DNA of 64,000 nucleotides, from the NCBI RefSeq assembly GCF_009914755.1, contig NC_060932.1, one strand, 5' to 3'. The DNA comes from the human T2T-CHM13v2.0 reference genome, Homo sapiens. Shown piece by piece: positions 1 through 64,000 of the stretch (the first letter of the stretch is position 1; the number at the start of each line of letters is the position of its first letter). Below the pieces are notes generated by a model. The model saw nothing but the letters and a program-made list of their open reading frames with translations, had not been told where the DNA came from and searched no databases. The position numbers were made by a program, and so were the translations under genes.

Positions 1-631
1 TCCACAAACAAGGTTCAATCTTCTCCAAATGGAAGTTACTTTGATACTATAGTACAGTGACTCAAAAGAACATTTACTGTTTGTATGGTTGCAACTGCTG
101 GCAGGGCCTCTCTGAAGCCTCACACATGTATATTTCCTTACATGGGCTAGGATTTTTAGCTCTCTTTTTGTTGTAACATAATTATACATTTTATATGTGA
201 GGCTCTTTCCATGTGGGTATTTTTCAAAATGCTGTAGGAGTTCCCATGTTGGATGGAGTTCCCAAAAACATTGACAGGGAGAAGTGAGAGGAAGCAGAAG
301 GTCCGCAGTGAGGCCATTTGTGCACATGTAAGACTGTGGTGTCCCTGTTCTGGTCTGCAAGAGAGACTCCAGGCTTTAGAACAAGATGTGGGTGTCAACT
401 CCAGGTCTGCCACCTAGATCTATGTGCCCTTAGACCAGTGACTGACTGTCTGAGAGAGATCCTCTTTTTTTATATCTGTAATAAAAGGAGTATACAGATA
501 TTCCTTGCCTCACAATAAGGTTATGTCCTGATAAACTCATCATAAATTGAAAATATCCCAAGTTGAAAATTCATTTAATACATCCAACCTACTGAACATA
601 ACTCAGCCTAGCCTACTTTAAATGTGCCTGA

Positions 632-1658
<1,027 letters not shown>

Positions 1659-1794
1659 CGGCCGTTCACCCTTGTGATTGCAGGGCTGACTAGGAGCTGC
1701 GGCTCGCTGCTCTCTAGCATCAAGAGACAGCATCAAATGCATATTGCTAGCCTGGGAAAAGGTTATAATTCAAAATTCGAAGTGCAGGTCCATC

Positions 1795-2210
1795 TGTGTT
1801 AGTCTCTTATGGATGCCATAACGAAATACTACTATCCAGGAGGCTTAAAGCAACAGAAACATATTCTCTCAGAGCTCTGGAGGCCAGAAGTTTAAATTCA
1901 AGGTGTCGGCAGGGCTACACTGCCTCTGTAGGTGATGAGGAAAAACCTCCTTGCCTCTCCAGCTTCTGGAAGCTGCCAGCAAAGTTTGGCTTACAGACAC
2001 ATGGCTCCAATCTTTGCCTTGGTCATACAAATCTCCCTCTCCTTTCTCATATAAAAACAGCAATCATTGTGTTTAGGGCCCATCTTAATCCAGTATGACC
2101 TCATTTTAATTTGATTACATCTACAAAGACCTTATTTCCAAATACAGTCTCCTCAGGTACCAGGGATTAGGATTTGAACACATCTTTTGGGGGACACAAT
2201 TCAATTGGCT
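1795..2210 (-). mobile_element. MLT1 (MaLR) solo LTR
   Basis: GGCTTAAAGCAACAGAAA...CTGGAGGCCAGAAG...GGGGGACACAATTCAA motifs. Confidence 0.8.
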
Positions 2211-2979
2211 ATAAGCAGATTGTTTTTTGGGAAAAACAAAATCACAGAACACGCAATGATTGGTCCATAGAGTGCAATAACTGAGGACCCACTGCGTCAT
2301 GGTGAACTTGGTCTGCACAAGGATGGGGCCTGAAAAGCCCAGGATGGTGGGTTTGGCCCCATAGCTGGCCCCAGGAAGCAATGTGCAAAGGTTAACAGCA
2401 GTAGCATGCTTCCTACCAGCCCCTCTGGTTGAAAAAAGGTGCCCACCAGCTTCAATTATAGATAACAGGGCTAAGCTCCCAGAGAAAGAGGTTGACTGGT
2501 ATTTGGGTCCTTAGGGGATGAGTTAGATCACATATTGGAGAAATAAAGCAGCAATCTAGTCACACACACTGACCAAACACGGCAGGATGAGACAGAAGAA
2601 ACATGCTGAGCACAGAAGTCTCCCTGGCCTAAGGACAGAAAGACCACCTGCTAGAAGGAAAAGGGTTAAGATGTGGCTGCTCTGGTAAGGACTGGCCCAG
2701 GGGTGAAATGGGCCTGTTGCTTGGGGAAAAGCCAGAAACGAGAGGAGATTCCCCAGCAACCATGACAGACTTACGTCATTTCCCTCTTTGCAGTGGTGAC
2801 CTACTGCTGACCCCAGCCAACTCGGAAGGCTGCTTCTCTCTCTCAGTCTCTCTCTGGGGTTTGCATGGAAATCCTACCCTGTTCAAGGGCCTAGTTCAAC
2901 ATCTACTTGCCCTAGAAACCTTCCCTGACCACCCCACACTCCCTAGCCACCTTATAACTTGACTACACCATTTACTCCT

Positions 2980-3355
2980 GGCATTAGTCCATTCTCATAC
3001 TGCTAGAAAGAACTGCCCAAGACTGGATAATTTATAAAGGAAAGAGGTTTAATTGACTCACAGTTCAACATGGCTGGGGAGGCCTCAGGAAACTTACAGT
3101 CATGGCTAAAGGCGAAGTGGAAGCAAGGCACCTTTTCACAGGGTGGCAGGAAGGAGAAATGCTGAGTGAAGGAGGAAGAGCCCCTTATAAAACCATCAGA
3201 TCTCATGAGAACTCACTCCTCTCAGGAGAACAGCATGGGGGAACCACCCTCATGATTCAATCACCCCCATCCAGTCTCTCCCTTGACACATGGGGATTAT
3301 GGGGATTACAATTCAAGATGAGATTTAAGTGGGGACACAAAGCCTAACCATATCA
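2980..3355 (-). mobile_element. THE1 (THE1D-like) solo LTR
   Basis: GAGGTTTAATTGACTCACAGTTC...GGAGGCCTCAGGAAACTTAC...AACCATATCA. Confidence 0.9.
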
Positions 3356-4317
3356 CTTCTATGAAAGGTTCTATACATTAATCTCTCCTTGTTCCCAAAG
3401 GAAACAGGAGTTCCTTGCAGTCATAGACCATGGCTTACTCTCAATTCTTTCATGGCCTCAAGTGTGCTACTCAGGATACAGCAGGAACTCAATAAACACT
3501 TGCTTGTCCATTTCTTATTTCTCACCTATCCTCCTTTTTAAAATTTTGTAGATTCTAAAAGAAGGTAAAAAATGTATGTCCATAGCCCAAGACACAAGCA
3601 TTAACTCTTGGAAGACTTGCTGTTTTTCAGAAATTGATTCTATTCAAGTGACATCACGTTCCAATAACTAACTGTATCACGCTATTCTCTGATTGGTCCA
3701 GGAATCCTCCTGTCTCCTTCTTCATCCTCAACCACAACTACTTATTGAGCACCATATGCTAGACACTCCATTAATCATAGGAAAAGCCAATAGGAAAAGT
3801 CACAGCATTTAGGAAACCAGAGTGTCTATTTGTCTTGTTATAACATAACGTCGTCCAACTATAGACATTCTGCATGCTTCTGACACACTTGGCAGGGGTT
3901 GGCCGTAAAAAACTAGCTGAGTCCCTCTGCTTGGAAAATGAATGAACCAATGGCGAAAAAAAAAAGTGTTTCTGAATTCAAAAGAGAACATGGTGATGAT
4001 GTGTATAAACACTGCATTTCTCCTCCAAGATGTGGAATTCGAAAGCCATTTTATTTTAGTGTTTGATTTGGGAGATTGGCTTAGTTGCATGGCATGTTAT
4101 CAATGCAAAAAAATGGAGTTGATATGGGTCTTGGCAGAAGAGGAAGAAATCCAACAGACTTGGCCGCTTTACCTCTCATCTTCCCGTGTGCCCATGATGC
4201 AAGCACATCCTCAGCATTTCAAACATAGAAATATCTGTACCCTGGGGAAGATCAAAGTTGTTGCTTGAGGAGGACTTACTAACCTTACTATAACATGATC
4301 AAAAGTGCAATATTCCC

Positions 4318-4503
4318 CTGGTAGAAGGAAAAGAGGAGCTGGTGTGTGCAGAGATCACATGGAGAGAGAGGAAGAAGGAGAGCAAGGGAGGTGCCAGGCT
4401 CTAGTTAAAAACCAGTTATCATAGGAACTCAATGAGAACTCCCTCACCCCCGAGGGAGGGCATTAATCTATTCATGAGGGAGCCACCTTCATGACCAAAA
4501 CAC
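4318..4503 (-). mobile_element. MSTB-type LTR fragment (inverted copy of 5228-5415)
   Basis: Reverse complement aligns closely to the internal part of the neighbouring LTR. Confidence 0.8.
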
Positions 4504-4727
4504 TGGTTGATATGTGGACATAGTTTGGTTGTAACAGAGTCCAATAGGATATTTCCTATAAGTTATAAGAACCTAGATATACTATTTCCTGAATTAAAGT
4601 CAACATTTGATTGAACTCTATTTGTAAAGTGTTTAACTTTACACTCATATGTTATTTGCATATTTGCACATTATTATAAATACATAGATATATTATCTAG
4701 GCGAAGGTGATTATTAGAATAGTCCCG

Positions 4728-5033
4728 GGCCGGGCATGGTGGCTCACACTTGTAATCTCAGTGCTTTTGAAAGCTGAGGTGGGAAGATCACTTCAGGGCA
4801 GAAATTCAAGACCAGCCTGGGCAACATAGTGAGACACTGTCTCTACAAAAATTGAAAATTAGTCAGGTGAGGTGGCATGCACCTGTGATCCTACTACTCT
4901 GGAGACTGAGGCAGTAAGATCACTTGAGCCCAGGAGTTTGAGGCTGCAGTCTGCACCACCACACTCCAGCCTGGGCAACAGAGTGAGACCTTGTCTCTAA
5001 AAAAAAAAAAAAAAAAAAAAAAAGAAGAAGAAA
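4728..5033 (+). mobile_element. AluJ
   Basis: Dimer with A-tail; AGAATAGT TSD remnant. Confidence 0.9.
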
Positions 5034-5141
5034 GAATAGTAATCTCCTGGAATTACATTCAATGTGAAGAATAGAACAGTCACTCTCAACTGGAAGGAAT
5101 GAGTATCAGAAACTCACATACTACCCTACGCCTTTCCACCC

Positions 5142-5567
5142 TGCCATGGTTTAGGTATGGTTTGTTTGTCTCCTCCAAACCTTATACTGAAATTTGATTC
5201 TCAGTGTTGGAGGTGGGACTATTGGGAGGTGTTTGGGTCATGAAGGTGGCTCCCTCATGAATAGATTAATGCCTTTCCTTGGGAGTGAGGGAGTTCTCAT
5301 TGAGTTCCCATGATAACTGGTTGTTAACTAGAGCCTGGAACCTCCCCACTTGCTCTCCTGCTTCCTCTCTGTCCGTGTGATCTCTGCACACACCAGCTCC
5401 CCTTTGCCTTCTGCCATGAGTGGAAGCAGCCTGAGGCCCTCCTCAGATGCACGCACCCAATCTCGAACTTTGCAGCCACCAGAATTGTGAGCTAAATAAA
5501 CCTTTTTTTCTTTATAAATTGCCAGGCTTAGGTATTCCTTCACAGCAACACAAAATAGATTAAGACA
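5142..5567 (+). mobile_element. MSTB-type solo LTR
   Basis: TG...CA ends, AATAAA, ACAGCAACACAAAATAGATTAAGACA terminus; TSD CACCC/CACCT. Confidence 0.85.
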
Positions 5568-5797
5568 CACCTCAAACATGCCTCTGAAAGTAGGGTAGTC
5601 CCCCTACCATATGTATTTTCAAAGCTCCTCATGGGACCCAACCAGTCACTGAGGGCATTGAGAGAACCCTGGATTTGGGTGAAAACGTGATTGGTTTCTA
5701 AGCAGCTGAGGTGATAAGTAATTAACATGATTACTTTCTGGTTCTGCAAATTCCTGTTCAAGCTGCCAAGGAGATCATTAATAACAGCATAATGTCT

Positions 5798-5850
5798 CTT
5801 AGCCCTGACAAGAACTTTCTATGCAAGCCAACTTTCTTGTCAGGGCTAAG
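5798..5850. repeat. Perfect 17-bp inverted repeat with 19-nt spacer
   Basis: CTTAGCCCTGACAAGAA ... TTCTTGTCAGGGCTAAG. Confidence 0.95.
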
Positions 5851-6224
5851 GAGGTAAAAGTGATCCTGAATCCCTGACTTGAGACTCTCATGCTACCTCA
5901 CCTATTTTGGAGATGACTTAGATGAGTCAAATCTCTCTTGGCTTGCATTTCTGTAAGAACTTAATGAGAAAATATGTGTTAAAACACTTTTAAAAGTTTA
6001 AACAATATCAGGGATTCTTGCATGGGCAATAAGAATCATAGAATGAAGTACTACAAGGACGTAGAAGTGGAAAAACATATAAGAGAACAGGCCTGTGACC
6101 ATTTCAAGCCCTGGACCCACAGCTCTCTCTCCAACAGGAGTGACATCTTATTGCTTGATACCCAAATGTCAGCATCAGGGCAGGGCAAAACAACATGGTT
6201 TTAGTCTCAGAGACACAGTGGTGA

Positions 6225-6558
<334 letters not shown>

Positions 6559-6615
6559 ATGGTGTCAGTTTGTAAAAGAACCATGGAGCCTTGAGAAGAA
6601 TGTTTTCCCAAGATT

Positions 6616-6915
6616 TGTGATAAGTGGAATTTTGTGGCATCAACTTCGCTAAAGTGAACTTGGTTTCTCAAATCCCCTTGCATCGTCCCAGGTTAGTGTG
6701 GCTGACCAGAAGCATCGTACATCATATTTTGAATCAGAAGTCAGATTCTTTGGACCCTCAGGAGGTCAGGCCAATGTACCACATGCTGTAACATCTCATG
6801 CACAGCACCACTTACCTGTGCCTCACCTTGCTGGGGTGGGGACACAACCAGGCCCTCAGCAACCCCAGATCCTGCCAGATCCTCCCCTTCAGCATATTCA
6901 ACTCCTAGGCCAGGT
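6616..6915 (+). mobile_element. MLT2E-like LTR (5' LTR of ERV-L provirus, partial)
   Basis: TGTGATAAG...GCATCAACTTCGCTAAAGTGAACTTGGTTTCTCAAATCCCCTT, homologous to the LTR starting at 16243. Confidence 0.6.
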
Positions 6916-6917
6916 AT

Positions 6918-7249
6918 GTTTATTTTATTTATTTATTTGTTTATTTATTTATTTATAGAGGCTTAGTCCAGGCTGGAGTGCAGCCCAGGCTGGAGTACAG
7001 TGAAGCGATCATAGCTCACTGTGACCTCAAACACCTAGGCTCAAGCAATCTTCCCACCTCAGCCTCCCCAGTGGGTGGGACTACAGGTGTGCACCACCAC
7101 GACTGGCTATTTTTATTTTTGAGAGACGAGGTCTCGCTATGTTGCCTAGTCTGGTCTTGAACTCCTGGCCTCAAGCAATCCTCCTGCCTTGGCTTCCCTT
7201 GTAACTCCAAGTGCTGCAATTACAGCACTTTGGGAAGCCACATCCAGCC
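6918..7249 (-). mobile_element. AluJ with internal duplication and palindromic rearrangement
   Basis: Alu motifs; CCAGGCTGGAGT duplicated; rearranged 5' end. Confidence 0.85.
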
Positions 7250-7479
7250 ACCATTAACATTTTGGTAAAAATTAAAATTATAGCAGGGCTGATTGATTGT
7301 TTCTAAATGTACTGGAGAACCTGGAGAAACAAAATAATGAGACCAGGGCTTAAAATCCCCAAGCTTCCTAAAAGGAACTTGAAAGCTTCTATTCTGGCCC
7401 TAAAATAAACCTTTCTCCTGTAGTCACCAGGTTGGGATTTCTGAAAACCAGAACTTAACCTAAAGTCTAGTTCTAGGGT

Positions 7480-8145
7480 AGCTGAATTGTAAGACAAAGT
7501 GAATTCTCAACTTTACAGGGTCTCTAATGTAGTTACGGCACAGATTCTGAAGGAGTGGGACCCTGAAAATTGGGAAAGAGACACAGGGATAGATTCCAAC
7601 CTGTGAATTTTGCCAATCTCCCTGCCAGTGCCCGGAATGAGGCGGTTAGTGTCCTCTTGGCTGAAGAATCTATGATGCCTTGCCCCAATGTGGAGTCTTT
7701 GCAAGGAAGGGATTGTGCCTCTTCAGCCCTACTTTTGTCACCTCTCTTTGCTACAAGAACTACAGCCAGACTCCAGTCCAACAGGCCCCAGAGGACAAAG
7801 TATAAAGTGCAATCCAGGAGGAAGTATAATAATACACACCAAAATAATTGCATAATTTTACCAATTTATGTGAACACGAACATGGAGAACATGTGTGGAA
7901 TGGCTCCTACTGGTGTGGGACCACTGGGAGGAAAATAAAGTTGCAGCAAGCCAAATGTATTGATATGGGCCTACTAGGCAGAGATGCTGGAATCAGTGAG
8001 TTATCTCAAGGGGCTGGTAGTGGCACTAACAGTTTACTTGGTTGGTTGACAGAAACCATGACAAAGAGTTGGCCTACACAACGTGGTTAAAATGCCAGAT
8101 TCTTCGGCATATTGTAGATAATTGTATCAAAAACCTTAGAAGTCA
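7480..8145 (+). mobile_element. ERV-L internal region, degraded gag
   Basis: EWDPENW and GRKIKLQQAKCIDMGLLGRDAG...NSLLGWLTETMTKSWPT resemble HERV-L Gag (GRNIELDQAEFIDLGPLSRDS...NSLFAWLAETWIKRWPT). Confidence 0.85.
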
Positions 8146-8420
8146 AGAAAATAAATAGACAAGCCACAAACTAGTACAAAATATTTGCAAATCGCATACC
8201 TGAAAAAAGGTGCGTATCCAGAATGTGTAAATAACTATCTGAATTCCAAAATATGTAAATAACTATCTGAATTTTAATATATGAATAACTACCTAAGAAG
8301 GCATTAGAAACTGTGCAAAAGCCTTGGACAGACATGTCACTAAAGTGGATACATGGATGACAATAGGCACATGAAAAGAGACGGAACTTCATCAGCCATT
8401 AGGAAAGTGCAAATTAAACC

Positions 8421-9519
8421 TAGGCAATGCCATTCAGGACATAGGGCAAAGACTTCATGATGAAAACACCAAAAGCAATTGCAATAAAAGCCAAAATTGA
8501 CAAATGGGATCTGATTAAACTAAAGATCTTCTGCACAGCAAAAGAAACTAGCATCAGAGTAAACAGATAACCTACAGAATGGGAGGAAATTTTTGCAATC
8601 TACCCACCTGACAAAGGTCTAATATCCAGAATCTACAAGGAACTTAAACAAATTTACAAGAAAAAAAACCCCATCAAAAACTGGGCAAAACATATGAAAA
8701 GACACTTCTCAAAGGAAGACATTTATGCGTCCCACAAACATATGAAAAAAAGCTCATCACTGGTCATTACAGAAATGCAAATCAAAACCACAATGAGATA
8801 CCATCTCACATCATTAAAAAGTCAAGAAACTGGTGAGGCTGTCACCAGTCAAGAGGCTGGTGAGGCTGTGGAGAAATAGGGACACTTTTACACTGTTGGT
8901 AGGAATGTAAATTAGTTCAACCATTGTGACAGACAGTGTAGTGATTCCTCAATGATCTAGAACCAGAAATACCATTTGACCCTGCAATCCCATTACTGGG
9001 TATATGTCCAAATGAATATAAATCATTCTATTATAAAGACACATGCACACTTATGTTTATTGCAGCACTATTTACAATAGCAAACACATGGAACCAACCC
9101 AAATGCCCATCAATAATAAACTGGATAAAGAAAATGTGGTACATATACACCATGGAATACTATGCAGCCATAAAAAAGAATGAGTTCATGTCCTTTGCAG
9201 GGACATGGATGAAGCTGGAAGCCATCATTCTCAGCAAGCTAACACAGGAGCAGAAAACCACACACTGCATGTTCTCACTCATAAGTGGGAGTTGAACAAT
9301 GAAAACACATGGACACAGGGAGGGGAACATCACCCCCCCGGGCCTGTCGGGGGATGGGGGGCAAGGGGAGGGATAGCATTAGGAGAAATACCTAGTGCAT
9401 GTGGGGCCTAAAACCTAGATGACAGGTTGATGGGTGCAGCAAACCACCATGGCACATGTATAACTATGTAACAAACCTGCACATTCTGCACATGTATCCC
9501 GGAACTTTAAAGAAAAAAA
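8421..9519 (+). mobile_element. 5'-truncated L1PA (L1PA8-like)
   Basis: ORF2 C-terminus (WNQPKCPS...MFSLISGS) and 3'UTR; TSD AAAGTGCAAATTAAACC / AAAGTGCAAACTAAAGCC. Confidence 0.9.
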
Positions 9520-9831
9520 GTGCAAACTAAAGCCATGAAGAGGTAGCACCAAGAGAGAGAGAACTACTGGAATGGTTAAAATTTAGAAATATATACTAAG
9601 TGTTGGAGAGGATGCAGAGAAACTGAATCTCTCATATAGCCACCCTGAAAAATAGATTGGTTGTTCCTTTTAAAGTTAAATATACACTCCCAATTATTTG
9701 CCTTAGAGAAATGGAAACATATTCTCACGAAAACCTGTACACAAATGTTCATAACAGCTTTATTTGTGATAGCTAAAAGCTGGGAATAACCCAAATGCCC
9801 CTCAATGGGTGAGTGGATAAACAAAAACAAA

Positions 9832-9834
<3 letters not shown>

Positions 9835-9862
<28 letters not shown>
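9835..9862. repeat. (TA)n microsatellite
   Basis: Direct reading. Confidence 0.95.
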
Positions 9863-9885
9863 ATGGAATTTTTGTCATGTGTATT

Positions 9886-10376
9886 CTTTTCTAACTGACA
9901 GAATTTGTAAATACTTGTTGTATATACGATGAGTACATGTCAATTGGGAATGCATACATATATATTGTGGAGTGACCAAGTCAAGCTATTTAACATATGT
10001 TTTACCTCACATGCATATTTTTTGTTATTAGAACACTTAAAATCTACTCTCAGCAACTTTCAAGAATACAATACATTGTTATTAACTATAGTCACCATGG
10101 TGTATAGTAGATCTCTTGAGCTTATTTCTTCTTTCTAACTGTTCAGCGGTTAAAAAGAAGGAAATCTGATAATTTGCAACAACATGGATGAAACTGGAGG
10201 AAATTGCAAGATTTCCCTCTTTCTAAAGGCTGAACAGTATTCCTTTGTGTCTGTGTACCACATTTTCTGTATTCACTCACCTGTTGAAGGATAGTTAGAT
10301 TGGTTCCATATCTTGGCTCTAGTGAATAATTCTGCAATGAACATGGGAGTGCAGAGAATCCTCTTTTTTTGTTTTG

Positions 10377-10407
<31 letters not shown>

Positions 10408-10790
10408 GAGACAAGGTCTCACTGTTGTCCAAGCTGAAGTGCAGTGGCTCAATCATGGCTCACTACAGCCTCAAACTTGGAAGCTCAAGTGATCTTCCCA
10501 CCTCAGCCTTCTGAGTAGCTGAGACTACGGGCACTACCATGCCCAGTTATTTTTTTATTTTATTTTATTTTATTTTATTTTATTTTATTTTTTAGTTTTT
10601 GTAGAGACAGAGTCTTGCTATGTTGCTCAGACTGGTCTAAAACTCCTGGGCTCAAAAAGATCCTTTCACCTCAGCCTCCCAAAGTGTTGGAATTACAGGC
10701 ATGAGCCACCATGCTCAGCCCAGCTAGTTCTTTAACATATTGACTTCATTTCCTTTGGATAAATACCCAGAGGTGGAATTGCGGGAGCTA
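9886..10790 (-). mobile_element. L1MA 3' end, with an internal inversion and an Alu
   Basis: AAAATCTACTCTCAGCAACTTTCAAGAATACAATACATTGTTATTAACTATAGTCACCATG. Confidence 0.75.
10364..10720 (-). mobile_element. AluJ with (TTTTG)n tail and expanded (TTTTA)n linker
   Basis: Alu dimer motifs. Confidence 0.9.
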
Positions 10791-11169
10791 TACAATAAAA
10801 TATTACTCAGCAATAAAAAGGAAAAAACTATTGATATACATAATACATTAGATGGGTCTCAAGTTCATTCATTATACTTTAGATGGGTCTCAAGGTCAAA
10901 GAGCCCATTTTGAGAGGTCACATGTTACACTATTCAACTTACGTAACAGTCTCAAAATGACAAAATAACAGCGATGGAGAACAGGTCAGTGATTGTGGGG
11001 GTTAGGTTTGGAGGAGGGTGACTGTGCAGGGCAGCACGTGGGATTTTCTTTGAGGTATGGAACAGTTCTATATCCTGACTGTAGTGGCCATTATGCAAAT
11101 CTACACATGTAATAAAATTTTTTGGAACTATACAGCAACAACAAAATCACCATGTAGAGAAGATTTAAC

Positions 11170-11667
11170 AGGATAATTAAATCAATGGGATTTTGGCTCA
11201 GGTCTAAGTGTGTCCTTAAAGCCCCAAAATACTCGGTTGCTATTCCCTCTGGGAACTTGAATACATAAACTCAGCAAGGGGAGAATCCTTACATTCCATC
11301 CTGACCCACAGAGTGAGGGCTGTAATGGCAGGAAGGCCAAGGAGAAGCCAGGACACCTGCCTCCACCTCCTGAAATACGACACCGAAGGCAACATCCCAT
11401 TTCTAGAGGGACTGAGAGATTCATACCACAACTAAGACCTTGACAGAGGTAAGAGTGGTGATTCCCACTGCATCGTTGTCAGCTCACATGTTTGACCTGT
11501 GCAGAAGGCAGATCTTCAAAATGACAGTGGATTATCATCAACTCAATTAGATGTTGGTTCCAATTTCAGCAGCTATTCCTGATATGTTTTCATTGATGAA
11601 GAAAATCAATTGTCCCATAGGATCCACATGCAGCCACCGGTTGAGTGAATGCTTTTTTCTGTATTTC
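11170..11667 (+). mobile_element. ERV-L internal region: end of protease, start of RT (degraded)
   Basis: INGILAQV, RVRAVMAGRAK, MTVDYHQLN*MLVPISAAIPDMFSL and NAFF motifs. Confidence 0.85.
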
Positions 11668-11694
11668 TGTGCTAGCTTCCTAAGGCTGCTGTTA

Positions 11695-12057
<363 letters not shown>

Positions 12058-12285
12058 TTATCACCTCATGGTTCCCGGACTGGATCTTCACCATCAAGGC
12101 ATCAGCAAGGCCCTGCTCCCCATGAAGGCTCCAGGGAAGAACGCCCTCGCCTCTTCTAGCCCCTGGTGGCTGCCATCAGTCTCAGGATTCCTTGGCCTGT
12201 AGATGGGTCTCCAATGTCTTCCTCCATCTTCACCTGGTGTTCTCCCCCATGTGTCTCTTCTCTTCTTTTTGCAATCTTTAGAAAT

Positions 12286-12595
12286 ATTTTATTTTATTTT
12301 ATTTTAGACACAGGGTCTCACTCTGTCACCCAGGCTGGAGTGTAGTGGTGCAATCATAGCTCACTGCAGCCTCAAACTCCTGGGCTCAAGCAGTCCTCCT
12401 GCCTCGGCCTCCTGAGTAGCTGGGGCTGTAGGGAGGCATGTGCCACCACACCCAGCTAATTTTATTCATTTATTTTGTAGAGACAGGGTCTCTCTGCTTT
12501 TCTTGGGCTGGTCTTGAACACCTGGCCTTAAACAATGCTTCTGCCTCAGCCTCCCAAAGTGCTGGAATTATAGGTGTGAGCCATCAGGCCTGGCC
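12286..12595 (-). mobile_element. AluJ
   Basis: Alu dimer motifs. Confidence 0.9.
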
Positions 12596-12750
12596 TCTTT
12601 TTTCCTTTTGTAAAGACACCGGTCATATTAAAGATAAGGCCTTACATACTGCAAAGACCCAATTTGCAAATAAGTTTACGTTCTGAAGTTTAGATAGACA
12701 TAAACTTGGCAGAGGGTGAGGGAGAAGGAGGCAATATTCAGCCCAGCATA

Positions 12751-15182
12751 ATACCTGTTGCTAAGGGCATCAGGATTGGGTTGCTTTTAGCTCATAGGAC
12801 CAGAAATACACCTTCACTGTCCTATCTCAGAGCTAATCCACCCTCCAGCCCTATGTCATCATCTACTCCATAAGGACCTTGGTAAGTCTCTCCATCCTGC
12901 AGGATAGCATACTGACTATTACATGGATAATATATTAATTGGTCCTGGTGAAAAGGAAGTAGCAACTACATTAGACACATTGGTAAGACACACAAATGCC
13001 AGACTGTGAGAGATTAATTTCCCACAAAAATTCAGAGGCCTTCCAACTGGGTGAACTGTCTTGGGATCCAGTGGTCTTGGACATGTTGAAATATCCCTTC
13101 CAAATTGAAGGGCAAGTTGCTGTATCTGATTCTTCCTACCACTAAGAAAGAGACACAGTGCCTAGCAGGCTTCTTTGGATTTTAGGGCAGCATACACCTC
13201 ATCTGAGTACTCTGACATATTTACTGAGAAGCCCAAAAAGCTACCAGCAAAACAAGAGAAGGCCTGGCAACAGGTCCAGGCTATGTGGGCTACACGGCTG
13301 AGGACATGAATGGTGCTTGAAGCACTTGTGGCAGATATAAATGCCATATGATGGAAACTTTCACAGGTCCCTCTGGAGAAATCATGGCACAGACTGCTGG
13401 CATCTGGGAGCAAAGCAATGCCATCCTCTGTGGTGAGCCATTGTCTCTTTGAGGAGCAGCTCCTGGGGTGCTACATGGCCTTCATAGATTGGATGCTTGA
13501 CCATGCACCACTAAGTTATTGTGGAACTTGAACTGTCTGTCATGAACTGTGTGTTGTCTGATCCACCAAGCCCCATAAATCTGGGTGTGCACAGAGGCAC
13601 TCCATCATCAGCTGGCAGTTACAGTCATGCTATTGGACTTGAGCATATCCTGAAGGCACAGCAAGTGGCATGAGCAGTGGGGCAGAGGCCCACAGCCCCT
13701 TCTGCTCCATTGCCTCCTTCCTCTTATCCTGCACTGAGAATCTCATCCAGAGATCCCTAAGACATGCTGTCTGAGAAACAAAACCTTTGGGCCTCATTCA
13801 GGGGTGCTCCTCTAAAAAATTCCAGCACTACCTGCAAATGAATGGCTGTAGCACTATAGCCCAACTAGGGATGGCTGAAAGAACAGTCATGAAGCAGCAT
13901 CTTCACAGAGGGCAGAACCGTAAAGAGAGCACGTGTTGTTCACTTTGCCTGTAAGAGGATTAACCAGAGATAGGAACACATGCTCATGATTTGGCGGGGT
14001 AGCTGGGGATTTGTCAGTAACATGATTGGAAAATTGGTAGCAATGTAATCTAGAGAAGATGCAGGTGATAGATCTCCTGAATGGGCACCACGTGTGAAGG
14101 TATGCGGCCCTTGTGAAAGCTCTTAGAAGAGCAAGCTCAGCAGAGAAGGAATGGAACAATCATATGGATAAAATGACCTGTCCTATGAAAAATATGAGTC
14201 AATGTCATTTCCCACCACAGCTGTCCTTGCTTACTGGGCTAGGGCAACATGGATGGAAGTCTTGCATGGGCTCAGCATAGACTTCTCACCATGGCTGATC
14301 TGACTGCAGCCACAGCTGAGAGCCCAATCTGCCAACAGTGGACACCAACATGGGATGCTTGTTACGGTGCCATTCCCTGGGAGAATCAGCCAATCATCAC
14401 TTTAGTCAGTCATGGAAGGGGCAGCAATTTGATCTCACCAAAATAATCCCTTACTCTGGACATGATTTGCATTTCTTGCCCACAGCTCTGTCAGCACCAC
14501 CAATGAACTTTGCCATATTCATGCCATGCAGCATTGTTTCTTACTGAGGAACTCATTTTACAGCAAATGAAGTATGGCAGTGAGCTCGTGCCCACGAAAC
14601 TTGCTGGTCTCACCATGATCCTATAGTCCTGAAGCAGCTGGCCTGATATAACAATGGAGTGGCTTTTTGAATCTTCCATCATGGCACCAGCTGGAGGGCA
14701 ACACCTTGTAGGGCTGGAGCAATGTCCTCCAAAGTAAAAGGTATCCCCTCCATACATGGTATTGTTTCTCCAGAGTCTGTAGGCAAAGGCTTAGAAACGA
14801 AGGAGTGGAAATAAAAGCAGATCCTCTCTCTGTTACAATCGATGACCCACTAAGAAAATTTTTGCAGTCTGTCACTGCAAATTTGGGCTCTGCTGCTGGT
14901 CTAGAAGGCTTAATCCCCATAGGAGGAATATTTCCACCAGAGGACAAAGTGTTGGTACCATTAAGATGCAAGTTAACACTGCCACACACACACTTTGGGC
15001 TCCTCATGTCAGTAAATCAAGAGGCCAAGGAGTGGGTAACTGTACTGGCTGGGGTGACTGATCCTGATTCTCAAGGGAAAGTTGGGTTATTATTACACAA
15101 TGAAGGTAAGAACTGTTGTAATGGAATAAAGATTATAAAATATGAGGATTATAGTGGATCTCCTACAAGAGATCCCTTGGGT
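12751..15182 (+). mobile_element. ERV-L internal region: RT, RNase H, integrase, dUTPase (degraded)
   Basis: QKYTFTVLSQ; catalytic motif decayed to YMDN at 12920-12931; IN zinc-finger remnant (TAESPICQQ); dUTPase-like HFGLL...VLAGVTDPDSQGKVGLLLHN. Confidence 0.9.
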
Positions 15183-15650
15183 TGTGCATTTGCCCCCTAG
15201 TGCTGCCCTAGCAAATCACCATAAACTGAGTGGCTTGAAACAGCAGAAATGTATTCTCTCACAGTTCTGGAGGCTGGCAGTCCAAAAGCAAGGTTCTCTC
15301 CCCAAAATCTCTGGTGAAGGGTTCTCCCTTGCCTCTTCTGTCTTCTGGTAGCCCGAGGAATTCCTTGGCTGGAGGCAGCATCCCTCCAACCTCTGCCTCC
15401 ATCACCACCTGGCTATCTTCTCTCTGTGTCCGCATCATCCATGGCGTTTGCCTCTGTGTGTGTGTCTGTGTCCAAATTTCCCTCTTCTTATAAGGCCACC
15501 AGTCATCTCGGATTAAAGCCCATCCTAATGACCTCATCTTAACTTGATGCTGTCGGCAAAGATACCATTTCCAAATAATGAATGTCACACTCACAAGTAC
15601 CAGGGGTTAGAACATATCTTTTGGGAGGACACAATTCAACCAGTAATATA
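15183..15650 (-). mobile_element. MLT1 (C/D-like) LTR inserted at the end of the ERV-L dUTPase
   Basis: AAACTGAGTGGCTTGAAACAGCAGAAATGTATTCTCTCACAGTTCTGGAGGC...GGACACAATTCAAC. Confidence 0.85.
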
Positions 15651-16242
15651 GTACCTCCTAGTACTCCCATGCCCTGTGATTACATTAGTAGAATTAATTA
15701 TAATAGAATTTTAATTATAATGGAATAAGTTAATAGAAAACCACACTCAGGACTGCAGGCTTGGGTCACCCCATCAGGCAGGGAACTACAATGACCCAAA
15801 GTGATTGCCAAAAGCAAAAGAAATAAATATGGAATGAAAAGTGCAAGAAGGTACTTAATAATGGAGAGAACTGTAATAGATAGGAGTATCTTTTCATTTT
15901 GATAAGAACACATTTGTGTATATATTAAGTTATTTTCTCTCTTGCCTTCTTCTTATTTCCAACCATCTAATATAAGCTGTGTCAATAGTAGTTAACCTTA
16001 TATCTCAGTGTTTGAGCCAGATAATGTCAATGGGAGAATGTATCGCAGCTCAAGATGGAATGACTGTCATCCACAGATGGGTAAAGGAACTTTGCATCTT
16101 TTAGGGAGAAGGTTAGGGTGTTTTCAGTTGTATGGACAGTTGCATTATTTTAGGTGAAAGTACAATTTTGATATTGTCTTTTTCAGACAATTAAGTATGT
16201 TAAAATAGTTGTATGTGGATAAGAAGGTTACAAGGGGTAGAT
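15651..16242 (+). mobile_element. ERV-L internal 3' region and polypurine tract
   Basis: Resumes as LLVLPCPVI; ends CAAGGGGTAGAT just before the LTR. Confidence 0.75.
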
Positions 16243-17083
16243 AGTGGTAAATATGTATCAAGTCAACTTAGCTTAACTTAGCTTGACTGTGGAATCATGG
16301 TAAGACCAGTTCTAGCTAAACTAGAACTGTGGTTCCCAGAAGCCCTGGGTAGTACTATCAGCCACAAGACACATTTAGTGTGAGATCTGGACAGCAAAAG
16401 TGAAGCCAAAGCCACGTCCTTTTTATATTCAGAAAGTTGGTGCAGGGTACCAGGCCCTGCTGCTGCTTGCCTCGCGGCCCCCAGCTCTGTGAGCTCACCT
16501 TGTCAGCGTGGTGACTTCACCTCCAACCTCACCCATTTCCCCCTAAATTCATCTCCTAGGAGTTTGAGCTCCGTGCCAGCGGCTGCCAACTTCTCCCGCC
16601 CTTCACCACCTGTCTTCAAAGTTGAGGCGTGGAGAGGATGAGAGGTTGGTGCAGGTTCTCATCCATGCTCACAGCATCTGTGTTGCCTGTGTAGATGCCA
16701 GTCCTCTCTTCCCCCATTTAGGTACATCCTTGCCTCCCAACTGCCTGCCTGCTGACTTCATACTCCCACACCAGAGGAAGAAGCAGTAACCCCACACATA
16801 AACCATTTTTTTTTTTTTAGAGACAGGGCCTCACTCTGTCCCCCAGGCTGGGGTGCAGTGGCATGATCATGCCTCACTGTGGCCTTAAACTCCTGGGCTC
16901 AAGCAATCCTCCCATCCTGGCCTCCCGAGGAGCTGGGACTACAGGCATGAGCCACCACACCTGGCCATCTGTCATAAATCTTTTAACTAACTCCCAAAAT
17001 TGTGTGAAGTCAAGTTCCTGCAACAAATTCTTTATTATGTATCCTACTGGTCCTGCTTCTCTGATTGAACCATGGCAAAGTCA
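16243..17083 (+). mobile_element. MLT2E-like 3' LTR (contains an Alu monomer)
   Basis: GCTAAACTAGAACTGTGGTTCCCAGAA...GTGAGATCTGGACAGCAAAAGTGAAGC; MLT2-type end TGGTCCTGCTTCTCTGATTGAACC. Confidence 0.7.
16806..16966 (-). mobile_element. Alu monomer (FRAM/AluJ right arm)
   Basis: Single arm with T-tail. Confidence 0.85.
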
Positions 17084-18920
17084 ATGCCACTGCAGACCCT
17101 TGATCTACCAGCCTTACCAGACACTGACAGGCTGCCTTAGCCAGCGGTCCTGCTAGAAGCTTTCCATGGGGTCAGACCTGCAAGACATCCTGCCAGCTGA
17201 GTGCCTGAAGATCCTGGATCATTGTGACTCACAGTGTGTGGTTTACGGGCCCATTGATTAATGTTTACCCTGTGGATATCTTCTTTTAAATGCCATCTAT
17301 CCAAAAATGTGTTTATTAACCACCAATTAAATTGTGTTCTCATATTTTATGACTCACAGATAGTGAAAGCTGCACATCAGCCCAGGAAAGCCAACATTCC
17401 TCTCCTGCACTGATATAATTCCAGCCAAAGGAAAGAAACTTGACATGTGGTCAGCTCTTCAAAGGCCACAGCAAAGGGAAAGTGTCACATCTTTCAATTT
17501 GCCTCAGAAAAGCCTGTGGGAAGTGGGGAGGGGGTTGCAGTCTGCAGATGGGAGAGCCATGACAAACCGTTCCAGCAATGCTACCAATGGGATTGCAACC
17601 CAGTCTTCAGCAGAGCCAGGGATGCAAGGAAGAGGGGAAAGAATAGGTGGAGAGGTGGGGAGCACATGGACTCGCCTTCATGGGTACTAGGGGACGTCGT
17701 GTGGCATTCTGAGTCTGATCCTTCCTGAAACAACGCGAATGAAGAACTGCACACAACTCAACAGAGAAGAGAGCTGCCCTAGAAAGCTTTGGGTTAAGTG
17801 ACATCAGGGATAGGTCCTGCCATCCTCTGTCCAGTTGGTGTCATCAGCAAAGTTTGGGCAACGTTACAGAAAACCTACAGAAGACAGTCACCCCAGCCTC
17901 AGCTGGTCAGGACTCTATAGTGGGAAGTGAACAAAAAAGAGTTTATCCCATGGCTCACCTCCTGGGAATAATGACAAAGATGATGATAACAATGGGGGCA
18001 TCGGCATGAAGCAAGAGACTTCCATGCCTGATTTTACTCTGTTGTTAATTAAGTTTGTAATTCTGAGTCTACAGTGTCACCATTCTTGGCTTAGTTTGCA
18101 TCTTGTAAAAGAAGAACGCTGAGGCATAGGGTGTCCTTGGCAAAGATGCGGATGCCCACTGAGGTCTGCGTGCCCCTTCCCCTCTGTGGACTAGCTGCTG
18201 CCCAGCCAGAGACTACACTTCCCAGACCCCCCGGTGATCCGTTCTCAGCAATGGAATGATGAGCAGGAGTAATTGGAGCACTTCCAGACCAAAAGGGACA
18301 AAAAACAGATGCATCTTTTCCAAACTCTCTTCTATATCCTGGCAGGATGTTGGAATCCACAGCAACCTTGGAAACCACATGCCCAGAGCCCCCATCCTTC
18401 AGCCTGTGTCCCCAAACACCCATACAGAGTGAGCGCAGACCAGGACTTGATATGAATGAGAAATAGCCCCTCATTATGTTCAACTAGTGACATTCTAAGG
18501 TCTCTCCATCAAAGCAGCCTTTAAGCTTCAAGTTTATGACTAACAATTTACAAATACTTTCTTGTTAATATTTTTAACTTAACTTGACCTAGAGAATGAC
18601 AACCATGGGAAATAAGTCAGATATTTTTCTCATTTTACAAATAAAAACCTGAAGCTAAAATGCTGAAATTGTTCCCCAAAGTCATTGACAAGCAGCAGAG
18701 CCAGGAGGCAGGAGCAGGGTCTTGGATTAGGTTTGAGTGCAAGAAATAGGGTGGTGCCGGCATTCATACCACAGGGCTCTGGGTGTCATCGTGGGCCTAC
18801 CTGGGACTGCCTCCGTGATTTTAAGGAATTGTTTAATTTCCCTCAGGACCGTTTCTTGGATAATAAACAGGGAACAATAGGCCATGTCAATCATGTAAAG
18901 TTGTTGTAAAGATAAGGGAA

Positions 18921-19061
18921 GGCCGGGCATGATGGTGCATGCCTATAATCCCAACACTTTGGGAGACCAAGGCGAGAGGATCACTAGAGCCCAGGAGTAG
19001 AAGGTTGCAGTGAGCTATGACTGTACCACTGCACTCCAGCCTGGGTGACAGAGCGAGGCTC
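18921..19061 (+). mobile_element. Alu monomer (FRAM-like), tail lost
   Basis: GGCCGGGC...GCACTCCAGCCTGGGTGACAGAGCGAG. Confidence 0.8.
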
Positions 19062-20011
19062 ACACTTACTGAACATCTACCACAGACCAAGCACTGTTCC
19101 ACCATCTTGAATCTATTGACTCATTGACTCATCCAACCACCCTACAAGTTATATCAAGTTATATCCTCCCTATTTTCAAGATGATGAAATTAGGAAAAGT
19201 TAAGTAATTTCTCCAACAATGCATATCCTTAGCCTGGATTCTCCAGAGAGCCAAGAGGGAGGAAGGGAGGGTGGGATCCGCCCCAAGCTGGTTATCACTA
19301 AATGCATCTTCTTGACCTGGTCAGACTGTCCGCCTAGAAGCTTCTTAAGGTGTGACTAATGACTGTGAGTCTGGGGCAGGAGGATGCCTGGGTATGAGCG
19401 CTGAGTAGGGTCCCCAGGAAGCCCCAGGGCAGAAGATAAGAGGAGCCCAAGTGAGCCTGAGGCGGGGCACGGCCAGGCTGACTGCTGGAGTCAGTGGGAG
19501 TCTGTGCAGAGCTGGTCGCCACCTCTGAGGCTGGCACAAGAGACAGGCGAACTCGAAAAAGCATGCAGTCGGGCAAAGTCGGGTATGTTACAAGCCTACG
19601 ATGTCATGGGGCTAGTCTTTCTCTCCTTGTGTGAAAGACGTGGTTCCCATTCCTGACCAACCACAGGGAGGCATGCATTGTGAGCTAGTTAGCTCCTGGT
19701 GGGAACAGGCTTACACAAATCCACACATATGTTCTGTTCCAGTCTACGGCCAATGCCTGTCTTGGAGGAAGAAACGACCCAAGTACAGGGAAGCTGCAGC
19801 TTTCTGCTCAGGACTGCCAGCATGTGGAGCTTCCAGGTCTAGGGTGGATGAGACACTTCCCCAGGGAACTCCCTCTGGCTAGATGATTGAAGATGTTAAC
19901 GATGCATATAGTTGCACCCAGCCATGCTCACCAGGGGAGAAAAATGCTGCTGCCCCCACCAAGCAAGGGTCTTTCAAGGAGCTCCTAGTCAGGCTTGTGT
20001 TTTCAAATCTG

Positions 20012-20018
20012 ACACACA

Positions 20019-20054
<36 letters not shown>
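20012..20054. repeat. (CA)n microsatellite
   Basis: Direct reading. Confidence 0.95.
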
Positions 20055-20056
<2 letters not shown>

Positions 20057-20363
20057 GGCCAGGCACAATGGCTTCTGCCTGTAATCCCAGCACTTTGGGG
20101 AGGCTGAGGTAGGTGGATCACTTGAGGTCAGGAGTTCAAGACCAACCTGGCCAACATGGTGAAACCGCATCTCTACTGAAAATACAAAAATTAGCCAGGC
20201 ATGGTGGCAGGCGCCCATAATCCCAGCTACTTAGGAGGCTGAGGCAGGAGAATTACTTGAACCTGGGAGGCAGAGGTTGAACTGAGCCAAGATTGCCCTA
20301 CTGCACTCCAGCCTGGGGGACAGGGCAAGACTCCTTCTCAAAAAAAAAAAAAGAAAAGAAAAA
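20057..20363 (+). mobile_element. AluS
   Basis: Full dimer with A-tail. Confidence 0.95.
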
Positions 20364-20463
20364 GTTTAGTTCTTTGATTATACAAGTAAATACTTCTCCA
20401 TTAAAAGTAATTTATACTGTTGTAGAAAAATTGGAGGTATAAATACACTTAGAAGTTTGAAGA

Positions 20464-20582
20464 GCTCATCTTCCCTGGTCTATGTCCTCTGCTCCTGGAG
20501 ACCCAGCCTCTGTGGCCCTGTGACCTGCAGGTATTGGGAGATCCCCAGCTAGACGTCATGTCCCCTGAGATGCCTAGAAATG
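20464..20582 (+). pseudogene. Retroposed fragment of exon 1 of a ZNF91/ZNF93-family KRAB-ZNF gene
   Basis: TGTCCTCTGCTCCTGGAGACCCAGCCTCTGTGGCCCTGTGACCTGCAGGTATTGGGAGATCCCCAGCTA...GCCTAGAAATG matches the recalled first exon of this family up to the exon-ending ATG. Confidence 0.75.
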
Positions 20583-20632
20583 GTCTCTTCCCAGGGTGAG
20601 AGAGGAATGAAAACTTAAAGGAAAGAAACTCT

Positions 20633-26751
<6,119 letters not shown>

Positions 26752-26930
26752 GATAATATGACAGGCTAGGAAGAAAGGCAGGTGGAAAATTATTGTCTAA
26801 TGAGCACAAAGCTTTTGTTTAGAATCATGAAAAGTTTCTGGAAACAGATAATGGCATGGTTATACAACACTGTGAATGTATTTACTGCCACCGAATTGTA
26901 CAATTAAAATGGTTAAAATAGTTTTTAAAA
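26752..26930 (+). mobile_element. L1MB 3'-end fragment, putative 3' transduction
   Basis: ATGAAAAGTTTCTGGAAACAGAT...GAATTGTACAATTAAAATGGTTAAAAT, then an A-run and the TSD. Confidence 0.7.
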
Positions 26931-27900
26931 AAAAGTTTGAAGAAGAGAACTATTATCACCTAAAATCTCTCTTCTCCCCAAGATAACCACACTAACATTT
27001 TGGTGTATTCCTTTCCAGGCCTTTCTTTGTAGACATATAAATATAAACTGCATTTTTAAATAAAATGGAGTTGATGATACAAGTGTTTTATTACTCTGCT
27101 TTGTTCTCTTAACATTTTATGATAAATATTTTATTGCCATTAAGAATGCTTCCAAAACACATTATTTATAGCTGAACAATATTTTTTGGATATTCGGGCT
27201 GTTTATAATTTTTCACTCTGATATATGGTGCTGGGATGAAGAGCCTTAAACAGAAGTCTTTGATCACATTTCTGATTACTTCCTTTAGAAGACACTTAAA
27301 AGTAGAATTACTGGGACAAATGATATAAATATTTTAATGAAAATTTTTATTGCCAAATAGTTTCCAGAAATTGACCAATTTACAGTTCTATCTGCATCTG
27401 TCAGTGCAGACACATTGCAAAAACAAGTCAGTATTTTAAATGCTTTTCAGAGTAGCAGGAGGAAATGGTATTTCATTTTTTTTGACTCCTATTTCTTTGA
27501 TTAATGGTTCTATTGACCAATTCTTAATTTGTTGACCGTTTGGATTTCTTCTTTTAAGAACTGCTTGTTCATTTTCTTTGATAATTTTTAAGTTGGTATG
27601 TTAGTATTTTTTATTGACTGGATATAATTAGGAGCTGCTTATTTGTCATGCTCATTGCAAATATTTTTGCCTGTTTTCATTTTACTTTTTACAATTTTTT
27701 ACAATTTTTTATTTTTAAAGGCCAGTCAAATTTAGCAGTGGGTGTCATTTTGCTTTTAACTTGTATTATACAGGGATTTTGTAAATATAGCTGGTTTGGG
27801 GACTTTTCTTTGTTTTACATGGTTAAATCTAACAAGAGTTACCTTTGTGATTCCTCCCATGATCTCATGCTTATAAAGTTCTCTCCATCCCAAGATCAGT
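26931..27900 (-). mobile_element. Ancient L1ME 3' region (continues from ~20380-20463)
   Basis: AAGATAACCACACTAACATTTTGGTGTATTCCTTTCCAG and AGTAGAATTACTGGGACAAA motifs. Confidence 0.65.
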
Positions 27901-28074
27901 TACACATGCTCTTATTTTCTTCTAGATAATTAAGAAAAGATATGAAATCACAACACATTAGTATTGGAAGAGTTGGCGAAGTCCTTCATTTCACAGATGA
28001 AGAAACTTAGGCTTAAGGGGTAAAGTAACTCAAAAACCAGATCACGCAGCCATTAAGTGGAAAAGCCAAGATTT

Positions 28075-28608
28075 TCCTTTCGATTGAGGTATAATTAGCA
28101 CACAATAAGATGCACACCGTCTCAAGTCATCAGTTCGATGGGTTTTGATAATTGCTGACGCTCTTGTAATCACCACCCAAATCAAGATACAGAATATTTC
28201 CACCACCATCAGCAACCACTATCTGAGATCTTTCACTATAGGGTATTTTGTCTAGATTTGGATTTTATAAAAACGGAATCATAAAGTACTTTTTAGTGAA
28301 TGTCTTCATTCACTTAGCATAATATGTTTGAGATTCAACCATGCTGTTGTGTCTATCAGCAGCTAATTCGTTTTTTATTCCTGCGTAGGATTTGTATGAA
28401 TCTACTATACTATGAATGTACTATATATACAAATATAATATAATATGTTTATCCATCCCCCTGTTTAGGAACACTTGGTTGTTTCCAATTTGGGGCTATT
28501 ATGAAAAAGGCTTATATGAATAAGTATTTTTTGGACATGTTATTTCATTTCACTCGGGAGTGAAATTGCTGGGGCACTGAATGGATGCATGTTTAACTTT
28601 ATAACAAA
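28075..28608 (-). mobile_element. L1ME 3' end, flanked by MIR pieces
   Basis: TTGAGGTATAATT...GTAATCACCACCCAAATCAAGATACAGAATATTTCCA. Confidence 0.7.
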
Positions 28609-28684
28609 GTAGGGCTAAGGTTTACTATCTGACCCTAGAGACCATGCCCTAAGCCACTGGACACACTGTCCCTCACAGACCCAA

Positions 28685-28890
28685 GCACTGAGAGATCAAG
28701 TTTAAATCCCAGCTATTCCCTGTCCTTGCTGTGAACACTTTGGCAAGTTCCTTAACCTCTCAGTGCCTGGTTTCCTCATCGGCACCACCGTCCCACTCCA
28801 CCTCCCAGGGGTTGTTGTGAAAACTAAAAGAGTTAATACAAATAAAGCCCTCAGAATGAGATCTTGCAAGTGGTTGGTTTATTATTATGA
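28685..28890 (+). mobile_element. MIR
   Basis: TTTGGCAAGTTCCTTAACCTCTCAGTGCCTGGTTTCCTCATC core. Confidence 0.75.
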
Positions 28891-29416
28891 AGAATGTCTC
28901 TACATTTAGTTTGTCAGATACTGGACTGAGAGAATGGTTCTCTTGAAAGTAACCAGGAAAGGCCTCCCTGTGATGGAGGGGCCACCCTTTAAGACTGCTT
29001 GCAGCAGAATGCTATCCCTTCCCACAAAGTCAGCTGGGCCTGCCATAACTGTCCCAGTGCTCCAGTGTGCTGCCTCAAGTGCCCCTGCTGCCTCTGCAGT
29101 GCTCATTCTCCAGGTCTTGTTCTTGTCCTTGTGGGGTTCAGCATACACAGCTCTCTTGATCAGAAGGTGGCCCCAGCCAGTCCCTGAGGACTCACTGCTT
29201 TTAAATACTCCTTAACACCTGAGCAGGATCCCACACGCTGCTCTACCTCTCCTCCTTAGGGGCTAACCAAATTGCACAAGACTCCATTGGCTGTGGTTAA
29301 TCCCTGATGTCCCAGCTTGCAGTCCGTCTGCAGGCAGGTCTTCGGAGGGAACGCATTTGCACCCTGGTGTAGTACTGCTAGGACTGGATGGCAGAGCACC
29401 TTTCCAAACCTGAGTG

Positions 29417-29726
29417 CAGTTGTCCCTCAGAATCCATGGGGGATTGGTTCAAGAACCCCAAGATTACCCAAATCCATGGATGCTCAAGCCTCAAGTTTTG
29501 GATATCAAATGGCCTGCAACCTAGGCACATCCTCCTGTAAACTGTAAAAATACCTAATACAAAGCCTACACATCATTTAGTGTGCATGAAATCCACATAC
29601 TTCTCAGCATGCAACAAAAATTCAAGTTTTGCCTTTTGCAACTGTGAAATGTTCTTTCCCAAATATTTCAGTCCTCGGTTGGTGGAATCCATGGATGCAA
29701 AAGCCATGAATATGGAGGGTTGACAG
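29417..29726 (+). mobile_element. MER2B-like Tigger MITE
   Basis: TIRs CAGTTGTCCCTCAG / GGAGGGTTGACAG|TA. Confidence 0.75.
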
Positions 29727-30571
29727 TACTTCCTAATTCCTTCTAGAATATCACCTACTTCTGCCCTTCCTCCATGCCAATCTTTCCCACTGGATGAGAA
29801 GCTCCATAAGGGCAGAGTCTAAGAAAACTTCATGCATGGGGCCCAGGCACATCATTAGTCAGGCCTTCAGTAAGCATTGTCGATGGATAAGGCAAAAATA
29901 CATTTATGTATAAGCATTCAATGCCTATCTTCTCCTCTCACCCTCAGAGGAGATTTCTGCCTTCTCTCATAGTTCAGTTTCTGGGCTTTTATTGAAAAGA
30001 TCAGAAAAGGGTTGAAAAGAAGAACAGAGCTCAGAGATGCTTTTTAGATTTCTTTGGAAAATAGAAGCAAACTATTAATCCACCAACAGGAGTACTTATC
30101 ATTTATAATTATGGCTATGCATATAATAGAGTATATAGTGAAAATGCAAAATCTAACACACACTTATCCATGGACTCTATCCGTGCACTTATCAACATGC
30201 ATAAATCATGCAAAGTTCAGTTCTTAAAATCTGGAGAGTGATTCATGCATACATATATGTGATACCATTTAAATAAAATTTGAAAAATGCAAAATGTTGC
30301 TATTATTACTATGATACCTAGTTATGAATACATACTATGTAGAAATAGTACAAAAATGTATATAAAATAGCGTGAGAGTGATAAACACCAAATTCAGGAG
30401 GAAGGTTATCTAAGTTGGGACCAAATTATGTAGATAAATTATTTGTGAAGAATAACTGAAAGTTTTGGAGCCACAACTGACTTGATCAGAGTTGCAGTTT
30501 AGGAAGGTAAATCTTACAAGAGAAATGGAGGAAAAGTTGATTCATTCAATATTTATCAAGAGTCCATTATC

Positions 30572-30875
30572 AGCCAGTTGCAGTGACTCACACCTGTAAT
30601 CCCAATGCTTTGGGAGGCTAAGGCAGGAGGATCAATTGAGCCAGGAGATTGAGACCAGCCTGGACAAATGGTGAGACTCCATCTCTGTAAAAACATTAAA
30701 AAATTAGCCAGGCATGCTAGCATGTACCTGTGGTCCTAGCCACTCAGGAAGCTGAAAGAGGATTGCTTGAGCCGAAGAGTTCAAGGCTGCAGTGAACGAT
30801 GATCACGCCACTGCATACTGCACTCCAGCCTGGGCAACAGAGTGAGACACCATCTCAAAAAAAAAAGAAAGAAAC
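30572..30875 (+). mobile_element. AluJ inside an L2 remnant
   Basis: Alu dimer; flanks ATTCATTCAATATTTATCAAG (L2 3' end). Confidence 0.85.
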
Positions 30876-31893
30876 AGAAAAATCCATGATGTGTCAAACA
30901 CTTGTTACAGGCACTTGTGAATGGATAGAAACCCCTGCCCTCGGTTGCATTCTTTCTGCTTTCTAGCCCTAAGGCAATAAAGCCTGTTTCACAGCTGCAT
31001 CTAGTGAGGGCCTAGAGCCTCAGGATTGGAAATGAGGAGGATAGACTACCCAGGTAGAAGGCACAGCCTGCTCAAATATGCAAGGCACTGCATCAGGTAT
31101 GAAAATGAGGTTTGGCATCTCGGTGGCCTGAAAAAATGGGTGTCCCTGGGTGAAACCAGGAACATGGAAGTGAGACAGAATGAGCACTTGTTATGTGCCC
31201 AGCCCTGCAGCAGGGCCCAAGCACTGCGGAGGTGGATGTCATGTTCCCTGCCCCGAAGAAGCTCAAATTATTTCTGACAACCATTCATTCAGCAGTTCAT
31301 TCAGCAAATACTTTCTGAATAAGTGTGCGGAAATCTGTACTGGGTAACTGTCATCCTAGCAACCTAGCAAGAATGTGATCTATGGCCCCACAGCAGAATG
31401 TGGCTGTGGTTTGGGGGGGTCTGGTGCAAAGGTGAGAGGTACCCTGACTCCAGGCAGGAAGGAGAGTGAGAGAGTTACGATGTGCACTTGTCTCTCACCC
31501 AGTTCAAGAACCTGCTCCTCTCCTCCTTAAACACTGTTCATTCCCAGGTCCTGGTCCCTCACTGGCTCAGCCTCCAGACCCGCAGACCACAGCCATAACT
31601 CTCCAAACTCAAAACATCCACTCAGGGGAGATAAATCTCCGCTTATGGAAGGACTTTCTCTGGGAAGGAGGGTCAGAAAGGCCGCCTGAGGCAGCTGACC
31701 GCTCCTGTGGGCTGAATGTCAGTCTGGCGAAGCAGAAAACATCTGTCAGTGAGTCAGAGACCTGGGTTTCAGTCTCAGCTCTGCACTAAAAGCTGGGGGA
31801 CCTTGTGCAACCGCTTCCCCTCTCTGGGCCTCCGCTTCTTCATTGGTATGAAGGCACACTTAGATCTCTTGGGGCCACTCCTGCTATAACGAT

Positions 31894-32694
31894 TGTGTTT
31901 CGTTTTTGAGGGCTGCTGTAACAAAGTACCATGAGCCGGGTTGCTTAGAGCAAGAAATACGTTTTGTGTAATCGCTCTGGAAGTGAATAGCCTAAGAGAA
32001 CGATGACAGCAAAGCTAATTCCTTCTCAGGATTGTGCGGGAGAATCTGTTTCTTGTTTCTGTCCTGGCTTCTCCTGGTTTGCTGGCATACTTTGGTGTTT
32101 CCTGGCTTAGGGACACATCACCCGGATTTCTGTCTTGATGTCCACATCATGTTCTCCCTGTATGTATGTGTGTTGTATGTGCGTGGAAGGCGGGGGTGGT
32201 GTCTCTAACTTTTTTGGGTTTTTTTGAGACAGTCTTGCTCTGTCACCCAGGCTGGAGTGCATGCAGTAGCTTGATCTCGGCTCACTGCAACCTCCACCTC
32301 CCAGGTCCAAGCGATTCTCCCATCTCAGCCTCCTGAGTAGCTGGGACCACAGGTGTGCACCACCATGCCCAGCTAATTTTTGTGGTTTTTTTACTAGAGA
32401 TGGGGTTTCAACATGTTGCCCAGGCCAGTCCCCAACTACTGGCCTTAAGTGATTCACTTGCCTTAACCTCCGAAATTGCTGGGATTACAGGAGTGAGCCA
32501 CCACACCCAGCCCGGCGTTCTTCTTATAGGATATCAGCCATATTGGATCGGGGCCCACCCTACCTACTCCAGTATGACCTAATCCTAACTCATTATACCT
32601 ACACCTATTTCCAAATAAGGTCATATTCTGAGGTACTGTGGGTTAGCAGATCAACACACATATTTTGTAGGGGGGCACAATTTAACCCATAATG
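31894..32694 (-). mobile_element. MLT1 LTR split by an Alu
   Basis: GGGCTGCTGTAACAAAGTACCA...TTTCCAAATAAGGTCATATTCTGAGGTACTG. Confidence 0.8.
32208..32515 (-). mobile_element. Alu (J/old S)
   Basis: Alu dimer motifs. Confidence 0.9.
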
Positions 32695-33321
32695 ACCATC
32701 CTGACCTTTTAATTCCTCCTCCCAGGAATCTGTAGGATGACTGTAACATTTATCATTCAAACAGGGGATTTTGAGAATGAAAAGGGGAACTACTAACAAT
32801 TGTGGCAAATGACAGGTGTCACTGGGGACTGGCCCAGGTGAGCAGGTATGCTGGTCCCCTCAGGGGCCTGGGGGATCTACCGGGGCCAAACACGAGGGTG
32901 GTTGCAGGGCCCAGGGCTGCTTCCACCACCCACGGGGTCATGGTGTGACCCAGAGGAAAACTACATCATCTCTCAAAATGAGAACGGACGGAGTGAGGGG
33001 AGAGACAGTGCCTGGGGAAGCGCCAAGGGACACGAAGAGGCTGGTGCTGGCATGTGGCACCTGGAGTTTAGTTGGAGAAAAGTCACCATTTTCAAGCAGT
33101 AGTGCTTCCTGATGTGTGAGTATGGCCGCAAGCCCGGGTGGGACATGCACAGTGTATGTGGGACTATAGGATGCATGGAGAAGCCCTGCATCTATCTACA
33201 CAGAGCGTTTAATCCATCCTGGGGGACACTGATTCACGTGAATGATTAGAGGGCATCCTTATGCTCAGTGGAGAGGAACTGGGCTCCTTAGTGCAATCAA
33301 AGTTCGGAAAAGAAGGTATTC

Positions 33322-33631
<310 letters not shown>

Positions 33632-34102
33632 AAGCATTTGAGTGCTGTAAAGTAATTGGGAGATTTGTGCTCACAAAGGTCACTTGAGAGCAGAGGAACG
33701 AAAGTCCAGTCGTGTAAGGGACAGTGACCAGAGTAGCCTGAGTAAATACGGCCTTGAAAGATGAACTGAGAAACTCTCCTCCCATCTCTATTTCCTATAT
33801 TCTCATGGGATCAGCATAATTTCTTCCTTAAACATCTGGTAATACTCTTTAGTGAAGCCACCTGGGCCTGCAGTACTCTTTGTGGGAAGGTTTTAGATTA
33901 TTAATTCAATCTCTTTCATTGATGCGAGTCAATTCCATATTTTCACTTCTTCCTGAGTCAGTTTTGATAAATGGGTCATTTTAGTGGACTTGTTCTTTTC
34001 ATCTAGGGTATCAAATTTATTGGCATATAATTTTTTCAAAATAGTATTTTATTAATGCCTTTAGGATCCTTATGATGTCCTAGATACAGTAAAGATATGG
34101 CA

Positions 34103-35031
34103 CAGCCATGTACCACATAAAGTTTCAGTCAACAATGGACTGCATATGCAATGATAATCCCATAAGAGTAAAATGGAGCTGAAGAATTCTGATCACCTAG
34201 TGAAGTTGTAGCCATCATAACATTGTAATGCAATTACTTTATTTTTTAATAAATTTAGTGTAGCCTAGGTTTACAGTATTTATAAAATCTATGGAAGTGT
34301 ACAGTAATGTCCTCAGCCTTCTGAATAGTCCATTCTCACACTGCTGTAAAGAAATACCTGAGACTTCATAATTTATAAATAAAAGAGGTTGAATTGGCTC
34401 ACAGTTCCACAGCCTGCAGAGGAAGCATAGCAGCTTTTGCTTCTGGGGAGACCTCAGGAAACTTACAATCATGGCAGAAGGGGAAACACCCACCTCACAT
34501 GGCAGAGGCAGGAGGAAAACAGAGGTGGGGGCAGGTGCCACACACTTTTAAACAACCAGACCTCTTAAGAATACTATGATGAGAACAGCACCGGCGGATG
34601 GTGCTAAACCATTAGAAACCTCCCCCATGTTCCAATCACCTCCCACCAGGCCCCACTTCCAGTACTGGGAATTGGACATAAGATTTGTGTGGAGACACAA
34701 ATCCAAACCATGTCACCTTCACATTCACTCACCACTTACTCGCTGATTCACCAGAGCAACTTTCCGTCTCACAAACTCCGTTCACAGTAAGTGTCCTGTA
34801 CAGGTCTACCACTTTTGATCTTTTGCACTGTAGTTTTACTTTATCCTTTCTATGTATAGACATACAAAAACTACTGTGTTATAATAGGATCTACCATATA
34901 GCCTAAGTGTGTAGTAGGCTGTACCATCTAGGTTTGCGTACGTGCACTCCATGATGTTTGCACACTGATAAAATCACCTAATGACACATTTCTCAGAATG
35001 TAACCTGTTGTTCAGTGAAGCATGACCACTG
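34103..35031 (+). mobile_element. Tigger3/MER7 DNA transposon split by an MST LTR
   Basis: CAGCCATG...GTTTCAGTCAACAATGGACTGCATA; AGGCTGTACCATCTAGGTTTGCGT...GCATGAC. Confidence 0.85.
34322..34715 (-). mobile_element. MSTA solo LTR
   Basis: TG...CA ends with a perfect 5-bp TSD CCTTC on both sides. Confidence 0.9.
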
Positions 35032-35803
35032 TCATACATGTGATCTGTCACTGACTGAAATGTTATTTGGTCTGTGATGATATTGTAAATCTCACAAAGT
35101 ATTATTATAAAAGAGTCAACAATCTTTTAAAGAAATTCAAAAATGAAGGAAAGTATCTCTTATATTTAATCAAATATTTTCTGTTTCTGGCACTTTTCAT
35201 TCCTTTGTGTATCTAATGTCTCTCTATCTGGTATCACCTTAATTCTGTGTTAAGAACATCTTTTAGCATTTCTAGTAAGGTAGGCCTCTTGGATAAAAAT
35301 TCTCTCAGCTTTTGTTTGTCTAAAAAGTCTTCACATCACTTTTCTTAGTTTTGGAAGACACTTTTGCTTGGAATAGAATTTTTGGTCGACAAGCTTCTTT
35401 TCTTCCCTCCCTGCTCTTCAAAGACATCACTTCATTGTGTCTGACTTGCATAGTTTCCAACAAGAAAACAGCCTCAAATTTTATATTTGCTCCCCAATAC
35501 ATAATGTGTCTCTTTTTTTTTGCTGGCTGGGTTGCTTTTTTAAATTTTCATTAGTTCACGTTTGCAGCAATTTGGTTATGATGTGCCCTCGGGTGCTTTT
35601 CTTTGTATTTTCCTACTTGAAATTCTCAGAGCTTTTTGAATTGGTGTCTTTCCAGTTTTTATAAATTTGAGCAGTCTTTAGCCATCATTTCTTCAAATAT
35701 TTATTCTGCCCCCTTTTCTGGGACTCGAATTACTTGTATATTGACCAACTGATATTGTCCAATGTGTCACAAAACTCTGTTCATTTTTTCCTAGCAATTC
35801 ACC

Positions 35804-36097
<294 letters not shown>

Positions 36098-36522
36098 TAA
36101 ATTTTTTATCTTAATTGAGCATTTCTATGATTCTATCTTCTTTCCTTTCTTGGCGTATCAGTTATACTTCTCCTACCTTTTTTCAGTCATTGACCTAGAA
36201 TTTGCAATATACATTTAGAACTAACCCAAGCCCACTTTCAAATAACAATATACAGCCTCATGGGTAGTGTGAGTACATTATAATAACAAAATAACCGAAA
36301 ATCCTCTTTTTATTCCTTGTGTCATTGCTGTCATTCATTTCATTTATATGTAAGCATATGTAAGTGTGAATATATAAGTATATTTGTCACAAGCATATAT
36401 TTATATATGTATTCAGTTATAAATCTTATGTATATATCTTATGTACATAATTGAAGGTGCAGTTGCTATTATTATTTTGAACAAACTGTTATGTGTTAGA
36501 TCAACTAAGAATAAGAAAAATA

Positions 36523-36678
36523 GGCCAGGTATGGTGGCTCACATCTGTAATCCTAATACTTTGGGAGGCTGAGGCAGGAGAATTGCTTGAGCCCAGGAGT
36601 TTGAGACCAGCCTGGTCAACATAATGAGAACCCACCTCTATATTTAGAATAATAATAATCTAAAAAAGAAAAAAAATA
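36523..36678 (+). mobile_element. Alu monomer (FLAM-like)
   Basis: Single arm with A-rich tail. Confidence 0.8.
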
Positions 36679-38764
36679 ATGATAAGAAGAATAAACATTT
36701 TTATATTGATGTTCTTCCTTTCTTTATGCAGATCTAAATTTCTGACCTGTACTATTTTCCCTCTCTCTAAAGAACTTCTTTTAACATTTCTTACAAGGCA
36801 GATCTACTGGCAAAGAAATTCCCTCAGTTTTTGTTTGATTGAGAATGTCTTTTTTTTTTTCTTCACTTTTGAAGGATAATTTCACAGGGTACAGCATTCT
36901 AGGCTGGCGGGGGGTTTTCTCCCAAACCTTTAACTATTTCACTACATTCCCATCTTGCTTGCATGGTTTCTGAGGAGAAGTTGGATGCAATTCTTAGCTT
37001 TGCATCTCTCTAGCTTAGCTGGTTTTTCCTTCTGTCTTCTTTCAGGATATTTTTCTTTATCTTTGGTTTTCCGTAATTTGAAAATGACATGTCTAGGTGT
37101 AGTTGTTTTGGCATTTATCCTGCTTGATATTCTCTGAGCTTCCTGGATCTGTGGTTTGGTGTTTGACATTAATTTTGGAAAATTATTGGTCATTATTATT
37201 TCAAACATTTCTTCTGTTTCCTTTCTCTTTTTATTCTCCTTCTGGTATTCCGTTACATGTATGTTACACCTTTTGTAAGTGTCTCACAGTTCTGTTTCTT
37301 TTTTCAGTCTCTGTTCTCTTTGCTTTTCAGTTTTAGAGGTTTCTATTGATCTACCCACAAGCTCAGAGATTCTTTCCTCAGCCATGTCCAGTCCACTAAG
37401 AATTCTATCAAAGGACTTGTCCATTCTTCCTTTCTCTCACAGTATTATTGATCTCTAGCATTTCCTTTTGGTTTTCCCCTTAGGATTTCCATCTCTCTGC
37501 TTATATTACCTATCTGTTCTGGCATGCTGTCTACTCTATCCATTATGGCCCTTAGCATATTAATAGGAGTTGTTTTAAATCTCCTGTCCTAATTCTAATA
37601 TCCCTGCCATGTCTGGTTCTAATGCTTGCTCTGTCTCTTCAAACTGTGTCTTTTGTTCTTTAGTATGCCTTGTAATTTTTTCTTCACAGCTAGACATGAT
37701 GTAGTGGGTTAAAGGAAATGCAGTAAATAGACCCTTAGTAATGTGGTGGTAAAGTGTATGGGGGGAATAAGCATTCCATATTTCTATGATGAGGTTTCTG
37801 TCTCTTAGTGACTCTGTGCCTCTGGACTGTGAACTTCTCAATTTTTCTCCACCTTAGGTTGGGCAGGATGGCTAGAGTAGCTGAACTTGGGTTATTTCCC
37901 CTCTCCTACATAGAAGGATAGAGCTGGCTGGATTTGGGCATTTCCTCCTTCCCTCCCAGGTCATTAGGCTCTGATAAAATTCCAGCAGGTTAGACTCTAG
38001 TTAACTAATTTCTCCCGACAGCAGACCTTGTTAAGACAGAGTGTTCTGGCATATTTCAAAATGGCTCCTTTCTCTCTCCCATCCTGCTGAAAGCATGAGG
38101 AGATTTTTCTCCAGTATTTACTGTGAGAACCTGGTTGATATCCTGAAGACAAAACTCACATAAGTGTTGGGGGCCTCCTAAGACTGGGTCTCCCTAGAGC
38201 TTTTAAGTCTCAGATTTGTCCACGCCTAGACTCCATCAGCTTGTCAGTTACAGTTCCGGTTCTCCCAGGCAGCAGTGATTCCTGCAGAGGTTGCTGCTCT
38301 AATGTACTATGATTCTCTGTATTTGCTTGTCTGTCTGTTCAATTTAGGGGGCAGTAGTTTGCCCTATGACATCATTTCTCTTATGCATCTAAGAAGAGTG
38401 GTTGATTTTTCAGTTTGTTCAGCTCTTATTGTTAGGACACAGTGGCAACTTCTAAGTTCCTTATATGGAGGACAGAAAGCCAGGAGTTGCATTTTTCATT
38501 TCAGATATTATATTTTTCCACTCTAGAATTTCTGTTTGGTTTTTTTATATCTTCCATTTCTCTCTCCATTATCTTCATATTTTCCACTAGATTTTTGAGC
38601 ATATTTATAATGGATGTTTTTTAAATAAATTTTTATTTTAGAATAATTTTAGATTTGTAGGAAAGTTGCAAAGGCAGTATAAAGTTACTGTACACCCTTC
38701 CTTAGATTCCCTTAATGTTAATATCTTGCATAACTCTGGTACATCTGTTAAAAGTATGTGTTGT

Positions 38765-39064
38765 GGCTGAGCACAGTGGCTCACGCCTGTAATCCCAGCA
38801 CTTTGGGAGGCCGAGGCGGGCAGATCACTTGAGGTCAGGAGTTCGAGATCAGCCTGGCCAACATTGTGAAACCCCATCTCTATTAAAAATACAAAAATTA
38901 GCTGGACGTGGTGGCACATATCTGTAGTCCCAGCTACTTGGGAGGCTGAGGCGGGAGAATCGCTTGAACCCAGGAGGTAGAGGTTGCAGTGACTCACCAC
39001 TGCACTCTAGCCTGGGCGATAGAGTGAGACCCTGTCTAGAAAAAAAAAGAAAAAGAAAAAAAAA
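38765..39064 (+). mobile_element. AluS
   Basis: Dimer with perfect TSD AAAAGTATGTGTTGT. Confidence 0.95.
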
Positions 39065-39069
39065 GTATG

Positions 39070-39511
39070 TGTTGTGAGTTAAACTGAACTCCCCAAAAAA
39101 GGTATTGAAGTCCTAACCCCTGGTACCTGTGAATGTGACCTGACTTGCAAATAGGGTTTTTGCAGATGTAGTTAGGTTAAGATGAGGTCATACTAGAGTA
39201 CAGTGGACCCTAACTCCAGTATGACAGGAATCCTTATAAGAAGAGACACACAAGGAGAAGGCCGTGTTATGAAGGAGGTGGAGACTGGAGTGATGCATCT
39301 ACAAGCCAAGGAATCCCAGGGTTTGCCAGTGACCACCAGAAGGCAGAGAGAGGCGGGAATGGTTTCTCCCTAAAGCCCTTCAGAAAAAGCACCTCCCTGC
39401 CAACATCTTCCTATCAGACTCAAGGCTCCAGAACTGTGAGAAATGAAATTCTATTATTTTAAGGCACCCTGTTTGTGATACTTTGTTACACGGTCCTAGA
39501 AAACTAATACA
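39070..39511 (+). mobile_element. MLT1 (C/D-like) LTR
   Basis: GAAGTCCTAACCCCTGGTACCTGTGAATGTGACC...CCAGAACTGTGAGA...AAACTAATACA. Confidence 0.85.
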
Positions 39512-40902
39512 AGGAAAATACTAACATTGGTACATTACTATACACCAAACTCCAAACTTTGTTCAGCTTTCACCACTTTTCCCCCTAATGTCCTTTTTCT
39601 GTTCTGGAATCCAATCCAGGAGACAGTGTTGCATTTAGACACTGCATTTCTCCTGTCTCCTCTGGACTGGGACACTTTCCAAACTTTGTTTTCCATGATC
39701 TTAAAAGTACTGGTCAGCATTTTGTACGTGTTTCCCAGTTAGAGTTTCTTTGATACTTTTCCTCATATTAGGCTAGAGATATATGGGGTTGTTCTTTTTT
39801 TTTTTTTTTTTTAAATACCAGACAGGTGAAGTGCCCTCTCATAACATCATATAGGGGATAAATGATATTAGCCAGATATATCAGCAGGGATATAAACCTT
39901 GATCAATTGGTGAAGATCGTATCTGTCAGATCTCTGGCTGTGAAGTTACCATTTTTCCCCTTCCATCCTCTATTCTTTGCAAGTGAGTCACTAAGTCCAG
40001 TCACACTCAAGCAGATGGAAATAGGGAAAATTAAATTACTTTTCTGCTAATTCCACATGTCTGTCATTTCTGGGCTTATTTCTTTTGAGTAATTTTTTCT
40101 CTCCTGGCTATGGGTTACATTTTCCTGCTTCTTTGCAAATCTAGTAATTTTGTGAATGTTACATTCTTGAGTGTTAGATTTTGTTGCATTTCTTTCAAGA
40201 GTGTTGCACTTTATTCTGGCTTTCAGGTGAGTTATTCAGACATCAGTTGAATAGTTTGGGCTTTAAAAAAAAAGAAAACCTTTTTATCAGGCAGGAGATC
40301 TAGAGAAGTGTTATTCTAGATTAGTTAAGTACCACTGCCAAGATGTGTACTTTCTGCGGCTGTTCAAGTATTAAACTAGGTTTCTCCAAGCTACCTAGTG
40401 GAATTGAATGTGTCCCAGTCCTGTGTAAGCTCTGGAGATCTCTTGGCCAGCAGCCTCTCAGCAATTGTTCTTTCCCTAGTGGTTGTTCTTTGCCCAATCC
40501 CAAGGATGCCATCCTGCTCAGCCCCAGACTCAAGAGAACCCCTCTGAACATTTCTGGAGTCATTTTCTGAGTAGTTTATTCATCTCTATTCTCTGCCTTA
40601 AAAGTCCCAGCTCCCTCAGCCTCCGGAACTCCAATCTCTGCCTCAACAGGACCACTGGGTTCTGTTGGGGTTCACTCTTCCTGCACCCTGGTTCAGAAAT
40701 CCCCCGCAAGCAGAGAGCCAGGGAAATTGTAGAGCTTTCTTGCTTCATTTTCCTTCTCCCAGCAATCACAGTCTCAGTCTACCCACTACCCAGTGTCTGA
40801 CAATTGTCATTGCACATGTCTTTCTTATCCAGTTTTTCAGCTGTGCGTGACAGGGAGACAACTGCCGATGCTCTTACCACTCAAGGCAGGAGTGCTTCTA
40901 AG

Positions 40903-40992
40903 TTTTCTTTCTCTCTTTCTTTCTTTCTTTCTCCTTCCTTCCTTCCTTCTCCTTCCTTCCTTCTCCTTCCTTCCTTTCTCTTTTTTCTTTTC

Positions 40993-41033
<41 letters not shown>

Positions 41034-41153
41034 TTTCGACAGAGTTTCGCTCTTGTTGCCCAGGCTGGAGTGTGCAATGGTGCAATCTTGGCTCACTGCA
41101 ACCTCTGCCTCCTGGGTTCAAGCAATTCCCCTACCTCAGCCTCCCGAGTAGCT
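40903..41153 (-). mobile_element. Truncated Alu right arm with long (CTTT/CCTT)n tail
   Basis: Pyrimidine simple repeat 40903-41037 followed by part of an Alu arm. Confidence 0.9.
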
Positions 41154-41366
41154 GAAGTTTCCATAGTTCTTCTCGGCCCTCTATTCCCTGAAAGGAGTAA
41201 CTGCTTGCTATAGTCCCTGCCTTGTAATACCTTAGCAGTCGGTTGAGCCTTTTCAGTTCTCCAATACAACCAGAGAGCTGTGTTGCTAACAGGGATTTAC
41301 ACTGCGCTCTCTCCATGGGAGTAATATGTGTTTCCATCTCCCATCAGGACCGCCCACCTTCCTTCA

Positions 41367-41999
<633 letters not shown>

Positions 42000-42308
42000 G
42001 GCCATGTTCACAAGCGCACCCTCCAGGACCAGATAGCCCCAGCAGACAGGTGCAAGCTGGGCCTCCAGGAGCAGGAACTGAGGGAACTGTGTCACATGGA
42101 AGATGGGAGGTCCCCAAGGGGAAGGGAGAGGGTGTCCAATAATTCCTAAAAGTCCCCAGAGAGAAAGCCTCACCTTGGGCACCAACCGGCCCAGTTAGAA
42201 GGTACCTACTCAGTTCCTATCGCCAGCCAGGGATGACTGCTTCACCCCTTTATGGCTCCCCACCTCCCTCTCACCCACCTCCCAACAAGCAGGAGAGCCA
42301 GCAGGGGC

Positions 42309-42729
42309 CGTTGAACTAAGTCTGATCTGAAGCTGCCTCTTTGACTATTTTAAGTTTGGCCTAAAGTTCTTTCCATGCATAGTGAGCTGTAAGCTACCTG
42401 GAGACTGAACAGACTGCAGCCTACTCTTGTGCCAATCACCGAGTTTCTGGCAATCGAAAGCGGCCAACTGTTCAAACTCTGTTCACATAAGGCAAGTGCC
42501 CAGCTGCAATCACCCTGCTGCTTCTGCACCTCACTTCTGTGTTCTGTTCCTCACTTTCCCTTTTTTGTCCATAAACCTTCTTCCACCATGTGGCTATGTT
42601 GGAGCTTCTCGGAGCCTATTCTGCTCCCGGCTCTGCCCAATGTACAAATCATTCTTTGTTCAATTAAGCCTGTTAAATTTAATGTTTTTTTAAAAAAATT
42701 TAATGTTGTTTAAGGTTTTTCTTTTATCA
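42309..42729 (+). mobile_element. MER57B-like ERV1 solo LTR
   Basis: TTTTAAGTTTGGCCTAAAG...CCTACTCTTGTGCCAATCACCGAGTTT...GGCCAACTGTTCAAAC...TTTTTCTTTTATCA. Confidence 0.8.
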
Positions 42730-42840
42730 CAGAGGAGGAAGACACACAGAGAGGGAAAAGATACACCCCTTCCTCTACTGCAGGTTTAGGAGGCTGTGGG
42801 GCAGGGAGAGTGGAAAGTTTAACTTCAATAAGAACGTTAA

Positions 42841-43152
42841 GGCCGGGCGCGGTGGCTCACACCTGGAATCCCAGCACTTTGGGAGGCTGAGGCGCGTAGA
42901 TCACTTTAGGCCAGGAGTTCAAGACCAGCCATGACCAACATGGTGAAACTCTGTCTCTACTAAAAATACAAAAATAAACCAGGCATGGTGGTGCATGCCT
43001 GTGGTCCCAGCTGCTCAGGAGGCTGAGGCAGGAGAATCACTTGAACCCAGGAGGAGAAGGTTGCAGTGAGCCGAGATGGTGCCTCTGTACTCCAGCCTGG
43101 GCAACAGAGTGAGACTGTGTCTCAAACAAAAACTAGAATAAAATAAGATAAA
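42841..43152 (+). mobile_element. AluS
   Basis: Full dimer. Confidence 0.95.
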
Positions 43153-43460
43153 AACCTTTAAAAACTCCTTTAGATTAGTCTGGACTATTTGGTACAGGAA
43201 GATGAGACAGTGTCTTAGTACCTGCAAAGGACCAGAAAGCAATGGAATCTAAATGACGCCCCCAGGACAGGGATCCAATGGAGCAGGCGGGAAAGGCAGT
43301 CAGGTGGAAAATAGAAAATGATTTCATTATTTCAGCCCCAGCCTAGCTCCTTCAGTAAACCAGTTACAAATATTAGATGCATGAAAATCTTCATAGGAAA
43401 AGAGATGGGAGCCCAGAGTCCCAGACAAAGAGCAGGCAGCTGCTCTATCTTCCCTCGGTG

Positions 43461-43623
43461 CCCTGCCACCCCACGGCTTCCCCTGCAGGCCACGCTGAGT
43501 CCCCCAACCCTGCGGCTTCCCCTGCAGGCCACCCTGGGTACCCCCCTACCCCACCCCATGGCTTCTCCTGCAGGCTGTTCTGTCTTTCCTGAGTCCCCCA
43601 CCCCACGGCCTCGCCTGTAGGCT
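43461..43623. repeat. GC-rich imperfect tandem repeat (~39-50 bp unit, ~4 copies)
   Basis: Core CCCCACGGCTTCCCCTGCAGGC recurs four times with variations. Confidence 0.85.
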
Positions 43624-43894
43624 GGTGGCAGTCCTCAGCTCCAGACCTTCCCCACGACCCAAGGTTACTCTCAGGGTGGAGCCAGAAACACCGGCCCTAG
43701 CTCCCACACACACCTGAAGACCTGTGTCCCTGCCTAACCATGTGGGACCCCAGCACAGGTATGTAGATGTGACAGGCCACCTGCACTCCAGCTGGAGAGA
43801 GGAAATAGATCAGGCATCAGTCAGCAGCCCTCAGCAAACCATATGAGGCTAGAGCACGCGTCACCCTAGGAAAACGGAGCCTCTTCCAGGAAGA

Positions 43895-44172
43895 ATATCT
43901 TCTCAAACCAGCCATGGTTTGAGAAAGGCTGTCAGGAAAGACCAGTTGTTGTTTTTTCTGTCCAATCTGTCACAGATCTATATTTTGTAAAATGCAGTAC
44001 AAATGAGTTATTAGGAAAAATTGAATAAAAACAAAGCACTCAAAATACAAGCTGAAAATTTGTATTATTAGATTGGACGGACATAAAATTACTCCATCAA
44101 ATTACAATTTCTGTACTTATTTCTTCATGGGCCAGCCACAGCCAGTCCACGGACCATGCTGTGAGCAGCCCC
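43895..44172 (+). mobile_element. MER5C-like hAT-Charlie MITE
   Basis: CTTCTCAAAC...AAAATACAAGC...ATTATTAGATTGGACGGACATAAAATTACTC...CAGTCCACGGACCA. Confidence 0.7.
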
Positions 44173-44708
44173 AGCCCGGCCAGGAACTGTTCATGGCAGC
44201 CAGCCCTGGCCACTGCACTGCCCAGGAAGCTGGTCATTAAAACTTGCAGGCCATTTGGCAGACCTAGGCCATACCTTTCGTGTCTCCCTGCTGGCCTCTC
44301 CAGCCTCCTTAAAGCCACTTCTGATTAGGTCAGTTCCCCTGGCATCAGCCTTCAGCAGATCCCCCAGCGTGGATCCACGTCCTCCTTCTCTGACTGCTGT
44401 GCCCTCTTCCTGACCTCGCGTATCCAGTCCTGACCGCTCTCAGGCTCCACTTCACTGCCCCACCTTGTGAGTCCTCCCAATACCATCACTCTGAGGATTT
44501 TCAGGGGAGTTCGTCCACACTTCTCTTATTTCTCATTTCACTTCCTACTCAGCACTGGGGTTCTTATACCGACCTCTTACCTTCCCTGCGAGATCGTAAA
44601 ATCCTTGGGGGCAGGATTCATTTCTGACTTATCTTTGCATCCTTCATAAGAGCTGGTACAGTGGCTACCCCCAAATCACTGACTTTTATTAATGATTGAA
44701 AACATTAA

Positions 44709-45038
<330 letters not shown>

Positions 45039-45995
45039 TCATTTGGGCAGAGATAAGCAGCTGTTTGTCTGTTCTTCCTACCTTGAGTGCCAGTAAGTCC
45101 CAGGCCCTGAAGGCCCCCAGTCTGGGAAGTTCCCTCAGCACTGGGGAAAAAGGTCGGTCGCTAAGTGGACAGTTTGATGCGCTCTGTGCCTCTCTGAGCC
45201 CTTCAGAAAACGAGGACACCAGCTGTCCCCTGTCTCAATTGAGCAGGACGTCTCCTTTCATTTCTCCTGGGCCTCTTACTCCCTAGCAGGGTGTCAGAGC
45301 CCGCTGCCAGTTGTCCCAAGATGGGGAAGCGGCCCCGACAGATGGAAGATAGCTCAGTGCTGTGTGAAGGGAAACGGCTTTTGTTTCAGCCCCCGGTGTG
45401 TGTGGCAGGCACGAGGCTTGATGACAGGGTGATGAGCTGTGGAAGGAATGCACCACAGGGCTGGAACACAATCGTGCTTTGTTTTTGTTCTTGCATCTGA
45501 GAATGCCCCTGGACTGATGGCAGCGACGAGGCCCAATGTGCCACATTTCATCCTACAGGCGCCAATCCACATCCCCCCACCGCAGAGAGGTGGCTCTTCC
45601 TGCAATCCGGCCGCGATGCGCCTGCTGTAAATCAGCGTGGCTCCCCCCAAGTCAAAGGCCGTCTGAACAAGGTGACAGAGAAATGCAAGGAGGATGGACA
45701 GCCTCGTCTGGCTCTGCCTTGGAGGGGGAGGCTGCCTGGCCTCCCACAGCCGGGACAGGTTCCCTATGTGCAGCGCTGCCTGCGAGAGGGTCCCCAGGAT
45801 GAACTCCTGCTGTGTCACTCCTCAGAACCCGAGTCCTGTGCCAAGGACGGTAACTTTAGCTATGAAGGGGAGTCAAGAAAGAGAGAAAAATGAGGAGAAA
45901 GCAAGAAAAACAGAAAGATTGAGGACAGGGGGATAGAAGGAGGCAGAAGGGGAGAAATGAAGGAAGAGGATTTTAAAAAATAAAAAAAAAAAGAA

Positions 45996-46103
45996 TGGAC
46001 GCAGCAAACCACCATCGCACACGTATACCTATGTAACAAACCTGCACGTTCTGCACATGTATCCCAGAACTTAAAGTAAAATTAAAAAAACAAAAACAAA
46101 AAA
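45996..46103 (+). mobile_element. Very short 5'-truncated L1PA 3' end
   Basis: GCAGCAAACCACCAT...GTATCCCAGAACTTAAAGTAAAA plus A-tail. Confidence 0.85.
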
Positions 46104-46844
46104 GAGAGTGTGTGCAGGGTACCTCCCCTTTACAAAACCGTCAGAAAAAAGAAAGGGAATGGACAAGAAAGAAAAGACGGGAAAAAAAGGGAAAAAGTAA
46201 GGACATTTTTAAAGGGGGGAGAAGAGATGGCAAATAAGAAATGATGTTGGCAGTAATGGCTTTTGAGAGCCTTACTGATTGATAGAAAATATTTCTTAGA
46301 TAGGTTTCCCCTCCAGGAGAGGACTCTTGGTTCAAGCTCCCTCCTCTCATGCTGGCCAGGAGCAGGGCTGCAGAGGAAGCTCTGAGTTTCTCAGAGAAGC
46401 CTAGCACTCCCTTCTCTTCCTTCTAGGCAGCCAAAGTCCTGGGAGGCACAAGAAAGTGAGTTACAAGTTCCACTCTGTCCCACAGGGAGGCTGCAAAGTG
46501 GTGTCATCTCTCAGAGGAAGTCGGCTGAGCTGGCTGGAAAGTGTGTAAGTGTGTGTGTATGTGTGCGTGTGTGTATGCGCGCGCGCTTGCAGCTTCTCTG
46601 CCAGAGTTGGGAAATCAGAGGTCTGATCACTTTTGACTCTGGTGTAGCTGTTTTCCTCTTGTAATCCTCAGTGTGGTGAGCAGAAGGCAGTGGAAAACAC
46701 ACTCCGTGAAGTTTTTTTCCATTAGAAGGTCACTAAACTGCGTAACTCAGAAATAAGGTTCTGCTGCACACATAGCTTTCAACTTACATATTCCTGGACT
46801 TTGGACAACATCTTTTGTCCCAGAAATGAGAGAAGGAACAACAC

Positions 46845-47985
46845 TTTTAAATTATTTTTAATTTTTAATTGTGGTAAAATACACATAACATAAAATTTAC
46901 CATCTTAACCACTTCAAGTGTACGGTTCTGTGGCATTAAGTACATTCATGTTATTGTGCAACCATTACCACCGTCCCTCCACAGAATTCTTGCAAAACTG
47001 ACACTCTCTACCCATTAAACAATAACTCCTCATTTCTCCTTACCCCAGCCCCTGGCAACCTTCAACCTATTTTCTATCTCTTTGACTTTGACTACTGAAG
47101 ATACCTCACATAAGTGGAATTATGTAGTATTTGTCTTTTTGAGACTGGCTTATTTCACTTAACATCATGTCCTCAAGGTGCATCCACATTGTAGCATGTC
47201 AGAATTTCCTTCATTCTTAGAAAAAGCAAATGCTATTGTGTAGTACGTATACAGCACATTTCGTTTTTCCACTCGCCTACCTTTTGGCTATTATGATTAA
47301 TCCTGCTATGAACATAGATGTACAAATATCTCTTTGAGTCCCTGATTTCAGTTATTTTAGGTATACACTCAGAAGTGGAATTGCTAGATCTTATGGTAAA
47401 TCTATTTTGAAGCTTTTGAGAAACTGCTATACCGTTTTCCACAGTAGCTGCAGCATTTTACATTCCCACCAACATTGCACAAGGGTTCCAATCACTTTCT
47501 CCACATCCTTGCCAACACCTGTTATTTTCTGTTGTTTATTTAAGAGATTGGGTCTCGCTATGTTGCCCAGACTGGCCTCGAATTTCTGGGCTCAAGTGAT
47601 CCTCCTCCCTCACCCTCCTTAATAGCTGGGATTATAGGCACATGACACCACATCCAGATAATTTCTGTTTTTGATAGTAGCCATTCGAATGGGCAGGAAG
47701 TAATATCCCATTGTGGTTTTGATTTGCATTTCTCTACTGATTAGTAATGTTGAACATCTTTTACTTGTTTATCTGCCATTTGTATACCTTCTTTAGAAAA
47801 CTGTCTATTCAGGTCCTTTGTGAATTTTTTAATTAGGCCATTTGGTTTTTGTTGTTGTTGTAGAATTGTAGGAGTTCTTTAAATAGTCTGGGTATTAATC
47901 CCTTATGAAATGTATGATTTTCAAATATTTTCTCCCATGCTGTGGGTTGCCTTTTCACTCTGTTGATTGTGTCCTTTGATGCAAA
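46845..47985 (-). mobile_element. L1MB 3' end, with an Alu monomer at ~47535-47660
   Basis: TTGTGGTAAAATACACATAACATAAAATTTACCATCTTAACC...TGTGGGTTGCCTTTTCACTCTGTTGAT. Confidence 0.85.
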
Positions 47986-48052
47986 GAAGCAGAATTTTAA
48001 GTCAACTGCAATACTATGGCACTTCTCGAGATGTCACTAAATGTGAGAGAGA

Positions 48053-48373
<321 letters not shown>

Positions 48374-49473
48374 CTACCCTGATGACTGCAAAGTGTGTGC
48401 ACCCCCATCCACCAGTATTTCAGCCTAGCCTCACCAGAACTTGTTGACCAAGTTAGGACATAACCCACCTCTTCCATTACCTTCCCTATCAGAGTCTGTA
48501 TGTGAGGTTCCCAGAAATCCTTTCTTTGCAGACCTATGCTAAATAGAAGGTTTTGTGTTTGGGCTTTTTTGTTGTTTCATTGTCTGGTTGGGTTTTGTTT
48601 TGATGTTGGTGGTGTTTTGGTTTGTATCTCTGCCTTCTGACTATGGTTTTTCAAGTCCTGCAGCAAGGAATCTTGCAGAATTAACTTCACATAAAGGATT
48701 CAAATGAACCACTTATTCGGAAGAAAACATCCCAGGTTTGCTGGCCAGTTCAGCTCTCCACACTTTGCACCAGGAGGGATCATTCTAAAAAGTGATCCCA
48801 AGGGGAGTGAGCCAGATGCAGACATTTAACTGTTCTGCAAGATAAGGACTTGAAAGCATCTTATAAGTGAGCACTCAGCATTCAAGGTCCTGGCTCTAAG
48901 TTTTATGAGCCCTAATTCTGATCCAGTGTCAGCTGCTGGATTCTCTGCCAAAGAAATACTGGAAAACCAGCTTTTCTTCAATTTCATTGGTATGTCAGCC
49001 ACTGATGGACATCGTCTGTGAAGCCAGACCAACCTTTAAAACATCCAAATATATTGGAATGAGTGCATCATTTTCTTTTCGCAATGGAAAAGCAAAGCTA
49101 GTTTAATGGACGACGACGTCAACCCAATAGTGCCAATAGTGGGTGGGGGAGAGTTTCGCAGGCAGGGACAGGAAAGGTCCTGGAGTGCTGCCCAACTCTC
49201 CCCACTTTAGAGTCACTTGCCTTTCCCCAGGTAGCCCCACCAGGCCATGCTCTGCCACACTCTGAAGTCCAATTGGTTCAATTCATTCCTCTTCTTTCTT
49301 AACCACCCCTTACAAGTTTCTTGAATTTAAGGCATGTGCAAGGCACTGTACTGAGGGCAATGGCAGTGGGGAGGGAGACACAGAGCTCATATTATACACG
49401 GCAGCTGTCCTCATGGTGCTGACAGACAAGTGGAAGTGATGAAGGAACAATCAAGAAAAAGAGTGATCAATAC

Positions 49474-49783
49474 AGGCCGGGTGGGGTGGTTCACACCTGT
49501 AATCCCAGCACTTTGGGAGGCCGAGGTAGGCAGATCACCTGAGGTCAGGAGTTCGAGACCAGCCTGGCCAACATGGTGAAACCCCATCTCTACTAAAAAT
49601 ACAAAAAAATTAGACAGGTGTGGTGGCTGGCACCTGCAGTACCAGCTACTACTCTCAGGAGGCTGAGGCAGAAGAATCACTTGAACCTGGGAGGCAGAGG
49701 TTGCATGAGCCGAGATCACGCGACTGCACTCCAGCCTGGGCAACAGAGTGAGACTCCATCCCCAAAAAAAAAAAAAAAAAAAA
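49474..49783 (+). mobile_element. AluSx-like
   Basis: Dimer; TSD GTGATCAATACA/GTAATCAATACA. Confidence 0.95.
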
Positions 49784-50111
49784 GGTAATCAATACAAAGC
49801 AGACTTGGTACCACAATTTAACATTCCACTCGACCCCAAGTATGTAGGGGCTTCCAGCAGAGGGGCCAGTGAGGAGGGGAAGTCCCAGTGACCTGGCATT
49901 GGAGGTACATTGTACACACAGACACCAACACAAACACAAGCACACATCTCAATGCCAGCACCCACACACGCTGACACTGATATGCACCCACACACATTCA
50001 CAGATACCCATACATATACACACACACCCTAAAAAAGGGATGTGCTCTTCCCACATCAGTGCCGGGATACATTTTTTTTTAAACATTCCTCTCCTAAAAG
50101 AAATGATAAAT

Positions 50112-50409
50112 AGGTTGGGCATGGTGGCTCATAACTGAAATTCCAGTGCTTTGGGAGGCCAAGGCAGGAAGATTGCTTGAGTTGGAGACCAGCCTGGGCA
50201 ACCTAGCAAGATGCCATCTCTACAAAAAATACAAAAATTAGCCAGGCATGCTGATGCACTCCTGTAGCCCCAGCTGCTCAGGAGGCTGAGCTGGGAGGAC
50301 TGCTTGAGCCCAGGAGTTTGAGCCTGCAGTGAGCTATGATCACGACACTGCACTCCAGCCTGGGGCAACAGAGCAAGACCCTGTCTCTAAAATAAGTAAA
50401 TAAATAAAT
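50112..50409 (+). mobile_element. AluJ
   Basis: Dimer; perfect TSD AAGAAATGATAAAT. Confidence 0.9.
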
Positions 50410-51565
50410 AAGAAATGATAAATGGACAAAAACCCAGGGCTTCCTAAAGCAGTTTGGAGGCCCAAGAAGACAGCCCGGCTGAATTTATAACATATCACCA
50501 TCCTTTGCCCCATTCTAGATAGGTTTCATATGCACCTTATAAAAAGTACACCCCAACTTCCTGGAAGGGGTGGGGTTTTTAAAGGAGTAGATTAATGTTC
50601 ATGGGTGGTAGTTGCTAGAGTTCCAGGTGAAGAAGAGAAGCACCAAGCTCTGAGTGTTTTTTGCAGAATTCCAAGTCCTCTCTGCAGATGTACATTTATT
50701 CCTGTAAGTGGATGCTGGGCTTTCGTTTTATGTACCCTGGCTCAATTTCAGCGCAGGTCAAGTTCAAATGCTTCATGCGGCATGGACAGTGATGAGCCTT
50801 GAGGAAGTCCAGGTGGTTCTGATTAGGTCTGGAAGCACATAACTCATCCAATAGAGAACCCAATCAATTGCAAAGGTCTGGGTCCCTGTTCCTGCCTGCT
50901 GGGTCCAAGTTTCATTCCTGTTGGAATGTAACTTCCCGATCAAAGACAAAATCTTTGATTCCTTCTTCCCACCTACCCTCCCAACAAAAAGTCACCGAAA
51001 AAAAAAAAGGCTGGCTTGGAATTGAGGCTCCAGAGGTTTATTTGGACACCACCCACCCTTTGTAAATCAACATTTTAACGAGTTAAGTGCACATGAATCA
51101 GAAACACAGGGTCACATTTCCTCTGAAATACTTGGGGGTGGGGATGCAAAATGCACTCCGAATTTGGCCCAGTCCAGAATCAGGAGGCAGGCCAGGCCCT
51201 TGTCAAGATTCTCTCATCCCAGTGTTCGGCCCAGCAGCCGGGACCATTTCCCCCAGCCGTCCTCAGCTGCGTCAGGACTGAGCGGAATGGTGCTCACATG
51301 CCCTGCCGGCCGCCACTAGGATAATCCATGCCAACCCCACAGAATGGGAGGCGAGCGATACTGAGAACAATGAAGGGGTCTGACATGGAAATTTCAGTAG
51401 GAAACAAGCAATTACATGAGAACAAACATTCCCAGTGCCACTTACAACAATTGGAACACAACAGTGATTATAAAAATGAAAGCAACAAATTGAGAGCCAG
51501 GGCAGCATGCACCTTAAAACAAATTGTCCTCCTGGTGCAGAGCTGCGACCCTCTCCCTGGGCAAC

Positions 51566-51571
51566 TGTGTG

Positions 51572-51609
<38 letters not shown>

Positions 51610-51628
51610 TGTGTGTCTGTGTGTGTGT
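51566..51628. repeat. (TG)n microsatellite
   Basis: Direct reading. Confidence 0.95.
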
Positions 51629-52734
51629 AACACATGAATTTTATTTGACTTGTCTTAGAGGCTGGATCTCTTATCCCTGCGGTAGAAACCACTTCTCCTG
51701 AGCAAACTGGTTTCCATCCACCAGGCAGGGAGGAAACAGTGAGAAAACTGGAGAGGATTTTCTCTGGCCCTGCTATAGGTTCAGTCTCAGGACTGTGGGA
51801 AAATGTGCACGGCAGGGGAAAAGGCCTGTCTTCTCCAACTCAGGGCAGAGGCAGGTTTCTAATGAAGAGGGCCTAGGAAAGAAATATTTTGCAGGGAGCC
51901 AAACGTACCAGGACATACCAGCTTTCCTTGTTTTCTTCATCAAGATCCACAGAACAGTGAAGCTCATTCTAGGGTTCGAAAGGTAAATTATTTCCTTCCA
52001 TCGGTTGAGTGAAAATCAGTCCTCTGGGTCTCATGCACATCTACTCAGTCTCCATTATGGGATGCCTTCCTTATCCAGCTCCAGCCTGTGTTTCTCATTC
52101 ATAGCTGTCAATTCTGGCACTGCAGGGAGGAGGCATCTGAAAATAAGGCGGCAGCCTGGGGAAGTCTGGAGAGGATGCAGGGAGTTTCTGCGTGGCAGTG
52201 GTTGGCAAGTGGGGAGCAGAGCTAGCAAGGCTTCACGCTGATATACATTGCAATTTACAGGCTGGTACTTATTTTTTTCTCTAGGCAATTACTGGCTGCC
52301 TCCTGCTCCTCCTCTTCTGTAGGGGCCTTGGGGCCTCCCTCAAGCCTGGCCCAGCTCGGGGCCTGATTTGTGCGGCTAAGAGTCATTGAGCAACCTGCCA
52401 AGACTAGCAGCCAAGTTTGGATTCCTATGGCCACAGCTGCTGGCCTTGGGAGGGAGCACTGACCCCAGAGGAATCCAGCTAAATCTGTGGAACCCACCCT
52501 GGTTGTCCTTGGGCCACATTGTGAAATATGCACTTAGATTGTGGGTTGGGTTGTGGCATGTGATCTCTTTATTCCTTCAGATGATGGGCCTACTCATCTA
52601 GTTGATGGGGCAAGATTACCCAGATCTGCATAAGCCCCCCAGAGAACTATGCAGCAAAAATGGAAACTGAGGCCCCTAAACCACCCTTCCACCCTCAATC
52701 CATTCCCAAGTACAAACAATAACAGCAGATGCTA

Positions 52735-53078
<344 letters not shown>

Positions 53079-53179
53079 GTGCAGTAGAGATGGGGATCTT
53101 GTGCAAAGCATTTTAGCAGAATCTCCTGTTTTCTTTCTAATTCCCTTCCTTGGAAGGAAATTTATTGTGCAGTTCTGGG

Positions 53180-53838
53180 TTTTTTTTTTTTCCATTTCAA
53201 TAGATTTAGGGGGTACAGATTGTTTTTGGTTACATGGATGAATTATATAGTGAAGTCTGGGCTTTTAGTGTAACCATCACCCAAACAGTGTACACTGTAC
53301 CCAATAGGTAATTTCTCATTCCTCACCCCACTCCCACCCTCTGATCTTCTGAGTCTCCAGTGTCCATTATACCACTCTGGTGGACCTGTGTACCCACAGC
53401 ATAGCTTCCACTTATAAGTGAGAATATGCCAGTATTTGGTTTTCCAGTCCTGAGTTACTTCACTTAGGATAGTGGCCTCTAGCTCCACGCAAGTTGCTGC
53501 AAAATACATTATTTCATTTTTTATGGCTGAGTAGTATTCCATGGTGTATGTATACCACATTTCCTATATTCACTCATTGGATGATGGGTACTTAGGTTGA
53601 TTCCACATCTTTGCAACTGTGAATTGTGCTGTAATAAACATACAGGTGTAGGTGTTTTTTGATATAATGACTTTTTTCCTTTAGGTAGATACCCAGCAGT
53701 ACGACTGATAGATCGAATGGTAGCTCTATTCTTAGTTATTTGAGAAATCTCCATATTGTTTTCCGTAGAGGTTATACTAACTTTCATTCCCATCAACAGT
53801 GTATAAGCATTCCCTTTTCACTGCATCCATGCCAACAA
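53180..53838 (-). mobile_element. L1PB 3' end
   Basis: ORF2 C-terminus (MWYTYTMEYYSAIK) and 3'UTR on the minus strand. Confidence 0.85.
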
Positions 53839-55069
53839 ACTGTGGGTTCTGATTGCTTTATTTATATTTAAGCCCTGACACCCGGGGATCTCAGAGAAGC
53901 TGGATCCCTGGATCCTACCTGGCCAGCCAATGGGCAGGCTTCCTGAGGGTACACAGCTTTAGGACTGTGGACTCAGGCACTCCAGGGAAGCGGGAAATAA
54001 GAACTTCTCCTTAGTGCTTGCAACTGCCACATCAGAACTTAGCTGAAATCCGAGGGATCGGATCCCAAATCCTTCCTCACCAGCCCCCATCCACCAGTCC
54101 TTTTGCTCAGGTGATAGGAAGGTCATCCTAATGATAACCACGTGGTGGGTTTCAGCTGTGGAAAATTCCTGGCCCCTTTCTCCTTCTTCCCACCCCCTCC
54201 TTCTCCCCTTAAGCACACACACATGCAGCTTTCCCTTCCTTTATTTAAGCAAACAACTCTCCATGATTGGGTACAGCCCCTTCTTATCTAAATAGTCTGC
54301 AGATGCATGAAGATGCAGGCGCTTTCTGCTCCTATTCGGAGCTTGTTCTGGTGCCCATCTTCTCCAAACCTACAACAAGTGGCCTCCCTTAGACCTTGCT
54401 GACAGCAATCCCTACTGCCTGCTCCCCTAGTAAGTCAGCTCAGGGGACAGGCTGTCCTCAATGTATCAGGGGTGGGATTTTCCCTCCAAAGACTTCAATT
54501 TCCCCTCTCTTTCTTGGCTCCTCCCATAACCTGAGGTTGAAACTGCCCAGACATGAGCAAATGGAACAGGGAAAGTCCCAATTTTGTTGTCAGATTCCTA
54601 TGTAACTTTAGTTGTCCAGGTACATACCACCAGTTGGTTAACACCATCAACCCCTGGTGGGTCTGGGGATGGGGGCTGAGGACTGGGAAGTTTGGTAAAG
54701 GGCACAGTCCATAATGTTAATAGATGGGAAAAATAGGAAGGAACCTGTGAGTTTCCATAATGAGCAGGGTCTGAGGGAAAAGAATTAACCCTAAGGTCTA
54801 GGACAAGAATGAAATCTAATGAGTGGGTTGAGAAGATCAGCCCCAGCTTTGGGTTTATAAGCATGACTCTCTGGTTTGATTTTCTTCCCATTCCAAAGCG
54901 TGGTCAATATTTTGAGTCCTTAGGAGATGGGCTGTGCTGATCATAGAGATGGTGATACTGTAACAGGGGGTGAGGACGCACCTGAAACCATCAGCCTGTT
55001 AGAGCTTCCCTACCCAAAGTACATTCTGCACACTGACAGCTTCACAGCTTCAGCCTCACCCGGGTACCC

Positions 55070-55410
55070 AAGGAAACGTGGTACACATACACTATGGAAT
55101 ACTACGCAGCCATAAAAAATAACAAAATCCTGTGCTTTGCAGTCACATCCAAATGCCACATGTTCTTACTAATAAGTGGGAGCTAAACAATGGGTCCACA
55201 TGGACATCAAGATAGACAGAATCAATTCTGGGGACTCCAAAAGGAGGAAGGGGTGGGGGCAAGAATTGGGAAATTTCCTATTGGGTACTATGTTCACTAT
55301 CTGAGTAATAGAGTCAATAGAAGCCCAAACCTCAGCATCATACAATATACCCTTGTAACAAAGCTGCACATGTGCCCCCAAATCCAAAATTTATATTTAA
55401 ATTTTTAAAA
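55070..55410 (+). mobile_element. L1PA16/L1PB-like 3' end
   Basis: TGGAATACTACGCAGCCATAAAAAA...CCTATTGGGTACTATGTTCACTA...GCACATGTGCCCCC. Confidence 0.8.
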
Positions 55411-57602
55411 GATTATTCAAATGTTAATATGGCCCACTAGTAGTTTGCAAAAAAAATTATATAATCTTTGGATTAAGAAAAATAACCTCTTTTGATATTA
55501 AAAGCATTACGAGTCATGTGTGCTTTAGGTACTTATGGATTATTTGACAAAGCTCCATTGGATAGGCCATGTATGTCTTTATACAAATAAAACTGGAAAA
55601 ATACGAGGAAAAAAAAGAAAAGAAATGCAGAATTCAAGCCCACCTCAGACCTACCCTTCAGAATCGGCATTTTAACACTGGTCCTCAAGTGAGTCATATA
55701 CATATTAAAATGTGAGAAACACTCCTTGGACAGCCAAATGTACTCAGTCTTAAGGAAAGAGGGCTCGTTCCCCCTTGCATTTAACTTGCCTCTATTAGCT
55801 GATGCCGGGTAAGATGAACTCACAGAGCTTCAGAAGGGACTGCGGCAATATGAAGTGTGGATGTGGGGAGAGGGAGATGACAAAATAACTTCCTGCCTCT
55901 CATCCCCGGGCCACGCAGGTCCTATGAGAATGTTTTGCAAAGTAAGATCCCGTGAACTGCTGGCATCAGAGAAACCTAGCACCTTGGTTCTAGAGCCCCT
56001 TTGCCAACCTTCCCAAACTTTCCCAATCAGAATGTCTGGGGGTGGGAGCCAAGACCCACATATTAGTAAGCTCCCCTTGGTGATACTCACATAGGCTGAA
56101 ATTTAAGAACGATTCTCCCTCTGCCCTTCAATTGCTATTGGATGATTAGTACCATGTCCCACCCTCAGGAGCAAAAGTGAATTGCTAGCACTTCTGGACC
56201 CAAGGAGGGGAGACAGCCTTTGAAGTTAAGACCAGCCTACCTCTGTGTCCCTTGGTCTTTTATACCTCCTGCCTAGGGAAGTGCCGAAATTTTTCATTAA
56301 GGAGGTGCAGGTGCCATGCAGCTTGAGGACAAGCCTGTGGTTCCAAGTGCTGCCAGCATCTCTGAGGCACAAGCGTCAAGCAGTCCTGACCCTTGGGCAC
56401 CCCAAACTCCACCACGGTGACTCCAGCAGCTGGAACTGAGATACCTTTGCACACACTTCATCATCCTTTTGCAGACTTAAAAAAAATGGAAATGGTGGGT
56501 CATGGTGGTGAGCTTCAGTAGGGGGTGGCAATGACATCTCCACCCAGCCTAAATAAATTTTCTTTCTTATTAACCACAGGGAGCTAAAAGGAAATATGGA
56601 CATTTTCCTTGGCTGGACTAGTATCTCACTATTTTACCAGTCAGGTACATTAGCATGTGAGAATCTTTCTGGACTACAGCATGACTTTGATAGAATGTTT
56701 ACAAGTCCTCATACCACACCTTAAAAAAAAAGTTGTGTCTCTGTGCTTGGGCGTGGATTTGGGTAACCTGGGAATATTTTATCACTTCTGGGTAAAACTG
56801 ACAGTTGTCTGCGGTTTGGAGGTGACTTACTGATCAGGGAACTACATCCACTGAAGTTGTCACTGTAATTGCTTGCAGAATTAGAAGTCACATGGAAGAA
56901 TTCCTGAGGCAAGAAGCACATAACCTAATATGAAACAGCTTGGGCTGGGTATGGTGCAGCACTCTGAGTCCAAAGGGAAGCTCGGCAGGGAGCGCAGACA
57001 TCACGCCTACGCAAGTGGGATGCAGGAGCCCTGGGTTCTAATTCCAACCAGGCGAGTGACCTGGGAGTCCCAGACTAGTTGGGAAATCCCAGCTATATCC
57101 CCATCTTACGTTAAAAGAGTGGATATGTTCCTCTCCAAGGCCTCCTATGTGTCTAAGACTCCAGATAAGGACAAGTTTTCCAATTCTAGTTGGTAATTCT
57201 AACATTGAGTTGAGCCGGAGGGGAAAGAGAATGTTTCCATGAGAAACATGGAAAAGAAATTCAGGCAGGGCCGAAAGCTACATTCTTGTAGAGCAAGCAT
57301 TTAACCTTCTCTCTGATCTGAAACACACACAACCAGGAGAAACACTTCTGGAAGTTATTTATAGGAGCAGATGGTAAATGGGAGGGTGGGGGCCACGGGT
57401 AGCCTGTGGTGCCTCCCAAGTTCTCCTTCAGCCCACCCACACCCAGTTACCATTTGCAAGCTGTTGAACTGGGACCAGAAAGCATCACTGAAGAAACTCA
57501 AGAGGAGAAAGATACATGTGGTTCACCGGAAAGGGTGAGAAGTGTATGACTGAGTGGGAAAAAAAAGTCACAGCTCACAGTATCATTGATTAATTGAGTG
57601 AT

Positions 57603-57608
57603 TTTAGT
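57603..57608 (-). terminator. SFRP1: Distal variant polyadenylation signal ACTAAA
   Basis: ACTAAA ~20 nt upstream of the inferred cleavage site, then CTGTGAGCTGTGACTTTTTTTT as downstream element. Confidence 0.6.
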
Positions 57609-58577
57609 CAAGTGAATATTGATACATGGCTGAAAAAGCATGAAAATAAAATGAACACATACGGGAATTACTATTAACATAAGCGATAACATCAAAACAT
57701 CTGGTAAAATGCAGTTAAAAAAACAACACAAATGAAATGGAATGTAAAACATTTTCACAGTATTCAAAGCTTTTGTAAGAGACTTAGGATCTAAAAGAGG
57801 AGTACTACAGGAAGAAACTAGAGGAAACGGGAATTTCATCCATGTCCTGTGTATCTGCTGGCAACAGGTCAGAACGGCCAGTATGTTATTCCCTGCAGGC
57901 TGCCTAGGGTGCTCTCCTCAAACAGATCACCTGAGCCTCCTGCATCTATGAAGTTATGACACAGCAACCAGTTACTCAGAGTCTGATGAGAAAAACAGAT
58001 TTTAGGTTTGGGAAATGGGATTACTGTAATTTACACATCCAAATGCAAACTGGAGCTCTGATTGAATTCTACCCTGGGGAGAACTTGATGCTAACCCACA
58101 GGTACCAAGAGCCAAGTGTTACACAGGATATTTTAAAAATAAAATGTTTTTGGAATCCTCACCTCCCATGCTATCTTCTAAGATAACTACAAATATTCTT
58201 CAAAGATTTAACTGAGTTCTGCCAAGGACCTCCCAGGACTCTATCCAGAATGATTACTGTAAAGCTTTACAAATCCCACCTTGGCCCTAGCGATAATTAG
58301 GAAATCACAGGCAAACCTCCTCTCTCGGAGACCAATGACCAGGCCAATCAGTCTGCACATTGGTTTTGTTAGATACTTTGTGGAGAAAAACAAAGGCTCG
58401 TGATAGTGCAGCTCTGTGCCTACAGAGAGCCTCCCTTTTGGTTCTGAAATTGCTGATGTGACAGAGACAAAGCTGCTATGGGTCTAAAACCTTCAATAAA
58501 GTAACTAATGACACTCAAGGTCCTGGGACTCTGAGACAGACGGTGGTAAAACCCACAGCTGCGATTCACATTTCCAA

Positions 58578-58583
58578 TTTATT
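58578..58583 (-). terminator. SFRP1: Proximal canonical AATAAA (candidate alternative polyA site)
   Basis: AATAAA on the minus strand followed ~20 nt later by GU-rich TGTGGGTTTT. Confidence 0.5.
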
Positions 58584-60790
58584 TTGAGCTCTTTCTGAAG
58601 CTGTTGCTTCCTACCTGAGAATTCCCATTTAGAGAGCTGCACAGCACAGTCACCTGCTCTTCCGTATTCTGTGGTAACTACTAATGTTCCAGGTAAACCC
58701 CTCCACTAAGGACTCTGCCGCAGAGAGAGGGCCCGGTTGCATGAGGCACTTTGTCAAAATGAGCAGATACGTATGAGCACTGAACTCTTGAGTGAATCAA
58801 CCAGAACTAAGACCCAGATCCACGCACTCAGGAACTTGCTCTGAATTTCAGTTTGACAACAGAGAAGTAGAATATTTCTAATTAGCTAATATATATACAC
58901 ATTTTTTAATCATCCAAAATTACAGGCAAATCACTTAAGGTCCCCAGCACTTTACGATGAAAGGTCAGAGAGAACCCCACAAAAAAGGTGTTAAAAGGAC
59001 AGGATCACTAACTGTGAGAGGTTAATTTATCAGGATAACTCTCCGGTAGGTAACTAGGCGGGCATGCTGATTTTCATACTGGAGTCTTCAAGAGTTAACA
59101 GAATCTACCATCCTTTCCTCCGGGTCAGGCTAGGGCCGCAGGGGGCCACTTTACAGCCTCACTGCAGCATCCTCACTGGGTATAAGCATTGGCCCAGAGG
59201 GACAATCATAAATGTCCTCAAAGTGTTGCAGAGAATTAAGAATCCGGCTTTGGGGGAAGAAATTAATATGCATTTTTTTTAGAACTACTTCCTGTACATT
59301 GGACAAGAAGGGTAAAGTTGTCTAAGTGAACTGGCTTATATACATCGCTGATTAAACATAAGGGCTTTGGGAAGTATCTCAGGGCACTTGGGAAAAACTG
59401 CAGAGATGTTTTGCTTTTGAAACTCTCTCGCTGGATGGGGACACCCCACCCATGTCAACTTTCCATCTGCAGAAATGAAACAAATATATGTAAAAAGTGC
59501 GGGGGGACAGGCAGGCTGTTCTGAATTTCTTTGATCCATAGGCAATCAAGTTCAAAGGAAATGTTTCTTTACAGGAAAGAAAAAAACGGAAAGCTCTGTG
59601 AGTTTTGCTAGGGGGTGTTAGGTTCTAGGGCAACCACGGACTCTTCAGGAAGGAAAGCCACACAGCTACACTACCAGGGAAATCCGCCTCCCTTGGCAAA
59701 TGCCTGGGGAGAGCTGCTCCTCTGGGAAGCAGCCTCGGACGGATCAGGAGACCTTGTTCTAGCACGCCTTTCAAATGCTCAATGTAGACTGTTTTAAAAC
59801 CTTGAAAAATAAGTGGGTGTTTGTCATTGTTCTTTTAAAAATGTGAAAAGGAAAAAACATGAGATTAGAATCCTAAGCTCTTCACCCAATTTCACAATTC
59901 ACCCTGACTAGCAATTTGCTGGACTGTTCTAAAATTTTTTTCATTTGTTTCTTTTTTAACTATGTGTTTTGAAAACTACTGCCTTCTCAGCCCGAAAATC
60001 GCCGTCTCTCTCAGGCTCACTGTGGTTTCCTTTTTCTGACACAAAGGCAGGCACAGGCTGCCCCTCCACATGTCTTGGGGATCAGATCATGCCCCGGGCT
60101 CATAGGAACCGAAACTTTGGGGCATCTGAGACTGGCTGATTCAGATTCAAAGACAATCACACGGAAAGACTGTGGGCAGAGAAGGCAATGCCTCTCCCCT
60201 GGTCCCTTTGCTGTCACTATTACATAATGGACTTGCACTTTTCCTCCCTGCACTTATCACTTTCTGGGCTTGACCTTAATTGTAAGTGTGGTATGAGTCT
60301 GTTTCCATTTAAAGCAGACAGAAAGAAACTACTCTGGACCTGAAAACAACGTGACTTGCCAATCATTAGAATTTTCTAGTTGAAAGGCATAGATCAGCCA
60401 ATAGATCCACACCAACAAGTTGCAAAATGTAGTTTTTGCTGCTGGCTCTCACTTTCCGCCCAATCCCCCTTTTTGTGTTTTAGTGGCTGTGTTGCTGTTG
60501 GAAATGGTTTGTCACCTCCTCCTGTGCAGTGGCTGCTGCTCCACATTGCGGATCTTAAAAACCTTCCTAATCTAAATGGCCCTTGCTTTACCCGGCCATG
60601 GCTACCCTGGGGTTTGGAGCGTGGCTATGGAGGGAAGGGAGCGGGAATGCTGCAAGAACAAGCCGACTGGATTACAATGTCCACTACTGACAGGCGCAGT
60701 GCGTGTGTGTGACCCACCGGGTTCCCGGGGCACTGTCCCCCCCGCTCCCACCCCACCCGAGGCTCCCTCCCCACCCTGCCCCCGGGAGAA

Positions 60791-61113
60791 TCACTTAAAC
60801 ACGGACTGAAAGGTGGGGCACTCATGGTTTTTCATTTTCTTCATGAAGTTTTTGAACTCCTTGTTTTTCTTGTCCCACTTGTGGATGGCCGTCAGCAAGT
60901 ACTGGCTCTTCACCTTGCGGCCCATGATGAGGAAGTGGTGGCTGAGGTTGTCCAGCTGGTGGCAGGGACAGTCAGCCCCATTCTTCAGGTACAGCACAAG
61001 CTTCTTCAGGTCCTTCTTCTTGATGGGCCCCAACTTCAGGGGCTTCTTCTTCTTGGGGACAATCTTCTTGTCGCCATTTTCTTTTTTCACTTCTTTTATT
61101 TTCATCCTCAGTG
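60791..61113 (-). CDS. SFRP1: Secreted frizzled-related protein 1, last coding exon (C-terminal netrin/NTR domain part)
   Basis: Translates (A)LRMKIKEVKKENGDKKIVPKKKKPLKLGPIKKKDLKKLVLYLKNGADCPCHQLDNLSHHFLIMGRKVKSQYLLTAIHKWDKKNKEFKNFMKKMKNHECPTFQSVFK*, the SFRP1 C-terminus. Preceded by a pyrimidine tract and AG (phase 1). TGA stop at 60793-60791. Confidence 0.97.
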
Positions 61114-61153
61114 CTAGAGATGGAGAGGACAGAAGAAGAGAAAAGAGGGTAAG
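61114..61153 (-). promoter_or_regulatory. SFRP1: 3' splice site of last SFRP1 intron (branch point CTTAC, polypyrimidine tract, TAG)
   Basis: Minus strand CTTACCCTCTTTTCTCTTCTTCTGTCCTCTCCATCTCTAG|CACTG. Confidence 0.9.
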
Positions 61154-61239
61154 AGAAAGCATTTAGAACACAGCTTTTCTTTTTTTGATCCTCAAAGTGA
61201 TTGCATTTTATTATTTTATTTTTTGGCTTATACTTTCTT

Positions 61240-61412
61240 CTTGTAAATATATATGTTTTTAATTTTAGATTCAGGGGCACAGGTGCAGAGTTGGTTTCAT
61301 GGGTATACTGCATGATGCTGAGGTTTGGGCTTCTAATAACCCCATCGCCCAAGCAGCAATTACAGTGTCGGCCATCCTCCCTCATGTCTTTTGGAATCTC
61401 CAGTGTTTACTG
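61240..61412 (-). mobile_element. L1PA16/17-like 3' fragment (intronic)
   Basis: TTTTAGATTCAGGGGCACAGGTGCAG...GCATGATGCTGAGGTTTGGG. Confidence 0.7.
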
Positions 61413-61494
61413 TGGAACAAAGCTTTTCATCTAGAACAATAACCCAAGTGTACAGCTGAGGTGGAGAAGAAAATGAAAGGCAAGTAACAAGTCA

Positions 61495-61809
<315 letters not shown>

Positions 61810-62018
61810 TCAGTTACCCATTCTGCCACCGCCTCCGCCCCCTATTCTGTGGTGTCCAGTGGTATCTCTCTGTAATGGCCATCGGTGCCAGGAGATCCTC
61901 AAATAAATTTCAAAGCTAAATCACATTGCTCTTTTTAAAAATCCAGTTATCATGCACTGCTTTAAGAGAAAAAAGGGTCCTATAACCCAATTTACTCCAC
62001 ATGATCTGATGCTATTGA

Positions 62019-62348
<330 letters not shown>

Positions 62349-63209
62349 ATGAGGGTTTCTTTTTGTTTGGTTTTGTTTTGAAGAGCAAGTTATTGGTTTA
62401 GTATTTTAACATTGAAAGACCTACAATTCCTTGAAAATTGAGTCCTATAAAATGACAGGCAGAACTATGTGTGTGCACTCAGCAAGGGAAAGTTAAAGGT
62501 TGTTTCAAATGGTCATGCTTCCTGCATTAAACATCAACGTCCAACCACAGCATGGGAGAAATCAGTTTCTACTACTGGGTCTCTATGGCGGTAAGACAGC
62601 AGGTACTGCTAGTATCAGTCAATCGCTAATCAACCACTAATCCCCACTGACAGGCAGCACTAATGTTCTGCCAACTGAGAAGACCTACACAAAATCCAAA
62701 TCTACTTTGACTTTCTGGCAGATTAGAGCAAGTTCTGGTGAAGTCCTAATTGATAAATCCAGGTGATGAGCTCTCTTCAAATCCAATATGGTACCAGGGC
62801 TGCTTCTGTTCTCAACTCCCAGGAGTGTGGGAAAATCAGCCCATTCACCAACTCTGCTTTCTCTTTTCTCTGTCCCAATGGACACTGAATTAACAGTGTT
62901 AACCTGTGAGCCACATCCTGTAGCAATGACTCCACAGGGGCTGCTGATGAAGATAAATGAGCGTGGACACGCTCTACAAACGAAGCAGACTGAACACACA
63001 GTGTCGCGGGTACAATCAACTCCCCTTTAAGACTGGTCAGCCCGAGATATTCCCAAAGGAGTTGGAAATCACTTTCTAGGTGCCAGTCACCAGATAATTT
63101 GCGTATCTTCTGAACTCTTTTTAATAGAAAATTACCAAGCCCCCTCTTTTTAATGATGCAAGGCTTCCACCCACACACCCTGAGGAAAGTCTTTAACCTG
63201 AACTAAATC

Positions 63210-63440
63210 ACAGTGGCTAACAATTATGAAAGCATGTGACCTGCCAGAACATGTGCTAAGTATTTCCCGTGCATTTCCTCAGTTAATTCTAACAACTCCA
63301 GGAGGAAGGCATAATTATTTTCCCATCTAATAGATGAGAAAACTGAGGCATAGGGGGTTAAGTTGGCTTGCCTAAAGTCACTAATCCTAAGTTGAAACCC
63401 ATGTCTAAATGTGCACTTTTAATCTGCATGTTGTCCATGC
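63210..63440 (-). mobile_element. MIR
   Basis: CCCATCTAATAGATGAGAAAACTGAGGCATAG...CTTGCCTAAAGTCAC core. Confidence 0.75.
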
Positions 63441-64000
63441 TGACTCTATGGTTCCAAAATTCTTTAGAATGGACCCCAAACTTGGAGTACTGATTAAATG
63501 GACCAAGAAGATCACAGGGAGGAGCTCAGACCCTCTTCCCAGTTTCACCTACATTTCAAAATGACTTCACTTATGAAATGGCAAAAGAGTGCCTCCTGGT
63601 TGAAAGAGACTTCTCTGGCAAAGGAGAAACTGCATTTGTGAAAGCTTTATTATTTAATATTTTAATTTATTTTATTTATTAGAGATGGGAGAAACTAATG
63701 CATACTCCAGCTGACAAGGCGAGCGCCCTCTTGTCTGCAGAGAAGTGAGCCATTGTAAGATAGTACCCACCACATGCTGGGCTCTGCAGATGAGAATGGG
63801 ATATGTCTATCTACGACTCCTTGTTTAATACTCGCAGCAACCATGTTAAGAAGGCATCAATAGTACTTTATTATAATCAAGGAGAAGGACTCAGGTTAAG
63901 TAACAACAGCATGAGGCCACAGTTTGTAAGAGACAGAATCAGGATCAGAACCCACACCTAACCCCAAAACCACTCTTTCCTGCCATACACACCACGACCC

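What the first reader, a model, noticed from the sequence alone, without database searches (positions are those of the whole stretch)
20464..20632. L1 apparently launched from the promoter of a ZNF91/ZNF93-family KRAB-ZNF gene (spliced exon-1 capture)
Seen: the leader matches the recalled first exon of ZNF91-subfamily genes. Similarity ends at GCCTAGAAATG (20582), where that exon splices, followed by 50 bp of unrelated sequence and then the L1 start. Established: ZNF93 represses L1PA6-PA3, ZNF91 represses SVA, and SVA_F1 arose by splice capture of MAST2 exon 1. The ~1 kb 5'UTR here keeps the segment near 21400-21535 that younger L1s deleted. Inference: a source L1 in a KZNF intron was transcribed from its own repressor family's promoter, a possible silencing-escape route that may define an unrecognised chimeric L1 lineage.
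Basis: partly seen in the sequence, partly recalled or inferred. Interest (0 to 1): 0.9.

Follow-up and report, generated by a model that had tools for sequence, protein, structure and literature searches.

The report
Zinc-finger gene exon fused to L1
An old, dead L1 retrotransposon near SFRP1 carries at its front a spliced piece of a chromosome-19 KRAB zinc-finger gene transcript, a real but single-copy example of a recently described kind of gene-exon/L1 fusion that did not found a new L1 lineage.

Summary
Window 20464-20582 is a copy of the first exon of a 19p12 KRAB zinc-finger gene. Its best match is CHM13 chr19:22190911-22191031 at 90% (probably ZNF257), and it ends at the exon's ATG|GT donor.

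The "unrelated 50 bp" (20583-20633) is not unrelated. It matches chr19:22197100-22197149 at 94%, which lies 6.07 kb downstream in the same gene, on the same strand, directly after a conserved AG acceptor. The leader is therefore spliced KZNF RNA.

After it come a near-complete old L1 (ORFs broken), a roughly 170-190 nt 3' transduction whose only close match is chr20:51297187 (91%), a short A run, and an 11-nt target-site duplication that brackets the whole unit.

No L1 sits at the chr19 or chr20 sites today. No other copy in CHM13 shares the leader, the junction or the 3' tag, so there is no chimeric lineage.

I favour read-through from the KZNF promoter into a now-lost intronic L1 (0.55). The main rival is reverse-transcriptase template switching onto KZNF RNA (0.3).

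The kind is already published (Cell Genomics 2026: 17 cases, one with ZNF681 exon 1). This locus is not in that list.

Side result: 15 of 33 dispersed copies of this exon type are joined to L1.

The parts
20453..20463 (+). 5' target-site duplication AAGTTTGAAGA. It extends to AGAAGTTTGAAGA from 20451 with one mismatch. The implied cleavage site is CTT/AGAA.
   Evidence: Exact 11-nt repeat of 26933-26943, ending at the first base of the leader.
20464..20582 (+). Leader A: copy of the first exon of a 19p12 KRAB zinc-finger gene, ending in the start codon ATG. It begins about 30-35 nt downstream of the exon start seen in other retrocopies.
   Evidence: 39 non-self hits, 35 of them in the chr19/chr7 KZNF clusters. 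(110/122 to chr19:22190911-22191031). (donor ATG|GTGAGA). (the other retrocopies start further upstream).
20583..20633 (+). Leader B: 51 nt from intron 1 of the same gene, 6.07 kb downstream of exon 1. It starts exactly after a conserved AG acceptor, so it is a cryptic or alternative exon. Its last 17 nt (AAAGGAAAGAAACTCTG) follow a TT and could be the target-site duplication of the lost source L1.
   Evidence: 47/50 to chr19:22197100-22197149; acceptor kept in 6 of 7 paralogues. (background for TT|AAA 12-19 nt upstream is 1.66%).
20634..26756 (+). Near-full-length old L1 of L1PA type. 5'UTR to 21658; ORF1 remnant from 21659; ORF2 in at least 4 pieces; A-rich own tail at about 26728-26756. It is dead.
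   Evidence: 5'UTR 87-90% identical to the 39 best other L1s; homology from query position 4-8. (largest sense-strand open frames 123, 259, 121, 392 and 129 aa)..
21415..21448 (+).
   Evidence: family D1. The equation with the 129-bp ZNF93 region is recalled, not tested. The deletion itself is described in PMC7110667.
26757..26926 (+). 3' transduction: part of the 3' end of an older L1M-like repeat, copied from a locus like chr20:51297187-51297361. It holds AATTAAA about 20 nt before the cleavage point. Its left border may lie as early as 26737.
   Evidence: 91% over query 4-178; next best 83%; 40 of 810 candidates scored. (chr20 continues past the cleavage point and has no L1PA upstream)..
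26927..26934 (+). Short A run (8 A), the remnant of the poly(A) tail. It overlaps the start of the 3' target-site duplication.
26933..26943 (+). 3' target-site duplication AAGTTTGAAGA.

Best explanation
The stretch 20464-26934 is one retrotransposed copy of a chimeric RNA. From 5' to 3' the RNA held:
- the first exon of a chr19p12 KRAB zinc-finger gene (most likely ZNF257);
- 51 nt that begin at a splice acceptor 6.07 kb further into that gene's first intron;
- a complete L1;
- about 170-190 nt of chr20-derived 3' flank, ending at an AATTAAA signal.

**Shown**
- The two-piece spliced origin of the leader.
- The L1.
- The foreign 3' tag.
- The target-site duplication around the whole unit.

**Inferred (most likely route)**
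1. An L1 that had earlier picked up the chr20 tag inserted in sense orientation 51 nt downstream of that acceptor in the KZNF intron. This allele was never fixed.
2. It was transcribed from the KZNF promoter as part of the pre-mRNA.
3. Exon 1 was spliced to the acceptor just upstream of the L1, and the RNA ended at the transduced poly(A) signal.
4. The L1's own proteins copied this RNA into chr8 by target-primed reverse transcription.

The copy left no descendants and has since decayed.
For: 1. **Spliced leader.** Exon 1 and leader B each independently pick the same gene, strand and order (chr19:22190911-22191031 at 90%; chr19:22197100-22197149 at 94%). The donor is ATG|GTGAGA and the acceptor ttctAG|GTCTCC, both exactly at the junction.

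2. **One insertion event.** The 11-nt TSD sits at both outer ends, with a CTT/AGAA cleavage site and an A run.

3. **Same architecture as the one proven cis case.** In RAP1GDS1/L1PA2 the exons are spliced to a cryptic acceptor 15 bp upstream of an L1 that is still in the intron (preprint 10.1101/2025.02.02.635956, section read; table row in PMC13174262 supplementary file 4).

4. **No splice donor at the leader B/L1 junction.** chr19 reads CTCG|GATAGC there, so trans-splicing onto the L1 does not explain it. Instead the junction lies 17 nt after ACTT|AAAG, the spacing and motif expected for an L1 endonuclease insertion.

5. **The second L1PA-type chimera shows the same feature.** At chr6:25.07 Mb (L009) the 78-nt spacer starts at a conserved intron-1 acceptor and ends 15 nt after ATTT|AAAAAG. 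The background for TT|AAA at 12-19 nt is 1406/84508 = 1.66% per position, which gives 2.8e-4 for 2 of 2. The motif was chosen after looking.

6. **The L1 is complete to within a few bases of its 5' end**.

7. **Too many L1 fusions for a low-abundance mRNA.** Among dispersed copies of this exon type, L1 fusions (15) outnumber plain processed pseudogenes (9). That is hard to get from random sampling of low-abundance KZNF mRNA in trans (inference).
Against: - CHM13 has no L1 and no scar at chr19:22197149/50. None of the 7 paralogous copies of leader B has one either.
- The 3' tag comes from chr20, where there is also no L1. The cis route therefore needs two source alleles that were both lost.
- The acceptor of leader B is conserved in 6 of 7 paralogues, and ZNF257 is reported to have an alternative non-coding second exon (PMC4591017). 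Leader B may thus be part of an ordinary mRNA isoform, which would make a template switch onto mature KZNF mRNA easy.
- By reading, other KZNF::L1 chimeras end inside canonical KRAB exons (L082, L091). That fits trans events better.
- The authors of the published catalogue favour trans recombination for 15 of their 17 loci.
- The endonuclease-motif argument is post hoc and rests on two loci. A third apparent case (L095) was dropped because its L1 start is ambiguous.
Confidence: 0.55

Rival explanations
1. **Trans event.** An L1 RNA from a now-lost chr20 source was being reverse-transcribed at the chr8 target. At the 5' end of the L1 RNA the enzyme jumped onto a spliced KZNF RNA (exon 1 + alternative exon 2), 51 nt into the second exon, and copied it to its 5' end. 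This is template switching, or another form of RNA recombination. No L1 ever sat in the KZNF gene.
For: - No L1 at the chr19 site or in the paralogues.
- Only one lost source is needed, at chr20.
- Leader B starts at a conserved acceptor, so it may belong to a normal isoform (PMC4591017).
- The published catalogue finds 15 of 17 donor genes without an intronic L1 and argues for trans recombination.
- Other KZNF::L1 chimeras break inside KRAB exons or inside the L1 (L082, L089, L091, L094, L099).
Against: - The switch point would fall by chance 17 nt after a TT|AAAG site, and likewise in the chr6 chimera (post hoc).
- Classic template-switch chimeras mostly carry 5'-truncated L1s (stated in the preprint), whereas this L1 is complete.
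- KZNF mRNAs are scarce, yet L1 fusions outnumber plain retrocopies of this exon 15 to 9. The scarcity is an inference, not measured here.
Confidence: 0.3
2. **Reverse order, with a short lineage.** The L1 first sat in the KZNF intron. The leader-bearing chimera then inserted at chr20 (an allele since lost). There it was transcribed again from or upstream of the leader, read into the chr20 flank, and landed in chr8. On this reading the leader survived two rounds of retrotransposition.
For: - It needs the same number of lost intermediates as the best explanation.
- The leader starts about 30-35 nt inside the exon relative to other retrocopies, as a second-round start inside the leader might give.
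- First exons can carry promoter activity, as reported for MAST2 in SVA_F1 (PMC6139936).
Against: - No second copy with the leader, the junction or the tag exists in CHM13.
- chr20 shows no L1.
- Nothing shows promoter activity in the leader.
- A shorter leader is equally explained by an alternative start site or slight 5' truncation.
Confidence: 0.1
3. **Not a retrotransposition product.** The leader is ordinary chr8 DNA, a segmental duplicate of a KZNF promoter region, or a chance resemblance, next to which an L1 happened to insert.
For: None found.
Against: - The leader lacks the 6.07-kb intron that separates its two parts in chr19.
- The TSD lies outside the leader, not at the L1 start.
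- The E-values are 5.8e-36 and 8.1e-13.
Confidence: 0.02

Closest known systems
RAP1GDS1/L1PA2 chimeric insertions: promoter co-option by an intronic L1 (Cell Genom 2026, PMC13174262; preprint 10.1101/2025.02.02.635956, sections 24-25 and passages read)
   Same: - Host-gene 5' exon(s) spliced to a cryptic acceptor a few bases upstream of a sense-oriented L1 (15 bp there, 51 nt here).
- The whole RNA was retrotransposed with a TSD and an endonuclease motif.
- The authors also speculate about escape from KZFP and HUSH silencing.
   Different: - There the source L1 is still in the intron and has a crippled 5'UTR, and four copies exist.
- Here the source is absent from CHM13, the L1 5'UTR is complete, only one copy exists, and the L1 also carries a 3' transduction from another chromosome.
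ZNF681 exon 1::L1 insertion at hg38 chr3:94441985-94449213, one of the 17 mRNA/lncRNA::L1 5' chimeras in supplementary file 4 (titled Supplementary Table 5) of PMC13174262 (table read)
   Same: - First exon of a 19p12 ZNF91-type KZNF gene, followed by a short piece of distant intronic sequence, then a full-length L1.
- TSD present.
   Different: - Different donor gene, an older L1 family and a different chromosome.
- The paper's main text does not comment on KZNF genes ('znf' occurs 0 times in the preprint text).
- The window's locus is not in that table ('chr8' occurs 0 times in file 4).
SVA_F1 (MAST2 exon 1) and chimpanzee pt_SVA_D6 (STK40 exon 1) (PMC6139936, passages read)
   Same: A first exon of a germline-expressed gene is spliced onto a retrotransposon and carried along.
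   Different: - Those exons splice to an acceptor inside the SVA and replace its 5' end.
- They act as promoters and founded families of 84-94 copies.
- Here the splice is to host intron sequence, the L1 keeps its own 5'UTR, and there is no family.
U6/L1 and other template-switch chimeric retrogenes (described in the preprint's text; the wider literature is recalled)
   Same: A 5' piece from a cellular RNA and a 3' piece from L1, in the same orientation, inside one TSD.
   Different: In those the L1 part is usually 5'-truncated and the partner is an abundant small RNA. Here the L1 is complete and the partner is a spliced, non-canonical KZNF RNA.
L1 3' transduction (established; recalled)
   Same: Read-through past the L1's own weak poly(A) signal to a downstream signal (AATTAAA), which carries flanking DNA along.
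   Different: Nothing unusual, except that the tag points to chr20 while the 5' leader points to chr19.

Membership tests
mRNA first-exon::LINE-1 5' chimeric insertion (Cell Genom 2026 class) | One TSD flanks the non-L1 5' piece and the L1 3' end | tested here: met
   11-nt exact repeat at 20453-20463 and 26933-26943.
mRNA first-exon::LINE-1 5' chimeric insertion (Cell Genom 2026 class) | L1 endonuclease-type cleavage site and a poly(A) tail | tested here: met
   CTT/AGAA at the 5' TSD and an A8 run at 26927-34. TT/AGAA is listed as a cleavage site in the paper's table.
mRNA first-exon::LINE-1 5' chimeric insertion (Cell Genom 2026 class) | [quoted passage not shown] | tested here: met
   chr19:22190911-22191031 plus chr19:22197100-22197149, with the 6.07-kb intron missing.
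mRNA first-exon::LINE-1 5' chimeric insertion (Cell Genom 2026 class) | Near-full-length L1 | tested here: met
   Other L1s align from query position 4-8 of the 5'UTR. The element is about 6.1 kb.
Cis promoter co-option by an intronic L1 (RAP1GDS1 type) | Spliced exons followed by the few bases that lie directly upstream of the L1, starting at a cryptic acceptor | tested here: met
   ttctAG|GTCTCC acceptor in chr19. The 51 nt then run into the L1 with no donor at that point.
Cis promoter co-option by an intronic L1 (RAP1GDS1 type) | The source L1 is present at that spot in the donor gene | tested here: not met
   chr19 continues GATAGCAG... with no L1. 0 of 7 paralogous sites have one. Only CHM13 was tested.
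Chimeric retrotransposon lineage (SVA_F1-like) | Several independent copies share the same captured leader | tested here: not met
   Only the window spans the full leader (40 of 90 candidates scored) and the junction (8 of 8 scored). No second L1 carries the 3' tag (40 of 810 scored).
Template-switch chimeric retrogene | 5'-truncated L1 part; partner RNA copied from the switch point to its 5' end; no genomic contiguity of the two parts anywhere | tested here: inconclusive
   The L1 is not truncated. No contiguous source was found in CHM13. The junction shows at most 1-2 nt of overlap.
First exon of the ZNF91/ZNF93 subfamily | Matches first exons of the 19p12 / 7q11.21 KZNF clusters and ends at the ATG donor | tested here: met
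   35 of 39 non-self hits lie in chr19:19.96-24.24 Mb or chr7:65.67-66.21 Mb. The donor follows ATG. That these clusters are the ZNF91 subfamily is recalled. One anchor is ZNF681 exon 1 at hg38 chr19:23758748.
First exon of the ZNF91/ZNF93 subfamily | The donor is ZNF91 or ZNF93 itself | tested here: inconclusive
   The best hit is a different locus (chr19:22.19 Mb). I assign it to ZNF257 from a coordinate offset of about 140 kb (ZNF681 anchor), from recalled hg19/hg38 positions, and from the gene structure in PMC4591017. No CHM13 gene table for chr19 was available.
L1PA6 | Diagnostic subfamily positions | not testable with these tools
   No repeat library is available here. The age is only bracketed: 87-90% to other copies and 90-94% between the transduced pieces and their sources.

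The most novel reading that the evidence does not exclude
First exons of ZNF91-type KRAB zinc-finger genes are a recurrent and disproportionately frequent 5' partner of L1.

In CHM13, 15 of the 33 dispersed copies of this exon type are joined in sense to L1 sequence. That is 15 of the 29 that are not genuine gene exons, against 9 plain processed pseudogenes. The L1 families involved span from old non-L1PA types to L1PA.

If this excess is real, the germline-expressed KZNF clusters, whose products silence retrotransposons, repeatedly served as launch pads for L1s lodged in their introns. The alternative is that their RNAs have a special affinity for L1 particles. Either way this would be a feedback in the KZNF/L1 arms race that has not been described. 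It would also roughly double the published catalogue of 17 exon::L1 chimeras.
Probability: 0.35. Interest if true: 0.7.

Novelty: new member of a known kind. Interest (0 to 1): 0.45.

Why it matters
- **A clean example.** Both ends of this L1 carry foreign tags that point to two different chromosomes, and the 5' tag has a mapped donor, acceptor and removed intron. That makes it a useful test case for the open question in the 2026 catalogue: do exon::L1 chimeras arise in cis (an intronic L1 read from the host promoter) or in trans?
- **Promoter acquisition.** It shows how an L1 can be expressed from a host promoter, which bears on how L1 lineages acquire new 5' ends.
- **No sign of escape.** The attractive idea that the element escaped silencing by using its own repressor family's promoter is not borne out. 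There are no descendants, the donor is not a known L1 binder, and no promoter DNA was carried along.
- **The wider pattern may matter more.** The many KZNF-exon::L1 fusions could say something about where and when L1s were transcribed in the primate germline.

Tried and rejected
- **Chance resemblance or pre-existing DNA.** Rejected on the removed intron, the TSD and the E-values.
- **Trans-splicing directly onto the L1.** Rejected for this locus. The exon-1 donor is joined to a host acceptor, not to the L1, and the leader B/L1 junction has no donor in chr19.
- **A third endonuclease-motif case (L095).** I first counted it, which gave 3 of 7. I withdrew it because comparison with the old-L1 start printed in the paper's table shows that its L1 may begin only 4 nt after the TT|AAA. 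Only 2 of 2 loci with mapped spacers are claimed.
- **Is leader B the published 121-bp alternative exon of ZNF257?** Inconclusive. From the acceptor to the first GT donor in CHM13 is 127 nt, not 121.
- **The repeat finder** did not list the TSD among its 20 largest families. It was found by reading and confirmed by script.
- **Search for a source or sister L1 by 5'UTR similarity.** The 39 best other L1s are all 87-90% identical, and none lies at chr19:22.19 Mb or chr20:51.30 Mb (40 of 7349 candidates scored, so a sister could have been missed).
- **Literature on KZNF-exon::L1 chimeras.** One search returned 0 papers. One search returned 2 papers, neither on this by title or abstract. led to the one relevant paper. 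Parts 2-3 of that paper's supplementary file 4 were not read line by line; they were only searched for 'ZNF', 'chr8' and 'ENST'.
- **Not done:** no protein, structure or RNA-family tools were used. The ORFs are broken and the question is about DNA ancestry.

Full report
**What is there**

The window is CHM13 chr8:41478001-41542000. Reading 19900-21700 and 26100-27300 gives this order:

| Window position | Feature |
|---|---|
| up to ~20350 | Alu with a (CA)n run |
| ~20350-20452 | unique DNA |
| 20453-20463 | AAGTTTGAAGA (5' repeat) |
| 20464-20633 | the leader |
| ~20634 onward | L1 start (GGCTTCCAAGATGGCC...) |
| ~26728-26756 | the L1's own A-rich end |
| to ~26926 | about 170-190 nt of non-L1PA sequence |
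| 26927-26934 | eight A |
| 26933-26943 | AAGTTTGAAGA again (3' repeat) |

A script confirmed the exact 11-nt repeat. An equal or longer match appeared in 13 of 2000 shuffles of the upstream 60-mer and in 9 of 3000 random pairs of 60-mers at the same spacing. The repeat also sits exactly at the two ends of the unit, and the implied cleavage site is CTT/AGAA. The leader, the L1 and the extra 3' stretch therefore arrived as one retrotransposition event.

**The leader is spliced KZNF RNA, in two pieces**

- *Piece A (exon 1).* A search of the whole assembly with 20464-20632 scored 40 of 90 candidates. Apart from the window itself, all 39 matches cover only query 2-121. Thirty lie on chr19:19.96-24.24 Mb, five on chr7:65.67-66.21 Mb and four elsewhere. 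The best is chr19:22190911-22191031(+), 110/122 = 90.2%; the rest are 81-86%. In chr19 the match ends at ...GCCTAGAAATG|GTGAGA, a first-exon donor directly after the start codon.
- *Piece B (intron 1).* A second search with 20578-20650 scored all 8 candidates. It placed the next 50 nt at chr19:22197100-22197149(+), 47/50 = 94%. That is 6.07 kb downstream of the exon-1 match and on the same strand. In chr19 this stretch is preceded by cccattgttttgtgattctAG. The same acceptor is kept in 6 of 7 paralogous copies.

So the "unrelated 50 bp" is the start of a cryptic or alternative exon in intron 1 of the same gene. The exon-1 donor is joined to that acceptor with the intron removed.

**Which gene**

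No chr19 gene table was available. The published ZNF681 exon 1 (hg38 chr19:23758748-23758852) matches the CHM13 hit at 23899160-23899278, an offset of about 140 kb. With that offset and my recalled position of ZNF257, the donor is most likely ZNF257.

PMC4591017 (passages read) describes ZNF257 as having a first exon whose last three bases are the ATG, an alternative 121-bp non-coding second exon, and both of these upstream of hg19 chr19:22245260. That fits in outline. However, the acceptor-to-first-GT distance in CHM13 is 127 nt, not 121, so I cannot say that leader B is that exon.

**The L1 and its 3' tag**

- The 5'UTR (20634-21650) is 87-90% identical to the 39 best other L1s, which align from query position 4-8 (40 of 7349 candidates scored). 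The element is therefore complete to within a few bases.
- The largest sense-strand open frames are 123 aa (ORF1 remnant from 21659) and 259, 121, 392 and 129 aa. It is long dead.
- The stretch after the L1's own tail matches chr20:51297187-51297361 at 91%. All other hits are 83% or less and belong to an old L1M-like 3' end (40 of 810 candidates scored).
- At chr20 the sequence runs on past the point where the window copy is polyadenylated, and no L1PA lies upstream. In the window, AATTAAA lies about 20 nt before the A run.

This is an ordinary 3' transduction, but it points to chr20 while the leader points to chr19.

The divergence of all three borrowed pieces from their sources (6-10%) and of the L1 from other copies (10-13%) suggests an age of roughly 25-40 million years. 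This is an inference using recalled rates. The subfamily name (L1PA6 in the finding) could not be tested.

**No lineage**

- Only the window spans the whole leader.
- Only the window spans the leader B/L1 junction.
- The only close relative of the 3' tag is the L1-less chr20 locus.
- The leader starts about 30-35 nt inside the exon as seen in chr19 and in other retrocopies, so no upstream promoter DNA was carried.

**How it arose**

The junction of leader B with the L1 has no donor in chr19 (CTCG|GATAGC), so trans-splicing onto the L1 does not explain it. Two routes remain.

*Cis route.* An L1 that already carried the chr20 tag sat in sense orientation 51 nt after the acceptor and was read from the KZNF promoter.
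- This is the architecture of the one proven case, RAP1GDS1/L1PA2, where the acceptor lies 15 bp upstream of an L1 still in the intron.
- The junction lies 17 nt after ACTT|AAAG, as expected if those 17 nt were the target-site duplication of the source L1.
- The chr6:25.07 Mb chimera (L009) shows the same feature. Its 78-nt spacer maps to a conserved intron-1 element in 19 cluster sites. It starts at tcctttAG| and ends 15 nt after ATTT|AAAAAG.
- The background for TT|AAA at 12-19 nt is 1.66%, giving 2.8e-4 for two of two. The motif was chosen after seeing the data.

*Trans route.* The reverse transcriptase switched from the 5' end of the L1 RNA onto a spliced KZNF RNA.
- No L1 is at the chr19 site or at 7 paralogous sites.
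- Only one lost source is needed.
- The acceptor is conserved, so leader B may belong to a normal isoform.
- Other KZNF chimeras break inside KRAB exons (L082, L091).
- The catalogue's authors prefer trans for 15 of 17 loci.

I put cis at 0.55, trans at 0.3, a two-round variant (chr19 to chr20 to chr8) at 0.1, and anything else at the remainder.

**Comparison with what is known**

The kind is published. PMC13174262 (Cell Genomics 2026) and its preprint report 17 hg38 L1 insertions with mRNA or lncRNA sequence at the 5' end. I read preprint sections 24 and 25, further passages, and part 1 of supplementary file 4, and I searched all four supplementary files. Fifteen of the 17 are in sense, most have near-full-length L1s, and all have TSDs.
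- One row is ZNF681 exon 1 plus a short distant intronic piece plus an old L1 at chr3:94.44 Mb.
- The main text of the preprint never mentions ZNF genes.
- The window's locus is not in the table ('chr8' occurs 0 times in file 4).
- The same paper already speculates that use of a host promoter could evade KZFP and HUSH silencing.

The 129-bp ZNF93-site deletion in L1PA3 is described in PMC7110667, and MAST2 exon-1 capture in SVA_F1 in PMC6139936. But PMC7110667 places ZNF93's origin in the ape ancestor, acting against L1PA4. ZNF257 is linked to SVA rather than L1 in PMC8967385. The "own repressor's promoter" twist is therefore not supported.

**Side result**

A 27-mer of the exon (up to 3 mismatches) hits 75 sites, against 0 for the reversed control. 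Forty-two lie in the chr19 and chr7 clusters and 33 lie elsewhere. I read all 33.

| Class | Count | Loci |
|---|---|---|
| Exon (with or without a spacer or KRAB exon) followed in sense by L1 | 15 | window, L009, L029, L063, L065, L082, L083, L086, L088, L089, L091, L094, L099, L113 (BLAST support); L095 (by reading only) |
| Plain processed pseudogenes | 9 | L012, L054, L071, L081, L087, L096, L097, L098, L100 |
| Real gene first exons with a GTGAG donor | 4 | L092, L109-L111 |
| Unresolved | 5 | L084/L085 pair, L090, L093, L112 |

For the 14 BLAST-supported loci, the support is similarity to the window's L1 or to each other. The spacers differ between loci, so these are independent events. 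TSDs were not checked for them.

Whether this is a true excess for KZNF genes needs a normalised genome-wide census, which I could not run.

Noticed in passing
L009 (chr6:25072599+), L029 (chr4:155452092-), L063 (chr3:7252087-), L065 (chr4:169301186+), L082 (chrX:91943998+), L083 (chr1:91182288+), L086 (chr11:96621876-), L088 (chr14:39718428+), L089 (chr17:5086877+), L091 (chrX:86150307-), L094 (chr5:162121084-), L095 (chr6:66076394-), L099 (chr18:44388563+), L113 (chrX:149381023-): Fourteen further dispersed loci where a KZNF first exon is followed in sense by L1 sequence of various ages. The spacers differ, so these are independent events. In the same 33-site sample only 9 are plain processed pseudogenes. 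TSDs were not checked.
   Followed up: partly
window 26757-26926; L032 (chr20:51297187-51297361): The L1 carries a 3' transduction whose only close match (91%) is on chr20. No L1PA is present there. The transcript ended at an AATTAAA inside an old L1M-like 3' end.
   Followed up: yes
L044-L050 (leader B element) and L102-L108 (78-nt element), intron 1 of chr19/chr7 KZNF genes: Two short intron-1 elements with canonical acceptors are conserved across many ZNF91-type paralogues: 6 of 7 copies keep the acceptor for leader B, and the 78-nt element occurs at 19 cluster sites. They look like shared alternative 5' exons. Both were used in KZNF::L1 chimeras.
   Followed up: partly
L089 (chr17:5086877+): A KZNF first exon is joined to only the last ~250 nt of an L1PA (89% to window 26509-26756), with a few unmatched bases and a possible ATG overlap at the junction. 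This looks more like a template switch than read-through.
   Followed up: no
L063 (chr3:7252087-): The exon-1 + old-L1-start piece sits inside another L1, whose two halves meet at the same ORF2 position (window-equivalent 23490/23491). It is therefore a short chimeric insert nested in an older L1.
   Followed up: no
window 21415-21448: A 17-bp tandem duplication (GCAATATTTRCTGTTCT x2) in the L1 5'UTR. By reading, a similar doubled motif appears in the L1PA5 printed in the paper's table, so it may be a family trait rather than a private change.
   Followed up: no
L084 and L085 (chr10:80402002+ and chr10:81096506-): Two near-identical inverted copies of a KZNF exon 1 followed by unidentified sequence. 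They are probably one retro-insertion later caught in a segmental duplication.
   Followed up: no
window 20014-20350: A (CA)n run followed by an Alu with an A-rich tail lies just upstream of the insertion site. It is ordinary and unrelated to the leader.
   Followed up: no

What the first reader, a model, noticed from the sequence alone, without database searches (positions are those of the whole stretch)
20464..20632. L1 apparently launched from the promoter of a ZNF91/ZNF93-family KRAB-ZNF gene (spliced exon-1 capture)
Seen: the leader matches the recalled first exon of ZNF91-subfamily genes. Similarity ends at GCCTAGAAATG (20582), where that exon splices, followed by 50 bp of unrelated sequence and then the L1 start. 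Established: ZNF93 represses L1PA6-PA3, ZNF91 represses SVA, and SVA_F1 arose by splice capture of MAST2 exon 1. The ~1 kb 5'UTR here keeps the segment near 21400-21535 that younger L1s deleted. Inference: a source L1 in a KZNF intron was transcribed from its own repressor family's promoter, a possible silencing-escape route that may define an unrecognised chimeric L1 lineage.
Basis: partly seen in the sequence, partly recalled or inferred. Interest (0 to 1): 0.9.

Follow-up and report, generated by a model that had tools for sequence, protein, structure and literature searches.

The report
L1 carrying a spliced KZNF first exon
A dead full-length L1 upstream of SFRP1 was copied from one hybrid RNA that began at the first exon of a chr19 KRAB zinc-finger gene; this rare kind of event was first catalogued in 2026, and this copy is not in that catalogue.

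Summary
Window 20465-20582 is a retro-copy of exon 1 of ZNF91-subfamily KZNF genes. The best match is chr19:22190911-22191031 at 90%, where the exon ends ATG|GT.

The "50 bp of unrelated sequence" (20583-20632) is not unrelated. It matches chr19:22197100-22197149 at 94%. That site lies 6.1 kb into intron 1 of the same gene, directly after a ...TTCTAG acceptor.

A full-length, ORF-broken L1PA follows (20633-26729). After it comes a roughly 180-nt 3' transduction, 91% identical to an old L1 3'UTR on chr20, then an A-run. An 11-bp target-site duplication, AAGTTTGAAGA, flanks the whole 6.47-kb unit.

This is one retrotransposition of one chimeric RNA. My preferred source is an L1, now lost, that sat in KZNF intron 1 and was read from the KZNF promoter (about 0.65). 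Joining in trans is the main rival.

No second copy of the leader-L1 junction exists, so there is no lineage. However, chr6 and chr4 hold independent KZNF-exon-1::L1 chimeras.

The class is in print: Law & Burns 2026 list 17 cases, one from ZNF681. None of my three loci is in their Table S5. I rate this a new member of a known kind.

The parts
20453..20463 (+). 5' copy of the target-site duplication, AAGTTTGAAGA
   Evidence: this is the longest exact match between 20385-20470 and 26700-27300; 1 of 5000 shuffles gave an 11-mer at both expected places, and 257 of 5000 gave one anywhere.
20464..20582 (+). Retro-copy of KZNF (ZNF91-subfamily) exon 1, from the transcription start to the ATG that ends the exon. 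Position 20464 (G) may be untemplated.
   Evidence: 90% identity to chr19:22190911-22191031, with 39 other paralogous hits; the genomic homologues continue with a GT donor. The chr4 chimera starts at the same base.
20583..20632 (+). 50 nt from intron 1 of the same KZNF gene, starting at an AG acceptor. The last 16 nt (AAAGGAAAGAAACTCT, preceded by CTT) are the inferred 5' target-site duplication of the lost source L1.
   Evidence: 47 of 50 positions match chr19:22197100-22197149, preceded by ttctAG. Six further paralogues keep the same stretch; only 3.0% of positions in that intron have TTAAA[AG] placed 7-20 nt upstream.
20633..26729 (+). Full-length L1PA body: 5'UTR 20633-21658, ORF1 start at 21659, both ORFs broken.
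   Evidence: 87-90% identity over 1-1028 of the 5'UTR to 39 other L1 copies; the ORF1 frame is only 123 aa and ORF2 is in pieces of 259, 121 and 392 aa; the 5' end is complete.
26730..26747 (+). First, short A-rich tail of the L1
   Evidence: Read directly. The chr20 homology begins at 26748.
26748..26926 (+). 3' transduced segment: a partial copy of the 3'UTR of an old L1 found at chr20:51297187-51297361. It contains ATTAAA at 26903-26908.
   Evidence: 92% identity to chr20, next best 83% (40 of 810 candidates scored); 90.9% over 175 nt. On chr20 the old L1's ORF2 end lies collinear upstream and the 3'UTR continues past the window's end point.
26927..26932 (+). Second A-tail. The run of 8 A's spans 26927-26934, and its last two A's overlap the target-site duplication.
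   Evidence: Read directly.
26933..26943 (+). 3' copy of the target-site duplication, AAGTTTGAAGA

Best explanation
Window 20464-26932 (6,469 bp) is one L1-mediated insertion copied from one chimeric RNA. The proposed history has three steps.

Step 1 (inferred). An L1PA next to an old L1 3'UTR of the chr20:51297187 type read through its own poly(A) site. It acquired a roughly 180-nt 3' transduction ending at an ATTAAA signal.

Step 2 (inferred). A copy of that tagged L1 landed, in sense orientation, in intron 1 of a ZNF91-subfamily KZNF gene. The gene is the one now at chr19:22190911-22227835, or its ancestor. By a recalled gene map it is probably ZNF257; I could not verify the name. The landing site was 50 nt downstream of a usable AG acceptor, at a CTT/AAAG endonuclease-type site.

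Step 3 (anatomy shown, order inferred). Transcription from the KZNF promoter spliced exon 1 (ATG|GT) to that acceptor. It then ran through the 50 nt of intron and the whole L1, and was polyadenylated at the transduced ATTAAA. The L1's own proteins inserted this RNA on chr8, producing the AAGTTTGAAGA duplication.

The copy carries no KZNF promoter, left no leader-bearing offspring, and is now dead. I put the single-event, spliced-KZNF-leader part at about 0.9. The confidence of 0.65 given below is for the cis model with an intronic source.
For: 1. Both pieces of the leader have their best genome-wide matches in one gene. They lie on the same strand, in the right order, 6.1 kb apart.
2. The joint runs exactly from a GT donor to an AG acceptor.
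3. That locus is a real KZNF gene. The KRAB-A exon is at about 22211222 and the zinc-finger exon at 22226308-22227835.
4. The L1 starts at its complete 5' end with no A-tail between leader and L1. No target-site duplication flanks the L1 alone; the longest match there is 7 nt.
5. The 11-bp duplication abuts the leader start and follows the second A-run.
6. The 3' segment is a partial copy of a chr20 sequence at 91-92% identity, against 83% or less for all other family copies. It ends about 18 nt after ATTAAA.
7. The leader's last 16 nt begin at CTT/AAAG. A site of this kind at that distance occurs at only 3.0% of positions in the same intron.
8. The independent chr6 chimera shows the same arrangement: an intron-1 acceptor, 77-78 nt of intron, and TTT/AAAAAG 14 nt before the L1 start, where the baseline is 1.8%.
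9. Copy-to-source identities of 90%, 94% and 91% agree with one another. The roughly 10-12% pairwise divergence of this L1 from its nearest relatives also indicates an old insertion.
Against: - No L1 lies after the homologous 50-nt stretch in the chr19 gene or in the 6 paralogues examined.
- No L1PA lies at the chr20 site. The model therefore needs two lost intermediates.
- The 3' transduction points to a chr20-type source, not a chr19 one. A one-step trans model explains this more cheaply.
- The chr8 target reads TTAG/AAGT, a weak endonuclease motif.
- The gene assignment rests on 90-94% identity within a family of similar paralogues.
- Only 40 of 90 candidates were scored.
- The argument from an endonuclease site in the spacer was made after seeing the sequence. 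Reading by eye only, with no motif scan, I saw no clear site of this kind in the chr4 spacer or in the published ZNF681 spacer.
Confidence: 0.65

Rival explanations
1. Joining in trans. A full-length L1 RNA, transcribed from a lost L1 at the chr20-type site and carrying its 3' transduction, was reverse-transcribed to its 5' end. The enzyme then switched template to an alternatively spliced KZNF transcript (exon 1 plus an intron-1 alternative exon) and copied it to its cap. Alternatively, the two RNAs were ligated beforehand.
For: - It needs only one lost source element and explains directly why the 3' tag is of chr20 type.
- No KZNF paralogue holds an L1 at the junction site.
- The leader-L1 joint is not a splice site.
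- The two intron-1 acceptors are conserved across paralogues, so such alternative exons may exist in normal transcripts.
- Law & Burns report that 15 of their 17 donor genes lack an intronic L1 and consider RNA recombination in trans (PMC13174262, sections 13 and 20, read). U6/L1 chimeras show that such joining does occur.
Against: - The junction sits 16 nt after a CTT/AAAG site. Under a random junction this is expected at 3.0% of positions. The chr6 case repeats the pattern at a 1.8% baseline.
- In both verified cases, exon 1 is followed by intron sequence rather than the canonical KRAB-A exon. In contrast, 11 dispersed KZNF retrocopies align straight across the canonical exon 1-exon 2 junction. 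That query was itself the canonical form, so this comparison is biased.
- Published template-switch chimeras mostly carry 5'-truncated L1s (PMC13174262, section 10 passages). This L1 is full length.
Confidence: 0.25
2. The KZNF leader works as a heritable promoter module, as MAST2 exon 1 does in SVA_F1. On this reading the chr8 copy descends from another leader-bearing L1, for example one that sat at the chr20 site.
For: - It would explain a chr20-type 3' tag together with a chr19 leader using a single lost intermediate.
- Law & Burns note promoter marks on some captured first exons (section 13, read).
Against: - Only the window itself covers the whole 169-nt leader (1 of 40 scored hits) or the leader-L1 junction (1 of 8 hits).
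- No other copy of the 3' tag is attached to an L1.
- The leader starts at the same base as the independent chr4 chimera. This fits a fresh start at the KZNF gene's own start site.
- The piece contains nothing upstream of the transcription start.
Confidence: 0.05
3. Coincidental neighbours. On this reading the KZNF-like 169 bp was already at the chr8 site, or was inserted separately, and an L1 landed next to it.
For: None found.
Against: - The duplication flanks the composite, not the L1 alone.
- There is no A-tail or duplication between leader and L1.
- The L1 begins at its exact 5' end.
- The leader is spliced, so it came from RNA.
Confidence: 0.03

Closest known systems
mRNA/lncRNA::LINE-1 5'-transduction chimeras (Law & Burns, Cell Genomics 2026, PMC13174262). 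I read sections 13 and 20-23 and all three parts of Table S5.
   Same: - First exon(s) of a gene lie in sense orientation directly on the 5' end of a near full-length L1.
- The composite is flanked by a target-site duplication and ends in a poly(A) tail.
- The donor gene usually has no surviving intronic L1.
- One of the 17 entries is a KZNF: ZNF681 exon 1 at hg38 chr3:94441985-94449213.
   Different: - This chr8 locus is not in Table S5. The term 'chr8' occurs 0 times in that file, and all 17 rows were read.
- Here the exon is followed by 50 nt of the same gene's intron starting at an AG acceptor. That maps the presumed source site and argues for cis rather than trans splicing.
- This copy also carries a 3' transduction from another chromosome.
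RAP1GDS1/L1PA2 promoter co-option (same paper, section 21)
   Same: An intronic L1 is transcribed from the host gene's promoter, with cis-splicing of upstream exons onto sequence just 5' of the L1.
   Different: In that case the source L1 still exists in the intron and gave two offspring. Here the source is missing and there is a single copy.
SVA_F1 (MAST2 exon 1 capture). Passages from Hancks & Kazazian 2016, PMC4859970, read.
   Same: A first exon is spliced onto a non-LTR retrotransposon and retrotransposed.
   Different: SVA_F1 became a propagating subfamily. This leader is a singleton, and the L1 is autonomous and complete.
U6/L1 and other template-switch or ligation chimeras (passages in PMC13174262, sections 6 and 10)
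   Same: The insertion is bipartite, with a cellular RNA copy 5' of L1 inside one target-site duplication.
   Different: Those usually join a full small RNA to a 5'-truncated L1. Here a spliced Pol II leader is joined to a full-length L1.
L1 3' transduction (described in PMC4859970, passages)
   Same: There are two A-tracts, a downstream poly(A) signal, the duplication follows the second tail, and the parental sequence is found elsewhere.
   Different: No L1 remains at the parental-type chr20 site.

Membership tests
First-exon::L1 5'-transduction chimera | Non-L1 sequence directly abuts the L1 5' end, in sense, with no intervening A-tail | tested here: met
   the leader ends at 20632 and the complete L1 5' end starts at 20633.
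First-exon::L1 5'-transduction chimera | A target-site duplication flanks the composite, not the L1 alone | tested here: met
   the 11-bp AAGTTTGAAGA lies at 20453-20463 and 26933-26943. The best match next to the L1 start alone is 7 nt.
First-exon::L1 5'-transduction chimera | [quoted passage not shown] | tested here: met
   exon 1 up to ATG|GT is joined to sequence that follows an AG acceptor 6.1 kb downstream.
First-exon::L1 5'-transduction chimera | ORF2p endonuclease motif (TT/AAAA-like) at the insertion site | tested here: inconclusive
   The site reads TTAG/AAGT, which is only a weak match.
First-exon::L1 5'-transduction chimera | Leader and L1 arrive together in cross-species alignments | not testable with these tools
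   No other primate genome is held for this window (header).
ZNF91-subfamily KZNF exon 1 | Homology to the shared first exon of the 19p12 / 7q11.21 cluster genes, ending at the ATG donor | tested here: met
   35 cluster hits; 26 of 31 loci show a GT donor. KRAB-A and zinc-finger exons lie downstream. The family name and the gene name ZNF257 are recalled, not tested; one search returned no named human hit.
Heritable chimeric subfamily (SVA_F1-like lineage) | Several copies at different sites share the same leader-element junction | tested here: not met
   only the window itself covers the junction.
L1 3' transduction | Unique sequence lies between two A-tracts, ends after a poly(A) signal, has a parental copy elsewhere, and the duplication follows the second tail | tested here: met
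Cis 5' transduction from an intronic source L1 | A source L1 is present at the mapped intron position | tested here: not met
   no L1 follows the 50-nt stretch in any of the 7 cluster loci, that is the chr19 gene plus 6 paralogues. The source could be a lost allele, so this lowers the model but does not exclude it.

The most novel reading that the evidence does not exclude
The first introns of ZNF91-subfamily KZNF genes may have been recurrent launch pads for L1. At least four independent events exist, involving L1s of different types: window chr8, chr6:25072574-25079240, chr4:155446470-155452210, and the published chr3 ZNF681 case. Each put the same paralogous first exon on a full-length L1. 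In the two I could map, the spacer is intron-1 sequence that begins at a conserved acceptor and ends one duplication-length after an endonuclease-type site. If the excess over other gene families is real, L1s repeatedly used the promoters of their own repressor family. Those promoters are active in the same early-embryo and germline cells where L1's own promoter is being shut down.
Probability: 0.25. Interest if true: 0.7.

Novelty: new member of a known kind. Interest (0 to 1): 0.45.

Why it matters
L1 5' transductions have been called 'almost non-existent' (Hancks & Kazazian 2016, passages read). The first catalogue lists 17 mRNA/lncRNA cases and leaves open whether the exons are joined in cis or in trans.

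This copy adds an informative case. The exon is followed by intron sequence of the same gene, starting at an acceptor. That points to a specific, now empty, intron position as the source site. The 3' tag from another chromosome records an earlier step in the element's history.

A targeted look found three KZNF-exon-1::L1 chimeras that are absent from Table S5. This suggests the published screen may under-count such events. I have not tested why these three were missed; one possibility is that leaders from multi-copy gene families are hard to map. It also raises the question of whether the KZNF repressor clusters are favoured donors.

Tried and rejected
- Naming the chr19 gene. A protein search with its zinc-finger exon listed only non-human relatives at 66% identity or less. 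The name ZNF257 therefore rests on a recalled gene map. Supporting that map, two minus-strand T2T exon-1 hits lie 72.6 kb apart. If the upper one is ZNF681, whose hg38 exon-1 position is in Table S5, the T2T-hg38 offset is about +140 kb; identifying the lower one as ZNF675 rests on recall.
- Classifying all dispersed exon-1 copies. The core-motif scan gave 71 hits with 0 in the control. Of these, 31 lie outside the chr19 and chr7 clusters. I could classify only 9: three L1 chimeras and six processed pseudogenes.
- The chr4 spacer (27 nt) matched nothing in the loci I held. Its origin is unknown, and its target-site duplication is weak: AAAAAAATTTT plus mismatches.
- A duplication flanking the L1 alone: none longer than 7 nt.
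- A second copy of the 3' tag attached to an L1, or any such copy on chr19: none among the 40 scored of 810 candidates.
- Literature. One search gave nothing specific. One search (zinc finger gene, LINE-1, chimeric, first exon, intronic L1, retrotransposed) found nothing on KZNF-L1 chimeras beyond Law & Burns.
The 1,026-nt 5'UTR is consistent with it only by recall. A review passage (PMC4982230) confirms that ZNF93 suppressed older L1s until L1PA3 lost the target.

Full report
WHAT IS THERE

The window is T2T chr8:41478001-41542000. Reading 19900-21700 and 26400-27100 shows the following order:
- an Alu;
- unique sequence;
- the 169-nt leader, 20464-20632;
- an L1 that begins GGGCTTCCAAGATGGCC at 20633;
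- the L1 3' end, ...TTGAAGTATA, with a short A-tract at 26729-26747;
- about 180 nt of non-L1PA sequence;
- a run of eight A's;
- unique sequence again.

THE LEADER

A search of the window's own genome with 20464-20632 scored 40 of 90 candidates.
- Apart from the self match, 30 hits are on chr19 at 19.96-24.24 Mb and 5 on chr7 at 65.67-66.21 Mb.
- Four hits are dispersed: chr6, chr9, chr4 and chr12.
- All cover only query positions about 2-121.
- The best is chr19:22190911-22191031(+) at 90%; the rest are 81-88%.

At that locus the match ends ...GCCTAGAAATG|GTGAGAG. Of the 31 loci I aligned, 26 continue with a GT donor.

Downstream on the same strand lie a KRAB-A exon at about 22211222 and a zinc-finger exon at 22226308-22227835. 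This is therefore exon 1 of a canonical KZNF gene. By a recalled gene map it is probably ZNF257. A protein search returned no named human hit, so the name is unverified.

THE "UNRELATED" 50 NT

Window 20582-20631 matches chr19:22197100-22197149(+) in 47 of 50 positions. That is 6.1 kb downstream of the exon-1 match on the same strand. The chr19 sequence immediately before it reads ...ttgttttgtgattctAG, a good acceptor.

Six further cluster loci keep the same stretch (86-90% identity). Five of them lie 2.4-9.9 kb downstream of an exon-1 hit on the same strand. In all seven, intron sequence follows. There is no GT donor and no L1 there.

So exon 1 was spliced to an acceptor inside intron 1 of the same gene. 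The junction with the L1 is not a splice junction.

THE L1

- Its first 1,028 nt align end to end, at 87-90%, with 39 other L1 copies (40 of 7,351 candidates scored).
- Related copies begin with the same ...TTCCAAGATGGC start. Four were shown, out of 11 loci scanned.
- The frame from the ORF1 start is only 123 aa, and ORF2 is in pieces.
- The element is full length and dead. I did not test the subfamily call of L1PA6.

THE 3' SIDE AND THE BOUNDARIES

Window 26748-26922 is 90.9% identical to chr20:51297187-51297361; one search gave 92%. The next-best family copies are 83% or less, among 40 scored of 810 candidates.

On chr20 this stretch is the 3'UTR of an old L1. That element's ORF2 end lies collinear upstream, and its 3'UTR runs on past the point where the window's copy stops. 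chr20 is therefore the parental type, and the chr8 piece is a partial copy.

The chr8 piece stops about 18 nt after an ATTAAA at 26903-26908 and is followed by A8.

Directly after that lies AAGTTTGAAGA (26933-26943). The same 11-mer ends at 20463, one base before the leader. In shuffles, an 11-mer match anywhere arose in 257 of 5,000 trials. One at both expected places arose in 1 of 5,000; I set those place criteria after seeing the match. No duplication flanks the L1 alone; the longest match is 7 nt.

The insertion is therefore 20464-26932. It was made from a single RNA: KZNF exon 1, 50 nt of intron, the L1, a chr20-type tag, and poly(A).

HOW IT AROSE

Preferred model: cis (about 0.65). An L1 already carrying the chr20-type tag sat in sense orientation in KZNF intron 1. 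Transcription from the KZNF promoter spliced exon 1 to the nearest usable acceptor and ran through the L1.

Support for the cis model:
- Both leader pieces come from one gene, in order.
- The leader's last 16 nt begin at CTT/AAAG. This looks like the source element's own 5' target-site duplication. Only 3.0% of positions in that 20.2-kb intron have TTAAA[AG] placed 7-20 nt upstream.
- The independent chr6 case repeats the pattern (see below).

Against the cis model:
- No L1 is found at the mapped intron site or at the chr20 site. Two intermediates must have been lost.

Main rival (about 0.25): the L1 RNA came from the chr20-type site and was joined in trans, by template switch or ligation, to an alternatively spliced KZNF transcript.

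Only the window covers the full leader or the junction.

The identities to the source loci are 90%, 94% and 91%. Using recalled substitution rates, these point to an event tens of millions of years old.

RELATED EVENTS

Of the four dispersed exon-1 hits, chr9 and chr12 are processed pseudogenes: exon 1 is joined to the KRAB-A exon.

The chr6 chimera, chr6:25072599(+):
- It consists of exon 1, starting about 25 nt further upstream, then 77-78 nt, then a full-length L1PA.
- The whole unit is flanked by AAAATTTT[G/T]CAAACTG.
- The spacer matches 19 cluster loci on chr19 and chr7, plus one locus each on chr3 and chr10.
- In four loci where I could pair it with an exon-1 hit, the spacer lies about 1-2 kb into intron 1.
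- In 10 of the 12 loci I held, it follows ...TTTAG.
- It ends 14 nt after TTT/AAAAAG, where the baseline is 1.8%.

The chr4 chimera, chr4:155452092(-):
- It consists of exon 1, starting at the same base as in the window, then 27 nt, then an older L1.
- The family 5' end of that L1 is marked by 29 of 39 hits starting at the same query position.
- Its target-site duplication is weak.

Wider scan. A core-motif scan found 71 exon-1 copies, with 0 in the control. Of these, 31 lie outside the two clusters. I classified 9; the other 22 could not be fetched.

LITERATURE

- Hancks & Kazazian 2016 (PMC4859970; passages) call L1 5' transductions 'almost non-existent'.
- Law & Burns 2026 (PMC13174262; sections 13 and 20-23 and all of Table S5 read) describe 17 mRNA/lncRNA::L1 chimeras in hg38.
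  - Most are first exons on near full-length L1s. One carries ZNF681 exon 1, at chr3:94441985-94449213.
  - They discuss cis- versus trans-splicing, promoter co-option, and escape from KZFP and HUSH silencing.
  - Their table has no chr8 entry. None of its rows lies near the positions I expect in hg38 for the chr6 and chr4 loci (about chr6:25 Mb and chr4:152-155 Mb); that conversion from T2T is my estimate and was not checked.
- My searches found no other report of KZNF-L1 chimeras.

VERDICT

The kind is already described, there is no lineage, and the silencing-escape claim is untested. What is new is an uncatalogued, doubly transduced member whose leader maps a lost intronic source site, plus a hint that KZNF genes are recurrent donors.

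Noticed in passing
L067/L068 = chr6:25072574-25079240 (T2T), + strand: A second, independent KZNF-exon-1::full-length L1PA chimera. It has a 16-17-bp target-site duplication, a 77-78-nt intron-1 spacer that starts at a conserved acceptor, and no 3' transduction. No Table S5 row lies near its estimated hg38 position.
   Followed up: yes
L069/L070 = chr4:~155446470-155452210 (T2T), - strand: A probable third chimera: KZNF exon 1 starting at the same base as in the window, then 27 nt of unknown origin, then a full-length older L1. Its target-site duplication is weak. No Table S5 row lies near its estimated hg38 position.
   Followed up: partly
Genome-wide: There are 31 copies of the KZNF exon-1 core outside the chr19p12 and chr7q11 clusters. 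At least 6 are processed pseudogenes. Twenty-two are unclassified and might include more L1 chimeras.
   Followed up: partly
KZNF intron 1 of paralogues (loci L002-L038, L061): Two short intron-1 stretches are conserved across paralogues. One lies about 1-2 kb after exon 1 and the other about 2.4-10 kb after it. Each is preceded by a good AG acceptor. They may be alternative 5' exons, but I could not check this against annotation.
   Followed up: partly
window 20633-21381: The first 750 nt or so of the L1 5'UTR are not in the hub's list of masked repeats, which resumes at 21382. Yet they align at 87-90% to thousands of L1 candidates.
   Followed up: no
window 20580-20618: The KZNF start codon retained at the end of exon 1 opens a 12-codon upstream ORF (MVSSQGERGMKT*) that ends before the L1. 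By eye, without a translation run, the chr6 and chr4 leaders also seem to give short upstream ORFs.
   Followed up: partly
window 20013-20371: A (CA)n run is followed by an Alu with an A-rich tail, just upstream of the insertion site. It is not part of the finding.
   Followed up: no
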